Assembly (NCBI GenBank): GCA_038884755.1
Contig: JAWABJ010000001.1
Coordinates: forward strand, 224,001-288,000
Direction: 5' to 3'
Length of the DNA: 64,000 bases
Origin: Candidatus Norongarragalinales archaeon
GTDB taxonomy: Archaea > Micrarchaeota > Micrarchaeia > Norongarragalinales > Norongarragalinaceae
In this document: positions 1 through 64,000 of the stretch, in pieces
Position numbering within the stretch: position 1 is the stretch's first letter
Layout of the letters: each line of letters begins with the position of its first letter
The notes under the pieces: generated by a model
The model's database searches: none
The model's input: only the letters and a program-made list of their open reading frames with translations
What the model was told of the DNA's origin: nothing
Made by a program: the position numbers and the translations under genes

Positions 1-1131
1 CTCGGCGAAAGGCTGGCGCTGCGCCCGACGAGCGAAGCGATAATGTACCATTTTTTCGCGAAGTGGATTTCTTCCCACCGCGATTTGCCTTTAAAGCTCA
101 ACCAGTGGACTAACGTAATACGTTGGGACACTAAAACGCTAAAACCGTTCTTGCGCACTCGCGAGTTCTTGTGGCAAGAGGGGCATACGGCGCACGCTTC
201 GAGCGAAGAGGCGGGAGAGCAGGTGCTCAGGGCGTTGGATTGGTACGCGCAATGCTCTCAAGATTTGCTGGCGATTCCCGTGTTGCAGGGTTTCAAGAGC
301 GATGCGGAAAAGTTTCCCGGCGCGTTTTACTCTACCACAATCGAGGCGGTGATGCCCGACGGGAAGGCGCTGCAAATGGGAACGTCGCACCATTTGGGGC
401 AGAATTTCGCGAAAATGTTCGGAGTGCGGTTTAAAACGGAAGAGAAAGAGGATTTTGCGTGGCAAACGTCTTGGGGCGTTTCAACGCGGATGATAGGCGC
501 GGCGATAATGGTTCACGGCGACGACAAAGGCTTGGTGTGGCCTCCGAAGATTGCGCCAACGCAAGTCGCCATAGTCCCGATTTTCTACAACGAAGAGGAA
601 AAGAAAATGACTCTGCTCGCTTCGGAAAGAATCAAGAATTCCTTGTCGCGGTTGAACCTGCGAATAGAAGTGGACGATTCGGCGAAAAGCCCGGGTTTCA
701 AGTTCAACGAAAGCGAGCTTCGCGGAATTCCCATTCGCATTGAAATCGGTTTGAGGGATTTGGCGAAAGTCGGCGTAACGATAGCAAGGCGCGATTCCGG
801 GGAAAAAGAGTTCGTGCCTGAAGAGAAGATAGCAGAGTACGTTGAATTTTTGGTCGCCGATATACAGCAAAAGCTGTTTTTGAAGGCAAAGCTGTTTTTG
901 GAGTCGCACACTACCGCTGTTGCGAACATGGGCGAGTTCAAGAGCGTGCTTGAAGAACGCAAGGGGTTCGTGGTTGCAGAGTGGTGCGGGGACGCGCGGT
1001 GCGAAGAGGCGATAAAGGAAGAAACAACCGCGAGCATCCGCTTGATTCCTTTCAACGCGCAGGCGAAGGGAAATTGTGTTTATTGTGGAAAGCAGGCGAA
1101 AACAACCGGCTATTTCGCAAAGGCGTACTAA
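1..1131 (+). CDS. proS: Proline--tRNA ligase, archaeal/eukaryotic type (5'-truncated by window)
   Basis: Frame open from base 1 (LALRPTSEAIMY); motifs FLRTREFLWQEGHT, GTSHHLGQNF, QTSWGVSTR; C-terminal zinc site ending FAKAY. Confidence 0.97.
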   Translation, partial: LGERLALRPTSEAIMYHFFAKWISSHRDLPLKLNQWTNVIRWDTKTLKPFLRTREFLWQEGHTAHASSEEAGEQVLRALDWYAQCSQDLLAIPVLQGFKSDAEKFPGAFYSTTIEAVMPDGKALQMGTSHHLGQNFAKMFGVRFKTEEKEDFAWQTSWGVSTRMIGAAIMVHGDDKGLVWPPKIAPTQVAIVPIFYNEEEKKMTLLASERIKNSLSRLNLRIEVDDSAKSPGFKFNESELRGIPIRIEIGLRDLAKVGVTIARRDSGEKEFVPEEKIAEYVEFLVADIQQKLFLKAKLFLESHTTAVANMGEFKSVLEERKGFVVAEWCGDARCEEAIKEETTASIRLIPFNAQAKGNCVYCGKQAKTTGYFAKAY

Positions 1132-2603
1132 TAGTTTTTCTCTGGCAGCCCTAGCAACAACCTTATTTTTCCAACCAGTTTTTCGACAGAAGGCATTTGC
1201 CTGTAAGTAGGGATTTCCAGACGCAAAACGCCGTTGTCCACGAGCGCTCCTACTGTTATTAGCCCGTAGCCCAGGTCATGCCCTTGAAGGGCTGGTTTCA
1301 GGTCTTCTGCCTTCGCTTCAGTGTTTCGCAGTTTGAAAGATATCACGCTGGGCGCGAACGGCGCGTCTTCCCTGGGCTTTATAACTTCTATCAACGGTAT
1401 TTTTTCCAGGGCTTGCACGACTTTCTCCCGGTTTCTCTTCGTCTCTTCGATAATCCTCTCGTCTTCCCTCTCGAGCTTTTCTTGCGGGCCTGCGTACCTG
1501 GCGTTGAACGCAACCAATCCTCCCTTGAGTTCTGGGAGGGAAACGGCAGTGTGAAAATCCCTCGAGTCCAGAAAGTCGTAAACCCTTTCGTACTTCGTCG
1601 GAAACTGGTAGTACTTCGCGTATTTCGAAAAGGGCGAGTTGAGAAAGTGCGAAATGCCTTGCCCAACGAGCTTGCGCCTTGCAGTAACAACCGCGTTGCC
1701 CAGCACGTTTCCCAGCGCTTTCGCGGTTGTGAAAAAGAAAAAGTCCGACGCTTCGTGCGCCTTGCGTATTTCTTCGAGGGGAACGCGGCCTATGCTTTGC
1801 GCCGCGTCCACCACGAACAAAATCTTTCGTTCCTGCTTTCTGCCAGAGTTTTCCTTGTCTATAATCCTTCTCGCTTGGGTTACGGGCAGGATTTGGCCCG
1901 TTCGCGTGACGTGGGGAATTACGACCATTCTTGTTTCGGGGTTTGAAACCGCGCTTTCAAGGTTTTCGAGAAATTCGGTTTGGCCTGTCGGCGTGCTTCC
2001 GTCGTAAAGCGGGATTTTTTTCAGCCCGATCTTGATTCTCTCGCCTCCGGGCCGCACTTCGGGGTGTGAAGAGAAAAAGCCGAGGTTAGGCGGCAGGAGC
2101 AAGTCTCTCTTTGGCAAAGGCCTGGGTTTTTGCGTCAAGTGCGGGTCGCCGCCGCGCATGGTCCAATAAAGAGTTTGCGGCAAGTCTTCAGTAGTTACTA
2201 TCTGGCCTCGCTTGACTCCGCTCAAAGCGCGGATTAGCATGAGCGCTGTCGTGGCGTTGGTTTCGAACAAGACCTCGCGGTTTCCCAAAACGCTTTTCAC
2301 ACTGTCCCTGAACGACTCTGCAGTCTGAAAGTAAGCGTCGTTCAACTCTTGCACTGCGCGCTCGTCGCCGCGTTTGATTCTCTTGACGAGCTCTAGAACG
2401 AGTTTTTTTGCCTTCTCGGCTTCGAGAGCGGCTTCAACCCTTGGCGCTGCGATGGTCACTCCCGCCCACCATCCGGGAATTTTTTCTTTCCAGGAAACCC
2501 CGCCCCTGCGCTTCAAGCTCCCGAAAACCGACGGGGGTTCGCCAGGCTCGTCCGGGTTTTCGAGAGTCTTCAAGTCGGCTTTGCGCGGGTCGAACAATCG
2601 CAT
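1128..2603 (-). CDS. Divergent PLP-dependent aminotransferase class V / cysteine desulfurase-like protein
   Basis: NATTAL, PHVTRTGQILPV, VVDAAQSIG and DFFFFTTAKALG (PLP Asp and Lys motifs); long non-canonical N-terminus. Confidence 0.75.
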   Translation of the reverse strand: MRLFDPRKADLKTLENPDEPGEPPSVFGSLKRRGGVSWKEKIPGWWAGVTIAAPRVEAALEAEKAKKLVLELVKRIKRGDERAVQELNDAYFQTAESFRDSVKSVLGNREVLFETNATTALMLIRALSGVKRGQIVTTEDLPQTLYWTMRGGDPHLTQKPRPLPKRDLLLPPNLGFFSSHPEVRPGGERIKIGLKKIPLYDGSTPTGQTEFLENLESAVSNPETRMVVIPHVTRTGQILPVTQARRIIDKENSGRKQERKILFVVDAAQSIGRVPLEEIRKAHEASDFFFFTTAKALGNVLGNAVVTARRKLVGQGISHFLNSPFSKYAKYYQFPTKYERVYDFLDSRDFHTAVSLPELKGGLVAFNARYAGPQEKLEREDERIIEETKRNREKVVQALEKIPLIEVIKPREDAPFAPSVISFKLRNTEAKAEDLKPALQGHDLGYGLITVGALVDNGVLRLEIPTYRQMPSVEKLVGKIRLLLGLPEKNY

Positions 2604-2635
2604 GAAAAAATTAGTGCGGTTCGTTTTTATGATAG

Positions 2636-2762
2636 TAGCCCCGGGCGGATTCGAACCGCCGTCAACGGGTATCTTTTCGCAAAGCGGAGTTGCTCGCCCC
2701 GAAAGGCTCGCTTATCCGTGCGTGCCAAAGCCCGCTATACTGGGCCGCTATACGACGGGGCT
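2636..2762 (-). tRNA. tRNA-Gln(TTG) with 54-nt intron at 37/38 (2671-2724)
   Basis: Minus strand AGCCCCG...CGGGGCT-A acceptor (A1-U72 typical of archaeal Gln), GCGGG-CT-TTG-G^A-CCCGT anticodon arm, GGCGG-TTCGAAT-CCGCC T arm; 73 nt after intron removal. Confidence 0.93.
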
Positions 2763-2833
2763 GCGAAAAACATTTGGTTCAACGAATATTTTATATTGTT
2801 GCTCTTGCTCAATTTTATTGGGGGCAAGAGAGT

Positions 2834-3325
2834 ATGAAGCGAAGGAATTTCGAAAGGGATTTTTTCAACGACGATTTTTTCGAAGAGTTCGAAAAGATAG
2901 AGGAAATGATGCGTGACATGCTTGACGCTCACTTCAGAGACTTAAACGAAAACGATTTGAGGAACTTGGAGGGCACTCGCCCCAAGGTTTACGGTTTTAC
3001 CTTGGAATTCGGGCCTGAAGGGAAAGGCAAGTTGAAGGAAATCGGCATTACTCCCGCACTGCGAAAACAGCCAGAGCCTAAAAGCGAGCCTTTCGTTGAA
3101 ATACTCAACCACCCTGAAGAAATACGCGTGGTTGCGGAACTGCCTGGAGTAGAAGAAAAACACTTGCACTTGAAGGTTTTCCCCAAACAATTGAGCATTA
3201 GAGTGTCCGACCCGCAGAGGTTTTTGGCAAAAGTAGTATCCTTGCCTGCAGAAGTGGTTGAAAAAAGCTTTAAATCCACTCTCAAAAACGGCATTCTTGA
3301 AATCGTCTTGAAGAAAAAAAAATGA
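2834..3325 (+). CDS. Archaeal small heat shock protein Hsp20
   Basis: PKVYGFTL, EPFVEI..EEIRVVAELPGV, STLKNGILEIVLKK; ATG at 2834 is the likely start. Confidence 0.92.
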   Translation: MKRRNFERDFFNDDFFEEFEKIEEMMRDMLDAHFRDLNENDLRNLEGTRPKVYGFTLEFGPEGKGKLKEIGITPALRKQPEPKSEPFVEILNHPEEIRVVAELPGVEEKHLHLKVFPKQLSIRVSDPQRFLAKVVSLPAEVVEKSFKSTLKNGILEIVLKKKK

Positions 3326-3927
3326 ACCGCGGGCAGCTGCTGAACTTAATCCGCTCGACTGGAGTTTCAAAAGCGACAGCGCAAGCTTTCGAGAACGTTG
3401 ACAGGGCGGATTTCGTTCCTGAAGAGCTTGAGAGCGTGGCGTACGAAGACCGGCCTATTCCCCTGCCCGAAAACCAGACGACTTCCCAGCCTTCGCTAAT
3501 CGCGTTCGTTTTGGACAAACTGCGCGTTGGGAAAGGCGATAGGGTTTTGGAAGTTGGTACTGGCTTTGGGTTTCAGACCGCGTTGTTGAGCGAACTTGTG
3601 GGCGAAAAAGGTTTGGTCGTTTCCATAGAGCATTTTGAAGCTTTGCACGGGCAAGCGAAAAAACGGCTTGCTGCCCGTAAGAACGTTTTGCTGCTGCATG
3701 GCGACGGGAAGAAAGGTTTTGCTGAGAAAGCGCCTTTCGATGCTATAGTGGTGAGCGCTGCTTGCGCTTCGCTTCCGCAACCGTTGTTCGAACAGTTGAA
3801 GGAAGGAGGGCGGCTCGCGTATCCGCAGGAAACTGGCTTTGGGCAAGACTTGATTCTGGTGGAAAAACGGGGCGGGAGAAAGAAAACCACTCCCCTGCTG
3901 CCCGTGGCTTTCGTTCCGTTGCGGTAG
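3322..3927 (+). CDS. pcm: Protein-L-isoaspartate O-methyltransferase
   Basis: AYEDRPIP, QTTSQP, VLEVGTGFGFQTA, APFDAIVV, AFVPL. Confidence 0.93.
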   Translation: MNRGQLLNLIRSTGVSKATAQAFENVDRADFVPEELESVAYEDRPIPLPENQTTSQPSLIAFVLDKLRVGKGDRVLEVGTGFGFQTALLSELVGEKGLVVSIEHFEALHGQAKKRLAARKNVLLLHGDGKKGFAEKAPFDAIVVSAACASLPQPLFEQLKEGGRLAYPQETGFGQDLILVEKRGGRKKTTPLLPVAFVPLR

Positions 3928-3959
3928 AAATTAAATACCAAAAACGCAATACGATTATT

Positions 3960-4418
3960 ATGGTAAGATTACTTCCACTGCCGAAAGGCATTTCTCGAGC
4001 GGAGTATTCCCGTGCTTTGCGTAACCTTCCCAAAACCAAGATTTTCGCTGCCAGGAGAATCTTGAGCAAGCACGGCACAGAGGCGGTTTCACCCTTGAGC
4101 GTTTTCGGGTTGAAAGCGTTGTCCTTGATAGAAGACCACGGGGATCCTGGCTTGAAAGCGATCCAAACCCACGGAACCGTTGCTTTTGAGTTGAGAAAAT
4201 TGGCCGGCTTTCCTGCAGTGAAGGTGCTTTCAGTGCTAGATCCCGAGGAGTTTGCAACACTTAGAAACTCTTTTGCTCACGGAATAGACCGCCTTGAGTA
4301 CGTGGCAATGGCCAACATAATAGAACACAAGGGCACGGACGGGTTTAAAGCCCTACTCAGAAACAGCGACAAGCTTCACAAGGCGATAGACGCCAACATC
4401 CTAGGCCGAACGCACTAA
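3960..4418 (+). CDS. Hypothetical protein with short Gly-centred helical repeats
   Basis: ATG at 3960; repeats KHGTEAV/VFGLKAL/DHGDPGL/THGTVAF/LAGFPAV spaced ~11 aa. Confidence 0.6.
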   Translation: MVRLLPLPKGISRAEYSRALRNLPKTKIFAARRILSKHGTEAVSPLSVFGLKALSLIEDHGDPGLKAIQTHGTVAFELRKLAGFPAVKVLSVLDPEEFATLRNSFAHGIDRLEYVAMANIIEHKGTDGFKALLRNSDKLHKAIDANILGRTH

Positions 4419-4530
4419 GCCCGAATTTTCACTATTTGCAGGGCACGGGAACACTGGAAAGCCACTCTCTGTCCAGGTTTAAATATCGACGTTTAATGGT
4501 TAGTCTCCGCTTTCGGAGAGGTGTTCGAAA

Positions 4531-4623
4531 ATGGTTTGCTTGAGTTGCGGAAGGAAATTCCAGTTGTGGTCGGAAGGAGAGCCGGACGTCTGCCTGCTGT
4601 GCGGCAGTTCGGACTGCTCGTGA
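4531..4623 (+). CDS. Small zinc-ribbon-like peptide (30 aa)
   Basis: MVCLSCGRKFQLWSEGEPDVCLLCGSSDCS; two CxxCG knuckles; GGAGAGGTG RBS upstream. Confidence 0.6.
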   Translation: MVCLSCGRKFQLWSEGEPDVCLLCGSSDCS

Positions 4624-4648
4624 GCGCTAAAAAAAGAGGTGGTTTGAG

Positions 4649-4774
4649 ATGAAGATAGACGTTTCGCAGTTGCCTTACGAGGCCGTTTTGAAGGTCGTGA
4701 ACGAAAGCAGGTGGGTAGTGCGCAATTTCGTTTGCGACAACGGAAGAGTGGTTTTGGACTGCGCTCCGGCGTAA
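4649..4774 (+). CDS. Small hypothetical protein (41 aa)
   Basis: MKIDVSQLPYEAVLKVVNESRWVVRNFVCDNGRVVLDCAPA; GAGGTGG RBS. Confidence 0.55.
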   Translation: MKIDVSQLPYEAVLKVVNESRWVVRNFVCDNGRVVLDCAPA

Positions 4775-4781
4775 AGTTAGA

Positions 4782-4877
4782 GGTTTCGGCGTTTTTCATA
4801 AAAACCCCTCGGGTGGCGAGGGCTCAAGCTCGAGCTTTCGCCAGTTGGCGCCGAAACCCGCCCTACCTACGCATAGG
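4782..4877. other. Multi-stem inverted-repeat element upstream of smc
   Basis: GGTTTCGGCG (4782-4791)/CGCCGAAACC (4849-4858) enclosing TGGCGA/TCGCCA and AAGCTC/GAGCTT stems, followed by a CCTA-CGCA-TAGG hairpin. Confidence 0.45.
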
Positions 4878-4931
4878 CTTAAAAAAACTTTTTACTTTCT
4901 TTCTTTACCGTTTTTAGAGGAGAAACCCGCC

Positions 4932-7900
4932 GTGTTCGTCAGCAAAATTCAGCTTCAAAACTTCAAGAGCTTCAAGAAAGGCGAGGTTACTCTCCAGCAG
5001 GGTTTCAACGCCATCGTGGGGCCCAACGGCTCCGGCAAAACCAACATTGTTGATTCGCTATTGTTTTCTTTCGGCGAGGGCAAGCTCAAGGCAATGCGAG
5101 TGAAGAAAATACGCGACTTGATTTTCGAAAACGCGGGAGTAGCCGAATCCACGGTAATCCTTTCCGACGGGTCCAAAGAACGGGTGATTAAACGGGCGTT
5201 GCGCAAGGACGGCAAGATAAAATATTCGCTGGACGGAAAGCGCGTGAAGAAATACGTTTTGGAAGAGTTTCTCGCTCAAAACCAGATTGCTTTGCACAAC
5301 GTCATCAAGCAGGGCGAAGTCCAGCGCATAGTTGAAATGAATTCTAAAGACCGCAGGGGAATGATCGACTTCATCGCGGGCGTGTCGGAATACGAGGAAA
5401 AGAAGAAAGAGGCGTTGGGCGAGCTGGAGAAAGTGCTGTCAAAGGTTTCCGAAGAGAAAGCGATAATTGCGGAGAAGGAAGGGTATCTCAGTGAATTGGC
5501 CGAGGACAAGAAGAACGCCGAGAAGTTCGTAGCTTTGGACTCGACGCTCAAGCGCGCGCGGGCGACGGTATTGCACTTGGAACTGGGCGGGCTGGAGAGA
5601 GAGTTCGAAAGCCTCATAAATTCGGTTTTGGAGCTGGACAACAAAATCCGCGCCTTGTCCGACGAAGTGAAGGGCTTGGAGGACAGGATTGCGGAAACCA
5701 ACCGCAAGAAGGACGAGATAAACAAGAAGATAATCGAGAAGAGCGAGGGCAGGGAAGGCGAAATACAGCGGCAGATAGACCTGCTGCAAAACGAAATCGA
5801 CAATTCCAAGAAAATCATCGACCAGGGCAAGGAGGAACTCAAGGGCAAGGACCGGGCGTTGCAAGAGGCTTCGCTTGAGAAAAGGAAGGCGGAAGACTCT
5901 CTCGCTTACGCCAAGAAAGAACTTTTGGAACTGGAGGCGGAATTGGCTTCCACGCAGAAAATCCTTTCGGAAAAACAGGCGGAGTACGACGCGCTGGTTT
6001 CCAAGAGCGAAGAGTTTTCCCAGCAGTTCCACAACGCGCGCGCCCAAATGGGCGCGTTGGAGCAAGAGCTTTTGCAGGTGAAGGACAGGCTGAACCAGCT
6101 TCAAAGCGAGGTTTCCACTTCCGAAGCCATACTGCGTTTGAAGCAGGACGAGCTCGAGAGGCTTCAAAGCGGCAGGGGCGAAGACCGTTCGGGCCAAAAA
6201 GAGGTTTTGGAAGAGCACGTGGGGAATTTGCAGAAGGAATTGTCCAAGCTCGACGCGCAATTGAAGGAGCTTGCTGTTGACGAGCAGAAGTTTCTTAATG
6301 CGTTAGAAAACCTCGACGGGGACATTCTCAAGTGCAAGGAACGCATTTCCGTAGCAGACGCCCGCCTGCGGGCGGCTGGAAGCAGCAAGGCTGTTGAAAT
6401 AGTGGAAAAACTGCGTTCGGAAATGAAGGGCGTTTACGGGACGGTGCAGCAGTTGATAGACTACGACCAGGCTTACGCCTTGCCCGTTTCAATCGCGTTG
6501 GGCAACAGGATGCATTACGCCGTCGTGGACAGCGTGAAAACCGCCGGAAAGGCGATTGACCTTTTGAAGAAAAACAATTGGGGGCGGGTTTCGTTCATCC
6601 CCTTGGACAAGATACGGCCTTCGCCGTTAAGCGCCGACGAGGCGAAGCTCAAGGGAGAGAAGGGGGCCGTCGATTTTCTCATCAACATCGTGAAGTACGA
6701 CGGCGAGTTCGAGAAGGCGGTGAAGTACGTTTGCGGCAACACGCTGGTAATGCAGGATTTCGATTGTGCGGAAAAGCTCGTGGGCAAAGCAAAGCTTGTT
6801 ACTCTCGACGGGGAGTTGATAGAGCAAAGCGGCTTGGTGACCGGCGGGAAGACGAAAGAGGAAATTAACCCGTTCGCAGAAGCGAAAGAGCTCAAGAAGT
6901 GGGAGGACCGGCTGGACATTGTGAAGGCGGAGAAAGAACAGTACGCGCAGAGGCTTTCGCAAGCGAGGGGAGAGCTGGGCGATTTGCGCAAGCGCAAGGC
7001 CGAGTTGGAAGTGGAGAAAACCAAGGCGGGATTGGAATTGCGCAACATTCTCGAGCTGGAGCGAGCTTGGGAGGAGAAGAACCAGAACGTTTTGCGCGCG
7101 ACCGCACAGTTGAAGCAGGAAATAAGCGGCTTGAAGCGTTCGATAGACGGCAAGTCGCAAGAGCGGAACGACTTGGTGCGAAGGATTTCAGACTTGAATT
7201 CGAAGTACTTGCAGGCGAAGGAAGCGGTTGATTCGGAGAAGGAAGCGCAGTTAGGAAACCTCGTGCGGGAAAAGGAAAAAAGGCTTTCCGACTTGAGGGT
7301 GCAGGTGGCAGACTTTTCCAGCCAGATTGCCGGCAAGAAAACCGCGGTTTCCTCGCTGGAAAAACAGTTCGAAGTGTTGGCCAAGCGCGAGCGGGAGTTG
7401 GAAAGCGAATCGCGCCTCTTGCGGGAGGAGATGGATTCCGCGGACGAGCGCATCAAGAATGCCAACGCAGAGTTGCGCGTTAAGGTTGAAGAGCAAAAGC
7501 GCATTTCTTCCGCCATTCGCGACTTGATTGAAGCAAGGGAGTTTCTGGAAAAGCAGAGCAGCGAATTCGGGGAAATGAAGGGCAAACTGCAGATGGAGCT
7601 GGAAGTGCGCGTGAAGCCCAAGCGGGAGGAAACGGGCTACAAGCGGGCGGGCGTCGAGGCGAGGCTTACCGACTTGAAGGCGCAATACTCGGCGTTCGAA
7701 GGTGTCGAGCTTTTGCAAGGGGAAAAACCTGATTTGCTCGTGAAAGTGAAAGAGCTGGAGGCTGAAATAACGGCTTTGGGCCCCATAAACATGCGTTCGA
7801 TAGACGCTTTCGAGGAGAAAACTCGCGAGTTCGCGCAGCACAAGGAGCGGCTGCAGCAGCTTGAAAACGAAAGGCAAGCAGTCCTCGTGCTGATTAACGA

Positions 7901-8384
7901 AATAGAAGTGCGGAAGAAGGGAACGTTCATGGCGTCGTTCGAGAGGGTGAACGAGAATTTCGGAAAGTTGTTCAAACACATTTTTTCCGGCGAAGGAGTG
8001 TTGATTTTGGAGAATCCGGACAATCCGTTCGACGGCGGGCTTACCATGCAGGTGAAGCTCGAAAACAAGGAAATCAAATACCTCGAACTGATGAGCGGAG
8101 GCGAGAAATCGCTTTTGGCGTTGCTGTTCATTTTCGCGATGCAGGGCGTGAGCGCTTCCAGCGTGTATATTCTCGACGAGGCTGACGCGGCTTTGGATGA
8201 AGAGAATTCGATGAAGCTTTCGCAGCTGCTCAAAGCGCTTTCGGACAAGACCCAGTTCATAGTCGTTACGCACAACGAAGCGGTTTATCGCAATGCCGAT
8301 TGTCTCGTGGGCGTAGCAATGGCCGGGCGCGAGGGGAGCAAGCTCGTGGAAGTGAAGCTTTCGCAGTACGCTGGCGCGCGCTGA
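4932..8384 (+). CDS. smc: Chromosome segregation protein SMC
   Basis: NFKSF, Walker A GPNGSGKTN, long coiled coils, hinge (GVYGTV..GRVSFIPL), MSGGEKS, LDEADAALD; GTG start at 4932 after GAGGAG. Confidence 0.97.
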   Translation: MFVSKIQLQNFKSFKKGEVTLQQGFNAIVGPNGSGKTNIVDSLLFSFGEGKLKAMRVKKIRDLIFENAGVAESTVILSDGSKERVIKRALRKDGKIKYSLDGKRVKKYVLEEFLAQNQIALHNVIKQGEVQRIVEMNSKDRRGMIDFIAGVSEYEEKKKEALGELEKVLSKVSEEKAIIAEKEGYLSELAEDKKNAEKFVALDSTLKRARATVLHLELGGLEREFESLINSVLELDNKIRALSDEVKGLEDRIAETNRKKDEINKKIIEKSEGREGEIQRQIDLLQNEIDNSKKIIDQGKEELKGKDRALQEASLEKRKAEDSLAYAKKELLELEAELASTQKILSEKQAEYDALVSKSEEFSQQFHNARAQMGALEQELLQVKDRLNQLQSEVSTSEAILRLKQDELERLQSGRGEDRSGQKEVLEEHVGNLQKELSKLDAQLKELAVDEQKFLNALENLDGDILKCKERISVADARLRAAGSSKAVEIVEKLRSEMKGVYGTVQQLIDYDQAYALPVSIALGNRMHYAVVDSVKTAGKAIDLLKKNNWGRVSFIPLDKIRPSPLSADEAKLKGEKGAVDFLINIVKYDGEFEKAVKYVCGNTLVMQDFDCAEKLVGKAKLVTLDGELIEQSGLVTGGKTKEEINPFAEAKELKKWEDRLDIVKAEKEQYAQRLSQARGELGDLRKRKAELEVEKTKAGLELRNILELERAWEEKNQNVLRATAQLKQEISGLKRSIDGKSQERNDLVRRISDLNSKYLQAKEAVDSEKEAQLGNLVREKEKRLSDLRVQVADFSSQIAGKKTAVSSLEKQFEVLAKRERELESESRLLREEMDSADERIKNANAELRVKVEEQKRISSAIRDLIEAREFLEKQSSEFGEMKGKLQMELEVRVKPKREETGYKRAGVEARLTDLKAQYSAFEGVELLQGEKPDLLVKVKELEAEITALGPINMRSIDAFEEKTREFAQHKERLQQLENERQAVLVLINEIEVRKKGTFMASFERVNENFGKLFKHIFSGEGVLILENPDNPFDGGLTMQVKLENKEIKYLELMSGGEKSLLALLFIFAMQGVSASSVYILDEADAALDEENSMKLSQLLKALSDKTQFIVVTHNEAVYRNADCLVGVAMAGREGSKLVEVKLSQYAGAR

Positions 8385-8385
8385 T

Positions 8386-8889
8386 TCAGGCTATTTCCGA
8401 AAAAAGCTTTTCGAAACCCATTTTTTCCCACGCGCTGACGCTCACAACTTCCGACGGGAAGGACAACCTGGATTTTGAAAGCTCGCTTTTGTTCTCGACT
8501 GGAACGACTTTCTTTTCGAGCCTTTCTTCCAATGCCTTTGCCAGAGCCTGCGCGTCTTCGTGAGAGGCGCTGCCCGCTTCGAACACGAGCAAAACGCAGT
8601 CGCATTTTTCGAGGGGGATTTCTTTTGAGAAGAAAAACGAGTCGAACGGCGCGGTGTAGTCCAAAAGCACGAAATCCAAGCCTTCGGCTTTCGCGGTTTT
8701 GAAAACGTCTTGCTTTCGTTGCTTTTTGTTCCGCACGTCCCAAAAAGGCGCGTATTTCAGGGCTTTCGCGCTTTCGCCCATGTTTGCGACGCCCACGCGC
8801 AGCCCCTTCTTTTCTAAAAACTTGGAGAAAGAAAACGCGAGCGTGCTTTTTCCGCCTTGCGGCGGTCCGATTAACGCTATTGCCTTCAA
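8386..8889 (-). CDS. Small P-loop GTPase-like protein (reduced GPN/ATP_bind_1-like)
   Basis: IGPPQGGKST, LLDYTA, ENKSEL, VSVSAWEKMGFEKL; TTG start after AGGTGG. Confidence 0.65.
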   Translation of the reverse strand: MKAIALIGPPQGGKSTLAFSFSKFLEKKGLRVGVANMGESAKALKYAPFWDVRNKKQRKQDVFKTAKAEGLDFVLLDYTAPFDSFFFSKEIPLEKCDCVLLVFEAGSASHEDAQALAKALEERLEKKVVPVENKSELSKSRLSFPSEVVSVSAWEKMGFEKLFSEIA

Positions 8890-9101
8890 CGAAATCCACC
8901 TGCGATGCATGAATCATTGTTTTCGCGTCTTTAAAACAATACTTTTAAAAGCTTTTTTGCTCAAATGCTATTCGGCAATCCACTGTTCCAGCGCGGATAG
9001 CGTTCGCGATAATTTTGTTTTTTTTTTAAGGGGAAACAGGGGAAAAAAAGGGCGACTGCGTTTTTTTTTCTTTAAAACTTAATTTTAACGGTGGTTTTAC
9101 C

Positions 9102-9737
9102 ATGGAAATGAGCAAGCAACAGTGGGAAGAGCAAAAGCTCAAGGGAACTACGACTGTGGGCGTTACTTTTCGCGACGGCGTAGTCGTGGCGGCTGACAAG
9201 CGCGCTACTTACGGCACTTTCATCGCGGCTAAAGACGTGGACAAGATCCACGTTGTGGGCGACAACATTGCAATGACAATCGCAGGCGGCGTGGGCGACG
9301 CGCAGACGCTGGTCAGGGTCACTAAGGCGGAGTTGGAGCTTTACAAATACTCGAAAGGCGAAAACATGACCATCCAAGGGGCTGCAACGCTGCTCGCGAA
9401 CATACTCCAGGGAAACAAGTACTTTCCGTACTTGGTGCAGTTGATAGTCGCGGGCTATGATTCTTCGCCCAGGCTTTTCGACCTCGACCCGTTCGGCGGG
9501 TTGATTCCCGAAAAATATACGTCGACAGGCTCTGGAAGCGTTGTAGCGTACGGCTTGCTGGACGAGCATTTCAAGGAAGGGCTTTCCAAGGAAGACGCCA
9601 TTCGTCTTGCCGTGAAGGCCGTCGGTGCTGCGATGAAGCGCGACAACGCGACGGGTGAAGGCATTGACGTGGTTTGCATTACCAAAAACGAGGTTAGGCG
9701 TTACTCCAAGGAGGATGTAAAGCCGTTTTTGGCTTAA
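9102..9737 (+). CDS. psmB: Proteasome subunit beta
   Basis: Propeptide then KG|TTTVGV, AADKRAT, GGVGDAQ, TGSGS, RDNATG. Confidence 0.97.
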   Translation: MEMSKQQWEEQKLKGTTTVGVTFRDGVVVAADKRATYGTFIAAKDVDKIHVVGDNIAMTIAGGVGDAQTLVRVTKAELELYKYSKGENMTIQGAATLLANILQGNKYFPYLVQLIVAGYDSSPRLFDLDPFGGLIPEKYTSTGSGSVVAYGLLDEHFKEGLSKEDAIRLAVKAVGAAMKRDNATGEGIDVVCITKNEVRRYSKEDVKPFLA

Positions 9738-9867
9738 ACGGGCAGTTTTTGTTTTTTTTTCCTGCTGTGGAAAAACGTGGAAACCCAACTGCAGACAGGC
9801 ACAGCCTAGAGTGGTCTTTTTGCAAGTTTTTTGCGTTTTACGGGATTTGAAGGAGCTTTGAGCATAA

Positions 9868-11799
9868 ATGGAGAACGGAATCCACAAGGAAAACAATGGC
9901 GTGAAGGGAAACAACCTAAAGGAATTGCACGAGGCCGTTTCCTCCCTGTTGCCGCACGATTGCGAGCTTACGAAAATAGAGTTCGAAGGCCCCCAGCTTG
10001 TACTCTATTTAAAGAACATCCGCTCGTTCTACAACGACGACAATCTCATTACGAAAATAGCCGCGAAAATACGCAAGAAAATCCTGTTGCGGTGTGATTC
10101 GACGCAGTTGATTCCCGAAGAGCAGGCGCTTGAGCAGGTGAAAAAGCTAATTCCTGCAGACGCGGGAGTCAAGGAAGTGCGCTTCGACCCGCATTTCAAC
10201 GAAGTTTGGATAGAAGCGTTGAAGCCGGGCTTGGTGATAGGCAAGGAAGGAAGCGTTTTGAAAAGCATTCTGGTAAACACGGGCTGGAGCCCGCGCGTCT
10301 TGCGCGCCCCGACGAGCCCGAGCGAAATCGAGCGGGGCATCCGCAACGCGCTTCTTTCGAATTCGGAATACCGTAAAAAGTTTTTGGTTGGCTTGGGCAA
10401 GAAAATGATAGAGCCGCCCACTGCAACCGACTGGATTAAGATTACGGCTTTGGGCGCGTTCAGGGAAGTGGGGAGAAGCTGCATTCTTTTGCAAACTCCG
10501 AAAAGCAACATTCTGCTGGATTGCGGGATAAACCCCGACACTTTCGACCCCACGCGGGCGTATCCCTACTTGAATGCGATGAACTTGACTTTCGAGCAGC
10601 TCGACGCGGTGATACTTTCGCACGCGCACATGGACCACTGTGCTTTCATTCCCTACTTGTACGCTTACGGCTACGAAGGACCGGTATACTGCACTCCCCC
10701 GACTCGCGACTTGATGGTTTTGCTTCAGCAGGACGGCTTGAACGTCATGCAGTCCAACGGCTCGACGCCGCCTTACGGCGAGAAGGACATCAAGAAACAA
10801 TTGAACCACGTGATTACGCGCGATTACGGCGAGGTTACCGATGTTACGCCCGACGTGCGCTTCACTTTCTACAACGCCGGGCACATTCTCGGTTCTGCGC
10901 AAGTGCACTTGCACATAGGCGAAGGGCTTCACAACCTCGTTTATTCTGCAGATGTAAAGTTCGGGCGCACCAACTTGTTCGAGCCTGCCGACACGCGCTT
11001 TCCGCGTGCGGAAACCTTGATTTTGGAGAGCACTTACGGGGGGAGGGATAATTTGCTTCCCCGCGCTGAAGACAGCGAAGCGAGGCTCGTGCAGGTAATA
11101 CGCGAGACCATCGCGAAGCGCGGCAAGGTCTTGATTCCCGTTTTTGCGGTGGGAAGGGCGCAGGAAATAATGCTCGTGCTGGAAAGCCGCATGCAGCCGG
11201 ATGAGTGCGTGGTGTATCTTGACGGCATGAGCAAGGAAGCTAGCGCGATTCACACGGTATACCCTGAATATTTGAAGAAGAACGTGCAACGCCGCATTCT
11301 GCAGAACAATTCGCCTTTCGATTCGTCGATGTTCAAGCACGTGATTTCGAAAGAGCGCAAGGCGATAATCGAGAGCGACGAGCCTTGCGTGATTCTCGCG
11401 CCGAGCGGAATGCTTACGGGCGGTACATCGCTCGAGTTTTTGAGGCAGTTGGCGCACGACGAGCGCAACACGCTCATTTTCGTGGGATACCAAAGCGCCC
11501 TGTCGCTGGGACGGAAAATCCAGAACGGTATTAAAGAGCTTCCGGTTCCGAGCAGCGCGTCAGGAAAGACCGAGGTCGTGAAAATCAATTTGCGCGTGGA
11601 GACGGTTGAAGGTTTCAGTGGGCACAGCGACCGGTCGCAATTGCTAGCGTACGCGCGAAGCTTGCGCCCCAAGCCCTCTCGCATTTTCACCAACCACGGG
11701 GACGAGGCGCGAACGGAAGATTTGGCGCGCACGCTAAACAGGATGCTGCACGTGGAAACACGCGCGCCCATGGACTTGGATTCTATCCGGCTGCACTAA
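9868..11799 (+). CDS. fttA: beta-CASP ribonuclease aCPSF1 (FttA) with N-terminal KH domains
   Basis: IEFEGP, KPGLVIGK, EVGRSC, SHAHMDH, AGHILGS, ESTYG, GFSGHSD; conserved position after psmB. Confidence 0.95.
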   Translation: MENGIHKENNGVKGNNLKELHEAVSSLLPHDCELTKIEFEGPQLVLYLKNIRSFYNDDNLITKIAAKIRKKILLRCDSTQLIPEEQALEQVKKLIPADAGVKEVRFDPHFNEVWIEALKPGLVIGKEGSVLKSILVNTGWSPRVLRAPTSPSEIERGIRNALLSNSEYRKKFLVGLGKKMIEPPTATDWIKITALGAFREVGRSCILLQTPKSNILLDCGINPDTFDPTRAYPYLNAMNLTFEQLDAVILSHAHMDHCAFIPYLYAYGYEGPVYCTPPTRDLMVLLQQDGLNVMQSNGSTPPYGEKDIKKQLNHVITRDYGEVTDVTPDVRFTFYNAGHILGSAQVHLHIGEGLHNLVYSADVKFGRTNLFEPADTRFPRAETLILESTYGGRDNLLPRAEDSEARLVQVIRETIAKRGKVLIPVFAVGRAQEIMLVLESRMQPDECVVYLDGMSKEASAIHTVYPEYLKKNVQRRILQNNSPFDSSMFKHVISKERKAIIESDEPCVILAPSGMLTGGTSLEFLRQLAHDERNTLIFVGYQSALSLGRKIQNGIKELPVPSSASGKTEVVKINLRVETVEGFSGHSDRSQLLAYARSLRPKPSRIFTNHGDEARTEDLARTLNRMLHVETRAPMDLDSIRLH

Positions 11800-11827
11800 A
11801 TTTTTTTGGTGGGAGGGGAAAGCGTAA

Positions 11828-12361
11828 ATGCGCCTTTTGATTACCGGCGTTCCGGGTTGCGGAAAGACGGTTTTGGCCGGCAAGATTTCCAGACTCCTCA
11901 AAGCGAAGCTCGTTGATGTGAACGCCGTTGTCGTGGAAAACGGGATTTACTCGAAGGGAAGGCGCGGGGAGAAGCTCGTCGACTTGAAAAAACTTGGACG
12001 AATCCTGAAAACACTTTTGAAAAGGGAAAAAAACGTGGTAGTGGAGTCGCACTTGCTTTGCGAATTGAAGCTGGATTGCGACAAAATAGTGGTTTTGAGG
12101 TGCAACCCGCTGGTTTTGAAAAAACGCCTTGAAAAAAGAGGGTACCCTGGTTGGAAGGTGAAGGAAAACATTATTGCCGAAATGCTTGACTACTGCAGCA
12201 TCAAGGCAGAGGGCAATTACCCCGCAAGCAGGGTTTTGGAAGTTGATTTCACCAAGCCAGTTGACGCCCGCAAGGTTTTGGGAAAGGCAAAAAGCGACAA
12301 GGTGGATTGGATGCGTGAGTTCGCCAGGATTGGAACAGCGGTAAAAGGCTTTTTGAATTAG
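11828..12361 (+). CDS. Adenylate kinase AK6/Fap7 family
   Basis: ITGVPGCGKT, VVESH, VLRCNP..LKKRLEKRGY..KVKEN..AE. Confidence 0.9.
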   Translation: MRLLITGVPGCGKTVLAGKISRLLKAKLVDVNAVVVENGIYSKGRRGEKLVDLKKLGRILKTLLKREKNVVVESHLLCELKLDCDKIVVLRCNPLVLKKRLEKRGYPGWKVKENIIAEMLDYCSIKAEGNYPASRVLEVDFTKPVDARKVLGKAKSDKVDWMREFARIGTAVKGFLN

Positions 12362-12455
12362 GGCGGGCGTCGTTGAAAAAAGGTTTAAAAACGTTTGTTG
12401 GTTATTAATGCAGTTCGTTTTTTTCAACCCGAGTGCATTGAGGTGAACGGTTAAA

Positions 12456-12551
12456 ATGCAGTTTTTGAAAATGCAGGACGAAGATTGGGACGAAGAGGAA
12501 GAGTGGGATGAGGACGAGTGGGAGGAAGACGACGAAGACGAGCACGAGTAA
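12456..12551 (+). CDS. Extremely acidic Trp-punctuated micropeptide (31 aa)
   Basis: MQFLKMQDEDWDEEEEWDEDEWEEDDEDEHE; GAGGTGA RBS upstream. Confidence 0.55.
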   Translation: MQFLKMQDEDWDEEEEWDEDEWEEDDEDEHE

Positions 12552-12606
12552 GGCGCGCATTACGCTTTCAAGTTCTGCGGGGGTTTTCTTCCCGCGCTCT
12601 TTTTTT

Positions 12607-13203
12607 TCACCTTTTTGGGCTTGCAGAAACGAGCTGCAGGGTTATCGCGTCGGTGGGAATCGCTTTGCTCTTGTCGAAACCCAGTTTTTTGAAGAGTATT
12701 TCCAGGGTTTTTTCCTGCGCCTCTCGCGCTCGGTCGATTTTGGTTTCCGGAAGCGCGAATTCGATCATGCTCCCGAAATTCTTTACGTCCAAAACCTTGA
12801 TGCGCACTATGCCGAAGGTGAAGTTCCACTCTTGCGCTTCTCGCGCTAGGACTTCCCGGTATCCCAGTTTTTCCAGCTGTTCGGCCATGGAATAGCTGCT
12901 TTGAACCTCGAAGCCGAGCCTGTCCTCCTCCTGGAGCATGTACCCGTCGAACGAAAGGGTTTCTTTCTGCGTGAGCTTTTCAGTCCGCACGATGAAATAC
13001 GCGAATACCCCGTTTCCGTATTCCTTCGCGTGGATTATGTCGAAATACTCGCCGCCGTTGGCGAAAACGGCCTTGTTTTTCTTGAGCTCGTAAACAGTTT
13101 TTTCGGCGTCTTTGACCGGAAAAACCATGCGCACTTCAGGAAGCTTCCACTTTAGCTCGTGCATCTTCCGTTTTTTGGGAAACAGGAAATCGAAGAATCC
13201 CAT
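12607..13203 (-). CDS. CYTH/class IV adenylate cyclase-like protein (divergent)
   Basis: EVRMVF, LEKLGYREV, LDVKNFGSMIEF, LFKKLGF pattern of the CYTH tunnel fold; catalytic residues degenerate. Confidence 0.55.
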   Translation of the reverse strand: MGFFDFLFPKKRKMHELKWKLPEVRMVFPVKDAEKTVYELKKNKAVFANGGEYFDIIHAKEYGNGVFAYFIVRTEKLTQKETLSFDGYMLQEEDRLGFEVQSSYSMAEQLEKLGYREVLAREAQEWNFTFGIVRIKVLDVKNFGSMIEFALPETKIDRAREAQEKTLEILFKKLGFDKSKAIPTDAITLQLVSASPKR

Positions 13204-13212
13204 GCTTTTCGT

Positions 13213-16200
13213 TCACTCTTCTTGCTTGTTTCTCAAGAAGAAAGCCGCGAGTGCTATTAAGACTAACGCTCCGCCTGCGCCCAGCAGCAGGGCGTTGTAG
13301 TTTTCCTTCCCCCTGTTTTTTTCCGTAGAGTCGAAGATGGAGTTAAGCCTTTTCGCGGCAAACCACGCGGTGAACGCTTTTCCGTTTTCTTCGTCTTCCT
13401 TTGCTTGGTTCAGCGCCGAGAGGGTTTCGTCGGTTCCGAACTGCCTTTGCTTGAGTTCGGCGTTGGAAACCTCTTCCCGCGCTTTTTGTTTTTGTTGTGC
13501 GGTTGCTTCCTCCAAAACCTCGAGTTTCGCTTGCACTCGTTCGGCCAAGGCTTGCAGGCGGGACTGTGTTTCGGCTTTTTCCACGGCTTTCAAGAGCTTT
13601 TCGATTTCCGACTTCGCCTTCTTGCCTTCCTGATGCAAGACGTTTTTCTGGAGTTCTTTCGCGTTTTCCTCGCTTGGGGAAAACGCGGTTTCGAACTCGC
13701 TGAATGCAGAAAGCGCCTTGTCCCGCAAAACGCCGAATTCTTCGAACTCTTCACTCAGCCTCCGCCTCTCCTCGTTTTTTTCTGAGGCGGCTATTGCCGC
13801 TTTTTCCAGCTCTTCAGCCGCTTTCTGCAAGTCCCCAAGCAAAAGGAATTTTTTCGCTTGCTCAACGCACTCTCTGCAGCTTTTCTCCAGCCTCTCGATT
13901 TCAGCGCCGATTCTTTCCTCTTCTCCGACGTCAATGTTTTTTTGCAGCGCGCTTTCTTCCAGGCTTCGAAAGCCGGGTTGCGGGGCAATGCAGCCAAGCA
14001 CGACCACGGTTTTTTTCGTTTCGAAAAGCCCGAGTTTTTCCCCGGTTATTTCAACTGCAAGAATCCCGTCCAAGACTTTTACTTTTGCTTTCAGGCTGCC
14101 GGAAACCGAAACCCCGCCGTCGCATGCTTCGAAAGCGATTTCCTCGTTGAAATTTTCCAAGGCAACGTGCTTGCTTTCGACCGAGATTTCGATTTCGGTC
14201 AAGTTGCCGGCGAGTCTGAAGTTTTCCTCGATTCGGACGGGGTGTGGAACGGCGTATTCAATTTCAAGCGCGTTTTCCCCTTTTTTCGCTTGCGCGAGAA
14301 TCCTTATTTGCGATAAATTCCCGTTCGTGAAAAAAACCGCGTTTGCGCCGCTTGCGCGCGCGAATTCGATTGGAAACTGTTTTTCCAAAACCAATAGCGT
14401 TTCGGTGTCGCGAGTAGCAGTGAAGAGGATTTTTTCCTCGACAAGCGCTTCGAGCGAATTGGAGTGCACTGTTTTCGCCTGCGTTTTTGCTATTTCCACG
14501 ATTTTTTCCAGGGTTTCGTACTCCAGGAAGTATTCCGCGTTTTCCTCCGTTTTTTCCAGGAAAACGTTTTTTGCAATTGACATTTCCGGGCTTTTCCGCA
14601 GGACGACCGCCCCGCCGGGGATTTCAAAGTCAAGCTTGATTTGCCTTTCGGTTGACAGCGGCAATAGGTTTTTCATGGTTATTGAATGGCGGACCCGCGT
14701 TTTCTCCCCTGCTACGGGCAGTTCGGCGTCACGCCCTACCTTCGCTTGCTCTTGCAAGTGTTTCTTGAGGATTTCGGGAGTTTTCGCTTCCGCGAGCGAA
14801 AGCAGGTCGTATAACCGGAATTCAATTCCCGCGAGCCTTCCGGCGGCTTTCTCGAAGTCGATTTTCCCGAAGGGAAACATGCTTTTGATTTCCAAAAGCC
14901 TCGAGTGCGCGCCTTCGCCCAAGTGCGGGGCGATTGAAGAAATTTTTTCGTAATTCCCGTCGATTGCGGAATAGCGTTCGTAGAGTTTCGCCAAAACCTT
15001 TTCCTTCAGCCCGTCTAATTGCGCTTCCAAAAAAATTCCTTGTTCTCCGCCGGCGTTTTCCATGGAGAGCTCGATTTCCTTGAGTTTTTCCCCTTCGGCT
15101 TCGAACACGGCGTCCTTCTTTGCGCGCGAAACGAGTTCCTTAAGCTCTTCCAGCTTGGTTTGGAGGGTAAATTTGAACGCCTGGCTTGCGGGGGTTTCGG
15201 AAAGGATTTCCTGCGCCTTCTTGAGTTGGGTTATTGCGGAAACGTAGTACAAAATCCTTTCCCCTCGGGTGGAAATGCGCTGGGAGTCAAGGGTTTCGTG
15301 CAAAAGCTCACGGGCTTTTGCGGCTGAAAACGAATTCGCCCGTTCCATCATGCTTTCGGCAAGCGTTTTTTCCTGCAGGACTTTTTGCTTCAGCGTTTTT
15401 TCAAGGCTTTCGCTCCTTTCCGCCGCGTTTTCGAAGAGCCTCTGCTCTTCCTTCAGGCGCGTGTTGGCTTCGGCGAGCTTTTCTATCGCCCTGCTGGCGT
15501 AGCCTTCCTGCTTTCCGTTCCAGTCCGCCCGCGCCTGCTGGCTTTTTTCTGTCGCCATCCTGTCGCTCTCTACCGCCTTCTCGAAATCGCTTTCGAAAGA
15601 CTCGAGTGAGTTTTCGCTGCTCACGCTTTCCGCTTCCCCTACGAGGTGAAAGGCGTTTTCCCCTATTTCCCTGATTTTCTCTCCTTCCAGAAAATCCCGC
15701 TGCAGCTTTACCTTGATTTTCAGAAGCTGGTTTTCCTCGTCGAGCCTCTGGTATTCCCTTTCAAGAAGGAAAACCGCTTGCAAAACCCTGTCGTCCAAAG
15801 CGATTTCCTTTCCCCACAGCCCTTCCCTTCCCACGAGCGCTTCAACTCCCTTCACCATTTCCCCCGAAGAAAGTGTTTGGTTGACGAGTGGGATGGTTTT
15901 GGAAAACTCGCTTCCGAACCCTTTGCCTAGGGGATTCCGTTCTTCAATGTTTTTCTTCGCTTCGCCCAGTTCCGAGACGACTCCGCCTGCAAAACCTTGG
16001 AAGCCCGGGCCTATCATGAGCTCGAGTTTTGCAGCGTCGGAGTCTATGATGCTGAGGCCTTCCCGAGCGGCTTCGCTCGCTTCCCTCAACGCCTTTTGCC
16101 CGTAAAGAAAACAGTAAGTGGAATGGTGTCGGTATGCCGCGAGCGTGGCTTTGTTCAAGAATTTCGGCTGCAGCGCCGCGTGCGCTTTTGCCTTTTGCAA

Positions 16201-16425
16201 GTCGCGCGAAGCTTGCGCCGCTTTGGCAAAGGCGAAGTCGCTGCGCGCGTTTTCCGCCAACGCCGTTTTCGCGGCCAGAAAGCCGGCGCAGCTTTTTGGG
16301 TAGAGCGAGTAGTAAGAGAAGGAAAGGTTTTTCGGCTCTAGGAGAAAGCCGTATTCGGAAAGCGCCCAAGCGGGGAGCGCGTTGAGCAGGATAAGCAGCG
16401 AAGCAACGGCGAGCTTTCGAAGCAC
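13213..16425 (-). CDS. Large exported coiled-coil protein with C-terminal membrane anchor
   Basis: N-terminal signal peptide (LAVASLLILLNALPAWA), helical-beta-helical organisation, C-terminal TM (ALLLGAGGALVLIALAAFFL). Confidence 0.75.
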   Translation of the reverse strand: MLRKLAVASLLILLNALPAWALSEYGFLLEPKNLSFSYYSLYPKSCAGFLAAKTALAENARSDFAFAKAAQASRDLQKAKAHAALQPKFLNKATLAAYRHHSTYCFLYGQKALREASEAAREGLSIIDSDAAKLELMIGPGFQGFAGGVVSELGEAKKNIEERNPLGKGFGSEFSKTIPLVNQTLSSGEMVKGVEALVGREGLWGKEIALDDRVLQAVFLLEREYQRLDEENQLLKIKVKLQRDFLEGEKIREIGENAFHLVGEAESVSSENSLESFESDFEKAVESDRMATEKSQQARADWNGKQEGYASRAIEKLAEANTRLKEEQRLFENAAERSESLEKTLKQKVLQEKTLAESMMERANSFSAAKARELLHETLDSQRISTRGERILYYVSAITQLKKAQEILSETPASQAFKFTLQTKLEELKELVSRAKKDAVFEAEGEKLKEIELSMENAGGEQGIFLEAQLDGLKEKVLAKLYERYSAIDGNYEKISSIAPHLGEGAHSRLLEIKSMFPFGKIDFEKAAGRLAGIEFRLYDLLSLAEAKTPEILKKHLQEQAKVGRDAELPVAGEKTRVRHSITMKNLLPLSTERQIKLDFEIPGGAVVLRKSPEMSIAKNVFLEKTEENAEYFLEYETLEKIVEIAKTQAKTVHSNSLEALVEEKILFTATRDTETLLVLEKQFPIEFARASGANAVFFTNGNLSQIRILAQAKKGENALEIEYAVPHPVRIEENFRLAGNLTEIEISVESKHVALENFNEEIAFEACDGGVSVSGSLKAKVKVLDGILAVEITGEKLGLFETKKTVVVLGCIAPQPGFRSLEESALQKNIDVGEEERIGAEIERLEKSCRECVEQAKKFLLLGDLQKAAEELEKAAIAASEKNEERRRLSEEFEEFGVLRDKALSAFSEFETAFSPSEENAKELQKNVLHQEGKKAKSEIEKLLKAVEKAETQSRLQALAERVQAKLEVLEEATAQQKQKAREEVSNAELKQRQFGTDETLSALNQAKEDEENGKAFTAWFAAKRLNSIFDSTEKNRGKENYNALLLGAGGALVLIALAAFFLRNKQEE

Positions 16426-16494
16426 AGTTTTGGAAGTGCGGCGGGAATTAAATTGGATGGGTTTATTTTTCTTAAACTTCCAGTTTAATTTTTT

Positions 16495-17169
16495 TCAGCC
16501 GATTTGCCTGCACGCGCGGTCTTGGCACCCGTTTTCGCACGTGATGAGCTGGTGCGCCAGTCTTCCCTGCTGGTTGCAGTAGTACTCGCGGAGAAACATG
16601 CCTGCGCAAACGTCGTAAGCACTCTTGTACCCTTCCCTTACGATGCCTTTGAGAAACGGCTCGACCCCGCCGTCCGAGTCTTCGCACCCTTCAACCGCCG
16701 TCCTGGGCTCGAAGTCAGTATGCACTTTGGCGATGTTGTTGCGCTCTTCGCTTTCCTTTACTTTGTTGAAAAAGTCGGTTTTCAAGAGAAAACTTTTCCT
16801 GCCCTTGCGCGTGCATGTTATCGAAAACCTCACGTCGGCGCTCTCGCCAGGCAGCAGCTTTTCTATGAACGAGTTTTCCCTGCTTATCAGCTTGCAGTCC
16901 GCCCCCCACGCTACTGCCGACGCTTGCGACGCGTGGAAGTACGATGGAATAGTGTAAATGTAGGTGAAGAAGGAAAGAGCTTCCTTGTCGCCTTGGTTTT
17001 TGACTTTCGCGTAAACGAGAATCTCGCCCGTGCTCGAGGTTTTGAGGGTGACTTCGGCTTTTTCGAAAAGCAAGTCCGGCAAGGGCGTCACGGCGCCCGC
17101 CTGCCCTTCGGCGAAAACGGCGTTAGCCGCAGCCAAAGCGATTGCAACAGCGAAAATCCAGATTTTCAT
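16495..17169 (-). CDS. Secreted CARDB (Ig-like) domain protein with Cys-rich CxDSDGG module
   Basis: Signal peptide; PDL..VKNQG..VKESEERNN CARDB motif; CEDSDGG..LREYYC..CENGCQDRAC. Confidence 0.75.
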   Translation of the reverse strand: MKIWIFAVAIALAAANAVFAEGQAGAVTPLPDLLFEKAEVTLKTSSTGEILVYAKVKNQGDKEALSFFTYIYTIPSYFHASQASAVAWGADCKLISRENSFIEKLLPGESADVRFSITCTRKGRKSFLLKTDFFNKVKESEERNNIAKVHTDFEPRTAVEGCEDSDGGVEPFLKGIVREGYKSAYDVCAGMFLREYYCNQQGRLAHQLITCENGCQDRACRQIG

Positions 17170-17295
17170 TCCAACCCGCCTCCTGCATTCACTAACGTTG
17201 AAGGTTTTCGTGTTTATTATCCCTTACTGTTTTTTATATTCAGACGCGCTTTTTTGTTTTGGTCGTGTCCTGTTTCTGTTCAAGGTGGGTTTAAA

Positions 17296-17847
17296 GTGAG
17301 GGTGTTCAAGCACGGAGATGCTCTTGCAATAGTGTTTCCGCAAAGCATTGCAGGCGGCCTGAAGGAAGGCGATGAGCTGGAATTCGTGGAAATCGAGAAA
17401 GGGCTTTTCGCGCTGGCGAGCAAGGAAAAGATTTCCGAAGCCTTGAGGCCGAAAGTCGCGCATGGGCTTTCCGCAGTGCAGGCGAAAGGCGATTTGCAGG
17501 GGGGTTTGGGCGCTTTCTTCAAGCGCGAGCTCGAGTCGAAAGGGTTCGTGGTCGTATTCGCAGAGAAAGGCGCGCAGGCTGTTTCCGTTGATTTCGAAAA
17601 GGAAATCAAGAGCGGTTCTATAGTGGGCGGACGGGGTTTCGACAAGAAGTTTTACTTGGCGAAGAGGGAGTTTGCCGAGGAAAACTCGCCGAAAATCCTG
17701 AAGGCGCTCCACCCTTCCCCTTGCTCGGTGGAACAGCTGGTCGAGAAAACCAAGCTTTCCGAGGACGGGATTAAGGCGTTGCTTTGCATCCTCATGGAAG
17801 AGGGCGAAGTGATAGAAAAAAAGAAGGGCGTTTTTGCCGCAGCTTGA
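17296..17847 (+). CDS. AbrB/MazE-like N-terminal domain plus C-terminal winged-helix protein
   Basis: VRVFKHGDALAIVFP..LKEGDELEF; C-terminal SVEQLVEKTKLSEDGIKALL..EEGEVIEKKKGVF. Confidence 0.65.
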   Translation: MRVFKHGDALAIVFPQSIAGGLKEGDELEFVEIEKGLFALASKEKISEALRPKVAHGLSAVQAKGDLQGGLGAFFKRELESKGFVVVFAEKGAQAVSVDFEKEIKSGSIVGGRGFDKKFYLAKREFAEENSPKILKALHPSPCSVEQLVEKTKLSEDGIKALLCILMEEGEVIEKKKGVFAAA

Positions 17848-17853
17848 GCCGAA

Positions 17854-18012
17854 TTACCTTACGGCGATTTTGAGGATTATTTCCAAGAGTATTATCGCGA
17901 TTGAAAAACCGAGGACTACTTTCGCGTCGAGCCTTATTTTCGAGGAGGAAACGTCGTAAAAGCGCATTATTCCCGCGCTTGAAGTCGGAGCTTGAATCTT
18001 GTCGTCGGCCAT
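17854..18012 (-). CDS. secG: Preprotein translocase subunit Sec61beta (archaeal SecG)
   Basis: PTSSAGIMRFYD..KIRLDAKVV followed by one TM helix. Confidence 0.9.
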   Translation of the reverse strand: MADDKIQAPTSSAGIMRFYDVSSSKIRLDAKVVLGFSIAIILLEIILKIAVR

Positions 18013-18099
18013 GTGCGTTTCTCCCCTGCCGCGAAGGCTGGAATTCCGAGCGCCCACGCAAGCCAAATGATTTAAACCAACCGCAATTTAAATTTACTC

Positions 18100-19047
18100 A
18101 TGGCACGGTTCGTCGCGCAGGAAACCCCCCTCGAACAGCTCGAGCGGCTGGTTCCCAACATACTCATCCTCCTCATCCTAATCCTGGCTTTGCTTGTGGT
18201 GCTCACGAAGTTCGGGTGGGTGCACTGCACTCAAGTGCCTTTCTTCAATTGGTGCGACACTTACTGCACATACGTCGAGCAGGGAAAGTCGCGCGTGGGC
18301 GTTTTGTACGGGAGCGACGGCATGGGTGACCCGCAGGCGTTGAGGGCGCTTTTGGGACGCCAGCGGGGCTTTACGCTGGTAGAGCCGCTGGAGGGGACCG
18401 AGCTTTCGGCAGGAGTGCTGAAAAAATACGATTTGCTCGTGGTTGAAAAGTTCAAGACCGCTTCCACGCGGCAAGTGGACGCGATAATCGGGTATTTGGA
18501 TTCCGGCGGGACCGTGGTTTGGGTAGGCGATTCGTTTTCCAACCAGTACGCCGACGAGTTCGACTTGCTTTTGGCAAGGCAGAAAAACGAGTCTTTTCAC
18601 GCGCAGTTGCTTGAGTTCAACGTGACCAACGGTTCGCAAGCGTGGAACGAAGCGTGGAACGCGGCTAAAACCCAGTCTTGGTACAAGCTGTTGTACAACA
18701 AAACCAAGTTCAAAGGCTTTGACGTTTTGGAAGACTACCTGCGCGCGAGGTACAACGGAACGGTTGCGACGGACAACGCGTCGTTCAGGGTCGTCGACCC
18801 GTCGCACATGCTCGTGAAAGGGTTGTACAAGCAATACCCCTTGAGCGGGGTCAAGGAGTTCGCGAGGGTTTTTCCTGACGCGAGCGGCGTGAACATGCTC
18901 GCGCAAATCGTCACCCCGAAAGGCGTTTACCCTGCAGTCTTGGAAACGCGTTATTCCGGAAAGATCGTGTATATTGCGTTTCCGCTCGAGCAAGTGGATT
19001 CAACCACGTTTTTGGTGAATCTGCTCGACTACCTGGTGTCGTGCTGA
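18100..19047 (+). CDS. Membrane-anchored protein, class III signal peptide-like, flavodoxin/GATase-like domain
   Basis: RFVAQ-ETPLE then hydrophobic helix; LKKYDLLVV..YLDSGGTVVWVGD; paralog of the next gene. Confidence 0.65.
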   Translation: MARFVAQETPLEQLERLVPNILILLILILALLVVLTKFGWVHCTQVPFFNWCDTYCTYVEQGKSRVGVLYGSDGMGDPQALRALLGRQRGFTLVEPLEGTELSAGVLKKYDLLVVEKFKTASTRQVDAIIGYLDSGGTVVWVGDSFSNQYADEFDLLLARQKNESFHAQLLEFNVTNGSQAWNEAWNAAKTQSWYKLLYNKTKFKGFDVLEDYLRARYNGTVATDNASFRVVDPSHMLVKGLYKQYPLSGVKEFARVFPDASGVNMLAQIVTPKGVYPAVLETRYSGKIVYIAFPLEQVDSTTFLVNLLDYLVSC

Positions 19048-19141
19048 CGCCGAAAAAAAAGCGTTTTTAGTATAAACTGCGTCAGGGTGAAAAAAACCTT
19101 TATAAACTTCCCTTGACAGAGAAATGTAGGTGATGTTTTAA

Positions 19142-19969
19142 ATGGCTGGCAAAAGAGGGCAGCAGTCTTATGCTGAGAGCGTCATTCCGATTATCCTGAT
19201 CATAATTTTGGCTTTGTTTATCGCTGCAAAGCTCGGTTACATCGACTTGAGTTCGATGCCTCTCGTGGGAGGTTTGTTCCCTCAGTCGTACATCCGCATT
19301 GCCGTCGTGGGTTCGCCTTCTCCGCAGCTTAACGACTATTTGAGGAGCGAGCAGTACCGCCTTGCAGGCGTTTCTTACGCAGTTCCCATACGCCAAGAGG
19401 CGATTTACCCTGGCGTTTTGAAGAATTTTGACATAATCATTCTCCAGAACAGCCGCGTGTGCGACCGCACCGCGCGCAAGGAAATCACTAACGCCGTCAA
19501 GAGCGGCAAGAAGCTTTTGGTCATAGGCGACGCTTGCACTGCAGTTACGGACGACCCGACTGCAGCAGGCTGGAACGTCGGCATAGGCTTGCTGGGCGAC
19601 GTGATGCCCGTGGAATGGGGAGGAAACTTGTTCCACGAACGCGGGCAGACTCTCGTAACCGTGCGCCAGGGCAAGTTCCAAATCATCGACCAAGACCATC
19701 CGATTTTCAACGGAATCTTGAACCACGGCGTTTTTGAAGACACTTACACCAACGTCTATCCCAAGGCGAACTCGGGAGTGCTTGCGTTGGTTGAAGAGTT
19801 CGGCGGAAGGCCCACGAGCGCCGTGACCTACGCGATCGTTGAAAGCAAGGGAATGTTCACTTCTGGAAAGACGCTTTACTTCTCTTTCGACCCTTCAACC
19901 GTCAACCCGACCGGCCAGTACCACTTGCTTTTGAACACGCTCTTGTACTTGAAGGGCGCGAAGGGCTGA
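19142..19969 (+). CDS. Class III (pilin-type) signal peptide protein, paralog of upstream gene
   Basis: KRG|QQSYAE plus hydrophobic helix; LKNFDIIIL..VKSGKKLLVIGD; shared C-terminus LLNTLLYL / LVNLLDYL. Confidence 0.7.
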   Translation: MAGKRGQQSYAESVIPIILIIILALFIAAKLGYIDLSSMPLVGGLFPQSYIRIAVVGSPSPQLNDYLRSEQYRLAGVSYAVPIRQEAIYPGVLKNFDIIILQNSRVCDRTARKEITNAVKSGKKLLVIGDACTAVTDDPTAAGWNVGIGLLGDVMPVEWGGNLFHERGQTLVTVRQGKFQIIDQDHPIFNGILNHGVFEDTYTNVYPKANSGVLALVEEFGGRPTSAVTYAIVESKGMFTSGKTLYFSFDPSTVNPTGQYHLLLNTLLYLKGAKG

Positions 19970-20038
19970 GTTTTTCAAAAGCCTTTTTTTTCTCTTTTTT
20001 TCCGAATTTATTTAAAGCGGGGCTTCGCTATTTTCTCC

Positions 20039-20752
20039 ATGCCTGTAGTTTGGAAGGAAAGACACATTCTAACACCCAAAGGCTGGGCTCGCGTGGTGCA
20101 CTTGCAAGGCCACGATCCGGAAGAGATTTTCAAGCTCGTTCAAACGAGGGGAGACCGGCTTTCCGGCCATCCTCCCGTGACCTTGTACCGGCATGGAACA
20201 ACAAGCTTGGTTTTTAGGCCTCGAACCGAGGATTTCAACCCTTCTAAACAATTCAAGGTCTTGCAGCGCATGGTGGAAAAAAGGCAAGCGAGCGTGGAAA
20301 TGCCTTTCGCCTTGGTGGAACATCCTGACCACTATGGGCTTCTTTCTTACGCGAAAAAAGGCGTGTCGAAACGCTCGATGCTCGCCAACGTGATTAACGA
20401 TAATGCCTTGTCTATGCAAGAACGATGGAGCATGGCTAAAGCCGGAATGCGGCGGCTTGCCGAAATTCATGCTGTAGGCTTCAACCACGGTCATCCTTAC
20501 GGAAACCTCATGGTTGACGCAAACAACCGCGTCAAGTTTATAGACTCAAGTCTCGTGAGTGAATTTGATTCAACCTTGGCTGAAGGGGAACTTGAGGGTT
20601 TGGCGTCCGCGCTTACGGAGCGCTTGTGGGTTGCAAGGCCTTGGGAAGAGAGAATAAAATTAAACCATAAAGTGGAAATGTTTCGAATACAAAAGAGGCT
20701 GCTTGAAGAGTACAACCGAACTTTAGAAAAACGGTCGAAGAAAAAACTTTGA
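20039..20752 (+). CDS. Divergent protein-kinase-like (Bud32/Kdo/RIO-like) protein
   Basis: LAEIHAVGFNHGHPYGNLMV...VKFID; HGH replaces HGD. Confidence 0.65.
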   Translation: MPVVWKERHILTPKGWARVVHLQGHDPEEIFKLVQTRGDRLSGHPPVTLYRHGTTSLVFRPRTEDFNPSKQFKVLQRMVEKRQASVEMPFALVEHPDHYGLLSYAKKGVSKRSMLANVINDNALSMQERWSMAKAGMRRLAEIHAVGFNHGHPYGNLMVDANNRVKFIDSSLVSEFDSTLAEGELEGLASALTERLWVARPWEERIKLNHKVEMFRIQKRLLEEYNRTLEKRSKKKL

Positions 20753-21234
20753 ACGCAGGTGGGCTTTTGATTGCAGGCGTGGATTCGGGAACTTGGCGGG
20801 CTTTTGCCGTGCTTGATTTTGACGGAAACGTGGTTGCGATGGAAAGCCGAAAGAACTGGACTCCCGACGAGTTCATCGCCTCGCTTTCGGCTTTTCCCCC
20901 TGCGGTTATAGCGTGCGACAAGATTCCTGTTCCCAAAAACATCAGGCTTTTGAAAAGCGTTTTTTCCGCGCGGTTGTTCAAGCCGCACAAGAGTCTTACG
21001 GGAGTGCAGAAGACGTTCTTGACGCGCGACTACCGCATTGCGAATGAGCACGAGCGGGATGCGCTTGCCGCCGCGTTGAAAGCGTTCCGATCTCTCAAAA
21101 ACAAGTTTGAATTGGTAGACAAGAAGGCTGGGAATGCGGGCATCCCGCTTTCTCGAAGGGCTTTGCTCAAGAGGCTGGTTTTAAAGGGAGAAACTGTCGA
21201 AAAGGCTTTGAGGCTTGTTAAAGCAACTGGTTGA
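20749..21234 (+). CDS. DUF460-like RNase H-fold protein
   Basis: LIAGVDSGT.AFAVLDFDG, PAVIACD, NEHERDALAAALKA. Confidence 0.8.
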   Translation: MNAGGLLIAGVDSGTWRAFAVLDFDGNVVAMESRKNWTPDEFIASLSAFPPAVIACDKIPVPKNIRLLKSVFSARLFKPHKSLTGVQKTFLTRDYRIANEHERDALAAALKAFRSLKNKFELVDKKAGNAGIPLSRRALLKRLVLKGETVEKALRLVKATG

Positions 21235-21791
21235 AAATCGTGATTAATCCGTTCAGGCGTTTGAAGGAACTGGTGGACGCGCGCAAGCCCGTCTCTCGCG
21301 AAGCAGTGCGCGCTTTGATGAGGGCGGAGTGGGCCCGCGCTGCGCAAGACGGGAGCTTGCTGTTCGACAGGGTTGACGGCGCTTCTGCCATTTCAAAAAC
21401 CCCAAAAGATTTTATTTCCGCGTTGCGCTCCGGGTTCCAGGAAGCGTCGCGCTTGCAAAGGCAGTAGGTTCGCGCGGCTTTGTTCCACCACGGGAACAGG
21501 ATTGCGACTGAAAAAACGTTGTCTTACTACAAAATTGCCGGGAACAAAGCCGAGAGTTTGAGGCAGTTGACCGCCAGATTCGCGCAGAAAACCGAAAGCA
21601 TGCTGGACTTCGAGGGTACGAATTTGGATTATTACGTTGTCGAGCTTTACTCCGAGACTTTGAAGCACTTGGGCGAGCGGAACGCGAAAAAATTCATGCA
21701 GTTTTACTCCAAACGCTTTGGAGAGTTTCTGCTTGTTTTGAAACAGCTTGAAGAGGAAGACGAGGAAAGGCACGATAGGGCAATGCCCTAG
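21231..21791 (+). pseudogene. Orphan helical protein interrupted by one in-frame TAG (21465-21467)
   Basis: ORFs 21231-21467 and 21480-21791 share a frame: ...LQRQ-TAG-VRAALFHHG... Confidence 0.5.
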
Positions 21792-21886
21792 CAAATGGCT
21801 TAAAAACCGCTTTTTCCTGTTTGTTAAAGCCGGGCTTTTGCCCGAACGAACAACACGGCAAGGACTTTCAGAGGTGGGGATTTAGC

Positions 21887-22204
21887 ATGGAAGAATCAGG
21901 ACAGCCGCCAGAAATGATGCCTTCGGGCGAAAGGCGCAGCGACGACACGATTTACATCGGCAAGAAAGACGTGATGAGCTACGTGCTTGCCGTCGTAACG
22001 CAGTTCAACCAAGGTGCTGGGCACGTCAAGCTCAAAGCGCGCGGGAACATGATTTCTCGCGCCGTTGACGTCAGCCAGATCGTGAAAAACCGCTTTCTGC
22101 AAGGGTTGCGCATTACGAACTTCGACGTTGCGACCGAGGAATTGCAGAGCGAAGACGGCTCGATGCGCAAGGTTTCTTCCTTGACGCTCACGCTGGAAAA
22201 GTAA
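21887..22204 (+). CDS. albA: DNA/RNA-binding protein Alba
   Basis: IYIGKKDVMSYVLAV, KARGNMISRAVDV, RKVSSL; GAGGTGG RBS. Confidence 0.95.
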   Translation: MEESGQPPEMMPSGERRSDDTIYIGKKDVMSYVLAVVTQFNQGAGHVKLKARGNMISRAVDVSQIVKNRFLQGLRITNFDVATEELQSEDGSMRKVSSLTLTLEK

Positions 22205-22314
22205 GGCGGCGTGAATCCGATTTCTTTTTATTTTCACGCAATCCTAGTGTTAATGTTTTCTTTTAGGAAGCAAGTTTCTTTGGTTAAAAACTTTCTTTCC
22301 TAAAGAAATTTTAA

Positions 22315-22387
22315 GGGCTCGTAGTCGAATGGCTAAGACGATCGCTTGACGTGCGATAGATTCGGGGTTCGATTCCCTGCGAGCCCA
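22315..22387 (+). tRNA. tRNA-Val(GAC)
   Basis: GGGCTCG/CGAGCCC-A acceptor, ATCGC-TT-GAC-GT-GCGAT anticodon arm, GGGG-TTCGATT-CCCT T arm. Confidence 0.93.
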
Positions 22388-22585
22388 CTTCTGGTTTGTT
22401 CTACAAACTCATGCTACCTTCGATTTCTCTGCTCAACTTCTTTTTTCGCAACCATGCATTCCAACCAGTAAATGGATTTTTGTTTCGCTCGTTTTCCCGT
22501 TCACTTTTATGCTCCTCGCAAAGCCAACGTCCCCTTTCTGCTTTCTTCTTACAGATAATACCACTTGGAATACACTCACCTTAGC

Positions 22586-22744
22586 CTACTCTTCTTCCGC
22601 AAACTTCTTTATCTCTTCGAAGTTTTCCACAATCAGTTTCGCCTTGTTCTTGCCGAAGCTGAACGGAAAACGACCTTCCTGATCGCCGTCCCTCTTCAAA
22701 ATAATCAATTTGTTTCCCTTATACTCGCCGAACTCGACTGTCAT
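22586..22744 (-). CDS. Small conserved-looking protein (52 aa), possibly PC4-like ssDNA-binding fold
   Basis: MTVEFGEYKGNKLIILKRDGDQEGRFPFSFGKNKAKLIVENFEEIKKFAEEE; AGGGGG RBS; below ORF-track cutoff. Confidence 0.75.
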   Translation of the reverse strand: MTVEFGEYKGNKLIILKRDGDQEGRFPFSFGKNKAKLIVENFEEIKKFAEEE

Positions 22745-22769
22745 TTTACAAAACCCCCCTTAGTAGTTT

Positions 22770-23057
22770 TCACTTCAAGGAAGGCGGAATTATTTCCGGC
22801 CTCTCCTTCGTCAACAGAAAATAGTAAGACGAAAACTTCAGCCTGTACTCGACGGCGAGCTTAATCCACTTGAACAACGTTTGCTGGCGCTTGCCCGTGA
22901 AAATGATGTATAAAAGTTGAATCACCCAGCAGATTGCTCCTATCAGGCTCAAAATCCAAAGCACTATGACGAGCGGAATCCAGTATACCAAGCGTACGAG
23001 CAATTCTTTCCTGCTGGCTTTAGCGTCGTATTTGACGTCGAAATTCAAAGTCTTCAT
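22770..23057 (-). CDS. DUF4389-like small membrane protein
   Basis: SRKELLVRL..IP..IVLWIL..IIFTGKR...LLTKERP. Confidence 0.75.
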   Translation of the reverse strand: MKTLNFDVKYDAKASRKELLVRLVYWIPLVIVLWILSLIGAICWVIQLLYIIFTGKRQQTLFKWIKLAVEYRLKFSSYYFLLTKERPEIIPPSLK

Positions 23058-23105
23058 TTTCTCCCCACCTTTCCCTTTTTTCTAACCATTTTTACCCGCG
23101 CGGGC

Positions 23106-23552
23106 TTAAAGAGTTTTTTGCTTGCCTCTAATTTTCTCCGCCAGGGAGTCCAAGTCTTTTTGCGAAGGCTCCTTCCGCAATTCCGTTTCCCTCACGCCGA
23201 CGTGCTTGAACAAATTATCCCAGCTCTTTCGCGGCAGCAAATGGAAATGTACGTGCTGCTTGGAAAGCTTGGTTTCGGGAACGAAAGGCCTGTAATGCTG
23301 GCGCAAGTCCACCCCGTCGCACGGCAAGTTTTTCAAAAGCATTTTTTCTATCGCTACGACCAGGTCGAAAATCGAGTGCAGTTCATCCTTGTTGAAATCC
23401 CACAACGCCTTGTGGTGGGCTTTGGGGATTACCAGCGTATGCCCTTCGACTATCGGAAAAGCGTCGAGAATCGCCATCGCATGCTTGTTTTCCCCGAGCT
23501 TTGCGCTGTGCGCTTTTCCTTCAACGATAGTGCAGAAAACACAGTCCATCAA
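23106..23552 (-). CDS. HIT family hydrolase
   Basis: DCVFC, LDAFPIVEGHTLVIPKAH, HVHFHLLPR. Confidence 0.93.
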   Translation of the reverse strand: MMDCVFCTIVEGKAHSAKLGENKHAMAILDAFPIVEGHTLVIPKAHHKALWDFNKDELHSIFDLVVAIEKMLLKNLPCDGVDLRQHYRPFVPETKLSKQHVHFHLLPRKSWDNLFKHVGVRETELRKEPSQKDLDSLAEKIRGKQKTL

Positions 23553-23632
23553 AACGCCTTTTTTCTTTAACTTAATTTTTCTTTCTTTCGTTAACGTTTC
23601 TTTCTTTTTCGCAAAAAAGAAAGAAAGGTTAG

Positions 23633-23844
23633 TGGACTCGGCGGGATTTTCAGCCTTGCCTTTCTTTTACCAAAAGAAAGGCGGTGGCGCCGCCAAAGAA
23701 AACGATTTACTTTCTTTTTCATGCGCCGGTTTAAGCTTTTGAACCCGCAGCCTCATGCACGAGGGGAATCTTTCTTTACTGAATTTTTCTTTCGCAAAGA
23801 AAAATTCTTGCCATGCATGCGATCTGCCGTTGATCTACGAGCCC
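23633..23844 (-). tRNA. tRNA-Ala(GGC) with two introns: 49 nt at 37/38 (23760-23808) and 91 nt at 59/60 (23647-23737)
   Basis: GGGCTCG/CGAGTCC-A with G3:U70; CATGC-AT-GGC-A^T-GCATG; GCGGG-TTCAAA^T-CCCGC; BHB (TTCA/TGAA helix, AAA and AAT bulges) at the T-loop intron; 72 nt mature. Confidence 0.92.
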
Positions 23845-23892
23845 ACACAGTCTACTGTAATTATCTTGGTTTGGAATGCTTTAATAGCGTTT

Positions 23893-24150
<258 letters not shown>

Positions 24151-24195
24151 CTATTAATGCATGGCGCGTTCGCTTTTAACCGTTTTGTTGTGCGC

Positions 24196-25017
24196 CTAAA
24201 ATTTTTGCGGTAGCGCGGGCTTGGCTTCCTGCGGCTTGCTTCCGCCACCGAACAGGTTTTTGAAAAAACGCATTATTCCAGCGAAAAAGCTTTTCTTTTC
24301 GGCGGGAGTCTGCACTTCCTCTCCTGTTATTTGAGCGGCGAGGTTTTTGAGCGAGCGGGCGAATTTGCTTGACGGGAACGCGAGGGAAACGGGCTTTTGC
24401 AGGGAAGACGCTTTCCTGACTTCCAGGTCTTCGGGCAGCACGCCTAGGTTTTTGAGCTTGAGGATGGTTTCCAGCTCGCGGGATTTTATTTCGTTTTTCT
24501 CGTTCAAAACCATGTTCAAGACGAAGCCGTCGATCTTCACGTTGTTTTTCTCGGCGAGAATCTGGACTTTCAGCGCGTCGGCGAGGGAAATCGGTTCGGG
24601 CGTGAGGACGAGAATCATTTCTTTGGCGGAAGTGATTGCGGCAAGCGCGTCTTCGCCCAATCCCGGCGGGCAGTCTATCAAGACGTAATCGTAAATTTCC
24701 TCGAGTTTTTTCACCGAGCGCTTGAGCACGGAGTAGTTCAGGCTGTCGCTTTCGGCTGAAATGCTGGACGGAACGTATTTCAGTCCCGCGGGCCCTTCGT
24801 AAACTGCTTCGGTAATCGCGTTTTCCTCGCGCAGGACGTTATTGAGGGAAATGGGCGTCTTGTCCACTCCAATCATGAGCCCGATGTTTGCCATTTGCAC
24901 GTCCGCGTCTACTATGACCACTCTTTTTCCGGATTGCGCGAGGAGTATGCCCATGTTTAGGGTTATCGTGCTTTTTCCCACGCCGCCTTTTCCCGACGCG
25001 AAAACCAGGCTGGTCAT
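24196..25017 (-). CDS. minD: MinD-family ATPase
   Basis: SGKGGVGKST, VDADVQMAN, LIDCPPGL, VLTPEPISLADA. Confidence 0.9.
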   Translation of the reverse strand: MTSLVFASGKGGVGKSTITLNMGILLAQSGKRVVIVDADVQMANIGLMIGVDKTPISLNNVLREENAITEAVYEGPAGLKYVPSSISAESDSLNYSVLKRSVKKLEEIYDYVLIDCPPGLGEDALAAITSAKEMILVLTPEPISLADALKVQILAEKNNVKIDGFVLNMVLNEKNEIKSRELETILKLKNLGVLPEDLEVRKASSLQKPVSLAFPSSKFARSLKNLAAQITGEEVQTPAEKKSFFAGIMRFFKNLFGGGSKPQEAKPALPQKF

Positions 25018-25523
25018 TCGGAAGCCAATCCCCCCATCTTGTATTTCTTGAGCAGTTGTTCCCTGCTTTCCGGCTTTTCTCCCGCTTGCTGGGCCGTCAG
25101 TTGTTGTTCGAATAGCGGCGAGAATTCCTTGACGCTCGTGCTTTCAAGCTGCTTTTGGTCGGGAACGAAAATCATCTTTTGGTTTACTGCCAGCACGAGT
25201 TCCACTTGTTCGGGTGTTAGTTCAACCACGTCCATGACGCCCGTCGTCGCAGCAGCCGCGTTGAGGATGCGTTGGAACGCTTCCGGACCTTGGAATTCCT
25301 TGTCGTGCTTGTAGTATTCGTAAGCGCACCCGACTATTTTTCCCGAGTCGAACAGCACGGTCCCTTCCTCGAATCCACCCGTGCCTTTTATGCACAAAGC
25401 GACGTATCCGCTGAAGTTCTTGCGCTGCAGTTGCACCAGCGCCTTCAAAAAATCAACGTTGCTGACGTCCACGTTTTTGTTGAGCATTTTTCCCGAAGGT
25501 AGGCTGAGCATTTTTTTTTTCAC
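25014..25523 (-). CDS. DUF2226-like protein
   Basis: LPSGK, FSGYVAL, EEGTVLFDSGKIVG, C-terminal SREQLLKKY; overlaps minD start. Confidence 0.7.
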   Translation of the reverse strand: MKKKMLSLPSGKMLNKNVDVSNVDFLKALVQLQRKNFSGYVALCIKGTGGFEEGTVLFDSGKIVGCAYEYYKHDKEFQGPEAFQRILNAAAATTGVMDVVELTPEQVELVLAVNQKMIFVPDQKQLESTSVKEFSPLFEQQLTAQQAGEKPESREQLLKKYKMGGLASE

Positions 25524-25978
25524 TCCCGCAAGTCAATAACTATGTCCGCGGTGTTTCGCAATGCCGTTGAAAAGTCGGGTTCGAGCCCCACGACTATGGT
25601 TTCCTTGCCGTGTTCCTTCGCTTTTGCCAAGAGTGGCTTGAAGTCGCTGTCGCGCGAGACTATTGCAATCGATTCTATGCTGTCGTTGAAAATCGCTTCC
25701 GACGCTTCCACCGCCAACGCAACATCAACGTCGCTCGGAACTATCGTTACGTCGAAACCTTGGTTTGTCACGGCTTCGATGAGCTTGTCCGAGGCGTACT
25801 GGTCGAGCATGACGCGCGCGACTTTTATTTGCCCGTACTTGGACAGTTTTTTCTTTATTTTGTCCAAGTCTACTCCCAACTCTTTGCGCAGTATGTTGGG
25901 CCCGTCGACGAAGCAAGCGATGTTTTTCTTGTGCTCTTTCTTTAGGGCTTCCTTCATCTTGTCTAGAAAGCTGGACAT
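25520..25978 (-). CDS. NYN-domain protein (TIGR00288-like)
   Basis: FVDGPNILRKE, SDVDVALAVE, SRDSDF.P, GKETIVVG, ADIVIDL. Confidence 0.9.
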   Translation of the reverse strand: MSSFLDKMKEALKKEHKKNIACFVDGPNILRKELGVDLDKIKKKLSKYGQIKVARVMLDQYASDKLIEAVTNQGFDVTIVPSDVDVALAVEASEAIFNDSIESIAIVSRDSDFKPLLAKAKEHGKETIVVGLEPDFSTALRNTADIVIDLRE

Positions 25979-25990
25979 GGATAACCAACC

Positions 25991-26734
25991 TCAAGCCGTT
26001 CCGGCTTTGGCGATTTTCTTGAAGTTTTCGTATATGCTTAACTCGACTTCCTTTAAAGGCATTTTCTTTATTTCTGCCAAACGCTCGTACGAAACTATGA
26101 CGTTGGCTGGCTCGTTGCGTTCGCTGGAGTTCAAGCCGTACGGTGAGTCGGTTTCCAAGAGCATCCGCTCGAGAGGTGCGTTGCGGAAGATTTTCTTTTG
26201 CTCCTTGCTCTTGAACGTGGGCACGCTTACGTAGCACCCGACGTCGATTGCTTTGGTCAAGAGCTTGGCTTCGAGCCAGAAATGCAAAACACGGGGCATA
26301 GTGTAGGATGAAATGATGTCGATTACTTCAGCTTCCGCCTTGCGCGTATGCATTACGACGGGCTTTCCGAGCTTTTGGGCTAATTCCAGTTGCATTATGA
26401 ACACTTTCTCTTGCGCTTTGTGCTGTGAATGGTATTTGAAGTGGTGGAAGTCCATGCCTATTTCGCCTATTGCAATAGCCTTGCTTGCGTTTTGCTCGAT
26501 GAATTCCAATTCCTTCTCCAAATCGGCGTTGGGCACATCGTGCGGGCTCAAGCCTATTGCCGCGCGAAGGGATTTCGGGTGTTGCGCCATTTGCTCCAAC
26601 GCCTTTTTGTTTCCGGCCATGTTGAAGCCGGTGTTAACCGCAATGACGTTCTTTTCGAGCATCCGCTCTACCACTTTCACTATGCCTTTGGAGAAAGCCT
26701 CGTGGTTCAAGTGCGCGTGAAAGTCGACGAACAT
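25991..26734 (-). CDS. TatD-family hydrolase
   Basis: DFHAH, GLSPH, AIGEIGMD, MHTRKAE, LLETDSPY. Confidence 0.92.
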   Translation of the reverse strand: MFVDFHAHLNHEAFSKGIVKVVERMLEKNVIAVNTGFNMAGNKKALEQMAQHPKSLRAAIGLSPHDVPNADLEKELEFIEQNASKAIAIGEIGMDFHHFKYHSQHKAQEKVFIMQLELAQKLGKPVVMHTRKAEAEVIDIISSYTMPRVLHFWLEAKLLTKAIDVGCYVSVPTFKSKEQKKIFRNAPLERMLLETDSPYGLNSSERNEPANVIVSYERLAEIKKMPLKEVELSIYENFKKIAKAGTA

Positions 26735-26755
26735 TTTCTATAATCTCTCGCTTTA

Positions 26756-27385
26756 CTATTTGAATTGTTCGAGAGCCAGTTTCAACCTTCCTTCGTGAAA
26801 CTGTAGTTTGGGTTCGACTATTACTCCGTGCGTTTCCGCAAGTTCGTCGATAAAGTTCATGTCTTCTTCTGCATGGGTCATTATTTCCAGGTATTGCAAG
26901 TAACGCATTCGTTCAGTTTCCCAAACTCCCTTTATTTGCTCTTCGTTTCTTTTACTGCGCTTAGCCAGTTCTTCTTTCTTTTCCTCGGGGATTAAATTAT
27001 TTTTTAATTCCTCTGCTTGTTTCTTTAATTCCTCTCGAAATGTGGCGGGAAGCAAAGAGTCCATCCTGACGGAATGAAAATCGTTTCGGTATAATATTCC
27101 CCTCCTGTTTATTGGCATTCCTGCAAGATTGGCTTCGACTTTAATCCTGTCGTGCCTTTCCCGGCCGATTTTGTCGTCGAATTCCTGTATTTTTTTGATG
27201 TGTTCTTCTTTAATGCCGCTTTTTTGCAAACTGCGTTTTAGTGCTTGCTCTTTAATCTCATGAATGTTGAACAAAATCGAGTTTTTCTTGAGTTCGGCGT
27301 TTGCCAGAGTTTTAAAGCCGTGATTTCTGGACTTGTTTTCCAGCTCCCTGCAAAAACTTTGCCAAGTCATTTTCTTGCCTTTCAC
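26756..27385 (-). CDS. Orphan charged helical protein, AT-rich gene
   Basis: 209-aa ORF filling the gap between tatD and eif5a; visibly more A/T-rich than neighbours. Confidence 0.6.
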   Translation of the reverse strand: MKGKKMTWQSFCRELENKSRNHGFKTLANAELKKNSILFNIHEIKEQALKRSLQKSGIKEEHIKKIQEFDDKIGRERHDRIKVEANLAGMPINRRGILYRNDFHSVRMDSLLPATFREELKKQAEELKNNLIPEEKKEELAKRSKRNEEQIKGVWETERMRYLQYLEIMTHAEEDMNFIDELAETHGVIVEPKLQFHEGRLKLALEQFK

Positions 27386-27473
27386 TTGTTTTAAAAATCT
27401 TATCGTGCTAACTAATTAAAGCGTTTTCCTGGAATGCTTTTTTTTTGCATCTGAAAAACGGTGGTTTTGCGAA

Positions 27474-27875
27474 ATGAGCGATGTTGTTTTCGGTCAAATG
27501 GGCGACTTGAAAATAGGCCGGTTCGTGGTCATAGAAGGCGAGCCTTGCAAGATAGTGAGCATGGACAAGAGCAAGCCTGGAAAGCACGGTGCTGCTAAAG
27601 TGAATGTAGTCGCAATGTCTTTGCTGAGCGGGAATAAAAAGACCCTAATGAAAAGCAGCGATGCGGACGTCGAGATTCCCGTAGTAACGCGCAAGCGCTC
27701 TCAAATCGTGAGCGTCGCGGGAACTACCGCCCAGCTCATGGATTCCGAGAGCTTCGAGGTTTTTGAAGTTGAGATTCCCGAGGAAATGCGTTCTGAGGTA
27801 GAGGTAGGAAAGGAAATCCAGTACATGGACGTGATGGGAAAAAGGCTTTTGTTGAAAGTCAGCGGGGAAAGCTGA
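27474..27875 (+). CDS. eif5a: Translation factor aIF5A
   Basis: SKPGKHGAAK hypusine-site motif. Confidence 0.96.
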   Translation: MSDVVFGQMGDLKIGRFVVIEGEPCKIVSMDKSKPGKHGAAKVNVVAMSLLSGNKKTLMKSSDADVEIPVVTRKRSQIVSVAGTTAQLMDSESFEVFEVEIPEEMRSEVEVGKEIQYMDVMGKRLLLKVSGES

Positions 27876-28074
27876 TTCGTTTCCTGGCGGTTTTTGGGGA
27901 GTTTCCGCGCTGTTCCGGGCCTTTTCAGGCTCTGCAGGGCCTTTTGTGATTGGAAAACTCCTTTGCCAGCGTAAGTTCCGGAAAACTCTTTTAAACTCTT
28001 CTAGGCATTAGAGTAGGTGCTCTCGCGAAGGTGAGCGCGCGTTTTTTTTTTTCCATCCTTAGGCGGCTTTCGCC

Positions 28075-30156
28075 TTGGAAGGAGAGTGGGTAGGGTTGGA
28101 GGAAGAGATTCAGCAGTTTCAGGAGTACTTTTCCACTACTCTCAAGAACCAGCTTTACGACTTGGTCGGTTCGTATCCTCAAAAGAAAAGCTTGGAAGTG
28201 GACTTGACGCTTTTTTCCCGCTTCAACCTTGATTTGTCGCAGGCGATTGCCGAAAAGCCAGACCACTATTCGAAAGCGGCGGGGGAAGCGCTTCGGAAAA
28301 GCGTTGAAAGCTTTGGGATAATGCCCGAAGGCTTCAAGCCGAGAGTGCGCTTTTGCAATTTGCCCGAGAAAGAAGTCCTAGTGCAGTATTTGGGTGCAGA
28401 GCATTTGAACAAGCTCGTGCAAGTGCAGGGCGTTGTCAATCTCATTACCGACATTCGCCCCAAAATGCAAGTAGCCTTGTGGGAGTGCGCTTATTGCGAA
28501 CGCACTACGAAAAACTATCCCGACAAGTCTGGATTAAAACCTCCAGTTTTGTGTGGTCACTGCGGGAAGAAAGAATTCAATTTGCTGGAAGCGACCAGCG
28601 ACTTCGTCAATACGCAGTACGGGCAGCTGCAGGATTTGCTCGAGCGCGTGCAAGGCTCTTCAACGCCTTCGCATGTCGACTTGTGGTTTGAAGATGAATT
28701 GACTAACGTGGTCGTGCCCGGAGAGACTGTAACGGTGACTGGCATTTTGCGTTTGATGCCTAGGCTGGAAAAAGGCAAGGGAAAGAGCGCGGTTTACGGG
28801 AAGGCATTCGACGTGGTTTTCGTGCGCAAGGAGGAAAAGGAGTTTGAGGAAATAGAGATTTCCAAGGAGGAAGAACAGAAGATAATGGAGTTTTCAAAAA
28901 ACCCGCGCGTTCGCGAGCAGATTCGCGACAGCATCGCGCCGAGCATTTACGGGCATTTTGAAGTCAAGCAGGCGATTGCAATGCAGTTGTTCGGGGGGAC
29001 GCCTGACAAGGTTTTGCCGGACGGCAACAAAGTGCGCAGCGACATTCACGTTCTACTCATCGGAGACCCGGGCGTTGCAAAATCGCAGTTGTTGAAGTTT
29101 ACGGAAAACCTCGCGCCCAAATGCATTTACGTTGCCGGAAGGGGCGCGTCCGGAGTGGGGCTTACTGCCTCCGCGGAAAAAGACAAGGCCGGCGAAGGTT
29201 GGGTTTTGAAAGCAGGTGCTTTGGTTTTGGCGAGCGGCGGTTTGGTTGCGATCGACGAGTTCGACAAGATGCAGGAGGAAGACCGCGCCAACATTCACGA
29301 AGCTTTGGAACAGCAACAAATCAGCATCGCGAAAGCCGGTATAGTGACGCGCTTTAAGGCTAAGACTTCAGTGCTTGCGGCGGCGAACCCGAAGTTCGGG
29401 CGTTTCGACTCCAACACGCCTATCGCGGAGCAATTCGACATTCCCGTTACGCTGCTCTCTAGGTTCGACTTGATTTTCACCATTCGCGATATTATAGACG
29501 AAGGGCAGGACCGGCGCATGGCGACGCACATTCTTGGAGGTTTGAAGTACGCTGGGGAAAACAAGGCGGGCGTGAAAGCGCAAGAAAAGCAAACGCCCGC
29601 CGGCTTGATAAACACCGATTTGCTGCGAAAGTATATAGCCTACGCTAGAAGAAGCGTTTTCCCGCAATTGACTCCAGACGCAATGGACCGAATTAAGGAT
29701 TATTACGTTCAGTTGCGGGCTTTGGGCGCGAAAACCCAGACTTTCCCCGTCACTCCCCGCGACCTCGAGGGGTTAGTGCGTTTGGCTGAAGCTTCGGCTA
29801 AAATGCGGTTGAGCCAGAGCGTGGAATTGCAGGACGCGGAATACGCGATTTCCCTCAAGGATTTCGTGTTGAACCTGGTTTTCGTGGACAAAGCGACAGG
29901 CAAAATCGATGCGGACGTGATTCTCACGGGAACGTCCAAGGCGAAGCGCGACAAGATTTTCACGATTTTGAACATAGTGCGCGAATTGCAAAGAGAGTTC
30001 GACATGGTGGAAACGCAGGATGTTTTGAAGCAGGCGGCGGCGCACGCTTTGGACGAGCAGGATGCAATGCGGATTATCGAGGAGCTTGTTACCAAAGGCG
30101 AGCTTTACAGGCCCAAGGCGGGTTTCGTGAGAATGCCTTCGAAAGAATACGGCTGA
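28075..30156 (+). CDS. mcm: Replicative helicase MCM
   Basis: Zn finger CAYC..CGHC, IAPSIYG, GDPGVAKSQ, IDEFDKM, AAANPKFGRF, LSRFDL; no intein. Confidence 0.97.
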   Translation: MEGEWVGLEEEIQQFQEYFSTTLKNQLYDLVGSYPQKKSLEVDLTLFSRFNLDLSQAIAEKPDHYSKAAGEALRKSVESFGIMPEGFKPRVRFCNLPEKEVLVQYLGAEHLNKLVQVQGVVNLITDIRPKMQVALWECAYCERTTKNYPDKSGLKPPVLCGHCGKKEFNLLEATSDFVNTQYGQLQDLLERVQGSSTPSHVDLWFEDELTNVVVPGETVTVTGILRLMPRLEKGKGKSAVYGKAFDVVFVRKEEKEFEEIEISKEEEQKIMEFSKNPRVREQIRDSIAPSIYGHFEVKQAIAMQLFGGTPDKVLPDGNKVRSDIHVLLIGDPGVAKSQLLKFTENLAPKCIYVAGRGASGVGLTASAEKDKAGEGWVLKAGALVLASGGLVAIDEFDKMQEEDRANIHEALEQQQISIAKAGIVTRFKAKTSVLAAANPKFGRFDSNTPIAEQFDIPVTLLSRFDLIFTIRDIIDEGQDRRMATHILGGLKYAGENKAGVKAQEKQTPAGLINTDLLRKYIAYARRSVFPQLTPDAMDRIKDYYVQLRALGAKTQTFPVTPRDLEGLVRLAEASAKMRLSQSVELQDAEYAISLKDFVLNLVFVDKATGKIDADVILTGTSKAKRDKIFTILNIVRELQREFDMVETQDVLKQAAAHALDEQDAMRIIEELVTKGELYRPKAGFVRMPSKEYG

Positions 30157-30211
30157 AGCCACACGGTTTTTTAAGCATCTTTCGCGTGATGTTGGAAACG
30201 GGTGTTGTTTT

Positions 30212-31192
30212 TTGAAAGGGCTTTTGGTTGTCGTCTTCGCCGCGCTGCTTGCGACCGGTTGCTTGAGCGAATCGCCCGCGCCTTCTTCCTCTGCAACGCC
30301 GACGAGCGTGGTGGTTCAAGAGCCTTCCCCTCTTCCTTCCCTTTTACCTTCCCCGACCGTAGTGGTGGAAATCCCCACTCCTTCGCCCGAGCCGTTGAAT
30401 TACTCCAAAGAAGAGGTTGTTTCGGAATACTTGAAGGCGGTAAACGCCCAGGATTTCGAGAAGGCTTACTCTCTCGTTTCCCGCGACTTCAAGGGCGAAG
30501 ATCCCGACGCAGCCACCCTCGCGGCTTTCAAGGCCAGGATGGAGAAGGATTACCCGTTCGGGCTTTCGTTTTCCGGCGTCGCGGTTGTGGTGAACAACCC
30601 GCGCGAGGTCGCGGCGAACATCGTGAAAGGCGGAAGCACGACTTCGAGAACGCTGGGGTTCATCCTTTCTTTCGAAAGCGGATTTTGGAAACTGCGGGTT
30701 CCCTTCCCAACTCCCGGAAAGTATTATAACGCAAAGGCTTCGGTCCGCCTGAACCCGGTTGAAATGAGCAGGAATTTAGAGCTGGCGCTGAACGACTTTT
30801 TCTCGAGGCTCGATTCGAGAGTCAAGAACGACCCGTTTACGATAAGCGAGTACGACAAGGGCAACCACGTTTTCTACTCTTCGAAAACCGTGCGCTTGAA
30901 GAGGACCGACGGGCTGCAGAGGGACATGGAAATCGAAGTGACTTTCGGCCCGTCTTTCCTCATAGGCGGCCTGGCGACTACCGCGAAGTTGCTTGAAGAC
31001 CGGCTATTGTACTTCCAATACCAAGACGGGATAAAACGCCAGGGCGGTCACGCGGGCTTTTACTGCTACGCTTCTTCGGTTAACTACTTCCTGAAAGTCA
31101 AGATGGACAGCAACTTCGCGGAATTCTATTCTTATGAGGAAAACATTTTCGCGCCCGTGATGAACGAGCTGAACAAAATCTGCCCGCCTTGA
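30212..31192 (+). CDS. Putative lipoprotein with Pro/Ser/Thr linker and NTF2-like domain
   Basis: Lipobox LATGC; SPLPSLLPSPT linker; EEVVSEYLKAV..DFEKAYSLVS..ESGFWKL. Confidence 0.7.
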   Translation: MKGLLVVVFAALLATGCLSESPAPSSSATPTSVVVQEPSPLPSLLPSPTVVVEIPTPSPEPLNYSKEEVVSEYLKAVNAQDFEKAYSLVSRDFKGEDPDAATLAAFKARMEKDYPFGLSFSGVAVVVNNPREVAANIVKGGSTTSRTLGFILSFESGFWKLRVPFPTPGKYYNAKASVRLNPVEMSRNLELALNDFFSRLDSRVKNDPFTISEYDKGNHVFYSSKTVRLKRTDGLQRDMEIEVTFGPSFLIGGLATTAKLLEDRLLYFQYQDGIKRQGGHAGFYCYASSVNYFLKVKMDSNFAEFYSYEENIFAPVMNELNKICPP

Positions 31193-31217
31193 AATGGGTT
31201 GAACGTAGAGTGTTGCC

Positions 31218-32033
31218 GTGAAATTGAAAAAAACCCATTTTCTCCTGCTTTCGTCTTTTTTCCTAGCTTTGGTCGCCGGGTTGTTCATAGGCGCGAATTT
31301 CATTTCACAACAGCTTTCGATCGTCGAGGATTCTGGCAGCGTTGAAAACGTCGGCTTTTTCTTCCTCTACATACTTTTCGCGACCGCCCTCATGCTTTTG
31401 GTTTTACATTTCTATCGCGGCAAGCGGCTGTTCTTTCTCGCCGAGGTTTTGCTCGAGTTTTCGGCGTTGCAAATATTGTTTTCGATTTTCATTGCCGAAC
31501 TTCCGGCGACTTTGCTTTCGCTCTCCCTGGTTTTGCTCAGGGTTTTCTACTCCCGCCTCAAGCAGCCTTTGCTTTTTGCGGCTACGGTCGTCGTCGGCGC
31601 TTTGCTAGGAAGTTCTTTCGACTTGATTCCGGCTTTGGCGTTGAGTTTCCTTCTCGCGGCATACGACTACTTCGCGGTGTTCAAGTCCAAGCACATGGTC
31701 ACGCTCGCGAAGGAATTGCAAAAGCGCGAGGCGGCTTTCGCAATCGAGTTTTCCAGCGCCCCTCCTTCCAAAGCGGCCGGGAAGCGCGTGGAAAAAACGC
31801 CGGCACGTGGGGAGAGCATTCTGCTGGGGACGGGAGATTTCGTGATTCCAGTGATGCTTTGCGTTTCCGTCCTCAAGCTCGGTGTTTTCGCCGCGCTCGC
31901 AACCGCGTTGGGCGCGTTCGTGGGGCTGAGCGCTTTGCTGTTCGTGATGCAGAAGACCCGAGGCTACTATCCCGCCTTGCCGCCAATAGTAATGTTCTCA
32001 ACGCTTTTCTACGTCTCGACGCTGTTGTTTTGA
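31218..32033 (+). CDS. Presenilin/SPP-family intramembrane aspartyl protease
   Basis: AAYDYFAVFKSKHM, LGTGDF, PALP; multiple TMs. Confidence 0.92.
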   Translation: MKLKKTHFLLLSSFFLALVAGLFIGANFISQQLSIVEDSGSVENVGFFFLYILFATALMLLVLHFYRGKRLFFLAEVLLEFSALQILFSIFIAELPATLLSLSLVLLRVFYSRLKQPLLFAATVVVGALLGSSFDLIPALALSFLLAAYDYFAVFKSKHMVTLAKELQKREAAFAIEFSSAPPSKAAGKRVEKTPARGESILLGTGDFVIPVMLCVSVLKLGVFAALATALGAFVGLSALLFVMQKTRGYYPALPPIVMFSTLFYVSTLLF

Positions 32034-32091
32034 CGACGTCGCCATGTATTATAAAGCGCCGGAGGCAAATAATTTTTGAAAGAGGGTTAGA

Positions 32092-32499
32092 ATGGAGTCT
32101 TACGAAGTTTTGCTCGAGCGCGTGAAACAAAAGCACGCCGTAAAAACCAGTTCGGGTGAAAGGTTTGAAACCCCAGTTTTCGTGATAAGCATAGTGGGAA
32201 GCAAGACTTACGTCAAGAATTTCGAGGACGTGGCCGAAAAACTCAGGCGCACGAAAGAAGTTCTGGCGAAGTTTTTGTTCAAGGAACTCGCGACTCCCGG
32301 CATGGTGCAGGGGCAGGAGCTCATCCTCCAGTCTAAAGTGCAGTTCCGCTTGCTTCAGGAAAAACTGCAGAGTTTCGTGGAAAGGGTTGTGCTGTGCAAG
32401 GAGTGCGGCAAGCCCGACACGCACTTGGAGCATCATGGACGCAATGTGGATTTCGTGGTTTGCGAAGCGTGCGGTGCCAAGAGGCCCGTTTTGTACTAG
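32092..32499 (+). CDS. eif2b: Translation initiation factor aIF2 beta
   Basis: ERFETP, KELATPG, CKECGKPDT..CEACGA. Confidence 0.95.
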   Translation: MESYEVLLERVKQKHAVKTSSGERFETPVFVISIVGSKTYVKNFEDVAEKLRRTKEVLAKFLFKELATPGMVQGQELILQSKVQFRLLQEKLQSFVERVVLCKECGKPDTHLEHHGRNVDFVVCEACGAKRPVLY

Positions 32500-32538
32500 C
32501 AGGATTTTTTGCTTTCTAGAAAAAAATCGTGAGGTGTT

Positions 32539-32877
32539 TTGTTGCCGTTTTACAAAGACCACTCCCGTCGTGCTAAGTCGTCGGGACAGCCGAATTTCGA
32601 AGAGCGCTTGAGGTTGCCTCGCAAGGGAGAGATTTTTGGGATTGTCGTTGCTTTGCAAGGCGGCGCTCGCATGATAGTGCAGTGCGAGGACGGGAAGGAA
32701 CGAATGTGCCGCGTTCCCGGAAGCATAAAAAGGCAAGTGTGGGTTAAGGAAGGCGACGTCGTTTTGATAGAACCGTGGACCGTGCAGGGCGACGAAAAGG
32801 CCGACATCACGTACCGTTATACTCGGCTGCAGGTGGAAAAGCTGAGGCAGCGCGGCATTCTCAAGATGGAGTTTTAA
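32539..32877 (+). CDS. eif1a: Translation initiation factor aIF1A
   Basis: GGARMIVQCEDGKERMCRVPG..WVKEGDVVLIEPW..YRY. Confidence 0.96.
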   Translation: MLPFYKDHSRRAKSSGQPNFEERLRLPRKGEIFGIVVALQGGARMIVQCEDGKERMCRVPGSIKRQVWVKEGDVVLIEPWTVQGDEKADITYRYTRLQVEKLRQRGILKMEF

Positions 32878-32922
32878 CTGCGAAAAGAAGCTTTTTTCTT
32901 TTGCCTTTTTCTTATACCGTTT

Positions 32923-33726
32923 ATGTCACTTAAGGTAAGCAAGCGCAAGCAGCCGAGGCGCGAAGACAAGCAGATAAAATACGCTTTGAAGATTACTGAC
33001 AAGGTTTTGGACGACCAGACCACCCGCACGCTCGCGCAACTCATGAACGCAAAAGAATTCAAGACTTTGGACTACGCGATTGCGGCGGGCAAGGAAGCAG
33101 TAGTGTTTCGCGCTACGCGTTACGACGGTTCTTTCTGCGCTGTGAAAGTGTTCAAGTTCGAAACCACAGCATTCCGCAAAATGGTTCCCTACATAGAAGG
33201 CGACCCGCGGTTCAGTGTAGACGCAGTAAAGCATTCGAAACGCGCTTTGGTGAAAGTTTGGGCGAGGAAAGAGTACGCGAACCTGAAGGCTTGTTTTGAG
33301 GCTAAAGTAAGCGTGCCGAAGCCCTTTGCTTTGAAGGAAAACGTCATCGTGATGGAGTTCATCGGGGTCGGGGGAAAGCCTTGCGCTTTGCTTACGCAAG
33401 TCGTGGTGCAAAACCCCCGTGCTGTGTTCAAGCAACTGCTGGGCGTAATTCGGAAAATGCACGCGGCGGGAATAGTGCATTCTGATTTGAGCCCTTACAA
33501 CATCATGCTCATGCAGACGCAAAACGCCGACGGTTCTTTCGACGAAAAGGCCGTCGTAATCGATTTGGCGCAGGGCGTTTCCTTAAAGCATCCGAAGGCA
33601 AAAGAGTTTTTGGCTCGGGATGTTTCCAACGTCGTGAATTTCTTTTCCAAACTCGGCGTGGAAAGCGAATTGTGCGATAGCGCGAAAGCGCTGGAGTTCG
33701 TTTTGAAAAAAGCGGATTTAAAATAG
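32923..33726 (+). CDS. rio1: RIO1-type Ser/Thr kinase
   Basis: GKEAVVF, AVKVF, YIEGDPRF, WARKEYANL, HSDLSPYNI, IDLAQ. Confidence 0.93.
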   Translation: MSLKVSKRKQPRREDKQIKYALKITDKVLDDQTTRTLAQLMNAKEFKTLDYAIAAGKEAVVFRATRYDGSFCAVKVFKFETTAFRKMVPYIEGDPRFSVDAVKHSKRALVKVWARKEYANLKACFEAKVSVPKPFALKENVIVMEFIGVGGKPCALLTQVVVQNPRAVFKQLLGVIRKMHAAGIVHSDLSPYNIMLMQTQNADGSFDEKAVVIDLAQGVSLKHPKAKEFLARDVSNVVNFFSKLGVESELCDSAKALEFVLKKADLK

Positions 33727-33759
33727 CGCGCTGAGTGGTTTTTAACAAAGGGTGGTGCA

Positions 33760-34071
33760 GTGGCACGCGGAATTGTTGATAAGAGCATTGATTTGGACGA
33801 GCTGCTGAAGAAAGAGTCTTCGGGCGGCGCGCAGGGGGATTTCGCGCAAAAGCTTTCAGACGCTTACGCGCTGGTTTTCAACACTCTGCAGGAGTTGAAG
33901 GAAATGAAAGCGCGCGGGGATTTCAAAACTCTCAAGGAAACGAAGCGGGAACTTTACGATTCGGTCATGAAGTGCAAGGTCACCGTGGACGAATTGAAGG
34001 AGTTTCTTGACTTCCTCGGGGAAGGCGGCGAAGCCGGTGAAAAGCCCGAACGCCGCCGTTACAGGCGGTGA
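33760..34071 (+). CDS. Hypothetical helical protein
   Basis: 103 aa, GGTGGTG RBS, co-oriented in operon-like run. Confidence 0.65.
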   Translation: MARGIVDKSIDLDELLKKESSGGAQGDFAQKLSDAYALVFNTLQELKEMKARGDFKTLKETKRELYDSVMKCKVTVDELKEFLDFLGEGGEAGEKPERRRYRR

Positions 34072-34087
34072 AAAGGGTGCTTTCGAT

Positions 34088-34753
34088 TTGATCGTCTTGA
34101 ACTTGAAGGCTTACGCCGAGTCTTCCGGCGAAAACGGGTTGAATCTCATTAGAACGGCGCACGCGGTTTCAAAAAAAACGAAAAAGAAAATAATAGTGTG
34201 CCCCCAGCCGACGCAGTTGCACTACGCCCGGAAAAATTCCACTTCCAACTTTTGGTTTTTCGCCCAGCACGTCGATGCGAACGCGCAAGGCGCTTTTACC
34301 GGCACGCTTACGCTCGAGGCTGTTGCAGAAGAAGGGTGCAAGGGCACGCTGATAAACCATTCGGAAAAGAAAGTTTCGTACGACCACGCGCGAATAGTTG
34401 TTGAAAAGGCGAAAAGACTCGGCTTGAAAACGGTAATCTGCGCCGACACGGTGGAGAAAGGCGTTTTGTTTTCGCAGCTCAAGCCTTGGGCCATTGCAGT
34501 AGAGCCGCCCGAGCTCATTGGAAGCGGCATAAGCGTTTCGAAGGCTAGGCCGCAGGTTGTTGAGAATGCAGTGCGCAGTATAAAGTCTTTCGACAAGCGA
34601 ATAATCGTGCTGGTGGGCGCCGGCGTTTCAAACGCCGAAGATTACTCCAAATGCCTTGCGCTCGGCGCTGAAGGCGTTTTGCTCGCGAGCGCTTTCGTGA
34701 AAGCGCAAAACCCGCGCGAGTGGCTCGAGTCGCTCGTCAAAGTGAAGGCTTGA
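34088..34753 (+). CDS. tpiA: Triosephosphate isomerase, archaeal type
   Basis: LNLKAY, AQHVD, INHSEK, AVEPPELIGSG, GAGV, LLASAFVKA; TTG start at 34088. Confidence 0.95.
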   Translation: MIVLNLKAYAESSGENGLNLIRTAHAVSKKTKKKIIVCPQPTQLHYARKNSTSNFWFFAQHVDANAQGAFTGTLTLEAVAEEGCKGTLINHSEKKVSYDHARIVVEKAKRLGLKTVICADTVEKGVLFSQLKPWAIAVEPPELIGSGISVSKARPQVVENAVRSIKSFDKRIIVLVGAGVSNAEDYSKCLALGAEGVLLASAFVKAQNPREWLESLVKVKA

Positions 34754-34891
34754 AAGCGCTTTCGGGCAAAGTTTTTAACTTTTCGCCATCGCGTTATTTA
34801 ATTTTATCACGCTTTTTGAGTTTGGCGAGAGTTTTTTTTTCCTTAGACTCTCTACTATCGAACCGAAAACCAGACGGTTGCGTGGAAGAAA

Positions 34892-35029
34892 ATGGACTTG
34901 GGACAGGCACTGTTGGGATTAGCAGTGTTCTATTTCCTCGTGTTTTTCGGCGGAGGGCTGTTGGAAAACGACGCTTTGCTGTTGATGGCTTTGGGCATAG
35001 GCGTTTACTACTGGATTACCAACCAGTGA
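34892..35029 (+). CDS. Small two-TM membrane peptide (45 aa)
   Basis: MDLGQALLGLAVFYFLVFFGGGLLENDALLLMALGIGVYYWITNQ. Confidence 0.55.
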   Translation: MDLGQALLGLAVFYFLVFFGGGLLENDALLLMALGIGVYYWITNQ

Positions 35030-35047
35030 AGCTTCGGCTTGCGCAGC

Positions 35048-36736
35048 CTACATTTTTTCCGGAATTTTTATTCCCAAGAGAGAAAGTCCTTTTTCAATCA
35101 CGTTGAGCGTTGCCGCAACAATCGCGATGCGCTTTGCTTTCTCCTCGCCTTTGCTCTGCACCACCGGGCATTTTTCGTAGAATTCGCTGAACGTTGCGGA
35201 TAGCTTGAGCAAGTAATCGCATATAGCGTGCGGTTCGAAATTTCTTGAAGTTTGCTCTACAACTCGCGGGTATAGCGAAAGCTGGAACGCGATTTTGCGT
35301 TCGGTGTCGTTAAAGCATGCTTTTTCCGGGATTGCTTTTGCTTTCGCTTCCGCCTTGCGCAAGATGTTTTTGGCCCTGACTGCGGTGTATTGCACGTACG
35401 CTCCAGTATCCCCTTCGAAACTCACGGCTTTGGAAGGGTTGAACGTTATGTTTTTTTGATTGCTTACCCTCAGGAAGCCGAATTTCACGCTTCCAACGCC
35501 GATGGTGTTGGCTATCTCGCCGAGGGTTTTTTCCGGAATTCTTTCCTTTTCCCGTATTTCCTCCCTTGCGGCGCGCGTCGCCTCGTCGAGCAAATCTTTG
35601 AGGAACAGCACGTTGCCTTTTCTCGAAGAGAGTTTTCCGCTTTCCAGGTAAATCAGCCCGAAACCAACGTGCCTGAAGCGGTCGGTGTAACCGCGCCCCA
35701 ACAACTCCAGTATCTTGTACACTTGCTTGAAATGCATGCTTTGGTCGCTTCCTGTTACTATTATTGAAAGCGCCGGGTTGTAGTTTTTGAAGCGGCTGTC
35801 GGCGAGCGACAAGTCACGCGTGGAGTAAAGCGTGGTTCCGTTCGAACGTAGGATTACCAGGTTGGGAAGGCCGTGTTCTTCCAAAAACGCGACGAGCTCC
35901 CCGTCTTTTTCTACCCGCGCGATGCCTTTTTGTTTGGCTTCCATCGCGAGCTTTTTCCCTTCGATTACGAAGTCGCTGTCGAAAATTTCTTCGGTGAACG
36001 AAACGCCGAGTTTCTCGTAATTCTCTTGCAAAGGCTTTACGCTCAAGTCCCTCACCGCACGGAGTTGTTTCAGTATAGCTGGGTTGCCGTCTTCCATGCC
36101 TTCGAGGATTTCGTGCACTCCCTTGGAGAGGCTTTCGTCTTTTTCTATCTCTTCGTTTATCTTCACGTAGTAGTTCAAAAGCTGTTTTTCGTCCTTGATT
36201 TCGCCGATTTTGTATTTCTTCAATCCCAACAGTAGTTTCGCCACTTGAGTTCCAGCTTCGCACAAGTAGTTGGACGCGATGACTTCATACCCGCGCTCGC
36301 GAAGCACGCGGGCTATCGAATCTCCCAGTATCGTCGAGCGGATGTGCCCCACGTGCATGGGCTTTCCGACATTGGGGGAGGAGAATTCAACAACCACTTT
36401 TTTTCCCTTGCCTTCGGTTCCCTTGCCGAAGTTTTCCCCCAACGCTTCCGCAATCGCACGGGAGTGGTAGTCGTCGTTCAAGAAAAAGTTGACGTAGCCG
36501 TCGACCGCCTCGGTTTTCTCCACGAACTCAATTCCCTTGAGTTCAGCTGCCAGGGTTTTCGCGATTTCGGCCGGACTTTTCTTCGTCTTTGCCGCCAGGG
36601 GAAAGCAGGCGAAAGACAAGTCGCCGTACTCGCGCGAAACTTCTATTTTCACCGCCGTGCTTTCGCCGTAGAGTTTTTTCACCGCAGCGGCGGCTTTCTT
36701 TTCGCACTCCCTGATGGCTTTTTCGAGCAGGAACAT
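35048..36736 (-). CDS. argS: Arginine--tRNA ligase
   Basis: EFSSPNVGKPMHVGHIRS, LSSRKG, GDTGAYVQY, C-terminal IPEKM. Confidence 0.96.
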   Translation of the reverse strand: MFLLEKAIRECEKKAAAAVKKLYGESTAVKIEVSREYGDLSFACFPLAAKTKKSPAEIAKTLAAELKGIEFVEKTEAVDGYVNFFLNDDYHSRAIAEALGENFGKGTEGKGKKVVVEFSSPNVGKPMHVGHIRSTILGDSIARVLRERGYEVIASNYLCEAGTQVAKLLLGLKKYKIGEIKDEKQLLNYYVKINEEIEKDESLSKGVHEILEGMEDGNPAILKQLRAVRDLSVKPLQENYEKLGVSFTEEIFDSDFVIEGKKLAMEAKQKGIARVEKDGELVAFLEEHGLPNLVILRSNGTTLYSTRDLSLADSRFKNYNPALSIIVTGSDQSMHFKQVYKILELLGRGYTDRFRHVGFGLIYLESGKLSSRKGNVLFLKDLLDEATRAAREEIREKERIPEKTLGEIANTIGVGSVKFGFLRVSNQKNITFNPSKAVSFEGDTGAYVQYTAVRAKNILRKAEAKAKAIPEKACFNDTERKIAFQLSLYPRVVEQTSRNFEPHAICDYLLKLSATFSEFYEKCPVVQSKGEEKAKRIAIVAATLNVIEKGLSLLGIKIPEKM

Positions 36737-36838
36737 GTTTGAAATTATCCGCTCCCACAACTTAAAACAATAGCGTTCGCACAACCCACTCAAAAAAAGC
36801 TTATTTAAGGACGTTTTACAAAGAAAGTTGATATCTTC

Positions 36839-39800
36839 ATGTACGACGGAAAGGAAAAAGGCGGGGGCAAGACTTTCTTCGAAAGCGTTGAAGAGTCCTA
36901 CTATTCATTTTGCGATTCGTTGCAGGAGAAAGGCATTAAGGTTTACGACTGGTTCGTCGACCCTCTCGAGAAAAACGGCATTCCCTCGCTTCCGGTAATG
37001 CTGCTCATTCTGTTGGCAGTGCTTTTGGGCGCAGGGTGGCTTTTGTTTAATCCCGCGCAGGGCTCGGGCGCGTATTCCTTGAGTGTGAGCATAACCACGG
37101 AAAAAGGTCCGGTCGACGACGCGTTTGTTTCTCTTTTCAAAGGCAGTTCGCTCGTGGCGAAGGAAAAAACGCAGGCCGGGGTGGCTTTGTTCGAAGGGAT
37201 TGAAGGCGGGGAGTACTCGATTGAAGTTGAGAAAGAGGGTTTCGAGAAAACCGCGCAAAACGTTCTCGTGCCCGACCAGGATTACGTTGAAATAACGCTT
37301 AAGCCCGGAGTTCAAACGCGCACGCAGCCGAACGGCAAAACCACGCCCAATTCCGTGAGTTTCAACAACCTCGACTTTCCGTCGGGAAGCGGAAAATTGG
37401 TTTTGCATATATTCGTAAATAGTCCCGGCGGGCAGAGCTTGAACGCTATTGCAACAGTGTACGACAAGCGCTCGATGGCTTCGCTTGGAACCGTGAACGT
37501 GAAAGACGGGTGGGGCACTTTCGACAGTCTTGAGGAAGGAATGCTGGTTTACGCCGACGTGAGCGCAGAAGGCTTTGCGCCTTACTCGGGTTCGGAAAAC
37601 GCCATTACAATTTCCAAAAGCGGAATCAACTCTCTTACCGTAACACTTTCGGCCTTGACCGGCGATTTCGTTGAAACTCTTGTTCGCGTGAGCGACTTGC
37701 AGGACGCGCCTGTTGCAGGAGCTTCAATCCAAGTTTTTCCCGCTGGCTCTGCAACTCCCTTGACTTTGTCCAATTCGCTTACTGATTCCAAGGGAATGCT
37801 CAAGCTTTTTTTGAATTCTAAAAACGAGTCTAGGTACAAGCTTCTTGCGGGCAAAACCGGTTTCGACGACACGGAAAGCGAGTGGTTCAAGGCAGGCGAG
37901 CCTGTCGCAGTGCGCTTGCACAAGCCCGGAGAATATACCGAAGACGAGAAAAGCCGCTCTTCGGCTTTGAACGCGCTTGTCACGCAAGAAGGAACGCCGG
38001 TGAAAGGGGCGGTAGTAACAATCGCGGGCGAAGGGCTTGTAACGCGCACGAGAGCCACAGACGCGCAGGGCAAGGCTTCGTTTTTCCTTTTCAACAAGCG
38101 CGGGTTGAACGTGGTTGCAAGCGCGGTGAAGGGAAACAGGGCTGCTTCCAAAGAGTTGGCTTTGGACGCTGCCGAAGTTTCGGTTGAATTGCCTTTGCAG
38201 AAAGCTTCGGGAATAGTAACGGTTAAAGCGGTGCGGTATTCCAACCAACAGCATTTGGACGCTTTGTTTGAAGCGCGAGAAAACAACGCGCTGCTTTCTT
38301 CTTGCGCTACCAACGGCGCAAGCCAAGAATGCGATTTGCAGGTTCCGCTCGGAACTACGGTTCAGATAACCGCTTCCTCGCAAGGCTTCGTTTCGGAAAC
38401 GCACGAGGTGGTTGTGAACGCGCAGCAAATGTCTTACTCTTTCGCGTTGGTTTCGGAAAACGAAGTCCAATATTCGCAAATCAAGGACTTTCGCGTTACG
38501 CTGGAAGGAAGCAACGAAGCTGTTGAAATCCTTTATCCTGGAAAGCGTTACGAAGCTAAATTCACTTTGTTGGGCAAAACGCAAAGCACCGCAGACTCGT
38601 TCGGGTTTTACTTTTCCGTTGATGCTTCCAAAGCCGCGATAAAGAAAGTCACTCCTCCGTCTGCACCTGCGAAAACCTTGGGTTCCGCAACTGCCGCTTG
38701 CTCTCCAACCCAAATCAACTACAACAACGCTAACGCGGCGTGGGTGGATTTGACTTACCCCGGAAGCAATTCCGTTTCCAGCAAGAGCGTGAGAGTGGTT
38801 TTCGAAGTAAAGCCTTTGCCTGAAGGCGTTTTGGAGGAAAACACGATTGTGAAATACCGCAGTTTTCTCGTGCAAGGCGGGAAATACTACCGCAATCCTT
38901 TGAATGCGAACGACCCGCCTGAAAGGCGTTTTGACGCGAAAACTCCTTTGGCGTCCGGCTGCGATTCGCCGGCAATAAGCCGCACGTTCGTAATTAACGC
39001 CGCGGGCGTGTCGTGCAACAATTTTGCGTGCGTGCAAGTTGCTTTCACTCAACAGGGCGCGCAAAGCGCGAGGGACGGTTTCGTGGCTAAGGGCGGAGAC
39101 AATCCCGCGCCAGTGATAATGGCTTTCGAAATTGCCATGCGCACCGCGCAGTTGCAAGGGGAGTTGGGTTTGTCTTTCAACGCGCCAGGCGGGTTTTTGG
39201 GCTTGCTTTCGCTGAAATACCCTGGAATTCCCGACGAGCAGGGCACTCCGCCCGAATTTCCGACTGTGCTCGAGTTCAACGGCAACGAAGGTTCTTTCTC
39301 CGTTTCGGTCGACCACTTGAAGTCTTACGCGAATTTCGAAGCGGGTTTCGTTTTCGGGGGGCAGGTTGCGTTGAAGCCCTTGGCGAAAACAAACCATTCT
39401 CAACTGTTTCTGCAAATTGCAGACAGCTCTAACGGGACTAGGCATACTGCGACCTATGGCGTCGTCACCAATGAAACCATAGGCGGCGGGGGCGTTTCGA
39501 ACGAAAGACTTTCGCTGCTTCCCGGCTCGCAGGATTCTTGCGGCGGCTCGCCTTTCGTAATTTACGACCCGGGCTTGAGAAACCAGATTTTGCTGAAGCA
39601 AACGCGGGATTTCCAGACGCAGTGCGGGACTGTTGAAATGCGCACCACGCCTTTGTTTCCGGCTGACGCGGTTAAAATCACTGTCGACACCGCCGAAAGG
39701 CTTTTGGTTAACGTGACTGAAGACGACGGTTCGAGCATTTGCTTCGAATCGTGCTCTTTCGGCAGGGACGGTAAGGTCGACGAGTCTTCTTGCATACGCG

Positions 39801-42355
39801 ATTTCTCTGCTTTCACTAGAAACGGGACGAGCGTCTTGCGCTACAACCCCGAGGCTTTCGCGCAATGCCGGGCTTTCCAGGCGATTGCGAACGAAGTGAA
39901 GCCCGCGAGGGTTAAGATTGAATTGGGAAGAATTGGAAGCCAATTGAAAACGCCCATAGTGATAGACGTTTCTGGCATTTCCGCTTTCGAAGCGCCTTCG
40001 CTTTTCATAGGCCCCATCTTCTCGCCGGTTGAAGGTGGGGAGAGTGCGAAACTAGCTTACCCGCAGTTGTGGGCTGTAACGAACTTGAAGCAAATAGGGT
40101 CTAGGAACGTTCAAATGTACCTGGCGCAGCCTTCCGACATCAACCAGCCTATCGAACCGCTTTCTCTCGTCACTTTCGCGGGGCCGGGAACGCAGACGAT
40201 TGCGCTGAACCCAAACCCCAAGAGCTTGGTGCTAGTTGCGAAGGAAAACGACGAGATTATTTTCGTGCAAGGCAACCCGGCCCAAAGCAGGGTAAGCGGG
40301 TTGACCGAGTACGCGCAGGAATTCTCGTTGAAAACGCGGTTTTCTGGTGAAAGCACGCAAGAACTGCAAAACCTGCTTTACTCCAACACCGGCTTCAATC
40401 CTGTTGTAGTAAAAAGGATTTTGGAAAAGGCGCTTGCGAAAGCAAAGCAAACCGCGTTCTGGAGGAGCGACGGTTCGGCGTGGTGCAAAGACACGCCTGT
40501 TTGCGTGAACAACAAGTTCCAGCCTTTCGCCGAATGCTGCCGCGCCACGCGCGAAGACTGGCTGGAGGGAAGCGTTTCTTTCGAGCAGACTACCGAGCCT
40601 TGCGCGTTTGAAGACGGAACTCCCGCTAAATTCTGCAACAACCTAGGTTATCCCCAGGAAAGCGGGAATTGGAATTCCCATCAGTCGAAGTGCGCGGTTC
40701 CCATTGATTTTGCTACTTCCGCGCCTTATTGCACGCAACCCGAAGGCTTTGCGCCGTCGACGCAAGTTTACTGCGACTCGCGCTGCGCGCCGCGGGAAAT
40801 AGTAGTGGGCGTTGACGAGAACGAAGAGCCGATTACCGAATTCACCATGGGCTTGGAAGTCGCTTACGGCGATTCTTACAAGGAATCGTTCCAGTCGCAA
40901 GCCAAATCGTGTTCGGCGGACGCGGCTGCAAAGCAAAATTCCATGAGCAATGTGGACTTTCAGTCTTGCAAGAGCAAAGGATTCTTGTGCCCGATTTTCA
41001 CTAAAATCAAAAACTCGGTTGACACGCCGTTGTGCGTGCCTGCTTCGGTTCCGGATTCCCGCGGCTTGATTTCGATAGATGAGGACGGCGAGGGCCCAAC
41101 GTGGGAGTACGCTTCGCTTGCAGACGGGAGTTGGAAGTGCCCAGCGCAACACGTTTTTGCGGTCGCCGACGCCTGCTTCCAGGAGGCTTGCACTACCTAC
41201 TGCAGCACTTACGGACTTGAAGGCCTTGCGCCCCGATGCGACGAGAGCGGGTACTGCGCGCCCGACGGCACGCGCACCGTTCCAAAAGTGATTTACGACG
41301 AGGAGGAAGTGGGGCCGCTGGTGGAAGTGCCATTTTCTTCACTGGCAGGCAACGAAACCGACTCTCCCTTGTCTTTCTTCCCGTCCGCTTACGACCGCGG
41401 CTTCGCGTACCGCCTGCCTTTGAACACGCTCATCCAGCCTGACGACGTTGAAATCGAAGAGGCTTTCGCCAACGCCGGCCTTCCGCTTCCAGACTCTTGC
41501 ACCGCGCAAGGCAATTTCACTTACCGCGGGTTGTACGACTTGCAGTCTTTGCTTTCGAAAGGCAGCCAAGGGTTTTTCTGGAACCACGCTTTTTCCGTGT
41601 TTTCGATTCCCAACAACGCGTACCACAACGTTCCCTGCGCTTTGGGCTTGGGCGCGGGGCAGACGCAAACGTGCCACTTGCTTTTCATCGACCAGCGCGG
41701 GCGCAACGACGCGTGCATCAAAAGCATAACTCAATTCGATTATTTTGAAGAAGCGCCGCCAATCGCTTTTGAAAAGCCGGGCTTTCCGCTTTCGCAAATG
41801 AGTTTTGCAGGGCGCACCGGCATTTTCAAGGGAACTAGGCAATTTGCAATAACGCCTACCGGATACGTAGTTGCGTTGCGCTACGGCTCGAGCACCCGCC
41901 AAGTGTTCGACTGGTGGAAGCCCGAAGGTTCTTACGCTGGAGCAATAACGTTCACTTGGTCTAAATGCAAATTCTGGTGCCAAGTGTGGAAGTTCGTCAA
42001 GAGCGTGATTAAGGTCGCGATAGTAGTAGGGCTTATTTACCTTGCAATAAACCCCGGCGCCCTGGGGCCGTTCTTTTCCAAATTCGGGATTATCAAGTTT
42101 ATGAAAGCAGGAGGGAATATAGCTGCGCACTACGCTTTCACGTCCGCCGCAGCTGAAACGCTCGTGGTTACCGTGGCTGCCATGGCGTCTTCCAGCCTGG
42201 CCGGGCAAGGCTTGTCCATATACACTCCCGACTTCAGCACCGAAGGGTGCAAGACCGCGGGCGTAGACCAAGGCTGGAACGAGGCGGAAACGCAAGCGCG
42301 TTTGCTCGGGTGCAAGAAAAGCTCTTGGAAAGTCGCGAGCACCACGCCCGCGTAA
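36839..42355 (+). CDS. Giant membrane-anchored surface protein (1838 aa): tandem prealbumin/CarboxypepD_reg-like beta domains, Cys-rich region, hydrophobic C-terminus
   Basis: N-terminal YYSFCD..PLE..GIPSLP plus TM; repeated PVxGAxV/TDxxG/KxGF units; many Cys in C-terminal third. Confidence 0.8.
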   Translation: MYDGKEKGGGKTFFESVEESYYSFCDSLQEKGIKVYDWFVDPLEKNGIPSLPVMLLILLAVLLGAGWLLFNPAQGSGAYSLSVSITTEKGPVDDAFVSLFKGSSLVAKEKTQAGVALFEGIEGGEYSIEVEKEGFEKTAQNVLVPDQDYVEITLKPGVQTRTQPNGKTTPNSVSFNNLDFPSGSGKLVLHIFVNSPGGQSLNAIATVYDKRSMASLGTVNVKDGWGTFDSLEEGMLVYADVSAEGFAPYSGSENAITISKSGINSLTVTLSALTGDFVETLVRVSDLQDAPVAGASIQVFPAGSATPLTLSNSLTDSKGMLKLFLNSKNESRYKLLAGKTGFDDTESEWFKAGEPVAVRLHKPGEYTEDEKSRSSALNALVTQEGTPVKGAVVTIAGEGLVTRTRATDAQGKASFFLFNKRGLNVVASAVKGNRAASKELALDAAEVSVELPLQKASGIVTVKAVRYSNQQHLDALFEARENNALLSSCATNGASQECDLQVPLGTTVQITASSQGFVSETHEVVVNAQQMSYSFALVSENEVQYSQIKDFRVTLEGSNEAVEILYPGKRYEAKFTLLGKTQSTADSFGFYFSVDASKAAIKKVTPPSAPAKTLGSATAACSPTQINYNNANAAWVDLTYPGSNSVSSKSVRVVFEVKPLPEGVLEENTIVKYRSFLVQGGKYYRNPLNANDPPERRFDAKTPLASGCDSPAISRTFVINAAGVSCNNFACVQVAFTQQGAQSARDGFVAKGGDNPAPVIMAFEIAMRTAQLQGELGLSFNAPGGFLGLLSLKYPGIPDEQGTPPEFPTVLEFNGNEGSFSVSVDHLKSYANFEAGFVFGGQVALKPLAKTNHSQLFLQIADSSNGTRHTATYGVVTNETIGGGGVSNERLSLLPGSQDSCGGSPFVIYDPGLRNQILLKQTRDFQTQCGTVEMRTTPLFPADAVKITVDTAERLLVNVTEDDGSSICFESCSFGRDGKVDESSCIRDFSAFTRNGTSVLRYNPEAFAQCRAFQAIANEVKPARVKIELGRIGSQLKTPIVIDVSGISAFEAPSLFIGPIFSPVEGGESAKLAYPQLWAVTNLKQIGSRNVQMYLAQPSDINQPIEPLSLVTFAGPGTQTIALNPNPKSLVLVAKENDEIIFVQGNPAQSRVSGLTEYAQEFSLKTRFSGESTQELQNLLYSNTGFNPVVVKRILEKALAKAKQTAFWRSDGSAWCKDTPVCVNNKFQPFAECCRATREDWLEGSVSFEQTTEPCAFEDGTPAKFCNNLGYPQESGNWNSHQSKCAVPIDFATSAPYCTQPEGFAPSTQVYCDSRCAPREIVVGVDENEEPITEFTMGLEVAYGDSYKESFQSQAKSCSADAAAKQNSMSNVDFQSCKSKGFLCPIFTKIKNSVDTPLCVPASVPDSRGLISIDEDGEGPTWEYASLADGSWKCPAQHVFAVADACFQEACTTYCSTYGLEGLAPRCDESGYCAPDGTRTVPKVIYDEEEVGPLVEVPFSSLAGNETDSPLSFFPSAYDRGFAYRLPLNTLIQPDDVEIEEAFANAGLPLPDSCTAQGNFTYRGLYDLQSLLSKGSQGFFWNHAFSVFSIPNNAYHNVPCALGLGAGQTQTCHLLFIDQRGRNDACIKSITQFDYFEEAPPIAFEKPGFPLSQMSFAGRTGIFKGTRQFAITPTGYVVALRYGSSTRQVFDWWKPEGSYAGAITFTWSKCKFWCQVWKFVKSVIKVAIVVGLIYLAINPGALGPFFSKFGIIKFMKAGGNIAAHYAFTSAAAETLVVTVAAMASSSLAGQGLSIYTPDFSTEGCKTAGVDQGWNEAETQARLLGCKKSSWKVASTTPA
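38855..38924 (+). repeat. 70-bp exact repeat, copy 1 (copy 2 at 44459-44528)
   Basis: taccgcagttttctcgtgcaagg...gacccgcctgaaa identical in both giant genes. Confidence 0.9.
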
Positions 42356-42397
42356 AAAATCTTAACCCTTTTTTAATCTCTTTTTCTAACGATTTGT

Positions 42398-45300
42398 ATG
42401 GAAAACCAGCCGACCGGAGGCGAACAACCGCCTTCCATTCCAGCTAAAAGCAATCAAAAAACTTTGTGGGACAATGTTGAGGGAAAATACTATTCTTTTT
42501 GCGATTGGCTGCAAGACCACGGGCTTCCCATTTACGATTTCTTCGTTTACCCTCTTGAAGACAGGGGCATTCCTTCGCTCCCGGCTTTCGTGATTATCCT
42601 GCTGGCTTTGCTGCTGGGCGCGGGCTGGATTGCGATGGGCGGGCTGTCAGGGCTGGGACAGCAGGCTTACGCCCTTCAAGTGAGCGTTTACAGCGAGCAA
42701 GGTCCCATCGAAGGGGCAATCCTAACGCTGTACAAGGACGGCGGGGTTGTCTCGAAAACAAAGACGAATTCCGACGGGATTTCTTCTTTTGAAGAACTGC
42801 AGGCGGGGGATTACGCGCTGGACGCGGAGAAGGAAGGTTTTGAAACCGCTTCGCTTGCCGTTTCAGTCCCGCGAGAGTCAAGCGTGGACGTTACGCTGGT
42901 TTCAAAACAAAAAATCAGTTTCGAAGGCGGAAAGCAGCCTAACGGAAAGAAAACCGAAGAAGGGCCTTTCAACGAAATTGACTACGGCGACTTGTCCCTC
43001 AAGATTTTTGTTACTGATATAGCGGGCAACCCTCTTGACGCGACTGCGAACGTTTTCGACAAGAACGCGGGAACGAAAATAGGGACTGTTATCGTAAGGA
43101 ACGGCTTCGGCTCGCTCGACGGTTTGGAAGCGGGCATGGTCGTTTACGCGGACGTTTCCGCCCAAGGCCACGTGCCTTACTTGGGCAAGAACAACGCGAC
43201 CACGATTTCTGCGGAATCCCCGAATTCCATAAGCGTAAAGCTCTTCAAAATCACGAACGACACCGAGTCGAAAGCCACGCTCGTGAAAGTGCGTGATTTG
43301 AACGGAACGCCTTTGAACCAGGTTTTGATTAAGGTGTTTCGCAAGGGCAATCCTTTTGCGTTGATCATTCCCAACCAGTACACGAACGCAACCGGCGAGC
43401 TTGCGATAGACTTGAATTCAAGCGGAAATCCCGATTACAAGATTCTCGCTTCCAAAACCCCGTATGTGGATACTGAAACAAGCTGGTTCAAGGCCGGAAC
43501 GAAAGTTGAAATCACTCTCAAGAAGCAAAGCGAAATGAACCAGTCTGACAAAGACAAGGCTTCCAACCTTACCGTGACGGTCACGTTCAATGGGAGCGTG
43601 GTGGCGAATGCTGCGGTCGCCGTATTCCACGACGAGCTTGCGACGCGCGAAGGGTTTACTAACTCCCAAGGCAAAATCAGCTTTTACATCTTGAATTCTC
43701 GCGGGCTTACGGTTACGGTGAACGCTTCCAAAAACAACATGGCCGGCTCGAAGCAAGTCGCTTTGGATTCCGAGCAAGTGCAGGCGAGCGTGGAGCTTGA
43801 ACGGCGGAAGGCAAGCGTGCGCGTGAGGGCGTTTAACTATTCCAACGGGTTGTTGATTGAAAACGCGGCTTTCGAGGCGAAAACTGGAGGCGCAACTGTT
43901 TCTTCCTGCGCCGTTTCCGCACCCAACTTCGACTGCGTGCTGCAAATAGGCATAGGCTTGAACGCGGAAATAAACGCTTCCGCCCCCACGTTCGTTTCCG
44001 AAACGAAATACTTGTCCGTAAACAACGAAACCATGGCGTTGGACTTCAGCCTGCTTCCTGAATACGCGGTGCAGTCTTCCCTCATCAAAGATTTCGTGGT
44101 GACGCCCGAAGGAGGGAATTCCAACGTAACCACGCTATACCCGGGAAAACGGTATGAGGCTAAGTTTACTCTCATAGGAAAAACCAACAGTACGAGCGAC
44201 GAGTTCGGTTTTTATTTCGGCGTTGAAACCGCCCGCGCCGTAATCAAGCGCGTGACGCCGCCTTCAACCCCCACGAAGACCCTCGGTTCTACGACCGCAG
44301 CGTGCAATCCCGTGCAGATAGACTATAATAATGCGAATGCGGCGTGGGTGGATTTGACTTATGCTGGTGCGAATGGCGTGTCGAGCAAGAGCGTGAGAGT
44401 GGTTTTCGAAGTAAAGCCGCTTGGGCAGGGCGTGCAGGAGTCGAACGTTACGCTCCGCTACCGCAGTTTTCTCGTGCAAGGCGGGAAATACTACCGCAAT
44501 CCTTTGAATGCGAACGACCCGCCTGAAACGCGCTTCGAGCCGAAAAGCCCGCTTGCCTCTGGATGCAACTCGCCTACGTTCAATGCGCTTTACGCAATCA
44601 ACGGCGTGGGCGTGAGCTGCAGCGAGTACGCTTGCGTGAGCGTGTTGTTCACGCAAAACGGACAGCAGAGCGCGAAAAACAACTTTACCATGATGAATTT
44701 CGGCGAGGGCTCCACGCCTCCGGTCGTAATGCTTTACGAAATCACGTTCAAGAAAGACGTTCGCAACAATCCCGCGGACATTTCTTTTTCCTTCAACGCA
44801 CCCGGCAGTTTCATAGGCTTGGTTTCGGCGAGTTATCCCGACCAGCCCGACGAGCAGGGCACTCCGCCGCAGCCGCCGAACAAAATAGAGTTTTTGAACG
44901 GCACTCCCCAGTCTTTCTCTGCCGATTTAAGCCACTTGAAGCGTTACTCGAACATGGACGAGGGCTTCAAGTTCAACGGCGATTTCGTCATAAAGCCCTT
45001 GTCTTCCTCGAACGTTAGCGGGGAGGGCATAACTCTGCAACTCGCGCAAGGAGTTGATGCAGTCCGGCACAACGCCCTTTACAACATTCAAGCCAACGGT
45101 TCTCAAGGCGGGTGCACCCAGAATTGTAATGAGCAGGTGGAAAACAGCGCGAAGCTGCAAATGCTTTTGCGCCAGCGCAGGGACAGCGGCAGTTACATCA
45201 CCAACCCGCTTTCGCTTTACGCAATCGGCTTGTGCTCTTACGAAAGCATACTGCATTCGTTCCTGCAAGTGGGTTTGCCAAAGTGCGCCGGTTCGTTCGT

Positions 45301-48055
45301 GGAATTGAACTACACTGTGACGGTGAACGACACGCAAGGCGGCCGCGGCTGGGTTTTCTTCAACTCCACTGCGAACGGCATTACGCTAATACAAAACCTT
45401 TCGGTTTCCAAGCAACGCGGGCAGGGCATTAGTTTCGTGCAGGGCTTGGAGAACGGCGTTTACAACGGGTTTTTCAACATCAGCCTGAACGACGTGGTTT
45501 CAGGCGACATTGTGAACGTTTCGTTCCTCGCGATTACGAGCGAGACTCCCAAGTTTTCCAACTTCAAGTTTGTTTTCCACAACGGGCTGCCGAACTGGTT
45601 CGACAACCAGACCAAGCTCAACGCCATGCCTTACGCCGGCGGGCCGCCGGCGCAGTTCGACTACTTCCCATGCGGCAAGGCGGCGATTACGCTAGACATT
45701 CCGCTGGGCGGGCAGGGGCAGATTGACTTGAACTCGTCTTGCCGGGACGTGATTTTGCAAGTAGACCCAATAATGCCTTTGGACGCGATTCCCGTGGAAT
45801 TCACGCAAAGCTTCAGGAGCAACTGCGGAACCTTGCGCCTGAACCGGCTTTTCCCGCCGACCGACGGCTCGCGCGACTTGTCGCAGAAGATTCAATTCGA
45901 CATGAACCTGTACCCGCAAACGGCGTGGATTTCGTTCAACTCGCAAACCGCTGGTTTGCTTAAAGGAAATTGGTTTGACACCGACCCGCGCTTTCCCGGG
46001 TTAAACTACCTGGGCAAAGCCACTCTTCGCTTGGACTGCTCGCGCTTGCCCAACAAGTTCGTGGACATCGCGATTACTGCGAAAGCCGTCGACTCGCGCA
46101 TTCCGCCCGTGGACGGAAGCTACATTTACTACGAAGGCATGCCCCACCAGCTGATTTATTCGCTGTACAACGGCCAGCTTCCGCGCGACTTGCTTGTAAG
46201 CCCGTCTAACGAAACCACGACGGTAAAAACCCGTACGAGGGCTTTTGACGCCAGCAACCGCGTCAATTACTTCCTCATCAACCACCGTTCCACTCCAATC
46301 GGCATTTCCATCAAGGGCACGCCGTCGGAGGAAGGCATTGTAATAAACGAGTTCAGCAACCGCTTTGGCTCGGTGTATTCTCACATGATTGCGGTTTCCC
46401 ACTTGGACTTGATTACGCTCGGCAAGTACCTGCATTTCCTGGACTCGCTGCAGCTCTACCCGCCGTCCCAGCAAAACGCGATTTGGAATTCCACTTGCCC
46501 GTCGATAGACTACGTGAGCGAAGTGACGCACCAGATTCCGCGCAATTTCGTGGAAGAAGTGAAACGCATTTCGCTAATCACGGGCTTCCGCCGTTCGCCG
46601 CCCCAAAACGGGTATTGGTGCGGGCACCGCAAGGACCGCCCGCAGGGCGAGCGCACTTGCTATCCAACGATTTTGAATTGGATGCAGCCGGGAATCAACG
46701 AGACGACGCAAACGATTCAATGCCCCGCTCCCGCGTGCTTGCAGGCAAGCGAAGCCGACCCGGACTCTTACACGGCTGACGCGATAACGCTTTCGGTTTC
46801 CCCCCAGCAGCCTTTCCCGCCTGAAGGGCAGCAGTACGCCTTTTCAATCAAGGATTCGCTCGTGTTGAGCGCTGACGCGAGCGGGCTTCCCGCGGGCACG
46901 AACGTTACGGCCGCGAGCGTGGAATTCAAGAGCAAGGAAAGCGTGGACTGCCCGATTGCCGGCGCAAGCTGGTGTTCGACGACTTTCTTGAACGACGGAG
47001 TGGATTTGCAGAAGGACGCGGGCGGGTTGTGGAACATTTCTTACGCCGGCATTTCAAACGCGCAAAACGGCGAGTACGCCGTGCGCATCAAAGCGGCAAA
47101 CGAAACCGGCGGTGTTTTCTTCTACTCGCCTTGGGTTAGGATAATAGTGGAGAACAATGCCGCCGCTTGCTTTGCGTTGGGCACCCAGCGCGAGAACGTG
47201 CCGTTGTGCGCCGAGCCCGTGTGCGACCCGTTCTGCAGGCCGGATGGGACTAAGGAAATCGTGACCAACGCGGGTCCCGCCTTGAACGACCCGCAATCGT
47301 GGTGGCTGAACGACACTGTCCTGGAGTTCGTGCCTGCGGCGGAAGTGGAAGGGATTGAGAATTACGCGGGAATGCCTTTCGCTTACTTCAGGCAAAAGGG
47401 CATTCTGCAAAACGACTTTTCTTTATCCAGTCCGCTAATGCAGTGGAACTGGAACATTGACGACGTTGCAAACGCAGGATTTACGATTGAAAACGACGCG
47501 AAATGCGTGGCTGGAACAGGGTTTTACGAGCTCAAGGCGTCTAGCGCGGACGGCGAGGAATGGAGTTTCAGCGTGGCGCTTAAGAAACTGCCTTTGAGCG
47601 GGTATTTCCTGAACAACGAGCCTTCCGACTCCGACGCGGCGAGGGAAGGGTATATAGACGATTTGCCTCCAAACCCGCGTTCTGCCGTTTTCGCCAAAGG
47701 CCGGGGTTGTGGAATAGGAACAGACCCGGGTTTTGATGATGAAAAGTTTTTGTGCAACGCCAAAAACCTGGTGGTTGGAAAGCACACGCACCACGCTAGA
47801 AACAGCCAAATTCTCGATTGCTTTATCCCGTGCAAGTACAACAACTGCGGGTATTGCATCAACTTCAACCTGCCTTTCGAGCAGTACGAGTGGCAAGCTT
47901 GCCTTCCGCCGGCGAACAGGAACGACTTTTCCAGCTTCCAGGCTTTGAGGCAGGCGTCGACCAACCCCAACCTGCCTCCTGAATTGCGTTGGGCTTACGG
48001 CGTGGGGCAAGAACTGGGCGGCTGTCCGAACGAAGCGACGCGCATTTCCGATTGA
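42398..48055 (+). CDS. Giant membrane-anchored surface protein (1885 aa), paralog of upstream gene with a different C-terminal half
   Basis: Same N-terminal motif/TM and beta repeats; shared YRSFLVQGGKYYRNPLNANDPPE; divergent Cys-rich C-terminus. Confidence 0.8.
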   Translation: MENQPTGGEQPPSIPAKSNQKTLWDNVEGKYYSFCDWLQDHGLPIYDFFVYPLEDRGIPSLPAFVIILLALLLGAGWIAMGGLSGLGQQAYALQVSVYSEQGPIEGAILTLYKDGGVVSKTKTNSDGISSFEELQAGDYALDAEKEGFETASLAVSVPRESSVDVTLVSKQKISFEGGKQPNGKKTEEGPFNEIDYGDLSLKIFVTDIAGNPLDATANVFDKNAGTKIGTVIVRNGFGSLDGLEAGMVVYADVSAQGHVPYLGKNNATTISAESPNSISVKLFKITNDTESKATLVKVRDLNGTPLNQVLIKVFRKGNPFALIIPNQYTNATGELAIDLNSSGNPDYKILASKTPYVDTETSWFKAGTKVEITLKKQSEMNQSDKDKASNLTVTVTFNGSVVANAAVAVFHDELATREGFTNSQGKISFYILNSRGLTVTVNASKNNMAGSKQVALDSEQVQASVELERRKASVRVRAFNYSNGLLIENAAFEAKTGGATVSSCAVSAPNFDCVLQIGIGLNAEINASAPTFVSETKYLSVNNETMALDFSLLPEYAVQSSLIKDFVVTPEGGNSNVTTLYPGKRYEAKFTLIGKTNSTSDEFGFYFGVETARAVIKRVTPPSTPTKTLGSTTAACNPVQIDYNNANAAWVDLTYAGANGVSSKSVRVVFEVKPLGQGVQESNVTLRYRSFLVQGGKYYRNPLNANDPPETRFEPKSPLASGCNSPTFNALYAINGVGVSCSEYACVSVLFTQNGQQSAKNNFTMMNFGEGSTPPVVMLYEITFKKDVRNNPADISFSFNAPGSFIGLVSASYPDQPDEQGTPPQPPNKIEFLNGTPQSFSADLSHLKRYSNMDEGFKFNGDFVIKPLSSSNVSGEGITLQLAQGVDAVRHNALYNIQANGSQGGCTQNCNEQVENSAKLQMLLRQRRDSGSYITNPLSLYAIGLCSYESILHSFLQVGLPKCAGSFVELNYTVTVNDTQGGRGWVFFNSTANGITLIQNLSVSKQRGQGISFVQGLENGVYNGFFNISLNDVVSGDIVNVSFLAITSETPKFSNFKFVFHNGLPNWFDNQTKLNAMPYAGGPPAQFDYFPCGKAAITLDIPLGGQGQIDLNSSCRDVILQVDPIMPLDAIPVEFTQSFRSNCGTLRLNRLFPPTDGSRDLSQKIQFDMNLYPQTAWISFNSQTAGLLKGNWFDTDPRFPGLNYLGKATLRLDCSRLPNKFVDIAITAKAVDSRIPPVDGSYIYYEGMPHQLIYSLYNGQLPRDLLVSPSNETTTVKTRTRAFDASNRVNYFLINHRSTPIGISIKGTPSEEGIVINEFSNRFGSVYSHMIAVSHLDLITLGKYLHFLDSLQLYPPSQQNAIWNSTCPSIDYVSEVTHQIPRNFVEEVKRISLITGFRRSPPQNGYWCGHRKDRPQGERTCYPTILNWMQPGINETTQTIQCPAPACLQASEADPDSYTADAITLSVSPQQPFPPEGQQYAFSIKDSLVLSADASGLPAGTNVTAASVEFKSKESVDCPIAGASWCSTTFLNDGVDLQKDAGGLWNISYAGISNAQNGEYAVRIKAANETGGVFFYSPWVRIIVENNAAACFALGTQRENVPLCAEPVCDPFCRPDGTKEIVTNAGPALNDPQSWWLNDTVLEFVPAAEVEGIENYAGMPFAYFRQKGILQNDFSLSSPLMQWNWNIDDVANAGFTIENDAKCVAGTGFYELKASSADGEEWSFSVALKKLPLSGYFLNNEPSDSDAAREGYIDDLPPNPRSAVFAKGRGCGIGTDPGFDDEKFLCNAKNLVVGKHTHHARNSQILDCFIPCKYNNCGYCINFNLPFEQYEWQACLPPANRNDFSSFQALRQASTNPNLPPELRWAYGVGQELGGCPNEATRISD
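44459..44528 (+). repeat. 70-bp exact repeat, copy 2
   Basis: Identical to 38855-38924. Confidence 0.9.
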
Positions 48056-48090
48056 GCTCGCGCTATTCGATAGAACTTTTTTGTTTTTTT

Positions 48091-48143
48091 AGTCAGAAGC
48101 TACCTCGGTCATCACAAGTCAGACTGGGACGGTGTCATCACGA
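48091..48143 (-). ncRNA. C/D box sRNA guiding 2'-O-methylation of 23S rRNA (G2251 and U2438 equivalents)
   Basis: Minus strand G-TGATGA (C) CACCGTCCCAGT CTGA (D') CTTG TGATGA (C') CCGAGGTAGCTT CTGA (D); both guides 12 nt. Confidence 0.9.
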
Positions 48144-48205
48144 AATAGGATTTGTGCAAAGCGCTTTTATTAAGATTGAGTTCAATTGTTTTTATAGCTG
48201 GTTTA

Positions 48206-49753
48206 ATGGAAGAAGCTGCTGTTTCGAAAAGGTTTTCACAGAAGTTCGGCGCGCAAATTAGCTTTGCTAGAACGCTTTATGCCGGCCTCAAAGGAGAAAA
48301 GAATTTTGATTTCAACCTTGCCCTTGCGAATTACTTGCATTCCCACCAAGCGGACGATCAGCTTGTTTTAAGCGCTTTACTAGCCGGTCTGAGTAAAAAA
48401 GAGCTGGAGGAAATCAAAAAAAAAGGTGTGGCCAAGCACGTGTTGGAGCAGCACGAGAAAGAATGGGGTTTGGACAGGAAAGCAGTTAAAGATTTCAGTG
48501 AAAACTTGAAAGAGGCTTTAGAGATTATTGCAAGCTATATACAGTTGAAAGCAAATCCGGAAATGGATGCAAACGCGCATTTTGCAGCCGCGCTTGAAGC
48601 CCCCAAGCTACGCGCTTCGTTGTTGCGCGCTGCGGTATTGAACTTCGAACTGGAAAAACCATCAAAACAATCTGCTTTGCACGTGGAAGTGGCTGAACAC
48701 GTTTACATTCCGTGGTTGAACCTCTTGGGTTTGGTTGACATGAGCAACGAACTCGGAGAAAAAGTTTTGAAAATCAAAGACCCTTTAGCATACGAAAAAC
48801 TCTTTCAACACTTGGAAACAATGCCTGTCAGTAAACGTCCGTTCGGCAAAATGATTGCCTCCTTGAAAAAGAAAATCAGTAGGCTGGGGTTGGAGATTGA
48901 AGACGTTCAGTTCAGGAGAAAATCGATTTACAGCATTTACCAAAAACTCAAGGCTTACGGCTGTCCCGTTGGAAATCCAGCCTACGACCACGACCCTCGA
49001 CTTTTAGACGATTTGTATGGGTTGAGGGTTGTTTTGAAGGCTGACGAGACTGAAAGCGAAAGCGAACAAGTTGCAAAGGCAAGACGAGTGTTGGATGTAG
49101 TACGCTCTTCATTCGAAATGCCTAAGGAGGCAAGGATAGACGAGTATGTCGCTGAAAAAGCAAAACCAAGCGGCTATAAGGCTATTCACACGCCGGTTAT
49201 TGGACCGCAGAATTTGCCGATAGAAATTCAAACAGTAACCAAACCATGGCACGCTGCGAACGAAGCTGGTCTTTCTTCCCATTTTTTCTACAAACTTTCT
49301 AAAGCTGTTAGCAGTCCTTTGAGGCAGGTGTTGGTTCGCATTCAAGAAGAGTTGAAGCGGGGCGTGCCGATAGAACGAGTTTTCAGGAGCATAGGCAAGC
49401 CGTTGATTTACGTGACAACCGACCGGTTTGGTCCGCAAGACCACGCTCTTCCTGCAGGTTCTACTCCCTTGGACTTGTGGTACGCGCATGGTTTCCGCAA
49501 GAAGTACGAAGAAAAAATGAAGGGAAAAATATTTTTCGAAACCGTAATGGTAAACGGTGAAACCGTTCCACTAACTACTATCCTGAAGCCAGGCGATCAC
49601 GTGCGTTTTGACGTGAGCGGAAGCCCGCCGAAAGTAGAGCTTATTGACCGGTTTGCGAACGAAGTAGCAACGCCTGAAGCGAGGGAAGGGTTGTGGAAGT
49701 TGAGGAGAAAACTGGGAAAATGGCGTTGGCTCAGGCGAAAGGAAGAGAGCTAA
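48206..49753 (+). CDS. RelA/SpoT homolog: degenerate HD, (p)ppGpp synthetase and TGS domains
   Basis: RRKSIYSIYQK, DDLYGLRVV, KPSGYKAIHT, IEIQ, EAGLSSHFFYK; TGS LPAGSTPLD..VNGETVPL..LKPGDHV. Confidence 0.85.
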   Translation: MEEAAVSKRFSQKFGAQISFARTLYAGLKGEKNFDFNLALANYLHSHQADDQLVLSALLAGLSKKELEEIKKKGVAKHVLEQHEKEWGLDRKAVKDFSENLKEALEIIASYIQLKANPEMDANAHFAAALEAPKLRASLLRAAVLNFELEKPSKQSALHVEVAEHVYIPWLNLLGLVDMSNELGEKVLKIKDPLAYEKLFQHLETMPVSKRPFGKMIASLKKKISRLGLEIEDVQFRRKSIYSIYQKLKAYGCPVGNPAYDHDPRLLDDLYGLRVVLKADETESESEQVAKARRVLDVVRSSFEMPKEARIDEYVAEKAKPSGYKAIHTPVIGPQNLPIEIQTVTKPWHAANEAGLSSHFFYKLSKAVSSPLRQVLVRIQEELKRGVPIERVFRSIGKPLIYVTTDRFGPQDHALPAGSTPLDLWYAHGFRKKYEEKMKGKIFFETVMVNGETVPLTTILKPGDHVRFDVSGSPPKVELIDRFANEVATPEAREGLWKLRRKLGKWRWLRRKEES

Positions 49754-49831
49754 CTAAAGCTTATTAAAGCTGTTTTTATAAACTTCTTTTTAGTAAAACA
49801 AGCGAGTATAATTTTGCAAAAAGGTGGTTTG

Positions 49832-50383
49832 TTGGCTTTAGCGTGGATTTTGGTCGGAATAATCGCGATAATCCTGGTTTTCGTCGTTTTGCTTTACAAC
49901 GGGCTTGTCCGTGCGAGGAACATGGTGGACAACGCGTGGTCGCAAATCGACGTGCAACTGAAGAAAAGAAGCGACTTGATTCCCAACCTCGTCGAGACAG
50001 TGAAAGGCTACGCCAAGCACGAGCGCGAAGCGTTCAAGGAAGTTACCGAAGCGAGAACGAAGTTTTTGAATGCGAAAACAATCGGAGAGAAAGCGAGGGC
50101 GAGCAACATGATTACCGACGCTTTGAAAAGCATTTTTGCTGTCGCAGAAGCCTATCCGCAATTGCGCGCGAGCGAAAACTTCAAGCACTTGCAGGAAGAG
50201 TTGAGCGACATCGAGGGGAAAATAGCTTACGCCAGGCAATTCTACAACGACTCCGTTCTCGAGTACAACAATTCCATCCAAGTGTTCCCCAACAGTCTTG
50301 TGGCTGGACCGTTCGGCTTTTCCAAGCGCGAGTTTTTCGAAGTCAGCGTGGAAGAGCGCAAGAGCGTCAAGGTAAAATTTTGA
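49832..50383 (+). CDS. lemA: LemA family protein
   Basis: N-terminal TM, NAWSQIDVQLKKRSDLIPNLVETVKGYAKHE, AYPQLRASENF; start uncertain (49814-49832). Confidence 0.95.
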   Translation: MALAWILVGIIAIILVFVVLLYNGLVRARNMVDNAWSQIDVQLKKRSDLIPNLVETVKGYAKHEREAFKEVTEARTKFLNAKTIGEKARASNMITDALKSIFAVAEAYPQLRASENFKHLQEELSDIEGKIAYARQFYNDSVLEYNNSIQVFPNSLVAGPFGFSKREFFEVSVEERKSVKVKF

Positions 50384-50448
50384 ACTTTTTATTTTGTAGG
50401 AAAAAGGGTAGAGGGGAGAAACGCAGTTTCTTCCTCTGGTGATTTTCA

Positions 50449-51333
50449 ATGCCTGAGCTTTACAACCAGATTGCCGACAACAAGCGCAAGTCTTGGCTTT
50501 TCGTGGTGTTCTTGTTCGTTCTCGTGGCGCTGGCGGTGCTGTTTTTCTCGCTCATCACGGGTTTCGGCAAAGCCGGCTTCATAATCGCGTTTTTCATCGC
50601 TTTGCTTACGACCGTCGGCTCTTACTACTGGAGTGATTCCATCGTCATAGCTTCGACTGGCGCAAAGCCCGCGGAGGGTGTGGCGTTCCGCAAATACCAT
50701 TCTCTTGTGGAAGGGTTGTGCATCGCAAGCGGGCTACCCAAGCCCAGGCTTTACTATCTTGAAGATAACGCGATTAATGCGTTTGCGACAGGGCGCGATC
50801 CCAAGCACGCGGTTGTTTGCGTTACCACTGGTGCAATGCAAAAGCTCGACAAGAGCGAGTTGGAAGGCGTGATAGCGCACGAGCTTTCGCACGTCAAGAA
50901 CTATGACGTGCGCTTCATCACTTTCGCAGTCGTGATGGTCGGGTTGGTGAGCATTCTTGCCGACATGGCTTTCAGGACCATGTTTTACGGAAGGGGGGAC
51001 AGGAAGATTGAAGGGAGAGCGGGCGCGGCTTTGCTAGTAATAGGGCTGTTGTTCATGATTCTCGCACCTATTTTCGCGAAGCTAGTGCAACTCGCGGTTT
51101 CGAGAAAGCGCGAGTATCTTGCTGATGCTACCGGCGCTTCGCTCACGCGTTATCCTGAAGGGCTTGCCAAAGCTTTAGAGAAAATAAAGGCGGAGGCGCA
51201 GCCGGTGAAAAACGCCAACTCGGCCACTGCCAGCTTGTTTTTCGCAAACCCCCTGAAAGGCGTTTCCCTCTCCGGGCTGTTCGCCACGCACCCTCCGGTG
51301 GAAGAACGCATAAAGCGCTTGCGGAGTATGTAA
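50449..51333 (+). CDS. htpX: Protease HtpX (M48)
   Basis: NAFATG, AHELSH, SRKREYLADA, THPPVEERI. Confidence 0.93.
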   Translation: MPELYNQIADNKRKSWLFVVFLFVLVALAVLFFSLITGFGKAGFIIAFFIALLTTVGSYYWSDSIVIASTGAKPAEGVAFRKYHSLVEGLCIASGLPKPRLYYLEDNAINAFATGRDPKHAVVCVTTGAMQKLDKSELEGVIAHELSHVKNYDVRFITFAVVMVGLVSILADMAFRTMFYGRGDRKIEGRAGAALLVIGLLFMILAPIFAKLVQLAVSRKREYLADATGASLTRYPEGLAKALEKIKAEAQPVKNANSATASLFFANPLKGVSLSGLFATHPPVEERIKRLRSM

Positions 51334-51366
51334 AAGCTTAAGAGTTTCTTTTTCTTTCGTTTTTTC

Positions 51367-51933
51367 ATGCAACCTTTGCTCAAGTGGTTTGCCGGGCACA
51401 GGCGCTTGCTGTTTTACTCCGCCAGGGTAATAGTAGTAGCCTTCTTTGCTTCAATCCTGTTTTTCGACTCGGTCTTGAAGTTCATCCTCTCAAACTTCTA
51501 CGCCTTGGACGCTGTCGTCCTTGCGTTAGTAATTCTCGCCTTGACGCATTTGTACGACTTGATTTACGAGGAAAAGAAGAGCTTTAGCGCGTTGATATGG
51601 AAATACTTTTTCCTTACCCTGTCGGTGATACTGCTTTTCGGGATTCTCTATTACGTGAATGCAGTCGTGTTCGACCCTCCTGGTTTGGTTTCCACTTACG
51701 AAATGCAGTTGGAGAAAGACGTTTTTTACTTCAGCGCCGTAACCTATTTCACTGTCGGGTACGGCGAGATAGTGCCTTGGGGCGTTAATGCAAAAACGCT
51801 TTCGGTGTTCGAAGCGTTTTTCGGGAACGTAATCAACCTCGCGGTTTTGGCTTTGGCATTCCGCACCCTAAATTTGCAGAGAAACCTCGAGGAAAAAAAG
51901 GCGTTCGGCAGGATAGTCAAGCACGTGCGTTGA
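51367..51933 (+). CDS. Potassium channel family protein
   Basis: YFSAVTYFTVGYGEIVP selectivity filter; several TMs. Confidence 0.9.
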   Translation: MQPLLKWFAGHRRLLFYSARVIVVAFFASILFFDSVLKFILSNFYALDAVVLALVILALTHLYDLIYEEKKSFSALIWKYFFLTLSVILLFGILYYVNAVVFDPPGLVSTYEMQLEKDVFYFSAVTYFTVGYGEIVPWGVNAKTLSVFEAFFGNVINLAVLALAFRTLNLQRNLEEKKAFGRIVKHVR

Positions 51934-51949
51934 ACGGTGGGGGTTGCAA

Positions 51950-52846
51950 ATGATAGTCTGCGCAGGAAGCATAGCTTTGGATACGACGCACACGCCGTTC
52001 AAGAGCGCAAAGCGCATAATGGGTGGTAGCGCCTCGTATTTCGGCGTTTCCGCGTCTTTCTTCACGAAAACCGCGCTGGTGAGCGCGGTCGGAAGCGATT
52101 TTCCAGAAGATTATTGGCGGGCGTTGGCGAAACACTGCGATTTGACGGGCGTGGAGAAAGCCAAGGGAAAAACCTTCTTTTTCGAGTCGAAGTTTGACTT
52201 CGATTTGCGCAACCGCACCGCGCTCAAAGTAGTGGAAGGCGTTTTACCGCAAGCACGCTGGGCGGTTCCGGAATACCTGCAAAACCCCGACGTTCTTTTC
52301 CTCAACTCGCACCATCCTGCCGTCGACGCCAAGGTAATGAAGCAAACGCGTCCGACAATGGTTTTCGGCGACACTATAGAATACTTGACGCGAAAGCAAA
52401 AGCCTTTGCTCCTCGAGTTTTTGAAGAAGACCGACGGTTACGTGTTGAACGAAGTGGAAGCCAGGATTTTGAGCGGCGCGTCCAACCTAATCAAAGCTGG
52501 AAAGAAACTCCAGGAAAAAGGCCCGGAAATCGTGGTGGTGAAGAAAGGCGAGCACGGCGGGTTGTTGTTTTATAACCGCGAGGTGTTTCCTTTTCCGGCT
52601 TTCCCGTTGGAAAACATCGTCGACCCGACTGGGGCTGGCGACGCTTTTGCTGGAGGTTTTTTGGGATGGCTGGACCGGCAAAAGAAAACAAGCGAAGCCA
52701 CCTTGCGGCAGGCGTGTTATTACGGAACGGTAATGGCGAGCTTTTGCGTCGAGGCGTTCGGCTTGAACAATTTGCTGGTGCTTGATGAAAAGAAAATCGC
52801 GCGGCGCCTCACGGAATACCAGCGGCTTGCAGTTTGCGCTATTTGA
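51950..52846 (+). CDS. PfkB-family sugar/nucleoside kinase
   Basis: GSIALD, GGSASY, NEVEA, VKKGEHG, DPTGAGDAFAGG. Confidence 0.93.
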   Translation: MIVCAGSIALDTTHTPFKSAKRIMGGSASYFGVSASFFTKTALVSAVGSDFPEDYWRALAKHCDLTGVEKAKGKTFFFESKFDFDLRNRTALKVVEGVLPQARWAVPEYLQNPDVLFLNSHHPAVDAKVMKQTRPTMVFGDTIEYLTRKQKPLLLEFLKKTDGYVLNEVEARILSGASNLIKAGKKLQEKGPEIVVVKKGEHGGLLFYNREVFPFPAFPLENIVDPTGAGDAFAGGFLGWLDRQKKTSEATLRQACYYGTVMASFCVEAFGLNNLLVLDEKKIARRLTEYQRLAVCAI

Positions 52847-54086
52847 CCAGCCTTCGTGAGGCTTTGACTGCGTTTTCTATAACGCCGTCCTTGTTCAAAG
52901 TCAAAATCTTTCGGTCGCGCATTACGACGCTGCCGTCAACCACCACGTCTGCGACGGCGTGGGGGGAAGACGAAAAAACGATTGACGCGAGCGGGTCTAT
53001 TGCAGGCGCTGTTCCCAGCGCGTTTGCGTCGAAAAGCACGAAGTCCGCGAGCTTTCCTTGCTCGATGCTTCCTGCGTTCAAGCGAAGGGCTTTCGCGCCT
53101 CCGATTGTTGCCAAATCCAACGCCTCTTGCGCGCTCAAGCCGTACACCAACGCAGCGAATTTCATCGTTTCGAGCATGGACAGCGAGTTGTTCGACGCAG
53201 CTCCGTCTGTTCCCAGTGAAACGCCAACGCCGTTTTCCATCATGCGCCTTGCGGGCGCGATTCCGCTTCCAAGCTTGAGGTTGCTTACGGGGTTGAGAGA
53301 TACGGACGCGCGTTTTTGCTTGAACAACTCTATTTCCGTTGCGTCCAGCCAAACGCAGTGCGCGGCCAGCAGCCGCTCATTAAGCAGCCCAGTCGAGTTC
53401 AGGTAAAACGCCGGCTTTTGCCCGCTCCTGTGCAGGCAATCGGAAACTTCCCCCTTGTGCTCGCTCAAATGGATTTGCACCATCGCCCCGCATTCTCCAG
53501 CGGCGCGCGCGGTTTCTTCAAGCAACTGCCTCGAGCAGGAGTAAATCGAATGGGGGCCCACGCTCAATTCAATCCTCCCGCTCCGAAAGTGGTGGCGCAA
53601 AAACTTTTTCGCGCGCAAAAACTGCTTCCTGCCTTCGCCCAGGAAGTCGAGAACGGGAAAAGAAACGTTCGCCCTCAACCCGCTTGCTACGGCCGCTTTT
53701 GCAGTTTCGTCGGGGTGGTAGTACATGTCCGCAAAAGCTGTCGTGCCAGTGCAGATCATTTCCGCGCACCCCAGAATCGCCCCGGCGCGCACGTCCGAAG
53801 GCTTGAGCTTTTTTTCGACGGGCCAGATTTTTTCCTTCAGCCACTCGTTAAGCGCCAAGCCTTCGCCATAGCCGCGCAAGAGGGTCATGGCCAAGTGAGT
53901 GTGGGTGTTTATGAGCCCGGGAACGAGGATTTTTCCCTTGCCATCGATTTTCGCCGTGTTTTCGCGCAAATTGCGCCCGACTTTCGCTATGGAATTGCCT
54001 TGCACCAGGACGTCGCAGTCGCGAAGTATCCTTCGCTGCGAGTCTTGCGTTACGACCAAAGCGTTTTTGACCAGCAGAGAACCCAT
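52839..54086 (-). CDS. Amidohydrolase, MTA/SAH deaminase (MtaD-like)
   Basis: PGLINTHTH, GPHSIY, IHLSE, AAHCV, NPVSNLKLGSG, LGTDGAASNN. Confidence 0.88.
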   Translation of the reverse strand: MGSLLVKNALVVTQDSQRRILRDCDVLVQGNSIAKVGRNLRENTAKIDGKGKILVPGLINTHTHLAMTLLRGYGEGLALNEWLKEKIWPVEKKLKPSDVRAGAILGCAEMICTGTTAFADMYYHPDETAKAAVASGLRANVSFPVLDFLGEGRKQFLRAKKFLRHHFRSGRIELSVGPHSIYSCSRQLLEETARAAGECGAMVQIHLSEHKGEVSDCLHRSGQKPAFYLNSTGLLNERLLAAHCVWLDATEIELFKQKRASVSLNPVSNLKLGSGIAPARRMMENGVGVSLGTDGAASNNSLSMLETMKFAALVYGLSAQEALDLATIGGAKALRLNAGSIEQGKLADFVLFDANALGTAPAIDPLASIVFSSSPHAVADVVVDGSVVMRDRKILTLNKDGVIENAVKASRRLVK

Positions 54087-54153
54087 GAAAACCCTTATAG
54101 CTTGCAAGCGTTAAAAGCTTTTTATCGTGAACTCGACGGAGGGGTTTTCAAAA

Positions 54154-54264
54154 ATGGCTTTGAAAAACAAGTCCAGGCGCAAGCACATTCGCATTTCTTT
54201 TCTCAAGCGCAGGAACAAGTCCAAAATGAAGGGCAAGTCGCGAAGCAGGAAGAAAGTCCGCTGA
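54154..54264 (+). CDS. Small highly basic peptide (36 aa, 18 Lys/Arg)
   Basis: MALKNKSRRKHIRISFLKRRNKSKMKGKSRSRKKVR; GGAGGGG RBS; T-run downstream. Confidence 0.65.
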   Translation: MALKNKSRRKHIRISFLKRRNKSKMKGKSRSRKKVR

Positions 54265-54315
54265 AATCGTGGCAAGAAAAGGCTTTTTTTTAAACGCTCT
54301 TTCGGTTATCATTAA

Positions 54316-55644
54316 ATGCGCCGCATTCGCCTTGCGCGGGATTTGGGTTTTTGGGATTCCGTGCTTTTGGGCATAGGCTTTATAGTAGGCTCGGGAATTT
54401 TCATAATGCCCGTAGTCGCGGCGCAGACTGCAGGCTCTTGGTCTATTTTCGCTTGGTTTGCCGCGGGATTGTACACCATACTTACTGGATTGTGCTTCGC
54501 GGAGTTGGCGGTGCGCAGTCCAAAAGCAGGCGGGTTGTACGCGTATGCTCACGATGTTTTCGGGGATTTCCTCGGCTTTTTCACCGGCTACTCGTTTTGG
54601 TTGGGGTATTGGATTACTATTGCAGTGGAAATGCTCGCGTTGGCGTGGTATTTGAGTTTTTTCACGGGCCTTTCGTTCGAACTGCGCCTTGCTATTGCCG
54701 TTTTCATCGGGTTCGTTTTCACGCTAATAAACTACAAGGGCGTGAGGCTGGGAAGCAGCACTGAAGACGTTCTTACCGTAGGAAAACTCGTTCCACTGGG
54801 AATTCTTGTAGTCGCTGGCTTGGCTTCGTTCAACCCCAGCGTTTTTTCCGCAGGCTTCGCAGCCGTGAATGCTGGACACATCGCTTTAGCATTCCTTTCT
54901 TCGTTCATTCTCGTGCTGTGGGCTTTTCAAGGAGTGGAAATAATAACCGTTCCGCAAGAGGAAATCAAGAACGCCAAGAAAACCGTGCCTAAAGCCATAA
55001 TCGTTTCAGTCTTGAGCGTAATGGCTTTGTACCTGCTCATTGCGCTTGTCGTGCTGGGCAGCGTGGACTGGAAGAATTTCGCCGCTTCGGAATCAGCGTT
55101 GGCCGACATAAGCGAAGTTTTGATAGGAGGTTGGGGCGGGGCGCTTTTGGCAATAGGCGGCTTGGTTTCGATCCTCGGTGCTTTGAATGCGGTAATCCTC
55201 GCTTCCGCACGCATAAGCTTTGCAATGGCTCGAGACGGGCTTTTCCCGAGGCTTTTCGAGCACTTGCACGGCAGGCATGCGACGCCCGACTACGCCTTGA
55301 TTTTGCAGTTTGTTTTCGCTGCTTTGCTCGTGTGGTTGTACCGTGACTTCATTTTCTTGGCTTCGCTTGCGGTGTTCTTCACGCTCATACCTTGGTTTTT
55401 GAGCTGCCTGGCTGCGTGGAGAGTGCAATTGCGGGAGCACAAGCACAGCATTCTCAACCACGTCGCTGTCCCGACTCTCGCGACGGTTTTCACTGCCCTT
55501 CTCATAGTATACCTGCTTCCACAATACTGGCCGTTCGCCTTGCTGAGCGGAATCCTTGGTTTGGCTTACTTTTCAGTCAAAAAACGAGAGCACAGAACGC
55601 GCTTTCACGTGCGGGGGGAGGAAAGCAAAACGCTCAAGCCCTAA
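54316..55644 (+). CDS. APC-family amino acid permease
   Basis: IVGSGIF, FAELAVRSPKAGGLY, AFQGVE..EEIKN, ARISFAMARDG; ~12 TMs. Confidence 0.92.
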   Translation: MRRIRLARDLGFWDSVLLGIGFIVGSGIFIMPVVAAQTAGSWSIFAWFAAGLYTILTGLCFAELAVRSPKAGGLYAYAHDVFGDFLGFFTGYSFWLGYWITIAVEMLALAWYLSFFTGLSFELRLAIAVFIGFVFTLINYKGVRLGSSTEDVLTVGKLVPLGILVVAGLASFNPSVFSAGFAAVNAGHIALAFLSSFILVLWAFQGVEIITVPQEEIKNAKKTVPKAIIVSVLSVMALYLLIALVVLGSVDWKNFAASESALADISEVLIGGWGGALLAIGGLVSILGALNAVILASARISFAMARDGLFPRLFEHLHGRHATPDYALILQFVFAALLVWLYRDFIFLASLAVFFTLIPWFLSCLAAWRVQLREHKHSILNHVAVPTLATVFTALLIVYLLPQYWPFALLSGILGLAYFSVKKREHRTRFHVRGEESKTLKP

Positions 55645-56560
55645 ACCGCAAAGGAAATTTTGAAGCGTGAAAGCCGATTTTTTCCCAAACCCTTTCCGGT
55701 GTCAAAGCCTTTAGTTCTTGAACGAGGCTTTCATCTTCCAAGTCTTTGTAGCCCAAAGGCACGTCCACGCCGTCTATGCGCTTTCCGTCTTTCGAAACGT
55801 GCAGCGAGAACGGCGCACGGCATAGTTTTCCAGAAGGCGTTTGTGAAGGGTCGAGCACGAGCATTCGGTTTTTTTTCTCGTGCCCTCCGCTAACTTTGAA
55901 CGAAACTTGCTTTTGCACTTCGGCCGCCCATTTGCCTGTGAACGTAGAGAGAGGATTTTTCTCTGAATACTGCACTGTCTTCGCATAATCGCTTGCCGGC
56001 ATTTGCTTTTGCAAAAGCAAGAAAACGTGGAACGAACTTCCAGTCCAGCAAACCAGCAAATCGTGTTTTAGTGGAAAGTCTTTGTCGTCTTGAATTGCGT
56101 TCACGAAATGCAATGCTGCTTGTTGCGCCTGTTCTTGCGTAATCCCCTCGCCCCTGTCTAAATCAAAGAAAATTCGTTCGATGGGCTTGCCTGGGTTCTC
56201 GTTGTTCGTGGCGTAAAGCAATTCGCTTAGCTTTCGCGGAACGAAATAACGCCACGCGAGTTCTTGTTTTTTCGAAAGCCAGCCGGTTTTTCTGACGTCC
56301 GCCAAATGCCCTTTGCGCAATTCGAGAAGCTCGGAGGTTATAACGCTTTCGTCGGCCAGGTTTTCAACCCACAGCGGCGGCAGTTCGCTGCCGCGCTTGA
56401 GCAAAGGGCGGTATGACGGAATCCAGTTTTTGGCCGCGAGTTCTTTTCCCTTCAAAAACTTGCGGAGTTTGCGGGCGACGAGCGAATAGTAAAGCAATAC
56501 GTCCAAATCGCCGTAAGGCTCTAGAAGGCTTTTCGAAGCGAGCTTTTCAAGCTTGTTCAC
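55634..56560 (-). CDS. Stand-alone archaeo-eukaryotic primase/polymerase (LigD PolDom-like)
   Basis: IFFDLD (motif I), TGSSFHV (motif II), LDPSQ..RAPFSLH (motif III), VPL. Confidence 0.7.
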   Translation of the reverse strand: MNKLEKLASKSLLEPYGDLDVLLYYSLVARKLRKFLKGKELAAKNWIPSYRPLLKRGSELPPLWVENLADESVITSELLELRKGHLADVRKTGWLSKKQELAWRYFVPRKLSELLYATNNENPGKPIERIFFDLDRGEGITQEQAQQAALHFVNAIQDDKDFPLKHDLLVCWTGSSFHVFLLLQKQMPASDYAKTVQYSEKNPLSTFTGKWAAEVQKQVSFKVSGGHEKKNRMLVLDPSQTPSGKLCRAPFSLHVSKDGKRIDGVDVPLGYKDLEDESLVQELKALTPERVWEKIGFHASKFPLRFRA

Positions 56561-56578
56561 AAAACGAACAAGAAAAAC

Positions 56579-58558
56579 TCAAATTAAAAGCAGCGAGTTG
56601 GCGACTATCGCGCTTGCGAAGACCAGCGAAACGGTATTGACGACTTTAATCAACGCGTTGAGCGAAGGGCCGGCAGTGTCTTTGAACGGGTCTCCCACAG
56701 TGTCGCCTACGACTGCGGCTTTGTGCGCGTCGCTTCCCTTGCCGCCGTAGGCTCCTTCTTCAATATACTTTTTCGAGTTATCCCAAGCCGCTCCGCTGGT
56801 TGTCATGAAAATCGCGAGCAAAAAGCCCGATGCGATTGCCCCTGCAAGAAACCCGCCTAAAGCTTGCGCTCCGAACAAAAACCCTATGGTTAAGGGAGTA
56901 AACACAGCAATCGCGCCGGGAACCATCAACTCGCGCAAAGCGCTTGCAGTGGCTATATCCACCGCCTTCGCGTAATCTGGTTTGGCTTTTCCAGCCATCA
57001 GGCTCTTGATTTGCCTGAATTGCCTTCGCACTTCCTCGACGATTTCAAACGCAGCTTTTCCTACTGCTTTCATCAAGAACGAAGAGAACACGAAAGGCAT
57101 CAACGCGCCGATGAACAAGCCTACGACAACAGACGGGTTGAGAAGGTTTATTGCTGCAACGCCGGTTGACTCGGCGAAAGCCGCGAACAACGCTAATGCA
57201 CCGAGGGCAGCGCCTGCAATCGCAAATCCCTTCGTTGTCGCTTTCGTAGTATTTCCAACAGCATCCAACGGGTCTGTCACGCGCCTTACGCTTGGCGGCA
57301 TTCCGCTCATTTCAGCAATTCCGCCAGCGTTATCCGTGATGGGACCGTAAGCGTCTAGGGTGATGATTATGCCAGTAAGCGAAAGCATTGTCGTAGCCGC
57401 CAACGCCACGAGGTAAACTCCCATTGCAGGGTTGCCGCCGCCGAGCGAATAGGACAAGGCGATTGCCGAGACTATGACCAACGCAGGCAAGGCGGTGCTT
57501 TCTAGGCCCACGGCCAGCCCTTGGATCAAGTTCGTTCCCGCACCGGTTTTAGCCGCAATCGCGATTTCCTTGACTGGCCTGTATTCCTTTGCCGTGTAGT
57601 ATTCCGTAATCAAGCCTATGAGCATCGTTACGGCAACGCCGATGAGCGAAGCGTAGAACAACTGCGTGTTGTTTTGCGTGAAAAACCAAAACCCGATTAT
57701 TGCAAAAACAGCCGTCGCAATAACCCCTTTGTACAGCGCGTGCATGATGTTTTTGCTTTTGCCTAGGGAAACAAACCATACGCCCAACGCCGAAGCAATC
57801 GCTCCAACCGCGCCTATCAAAAGCGGGAGAGTGACGTAATCGGGGCCTAACGCGACGCCCAAAAGCATGGAAGCGATTATCGTAACAGTGTAAGATTCGA
57901 ACAAATCTGCAGCCATTCCGGCGCAGTCGCCAACGTTGTCCCCGACGTTGTCGGCGATGACCGCGGGATTGCGCGGGTCGTCTTCGGGAATGCCTTTCTC
58001 GACTTTCCCGACCAAATCCGCCCCAACGTCCGCGGCTTTAGTGTATATGCCGCCGCCAACCCTTGCGAACAGCGAAATGAGCGAAGCTCCGAATCCGAAG
58101 CCGATCAAAACCGCCAGGTCTTTGAAGAGGACGTATATTCCTGCAACGCCTATAAGCCCCAACCCTACGAGCGCCATTCCCGTGACGCTTCCGCCTTTCA
58201 CTGCGACGTTCAACGCCTTGTCAAGGCCTTGTTCGGCAGCTTGTGCCGCGCGCACGTTGGCGCGCACGCTTACCATCATTCCTATATACCCTGCTAGAGC
58301 AGATGCGATTACTCCGACGAAAAACGCTATTGCCGCGTTCCATCCTGAGAAAAAGCCTATCAACGCGAACAAAACCACGACGAAAAACACTAGCGTTTTG
58401 TATTGCCTGAAGAGGTAGGCTTGCGCGCCTTCCTGGATGGCGGAAGCGATTTCCTGCATTTTGCGGTTGCCGGCGTTCTGCTGCAAAACCCACCAAACCA
58501 AGTACGCGGCAAAAAGAAGGACTATCACTCCTGCTGCCAAAGCGATTTCCAAAACCAC
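56579..58558 (-). CDS. hppA: Membrane-bound H+-translocating pyrophosphatase (K+-independent signature)
   Basis: DVGADLVGKVE, EDDPRN, DNVGDNVGD, DAVGNTTKA, GDTVGDPFKD; GTG start inferred. Confidence 0.95.
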   Translation of the reverse strand: MVLEIALAAGVIVLLFAAYLVWWVLQQNAGNRKMQEIASAIQEGAQAYLFRQYKTLVFFVVVLFALIGFFSGWNAAIAFFVGVIASALAGYIGMMVSVRANVRAAQAAEQGLDKALNVAVKGGSVTGMALVGLGLIGVAGIYVLFKDLAVLIGFGFGASLISLFARVGGGIYTKAADVGADLVGKVEKGIPEDDPRNPAVIADNVGDNVGDCAGMAADLFESYTVTIIASMLLGVALGPDYVTLPLLIGAVGAIASALGVWFVSLGKSKNIMHALYKGVIATAVFAIIGFWFFTQNNTQLFYASLIGVAVTMLIGLITEYYTAKEYRPVKEIAIAAKTGAGTNLIQGLAVGLESTALPALVIVSAIALSYSLGGGNPAMGVYLVALAATTMLSLTGIIITLDAYGPITDNAGGIAEMSGMPPSVRRVTDPLDAVGNTTKATTKGFAIAGAALGALALFAAFAESTGVAAINLLNPSVVVGLFIGALMPFVFSSFLMKAVGKAAFEIVEEVRRQFRQIKSLMAGKAKPDYAKAVDIATASALRELMVPGAIAVFTPLTIGFLFGAQALGGFLAGAIASGFLLAIFMTTSGAAWDNSKKYIEEGAYGGKGSDAHKAAVVGDTVGDPFKDTAGPSLNALIKVVNTVSLVFASAIVANSLLLI

Positions 58559-58665
58559 TCTAAACCACCCCAAGAATTCCCCCGCATAGCGTGAGAAAAG
58601 AACAATATATAATTGCATTTCGTCTTTTAAACTTGATATTCGAGTTTGAATCAGGGTGAAATAAA

Positions 58666-59517
58666 GTGAATTTTGCCGACCAGCTTATAAAAACCGTTGA
58701 AAAAAAGAATTCGCGCGTTTGCGTCGGGCTCGATCCTGTTTTCGAAGTCTTGCCCTCGCAATTTCGCTCTTTCCCGGACAAAGGCAAGGCCGTTTTCGAA
58801 TTCAACAAGCGCATCATACACGAAGTGAAGGGGCATTGCGTTTGCGTCAAGCCTAACCTAGCGTTCTATCTTGCGTTGGGCGAAGGCGGGTGGACTGCGT
58901 TGAAAAAAACGGTCGATTGCGCGAAAAGCGAAGGGCTTCTCGTAGTCTTGGACGCTAAGGCGAACGACATAGGAAATACGGCGCAGGCTTACGCCGACGC
59001 TTTTTTCGACGGACTCAATGCCGACGCGGTTACGATAAACCCGTTTTTGGGGAGCGACGCTTTGTTGCCTTTCTTAAAGGATTGCGGGAGGGACAAGGGC
59101 GTTTTCGTTTTGGTCAAGACTTCCAACGATTCTTCAAGCGAATTCCAGGGTTTGAAAGTGAGCGAGAGGAAAACTTTGAGTGAAGAAATCGCACGAAAGG
59201 TTGTCGAGTGGGAGGAGTACGGTTTGGGAAGCGAAGGGTACTCGAGCATAGGCGCTGTCGTGGGCGCGACTTTTCCCGAGCAGGCGAAGAAACTGCGCAG
59301 GATAATGAAAAAACAGTTTTTTCTCGTTCCCGGCTACGGCGCGCAAGGCGCGAGCGCGAAAAGCGTCAAAAACTTTTTCGACGACGAAGGTCTGGGGGCG
59401 ATAGTGAATTCTTCCCGTGGTATAATCTACGCTTCGGGGGGAAGTGATTTCGCGGAAGCAGCGGACAAAGCCGCCGAGAAAATGAAGAACGAGATTAACG
59501 AGGCTTTGGGCGTTTAA
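58666..59517 (+). CDS. pyrF: Orotidine 5'-phosphate decarboxylase
   Basis: VGLDP, KPNLAFY, DAKANDIGNT, GAVVGAT, LVPGYGAQG, NSSRGI. Confidence 0.95.
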   Translation: MNFADQLIKTVEKKNSRVCVGLDPVFEVLPSQFRSFPDKGKAVFEFNKRIIHEVKGHCVCVKPNLAFYLALGEGGWTALKKTVDCAKSEGLLVVLDAKANDIGNTAQAYADAFFDGLNADAVTINPFLGSDALLPFLKDCGRDKGVFVLVKTSNDSSSEFQGLKVSERKTLSEEIARKVVEWEEYGLGSEGYSSIGAVVGATFPEQAKKLRRIMKKQFFLVPGYGAQGASAKSVKNFFDDEGLGAIVNSSRGIIYASGGSDFAEAADKAAEKMKNEINEALGV

Positions 59518-59522
59518 GCAAC

Positions 59523-60518
59523 GTGGTTTTTTTGAAGGAAATAGGCGATTTGCAGCATCCAGTCAAAGCTTGGACTGCTTTAACCAGGGTTATAGCACAC
59601 TTGGGGGAAATTCCACAAGAGGATTACTTGCGTAGAAACTATCCCGTCTTGGCTGAAGCGGTTGATTACCACGGCGGTTTGCATTCTTTGGTCGAAGCAA
59701 ACAAGCAAGATCTTTCAATTCTTTTGCAAAACGCCTCCGAGCGGCACGAAACTTCCTTGTTGCATTGGAGTCGTGCGATGGACGGTAACGAGCACGCGCG
59801 GGAAAAGTTAGTTGGTCTTTACAAGCGGCAGGCGGAAAGACTGGCATCAAAGCTTTATTCTCACAAGCTCCGAGGGACTTGGAAGGATTGGGTTAGAGTG
59901 GACGTTGAAGACTTGGTTCAAGAAGGGCTAGTTTCCCTTGTGCAAGCCCTTCCCCGATACGATCCTTCAAAATCCAAGTTTCCTAAGTTTGCCCACTTGG
60001 TGATGGAGGGCGCTATGAAGCACTACTTGCGCGATAAAGCGCAAGTAATCCGCAAGCCGGCATGGGTTCAAGAGCTTAGGTCTAAAATGTCCAAGGCTTT
60101 CTTCGACTACCAGTCTAGGCACGGCATGAAGCCTACTTTTGAGCAACTGGCAAAACAAGCGAACGTTCCCGTGGAGCACGTGATAGAAGCTTTCACTCAC
60201 TACCAGCCCGTTTCCTTGCAAGCGGCTTTAGATTTTGAAGGCACGGGAAAGGAAGGACGGTTTTTTCAGGAGCCGGCGGCCCGGGACGAGTTGGAGCCGC
60301 TTGCTTTGAAAATGATTTTCTACAAGGCTTTGCGTGACCACGTGAAACTGTCGAAAATGCAGGCTGTGGCGTTAGGCATGTCTGCAGATGGGCATTCTCT
60401 CGAGGAGATTGCAACGCACTTAGGAGTTTCACCCGACTCTGCAGGGCAGTTGGTTTACCAGGCGAAAAAGAAAATAAGGGAAAACCTGCTGTTCAAGCGC
60501 GAGCTTGGTATAAACTGA
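59523..60518 (+). CDS. Sigma-70 family (SigB/SigF/FliA-like) RNA polymerase sigma factor homolog
   Basis: Region 2 EDLVQEGLVSLVQALPRYDPSKSKF..MKHYLRD; IRKP; region 3 GMKPTFEQLA..PVSL; region 4 SLEEIATHLGVS..QAKKKIR. Confidence 0.85.
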   Translation: MVFLKEIGDLQHPVKAWTALTRVIAHLGEIPQEDYLRRNYPVLAEAVDYHGGLHSLVEANKQDLSILLQNASERHETSLLHWSRAMDGNEHAREKLVGLYKRQAERLASKLYSHKLRGTWKDWVRVDVEDLVQEGLVSLVQALPRYDPSKSKFPKFAHLVMEGAMKHYLRDKAQVIRKPAWVQELRSKMSKAFFDYQSRHGMKPTFEQLAKQANVPVEHVIEAFTHYQPVSLQAALDFEGTGKEGRFFQEPAARDELEPLALKMIFYKALRDHVKLSKMQAVALGMSADGHSLEEIATHLGVSPDSAGQLVYQAKKKIRENLLFKRELGIN

Positions 60519-60570
60519 AAACGCCTTTGAAGAAACGCTTGAAATATTTTCGTATAAAAAATTATTGTTT

Positions 60571-61248
60571 TTAAGCTTGTTTTGACTTTCTTTGCTTGTC
60601 TTCCTCTTCCTGCTTTCGCGAAAGCCTGCGTTTCGTAACTTTCAACGCAAAACGCAGTTCCGCCTCCAGAAGCGCGAGGTATTGAGAAATGTCTTTTATC
60701 GTTTGCTTTATGTCCGGCTGGATGTTGAACTCCAGCGCGTTGACTCGGCGGTTGGTTTTTTCGATTTCCTTCAACAAACGCTTCAAAGCCGCTTCGGTCT
60801 GCGCGAGTTTTATCGCGTATTCAAGCGAAAGCTCGAAGTCGGAAACGGCTTCGTCGAACTTGGCGCTCGAGCCCACTATGGGGTAGCCCCTTTGTTCCAA
60901 GCTCCTGTGCACGTACTCACCTTCTATCGCCGGAATCCTGACTCCCATGATGTTTTTGGTGTAAACGCTGATTTGAGGCGCGCGTTCCGACGCCAATGCC
61001 GCAGTCTGCAAAAACACGGTTCCATGAAAGGCTTCGGCGACGGCAAGACTCTTGTATGACTTTAAAACTTGGTTGTCCAACTGCGTGCGCAAGTCTTGCG
61101 CTTTCTTTATGATGGCGAAAAACTCGAGCACTAGCGCATCGCGCTTTTGCTTGAGAATCGTGTGCCCTTTCTGGGCCAGCGCGAGCTTTTGCTTTGTGTT
61201 AAGCAATTCCATTCGCGTCGGCTTGATGCCTTCCTTCATTTTTTTCAC
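60571..61248 (-). CDS. atpD: A/V-type ATP synthase subunit D
   Basis: KPTRMELL..LAQKGH.LKQKRDAL, EIEKTNRRVNALEF. Confidence 0.95.
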   Translation of the reverse strand: MKKMKEGIKPTRMELLNTKQKLALAQKGHTILKQKRDALVLEFFAIIKKAQDLRTQLDNQVLKSYKSLAVAEAFHGTVFLQTAALASERAPQISVYTKNIMGVRIPAIEGEYVHRSLEQRGYPIVGSSAKFDEAVSDFELSLEYAIKLAQTEAALKRLLKEIEKTNRRVNALEFNIQPDIKQTIKDISQYLALLEAELRFALKVTKRRLSRKQEEEDKQRKSKQA

Positions 61249-61259
61249 TTTTGCAAAAA

Positions 61260-62639
61260 CTATTTCCGGTATTTCTTTCCGTACTTTTGCAGGTGCTCGG
61301 GTTTCACCCTCTTCAACTCGCCTTCCGGAATCATGGAAAGCAAATCCCAGCCTAGCTCGAGCGACTGTTCAATGGTTCGGTTTTCGTGGTATCCTTGCTG
61401 GACGAAACGCTTTTCGAAAGCGTCGGCGAAATTCAAGAATTTCTTGTCCCTTTCCGTCAGTGCTTCCTCGCCGACTACCGCGACGAGGTTGCGCAAATCG
61501 CGTCCTTCGGCGTAGCCGGCGTAAAGCTGGTTGCTCACGCCCGAGTGGTCTTCTCGCGTGTGGCCCTCGCCAATGCCCAGGCTCATCAATCGCGACAGCG
61601 AAGGCAGGACGTCAATTGGAGGGTAGGTGTTCTTGCGGTGCAAATCACGACTCAACACTATTTGCCCTTCGGTAATATAGCCAGTAAGGTCTGGAATTGG
61701 GTGGGTGATGTCTTCCTCGGGCATGGTGAGAATGGGGATTTGCGTTACCGTTCCTTTCTTTCCATGCACCGTTCCAGCGCGCTCGTAAAGAGACGCAAGG
61801 TCGGTGTACATGTAACCAGGGTATCCGCGTCGGCCGGGCACTTCCTGGCGCGCGGCGGCGATTTCTCGCAGTGCGTCGCAGTAGTTCGTCATATCCGTGA
61901 GAATAACGAGCACCTGCATTCCCTTCTCGAAAGCAAGGTATTCTGCAGTGGTTAGGGCAAGGCGCGGCGTGATGATTCTTTCGATGCTGGGGTCGTTAGC
62001 CAAATTCAAAAACAAAACGGCTTTTTCCAATGCTCCCGTTTTTTCGAAATCGCGCATGAAGAACTGTGCTTCGGCGTTGGTGATTCCCATTGCGGCGAAC
62101 ACCACTACGAACGATTCTTCCTTGCCCAACACTGTGGCTTGCCGTGCGATTTGCACTGCCAGTTCGTTGTGAGGCAATCCTGCGGTGGAGAAAATCGGGA
62201 GTTTTTGTCCCCTGACGAGGGTGTTGAGCGCGTCAATAGTTGAAATGCCTGTTTGGATGAAGTCGTGCGGCTCTTGCCTTGAGTAAGGATTTATGGCCGC
62301 CCCGGTAACGTCAATTTTTTCTTTAGAAAGTATCGGTGAACCTCGGTCGATTGGCTCTCCGCTTCCGTTGAACACGCGCCCGAGCATTTCGCCGCTCACT
62401 GCCAATCGCAGGGTGTCTCCACTGAAGCGGATGCGCGTTTCTTTCGTGTCCAAGCCCGTAGTTACCCCGAATATTTGCACTGCGGCAAGCCCTTTAGACG
62501 ATTCCAAAACTTGTCCTTTCTTGCGCTCGCCGTCGGGAAGGATTACTTCCACCGTTTCGTTGTAAGCAGCGTCGGCAACGCCTTCGACTAAAACTATCGG
62601 CCCGAAAACTTCCCTTACGGTCTGGTATTCCTTAATCAT
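61260..62639 (-). CDS. atpB: A/V-type ATP synthase subunit B
   Basis: [42 protein letters not shown]. Confidence 0.97.
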
Positions 62640-62651
62640 CCAAAACCACCT

Positions 62652-64000
62652 TTATTTTGCCATCAAGCTCTTGTCCATCGAGTGCGTTATTTCAGCGCAC
62701 TTTTTTTCTATCTCGTTTTCAGGAACGCGCTTCAACTGCGCGATAGCTTCCTTTTCTTTTATGCCTACGATTTTGTCGTAAGGCATTTCGCCCGCCAGTG
62801 CAACCGCCGCCTTGTCGTAATAATGCAAAATCAGTTTGAGCATCAAATACTGTTTTTTGAGGCTGTTTGACGCGTCGACGGGGTCGAACGCGAATTGCTG
62901 CAGGAAGTCTTCGCGAATCATTTTCGCTGCATCCAAAACCAAGCGTTCTTTTTCGGGAATTGCGTCTGGCCCGATCAACTGCACGATGTTCTGGAGTTCG
63001 GCTTCCTTTTGCAGGAGCTCCATCGCCCTCATGCGTACGGACGAAAAGTCTTGCGAAACTTTTTCCGCGTACCATTCTTCGAAGTACGGGAGGTATAGCG
63101 AGTAGGATTTCAGCCAGTTGATTGCCGGAAAATGACGGCGTCTTGCCAGCGAAGCGTCGAGGGCCCAGAACGATTTCGTGATGCGCAGCGTGCCTTGGGA
63201 AACTGGCTCGCTGATGTCTCCTCCCGGCGGGGAAACAGCGCCTACGACCGTGACGCTTCCCTCGCGGTTTTTCGAGCCTATGCACTCGACGCGCCCGGAA
63301 CGTTCGTAAAACTCTGCGAGTTTTCTGGAAAGATATGCAGGATATCCTTCTTCTCCCGGCATTTCTTCCAGGCGCCCTCCTATTTCCCTCAAGGCTTCAG
63401 CCCAACGCGACGTCGAGTCGGCCATGAGCGCGACATCGAAGCCCATGTCGCGGAAGTATTCCGCAATCGTGATGCCCGTGTAAATGCTGGCTTCGCGCGC
63501 TGCGACAGGCATGTTTGAAGTGTTTGCTATAAGCACGGTTCGTTCCATCAACGGCCTTCCTGTCGTAGGGTCTTCGAGTTTGGGAAACGTGGCGAGCACT
63601 TCGGTCATTTCGTTTCCACGTTCGCCGCACCCCACGTAAACCACGATTTGCGCTTTCGCAAATTTGGCGAGCGATTGCTGCGTGACGGTCTTTCCGCTTC
63701 CGAACGGGCCGGGAATGGCCGCGGCCCCGCCCATCGCGACTGGAAAGAATGTGTCGATGATGCGCATTCCCGTTACAAGCGGTTGGTCGAAGGGCTTTTT
63801 GCTCTTGAATGGTCGCGCAACGCGCACGGGCCACTTTTGCATCATGCTGATTTTCTTTCCGCCAACGATTGCGATAGTTTCTTCGACAGTGTGCTTTCCG
63901 TCCTTTATTTCCTCGATTTTCCCTTCGACGCTCGGAGGCACTAGAATCTTGTGCACGATGTTTTTTTCCCGCACTTCGCCTATGCAGTCTCCGCCTTTCA
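62652..64000 (-). CDS. atpA: A/V-type ATP synthase subunit A (5' part beyond window)
   Basis: [37 protein letters not shown]. Confidence 0.97.

Follow-up and report, generated by a model that had tools for sequence, protein, structure and literature searches.

The open reading frame at positions 59523-60518 of the window, the whole stretch of 64,000 nucleotides that was analysed, is a sigma-70-family gene of SigB/F type which lies in an archaeal chromosome and is under purifying selection. Archaea start transcription with TBP and TFB, and the question is therefore raised of what role selected sigma genes play in DPANN cells. A conventional sigma role is unlikely because there is no compatible core enzyme and TBP/TFB are retained in the genus. 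We tentatively favour the explanation that the protein is an accessory, polymerase-independent DNA-binding regulator, derived from a captured bacterial sigma factor of SigB/F type.

Sigma genes as such are known in DPANN archaea, and what is new is this remodelled SigB-derived variant of an unexplained phenomenon. Castelle et al. 2021 (PMC8204110, partial text) described a sigma-70 family, fam00359, in DPANN genomes, with mis-binning ruled out and no anti-sigmas; it is present in 15% of 13 Micrarchaeota genomes and in 38% of Pacearchaeota, 39% of Woesearchaeota and 38% of Aenigmarchaeota genomes, and its mechanism and function are left open in that text. The gene studied here resembles fam00359 as described there: it is a sigma-70 gene of bacterial type, it lies in the chromosome of a DPANN archaeon that has archaeal basal factors, and no anti-sigma accompanies it. 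That description, in which the partial text holds no subfamily, fusion or residue analysis, is extended here by a SigB/F ancestry, a module like HNH_repeat, a -35 helix that has been neutralised and a locus whose content is swappable. In addition, TIGR02937 passes its cut-off in 23 of 68 genomes of the order, a count that may include mis-binned contigs, and the surprise voiced in an earlier, sequence-only reading of this DNA was thus overstated. Many of the order's sigmas have long and varied N-terminal extensions; some, among them L014 and L015 on short contigs, resemble the usual ECF sigmas of bacteria. Our literature search for sigma in DPANN, Micrarchaeota or Woesearchaeota, which left subscription papers and bioRxiv supplements largely uncovered, found only PMC8204110, and the word "sigma" is absent from the main text and one supplement file of PMC12892359.

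A SigB/F-type sigma-70 protein

The protein matches Pfam Sigma70_r2 with 47.4 bits (cut-off 24) and TIGR02937 with 73.1 bits (cut-off 42.9). The sigma-70 identity proposed from sequence alone is confirmed by these two models, and its SigB/SigF likeness is supported by the best subfamily model, TIGR02980 (SigB/F/G; 76.2 bits, far below its cut-off of 234.35), and by the placement in group 3 described below; the concern that sigma models might find nothing is thereby removed. Regions 3 and 4, which had been recognised together with region 2, were found at their expected positions, each under its own cut-off (Sigma70_r3, 20.4 bits; Sigma70_r4_2, 23.3 bits; Sigma70_r4, 17.8 bits). Among the orthologs, r3 passes in P0006 and P0091, and r4 or r4_2 in P0003, P0005 and P0091; these passes, the collinear alignment and the predicted helices show that regions 2, 3 and 4 are present in order. 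The best sequence match with a solved structure is chain 8x6g_H, titled S. aureus SigB (E 2e-11), whose alignment spans residues 87-320. The AlphaFold model has a mean pLDDT of 72, with low values in the linker 225-273, and a fold search with this model, which gave 133 matches at E <= 0.001, placed SigB-type chains at the top. In the comparison with sequence models, the defence-system sigma MzaA also matched below its cut-off (42 of 800 bits).

Table 1. Features of the sigma gene and its locus (window positions)
Feature	Positions	Strand	Remarks
TATA-like box CTTTTAAAC	58624..58634	+	about 35 nt before pyrF; identical in 3/3 aligned loci
pyrF (OMP decarboxylase, TIGR02127)	58666..59517	+	upstream neighbour, probable operon head
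sigma-70-family gene (P0002)	59523..60518	+	331 aa, GTG start, intact ORF; repeat and SigB/F-derived part
HNH_repeat-like module	59550..59696	+	residues ~10-58; single copy of a helical repeat of ~60 aa (G-x-x-P...L...A...HGG)
sigma region 2	59787..60038	+	residues 89-172; Pfam Sigma70_r2
sigma region 3	60039..60200	+	residues 173-226; W181 and E184 (= H455, E458) invariant
sigma region 4 helix-turn-helix	60309..60479	+	residues 263-319; recognition helix SPDSAGQLVYQ, then KKKIR
atpD	60571..61248	-	final gene of the A-type ATPase operon; convergent, bounds the slot on its right

Ancestry was examined in a mixture-model tree of 46 rows, for which the database rows were chosen for their similarity to the query; 12 partial archaeal ORFs had already been removed because of gaps, and six long archaeal rows and one near-duplicate were omitted. 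We observed that the SigB-like family forms a 100/100 clade on a long stem (1.09 changes per site), inside a 95/88 clade with 13 database SigB/F-like proteins and within group 3 at 99/92. Six of those 13 proteins were scanned and all have TIGR02980 as best model. Other sigmas bearing the N-terminal repeat fall with FliA or outside group 3, and in the tree the repeat stands on three separate sigma lineages in Micrarchaeota; a single origin of the repeat-bearing sigmas was not recovered in the trees, and the AU test does not reject it (52-row tree, p 0.069).

Like the bacterial group 3 factors SigB, SigF and SigG (TIGR02980; S. aureus SigB, 8x6g_H), the protein has collinear regions 2-4 and the EDLVQxG and HYLRD motifs, and it has neither region 1.1 nor the melting tryptophans. 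Unlike these factors, it scores far under the subfamily cut-off (76 vs 234), stands on a long stem, carries an extra N-terminal repeat, has T429 and the basic -35 helix replaced, and belongs to a genome without bacterial core or RsbW. The loss of W433/W434 and R436 was considered as a sign of decay and rejected, as group-3 relatives are without these residues too.

The locus between pyrF and atpD

The window lies on a 714-kb contig (C1) of a genome (G000), probably of the micrarchaeal order Norongarragalinales, which has 927 kb in 9 contigs and is 93% complete and 0.3% contaminated, and the neighbours of the sigma gene in it include archaeal-type MCM, proteasome, FttA and A-type ATPase genes. 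Only 5 nt separate the pyrF stop from the start of the sigma gene, whose stop is followed tail-to-tail by atpD after 52 nt; the intact frame, its placement between these two genes and the short gap are as first described. A GGTG motif precedes the pyrF start, and the TATA-like box is probably the archaeal promoter of a pyrF-sigma transcript, judging from its position and conservation. The GTG start codon of the sigma gene is aligned with GTG in 4 ortholog loci. A scan for sigma-70-type promoters and terminators gave no excess over shuffles, and RNA run X3, which covers neither the sigma gene nor the organism, is uninformative on expression either way. Just inside the start of the sigma gene lies a run of seven T (59527-59533), shorter in the orthologs; it is speculation that it could attenuate read-through from pyrF.

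The earlier remark that no mobile-element genes lie nearby agrees with our Pfam scan, in which no transposase or integrase was matched among 40 window proteins. These were 34 plus 6 proteins, the 34 being two that start near 52 kb and 32 ORFs drawn from the 66 ORFs of at least 170 aa, with overlapping opposite-frame ORFs omitted.

Purifying selection in a swappable slot

Full-length relatives were found at 54-68% (four) and 46-47% (one) identity, far above all other matches; the best bacterial-type matches reach 25-45% over parts of the protein only. The gene order pyrF, sigma, Nudix, atpD recurs in two loci (L060 and L061), and in genome G001 one contig carries pyrF and then the sigma gene start and another a sigma gene facing atpD. 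By family profile, ortholog-level matches occur in 2 of 401 genomes of the class, the window genome and G001; a metagenome scan gave 7 loci, 2 of them orthologs and 5 weak region-2 matches that were left out.

By the Nei-Gojobori method, dN/dS between the window gene and three orthologs is 0.155-0.189, with synonymous sites near saturation, and 0.23-0.24 for closer ortholog pairs. Intact frames at 46-68% identity and dN/dS of 0.16-0.24, well under 1, bear out the suggestion of the sequence-only reading that the intact ORF reflects selection, and neutral evolution does not fit. In run X1 the read depth is 4.0-4.2 over the sigma gene and 4.2-4.9 over the adjacent flanks, a comparison which is not independent because X1 may be the source sample; none of the contigs listed for X1 bridges the pyrF junction. 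Contamination, for which near-identity to a bacterial gene and discordant coverage had been named as signs, was rejected: the bacterial-type matches are distant and partial, the depth is concordant, the contig is archaeal, dN/dS is low, and the same pyrF-atpD site is occupied in separate assemblies.

The gene might also be a decaying relic or an assembly artefact. Indeed, sigma is absent from the slot in G003 and G004, the dN/dS of the sigma gene is above that of pyrF (0.11-0.17) and atpD (about 0.05), and its GC3 is 0.55 vs 0.62 and 0.64 for these two genes. However, the intact frames, the dN/dS values, the same neighbours in separate assemblies and the even depth have largely refuted this reading, to which we leave a very slim chance.

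The pyrF-atpD site is a variable, swappable slot. In the congener G003 it is empty and pyrF abuts atpD; in the congener G004 it holds a 298-aa ORF and a Nudix gene and no sigma; on a second G001 contig it holds a divergent repeat-sigma, L008 (27% identity, hhalign 95%), then a Nudix fragment. Neither flank of the slot was found in G002. L008 has lost the D403/Q406 motif and kept a basic region-4 helix. Between L003 and L060, dS is 0.17 for the sigma gene and 0.57 for atpD on the same contigs, which suggests that the cargo is exchanged among close relatives by recombination. The two H+-PPase-pyrF loci of G001 (L090 and L091, on C22 and C36) have PyrF proteins only 65% identical and are each followed by a different repeat-sigma, which may reflect a mixed bin or a duplication. 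The stretch L061:1-300 looks chimeric by eye, a glutamate-dehydrogenase-like fragment being joined to the 3' half of pyrF.

An N-terminal repeat resembling HNH_repeat

The sequence-only reading had noted a non-sigma N-terminal extension of about 75 aa. Its non-sigma nature stands, the sigma part beginning near residue 80-87; we refine the description in that residues ~10-58 are a copy of a recurrent repeat and not an orphan sequence. With a repeat HMM built from 15 fragments of three other genomes only (G026, G027 and G030), residues 17-55 were the top match among all ORFs of the window genome (E 1.6e-4). Five family members score 22-36 bits against this HMM, with a shuffle maximum of 8.9; none of the shuffles (500 per sequence, 418-473 scored) reaches the real score. 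Sigmas of G026, G027 and G030, which belong to three other families, and of G084, from another order, carry one to eight copies. In a search with a six-repeat region, 11 proteins were found among the top 8000 candidates scored, namely the query, a second repeat-sigma, a multi-HTH protein and others without sigma domains.

The repeat module is modelled with a pLDDT of 86. Of the ten structural neighbours retrieved from the Atlas for residues 5-80, five are clusters of PF18780 (TM 0.56-0.63); none of them reaches the naming bar. These neighbours of the repeat occur mostly together with HNH nucleases. The best PDB fold match of the module (Z 6.1, rmsd 2.7, 64 aligned) is not significant for a helical bundle, and no viral model matched at E 0.001. 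Much as in the HNH_repeat (PF18780) proteins, the module is small and helical and closes with a GG turn, and a G026 protein that has homologous copies in tandem exceeds the PF18780 cut-off (45.6 vs 26 bits). Unlike them, the copy here is below PF18780 (no match at E 0.1, and 0 PF18780 matches in the window genome), single and charge-neutral, and its fusion partner is a sigma and not an HNH nuclease. DNA binding by the repeat may be inferred from the company that it keeps; the net charge of the repeat in the SigB-like family is -2 to +2, so the copy is not basic. In the one paper found for the family, PF18780 appears only in a modelling table, as far as the partial text of PMC8078820 goes.

Other repeat-bearing genes were observed along the way. 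In G026 (C54) an eight-repeat sigma gene (L057:4338-6032), broken by one in-frame TAA after region 2.1, sits directly behind a one-repeat sigma gene (L007:1480-2118). L048 and L026 (from G063 and G061) are sigmas with a different tandem N-terminal repeat, which the first repeat HMM missed.

The host transcription machinery

The window genome has a single Sigma70_r2 match, one archaeal Rpo1N (the only Rpb1_1 ORF) and TFB; neither a bacterial alpha-CTD nor an RsbW-type anti-sigma kinase was found in this 93% complete genome. The Rpo1N clamp is 38% identical to E. coli beta' over 115 aa. It has I, L and H at the positions of beta' R275, E295 and A302, where substitutions impair holoenzyme formation (PMC8321222, partial text), and is acidic at R271, K280, R281, R293 and R297. 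G000, G001 and G002 share a 117-aa clamp stretch at 100% identity, and it is 90-100% identical in all of the 64 genomes of the order (out of 68) with a match. As the clamp is near-invariant with or without a sigma ortholog, we see no co-adaptation.

These data bear on the possibility that the protein is an alternative initiation factor, which would bind the clamp coiled coil of its own Rpo1N and define a new promoter class beside TBP/TFB. The homology of the clamp helices with beta', the retention of regions 2-4 and the fact that TBP was not found in the window genome speak for it. However, the docking residues of the clamp differ, with charge reversed, the clamp is unchanged whether or not a sigma ortholog is present, TFB is present, and 61 of the order's 68 genomes have TBP, as do 4 of 4 congeners. 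The absence of the flap-tip helix, moreover, is common in archaea (PMC8321222, partial text). We consider this possibility improbable.

The genes that flank TBP in G001 have their counterparts at the start of C2, at the end of C1 and on C3 of the window genome; given this and the presence of TBP in all four congeners, an assembly gap is the simplest reading, and TBP most likely lies in it, probably along with the genes beside it. The idea that sigma replaces TBP was rejected on the same evidence. One gene at the end of C1 is present on C3 as well. In this order TBP nearly always gives one match of 85 positions, the open frame being ~93-182 aa long, and it appears to be a one-repeat (half-size) protein.

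Conserved and replaced residues

We compared 6 distinct family sequences in E. coli numbering. D403, Q406 and E407, which we take to be the core-binding residues of region 2.2 of sigma, are kept along with G408 in the window protein (D130, Q133, E134 and G135). D403, E407 and G408 are invariant (6/6) and Q406 is found in 5/6, the motif being DQEG in five members and DNEG in the sixth, against DQEG in 7 of 29 other archaeal sigmas. D403 and G408 may have a structural role. Region 2.2 overall, with 4 of 18 positions invariant, is no more conserved than the protein average.

In region 2.3 (7/16 positions invariant), F427 is present in 6/6 and Y430 is replaced by F in 6/6, as in 16 of 129 group-3 relatives. 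T429, which is T in 110 of these 129 relatives, is kept in one of the six sequences and is K in the window protein. HYLRD in region 2.4 (8/12) is invariant, with the SigB-type residues H441, R444 and D445 in 6/6; position 455 is W and position 458 is E in all six. The repeat has 13 of 49 positions invariant and region 4.2 has 14 of 28. In five of the six sequences, window protein included, the -35 helix is without K/R at 584-593, which is the case in 0 of 202 database relatives (0 of 118 in group 3) and 1 of 22 other archaeal sigmas. A basic run, KKKIR, is conserved after the recognition helix and Tyr at 592 is invariant. In E. coli, H455 and E458 are readers of the extended -10 element and R584, E585 and R588 of the -35 element (PMC2613000, partial text). 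The neutral helix therefore counts against ordinary DNA reading by region 4, but since region 4.2 is among the most conserved parts of the protein, it would have been respecified and not lost.

With DQEG kept and the -35 helix neutral, a mimic that binds another protein, or a decoy for a bacterial polymerase, is also conceivable. A mimic would use the sigma fold as a scaffold for another protein, for example a factor of a virus or mobile element, or be shut off by its own N-terminal module, so that neither DNA nor polymerase would be its main partner; PhyR provides a precedent for such logic. A strongly conserved region 4.2 with an uncharged reading helix and an invariant Tyr at 592, a neutral repeat, and a slot whose cargo turns over are in line with this, as is the presence of MzaA among the sub-cut-off matches. 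However, the MzaA match reflects generic sigma likeness, and no partner gene co-occurs except Nudix, which is absent in the window genome and present without sigma in G004. We hold this explanation to be unlikely, if worth keeping in mind.

The protein could also be an inter-domain effector, which would reach a bacterial host, prey or neighbour, dock on the beta' clamp via region 2.2 and act as a decoy or mis-directing sigma. It would occupy the core and, without T429 and the -35 readers, start poorly or only at sites like the extended -10. We know of no delivery route for such an archaeal effector. The docking residues are kept despite an incompatible clamp in the cell itself, the melting residue T429 is replaced in 5/6, the -35 helix is neutralised, and the slot is patchy and exchangeable. 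In addition, other DPANN carry peptidoglycan hydrolases (PMC9723730 and PMC12352652, partial texts) and phage-encoded sigmas alter host dormancy (bioRxiv 10.1101/2021.11.12.468384, partial text). However, we detected no hydrophobic signal or TM stretch in 6/6 family sequences and no SLT or M23 hydrolase in the window genome (two families searched, 93% complete), and region 2.2 overall is conserved only to the protein average. A cultivated Micrarchaeote, moreover, has a Thermoplasmatales host (PMC8975820, partial text) and the order may be free-living (PMC12892359, partial text). We regard the effector reading as rather unlikely. Its most specific form is doubtful in our view, namely that a delivered SigB-derived decoy jams or redirects the polymerase of a bacterial partner, with the repeat as delivery or targeting tag; it rests on an intact core-docking motif in a protein without the melting and -35 residues. 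If true, the decoy would imply bacterial hosts or prey for Micrarchaeota, and an effector in general would be evidence that they manipulate bacteria.

A proposed stand-alone DNA-binding regulator

The sequence-only reading had offered two functions, a repurposed DNA-binding regulator and a protein acting on a bacterial RNA polymerase; the former fits better and both are putative. We favour the regulator because the parts that face DNA in bacterial sigmas, regions 2.4, 4.2 and 2.3, are the best conserved across the six sequences, export signals are absent, and the gene lies in a probable TATA-driven pyrF operon. That the order is proposed to be independent of hosts, and that the sister protein L008 has lost the docking motif, points the same way. 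Norongarragalinales have been proposed to be less host-dependent or free-living (PMC12892359, partial text). The cell's own clamp without the bacterial sigma-docking residues, the genome without alpha-CTD or RsbW, and a repeat whose structural neighbours mostly accompany HNH nucleases are consistent with the regulator as well. Against it stand the repeat copy, which is not basic, the -35 helix discussed above, and the DQEG motif kept in 5/6, which a polymerase-free protein need not keep.

In the mechanism that we propose, the sigma gene would be co-transcribed with pyrF from the archaeal TATA promoter and its product would stay in the cytoplasm. The protein would bind duplex DNA via the conserved helices of regions 2.4/3.0 and the respecified helix-turn-helix of region 4, and, by blocking or aiding the assembly of TBP/TFB, would alter the transcription of a few genes; it would neither melt promoters nor replace TBP/TFB. 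Such a regulator would show that the sigma fold can be domesticated without its polymerase. The family, being small, soluble and under purifying selection, with the docking motif kept and the -35 helix neutralised, is a clean test case for the role of sigma genes in DPANN cells.

Other genes of the window

Six ORFs of 198-1070 aa, at 13213-16425 (- strand), 12607-13203, 20039-20752, 22917-23570, 26756-27385 and 30212-31192, have no Pfam match at E 0.001. A 308-aa protein at 55634-56560 (- strand) has a weak match to the LigD primase-polymerase domain (22.3 bits vs a cut-off of 27.4). At 48152-49753 (+ strand) we observed a 533-aa protein with a RelA/SpoT domain (PF04607, 62.8 bits; TIGR00691, 92.9 of 499), in which visual inspection shows the synthetase motifs, a TGS-like tail and a degenerate hydrolase part. 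The RelA/SpoT domain is over its cut-off in 25 of 68 genomes of the order, where it is thus a second common bacterial regulatory family.
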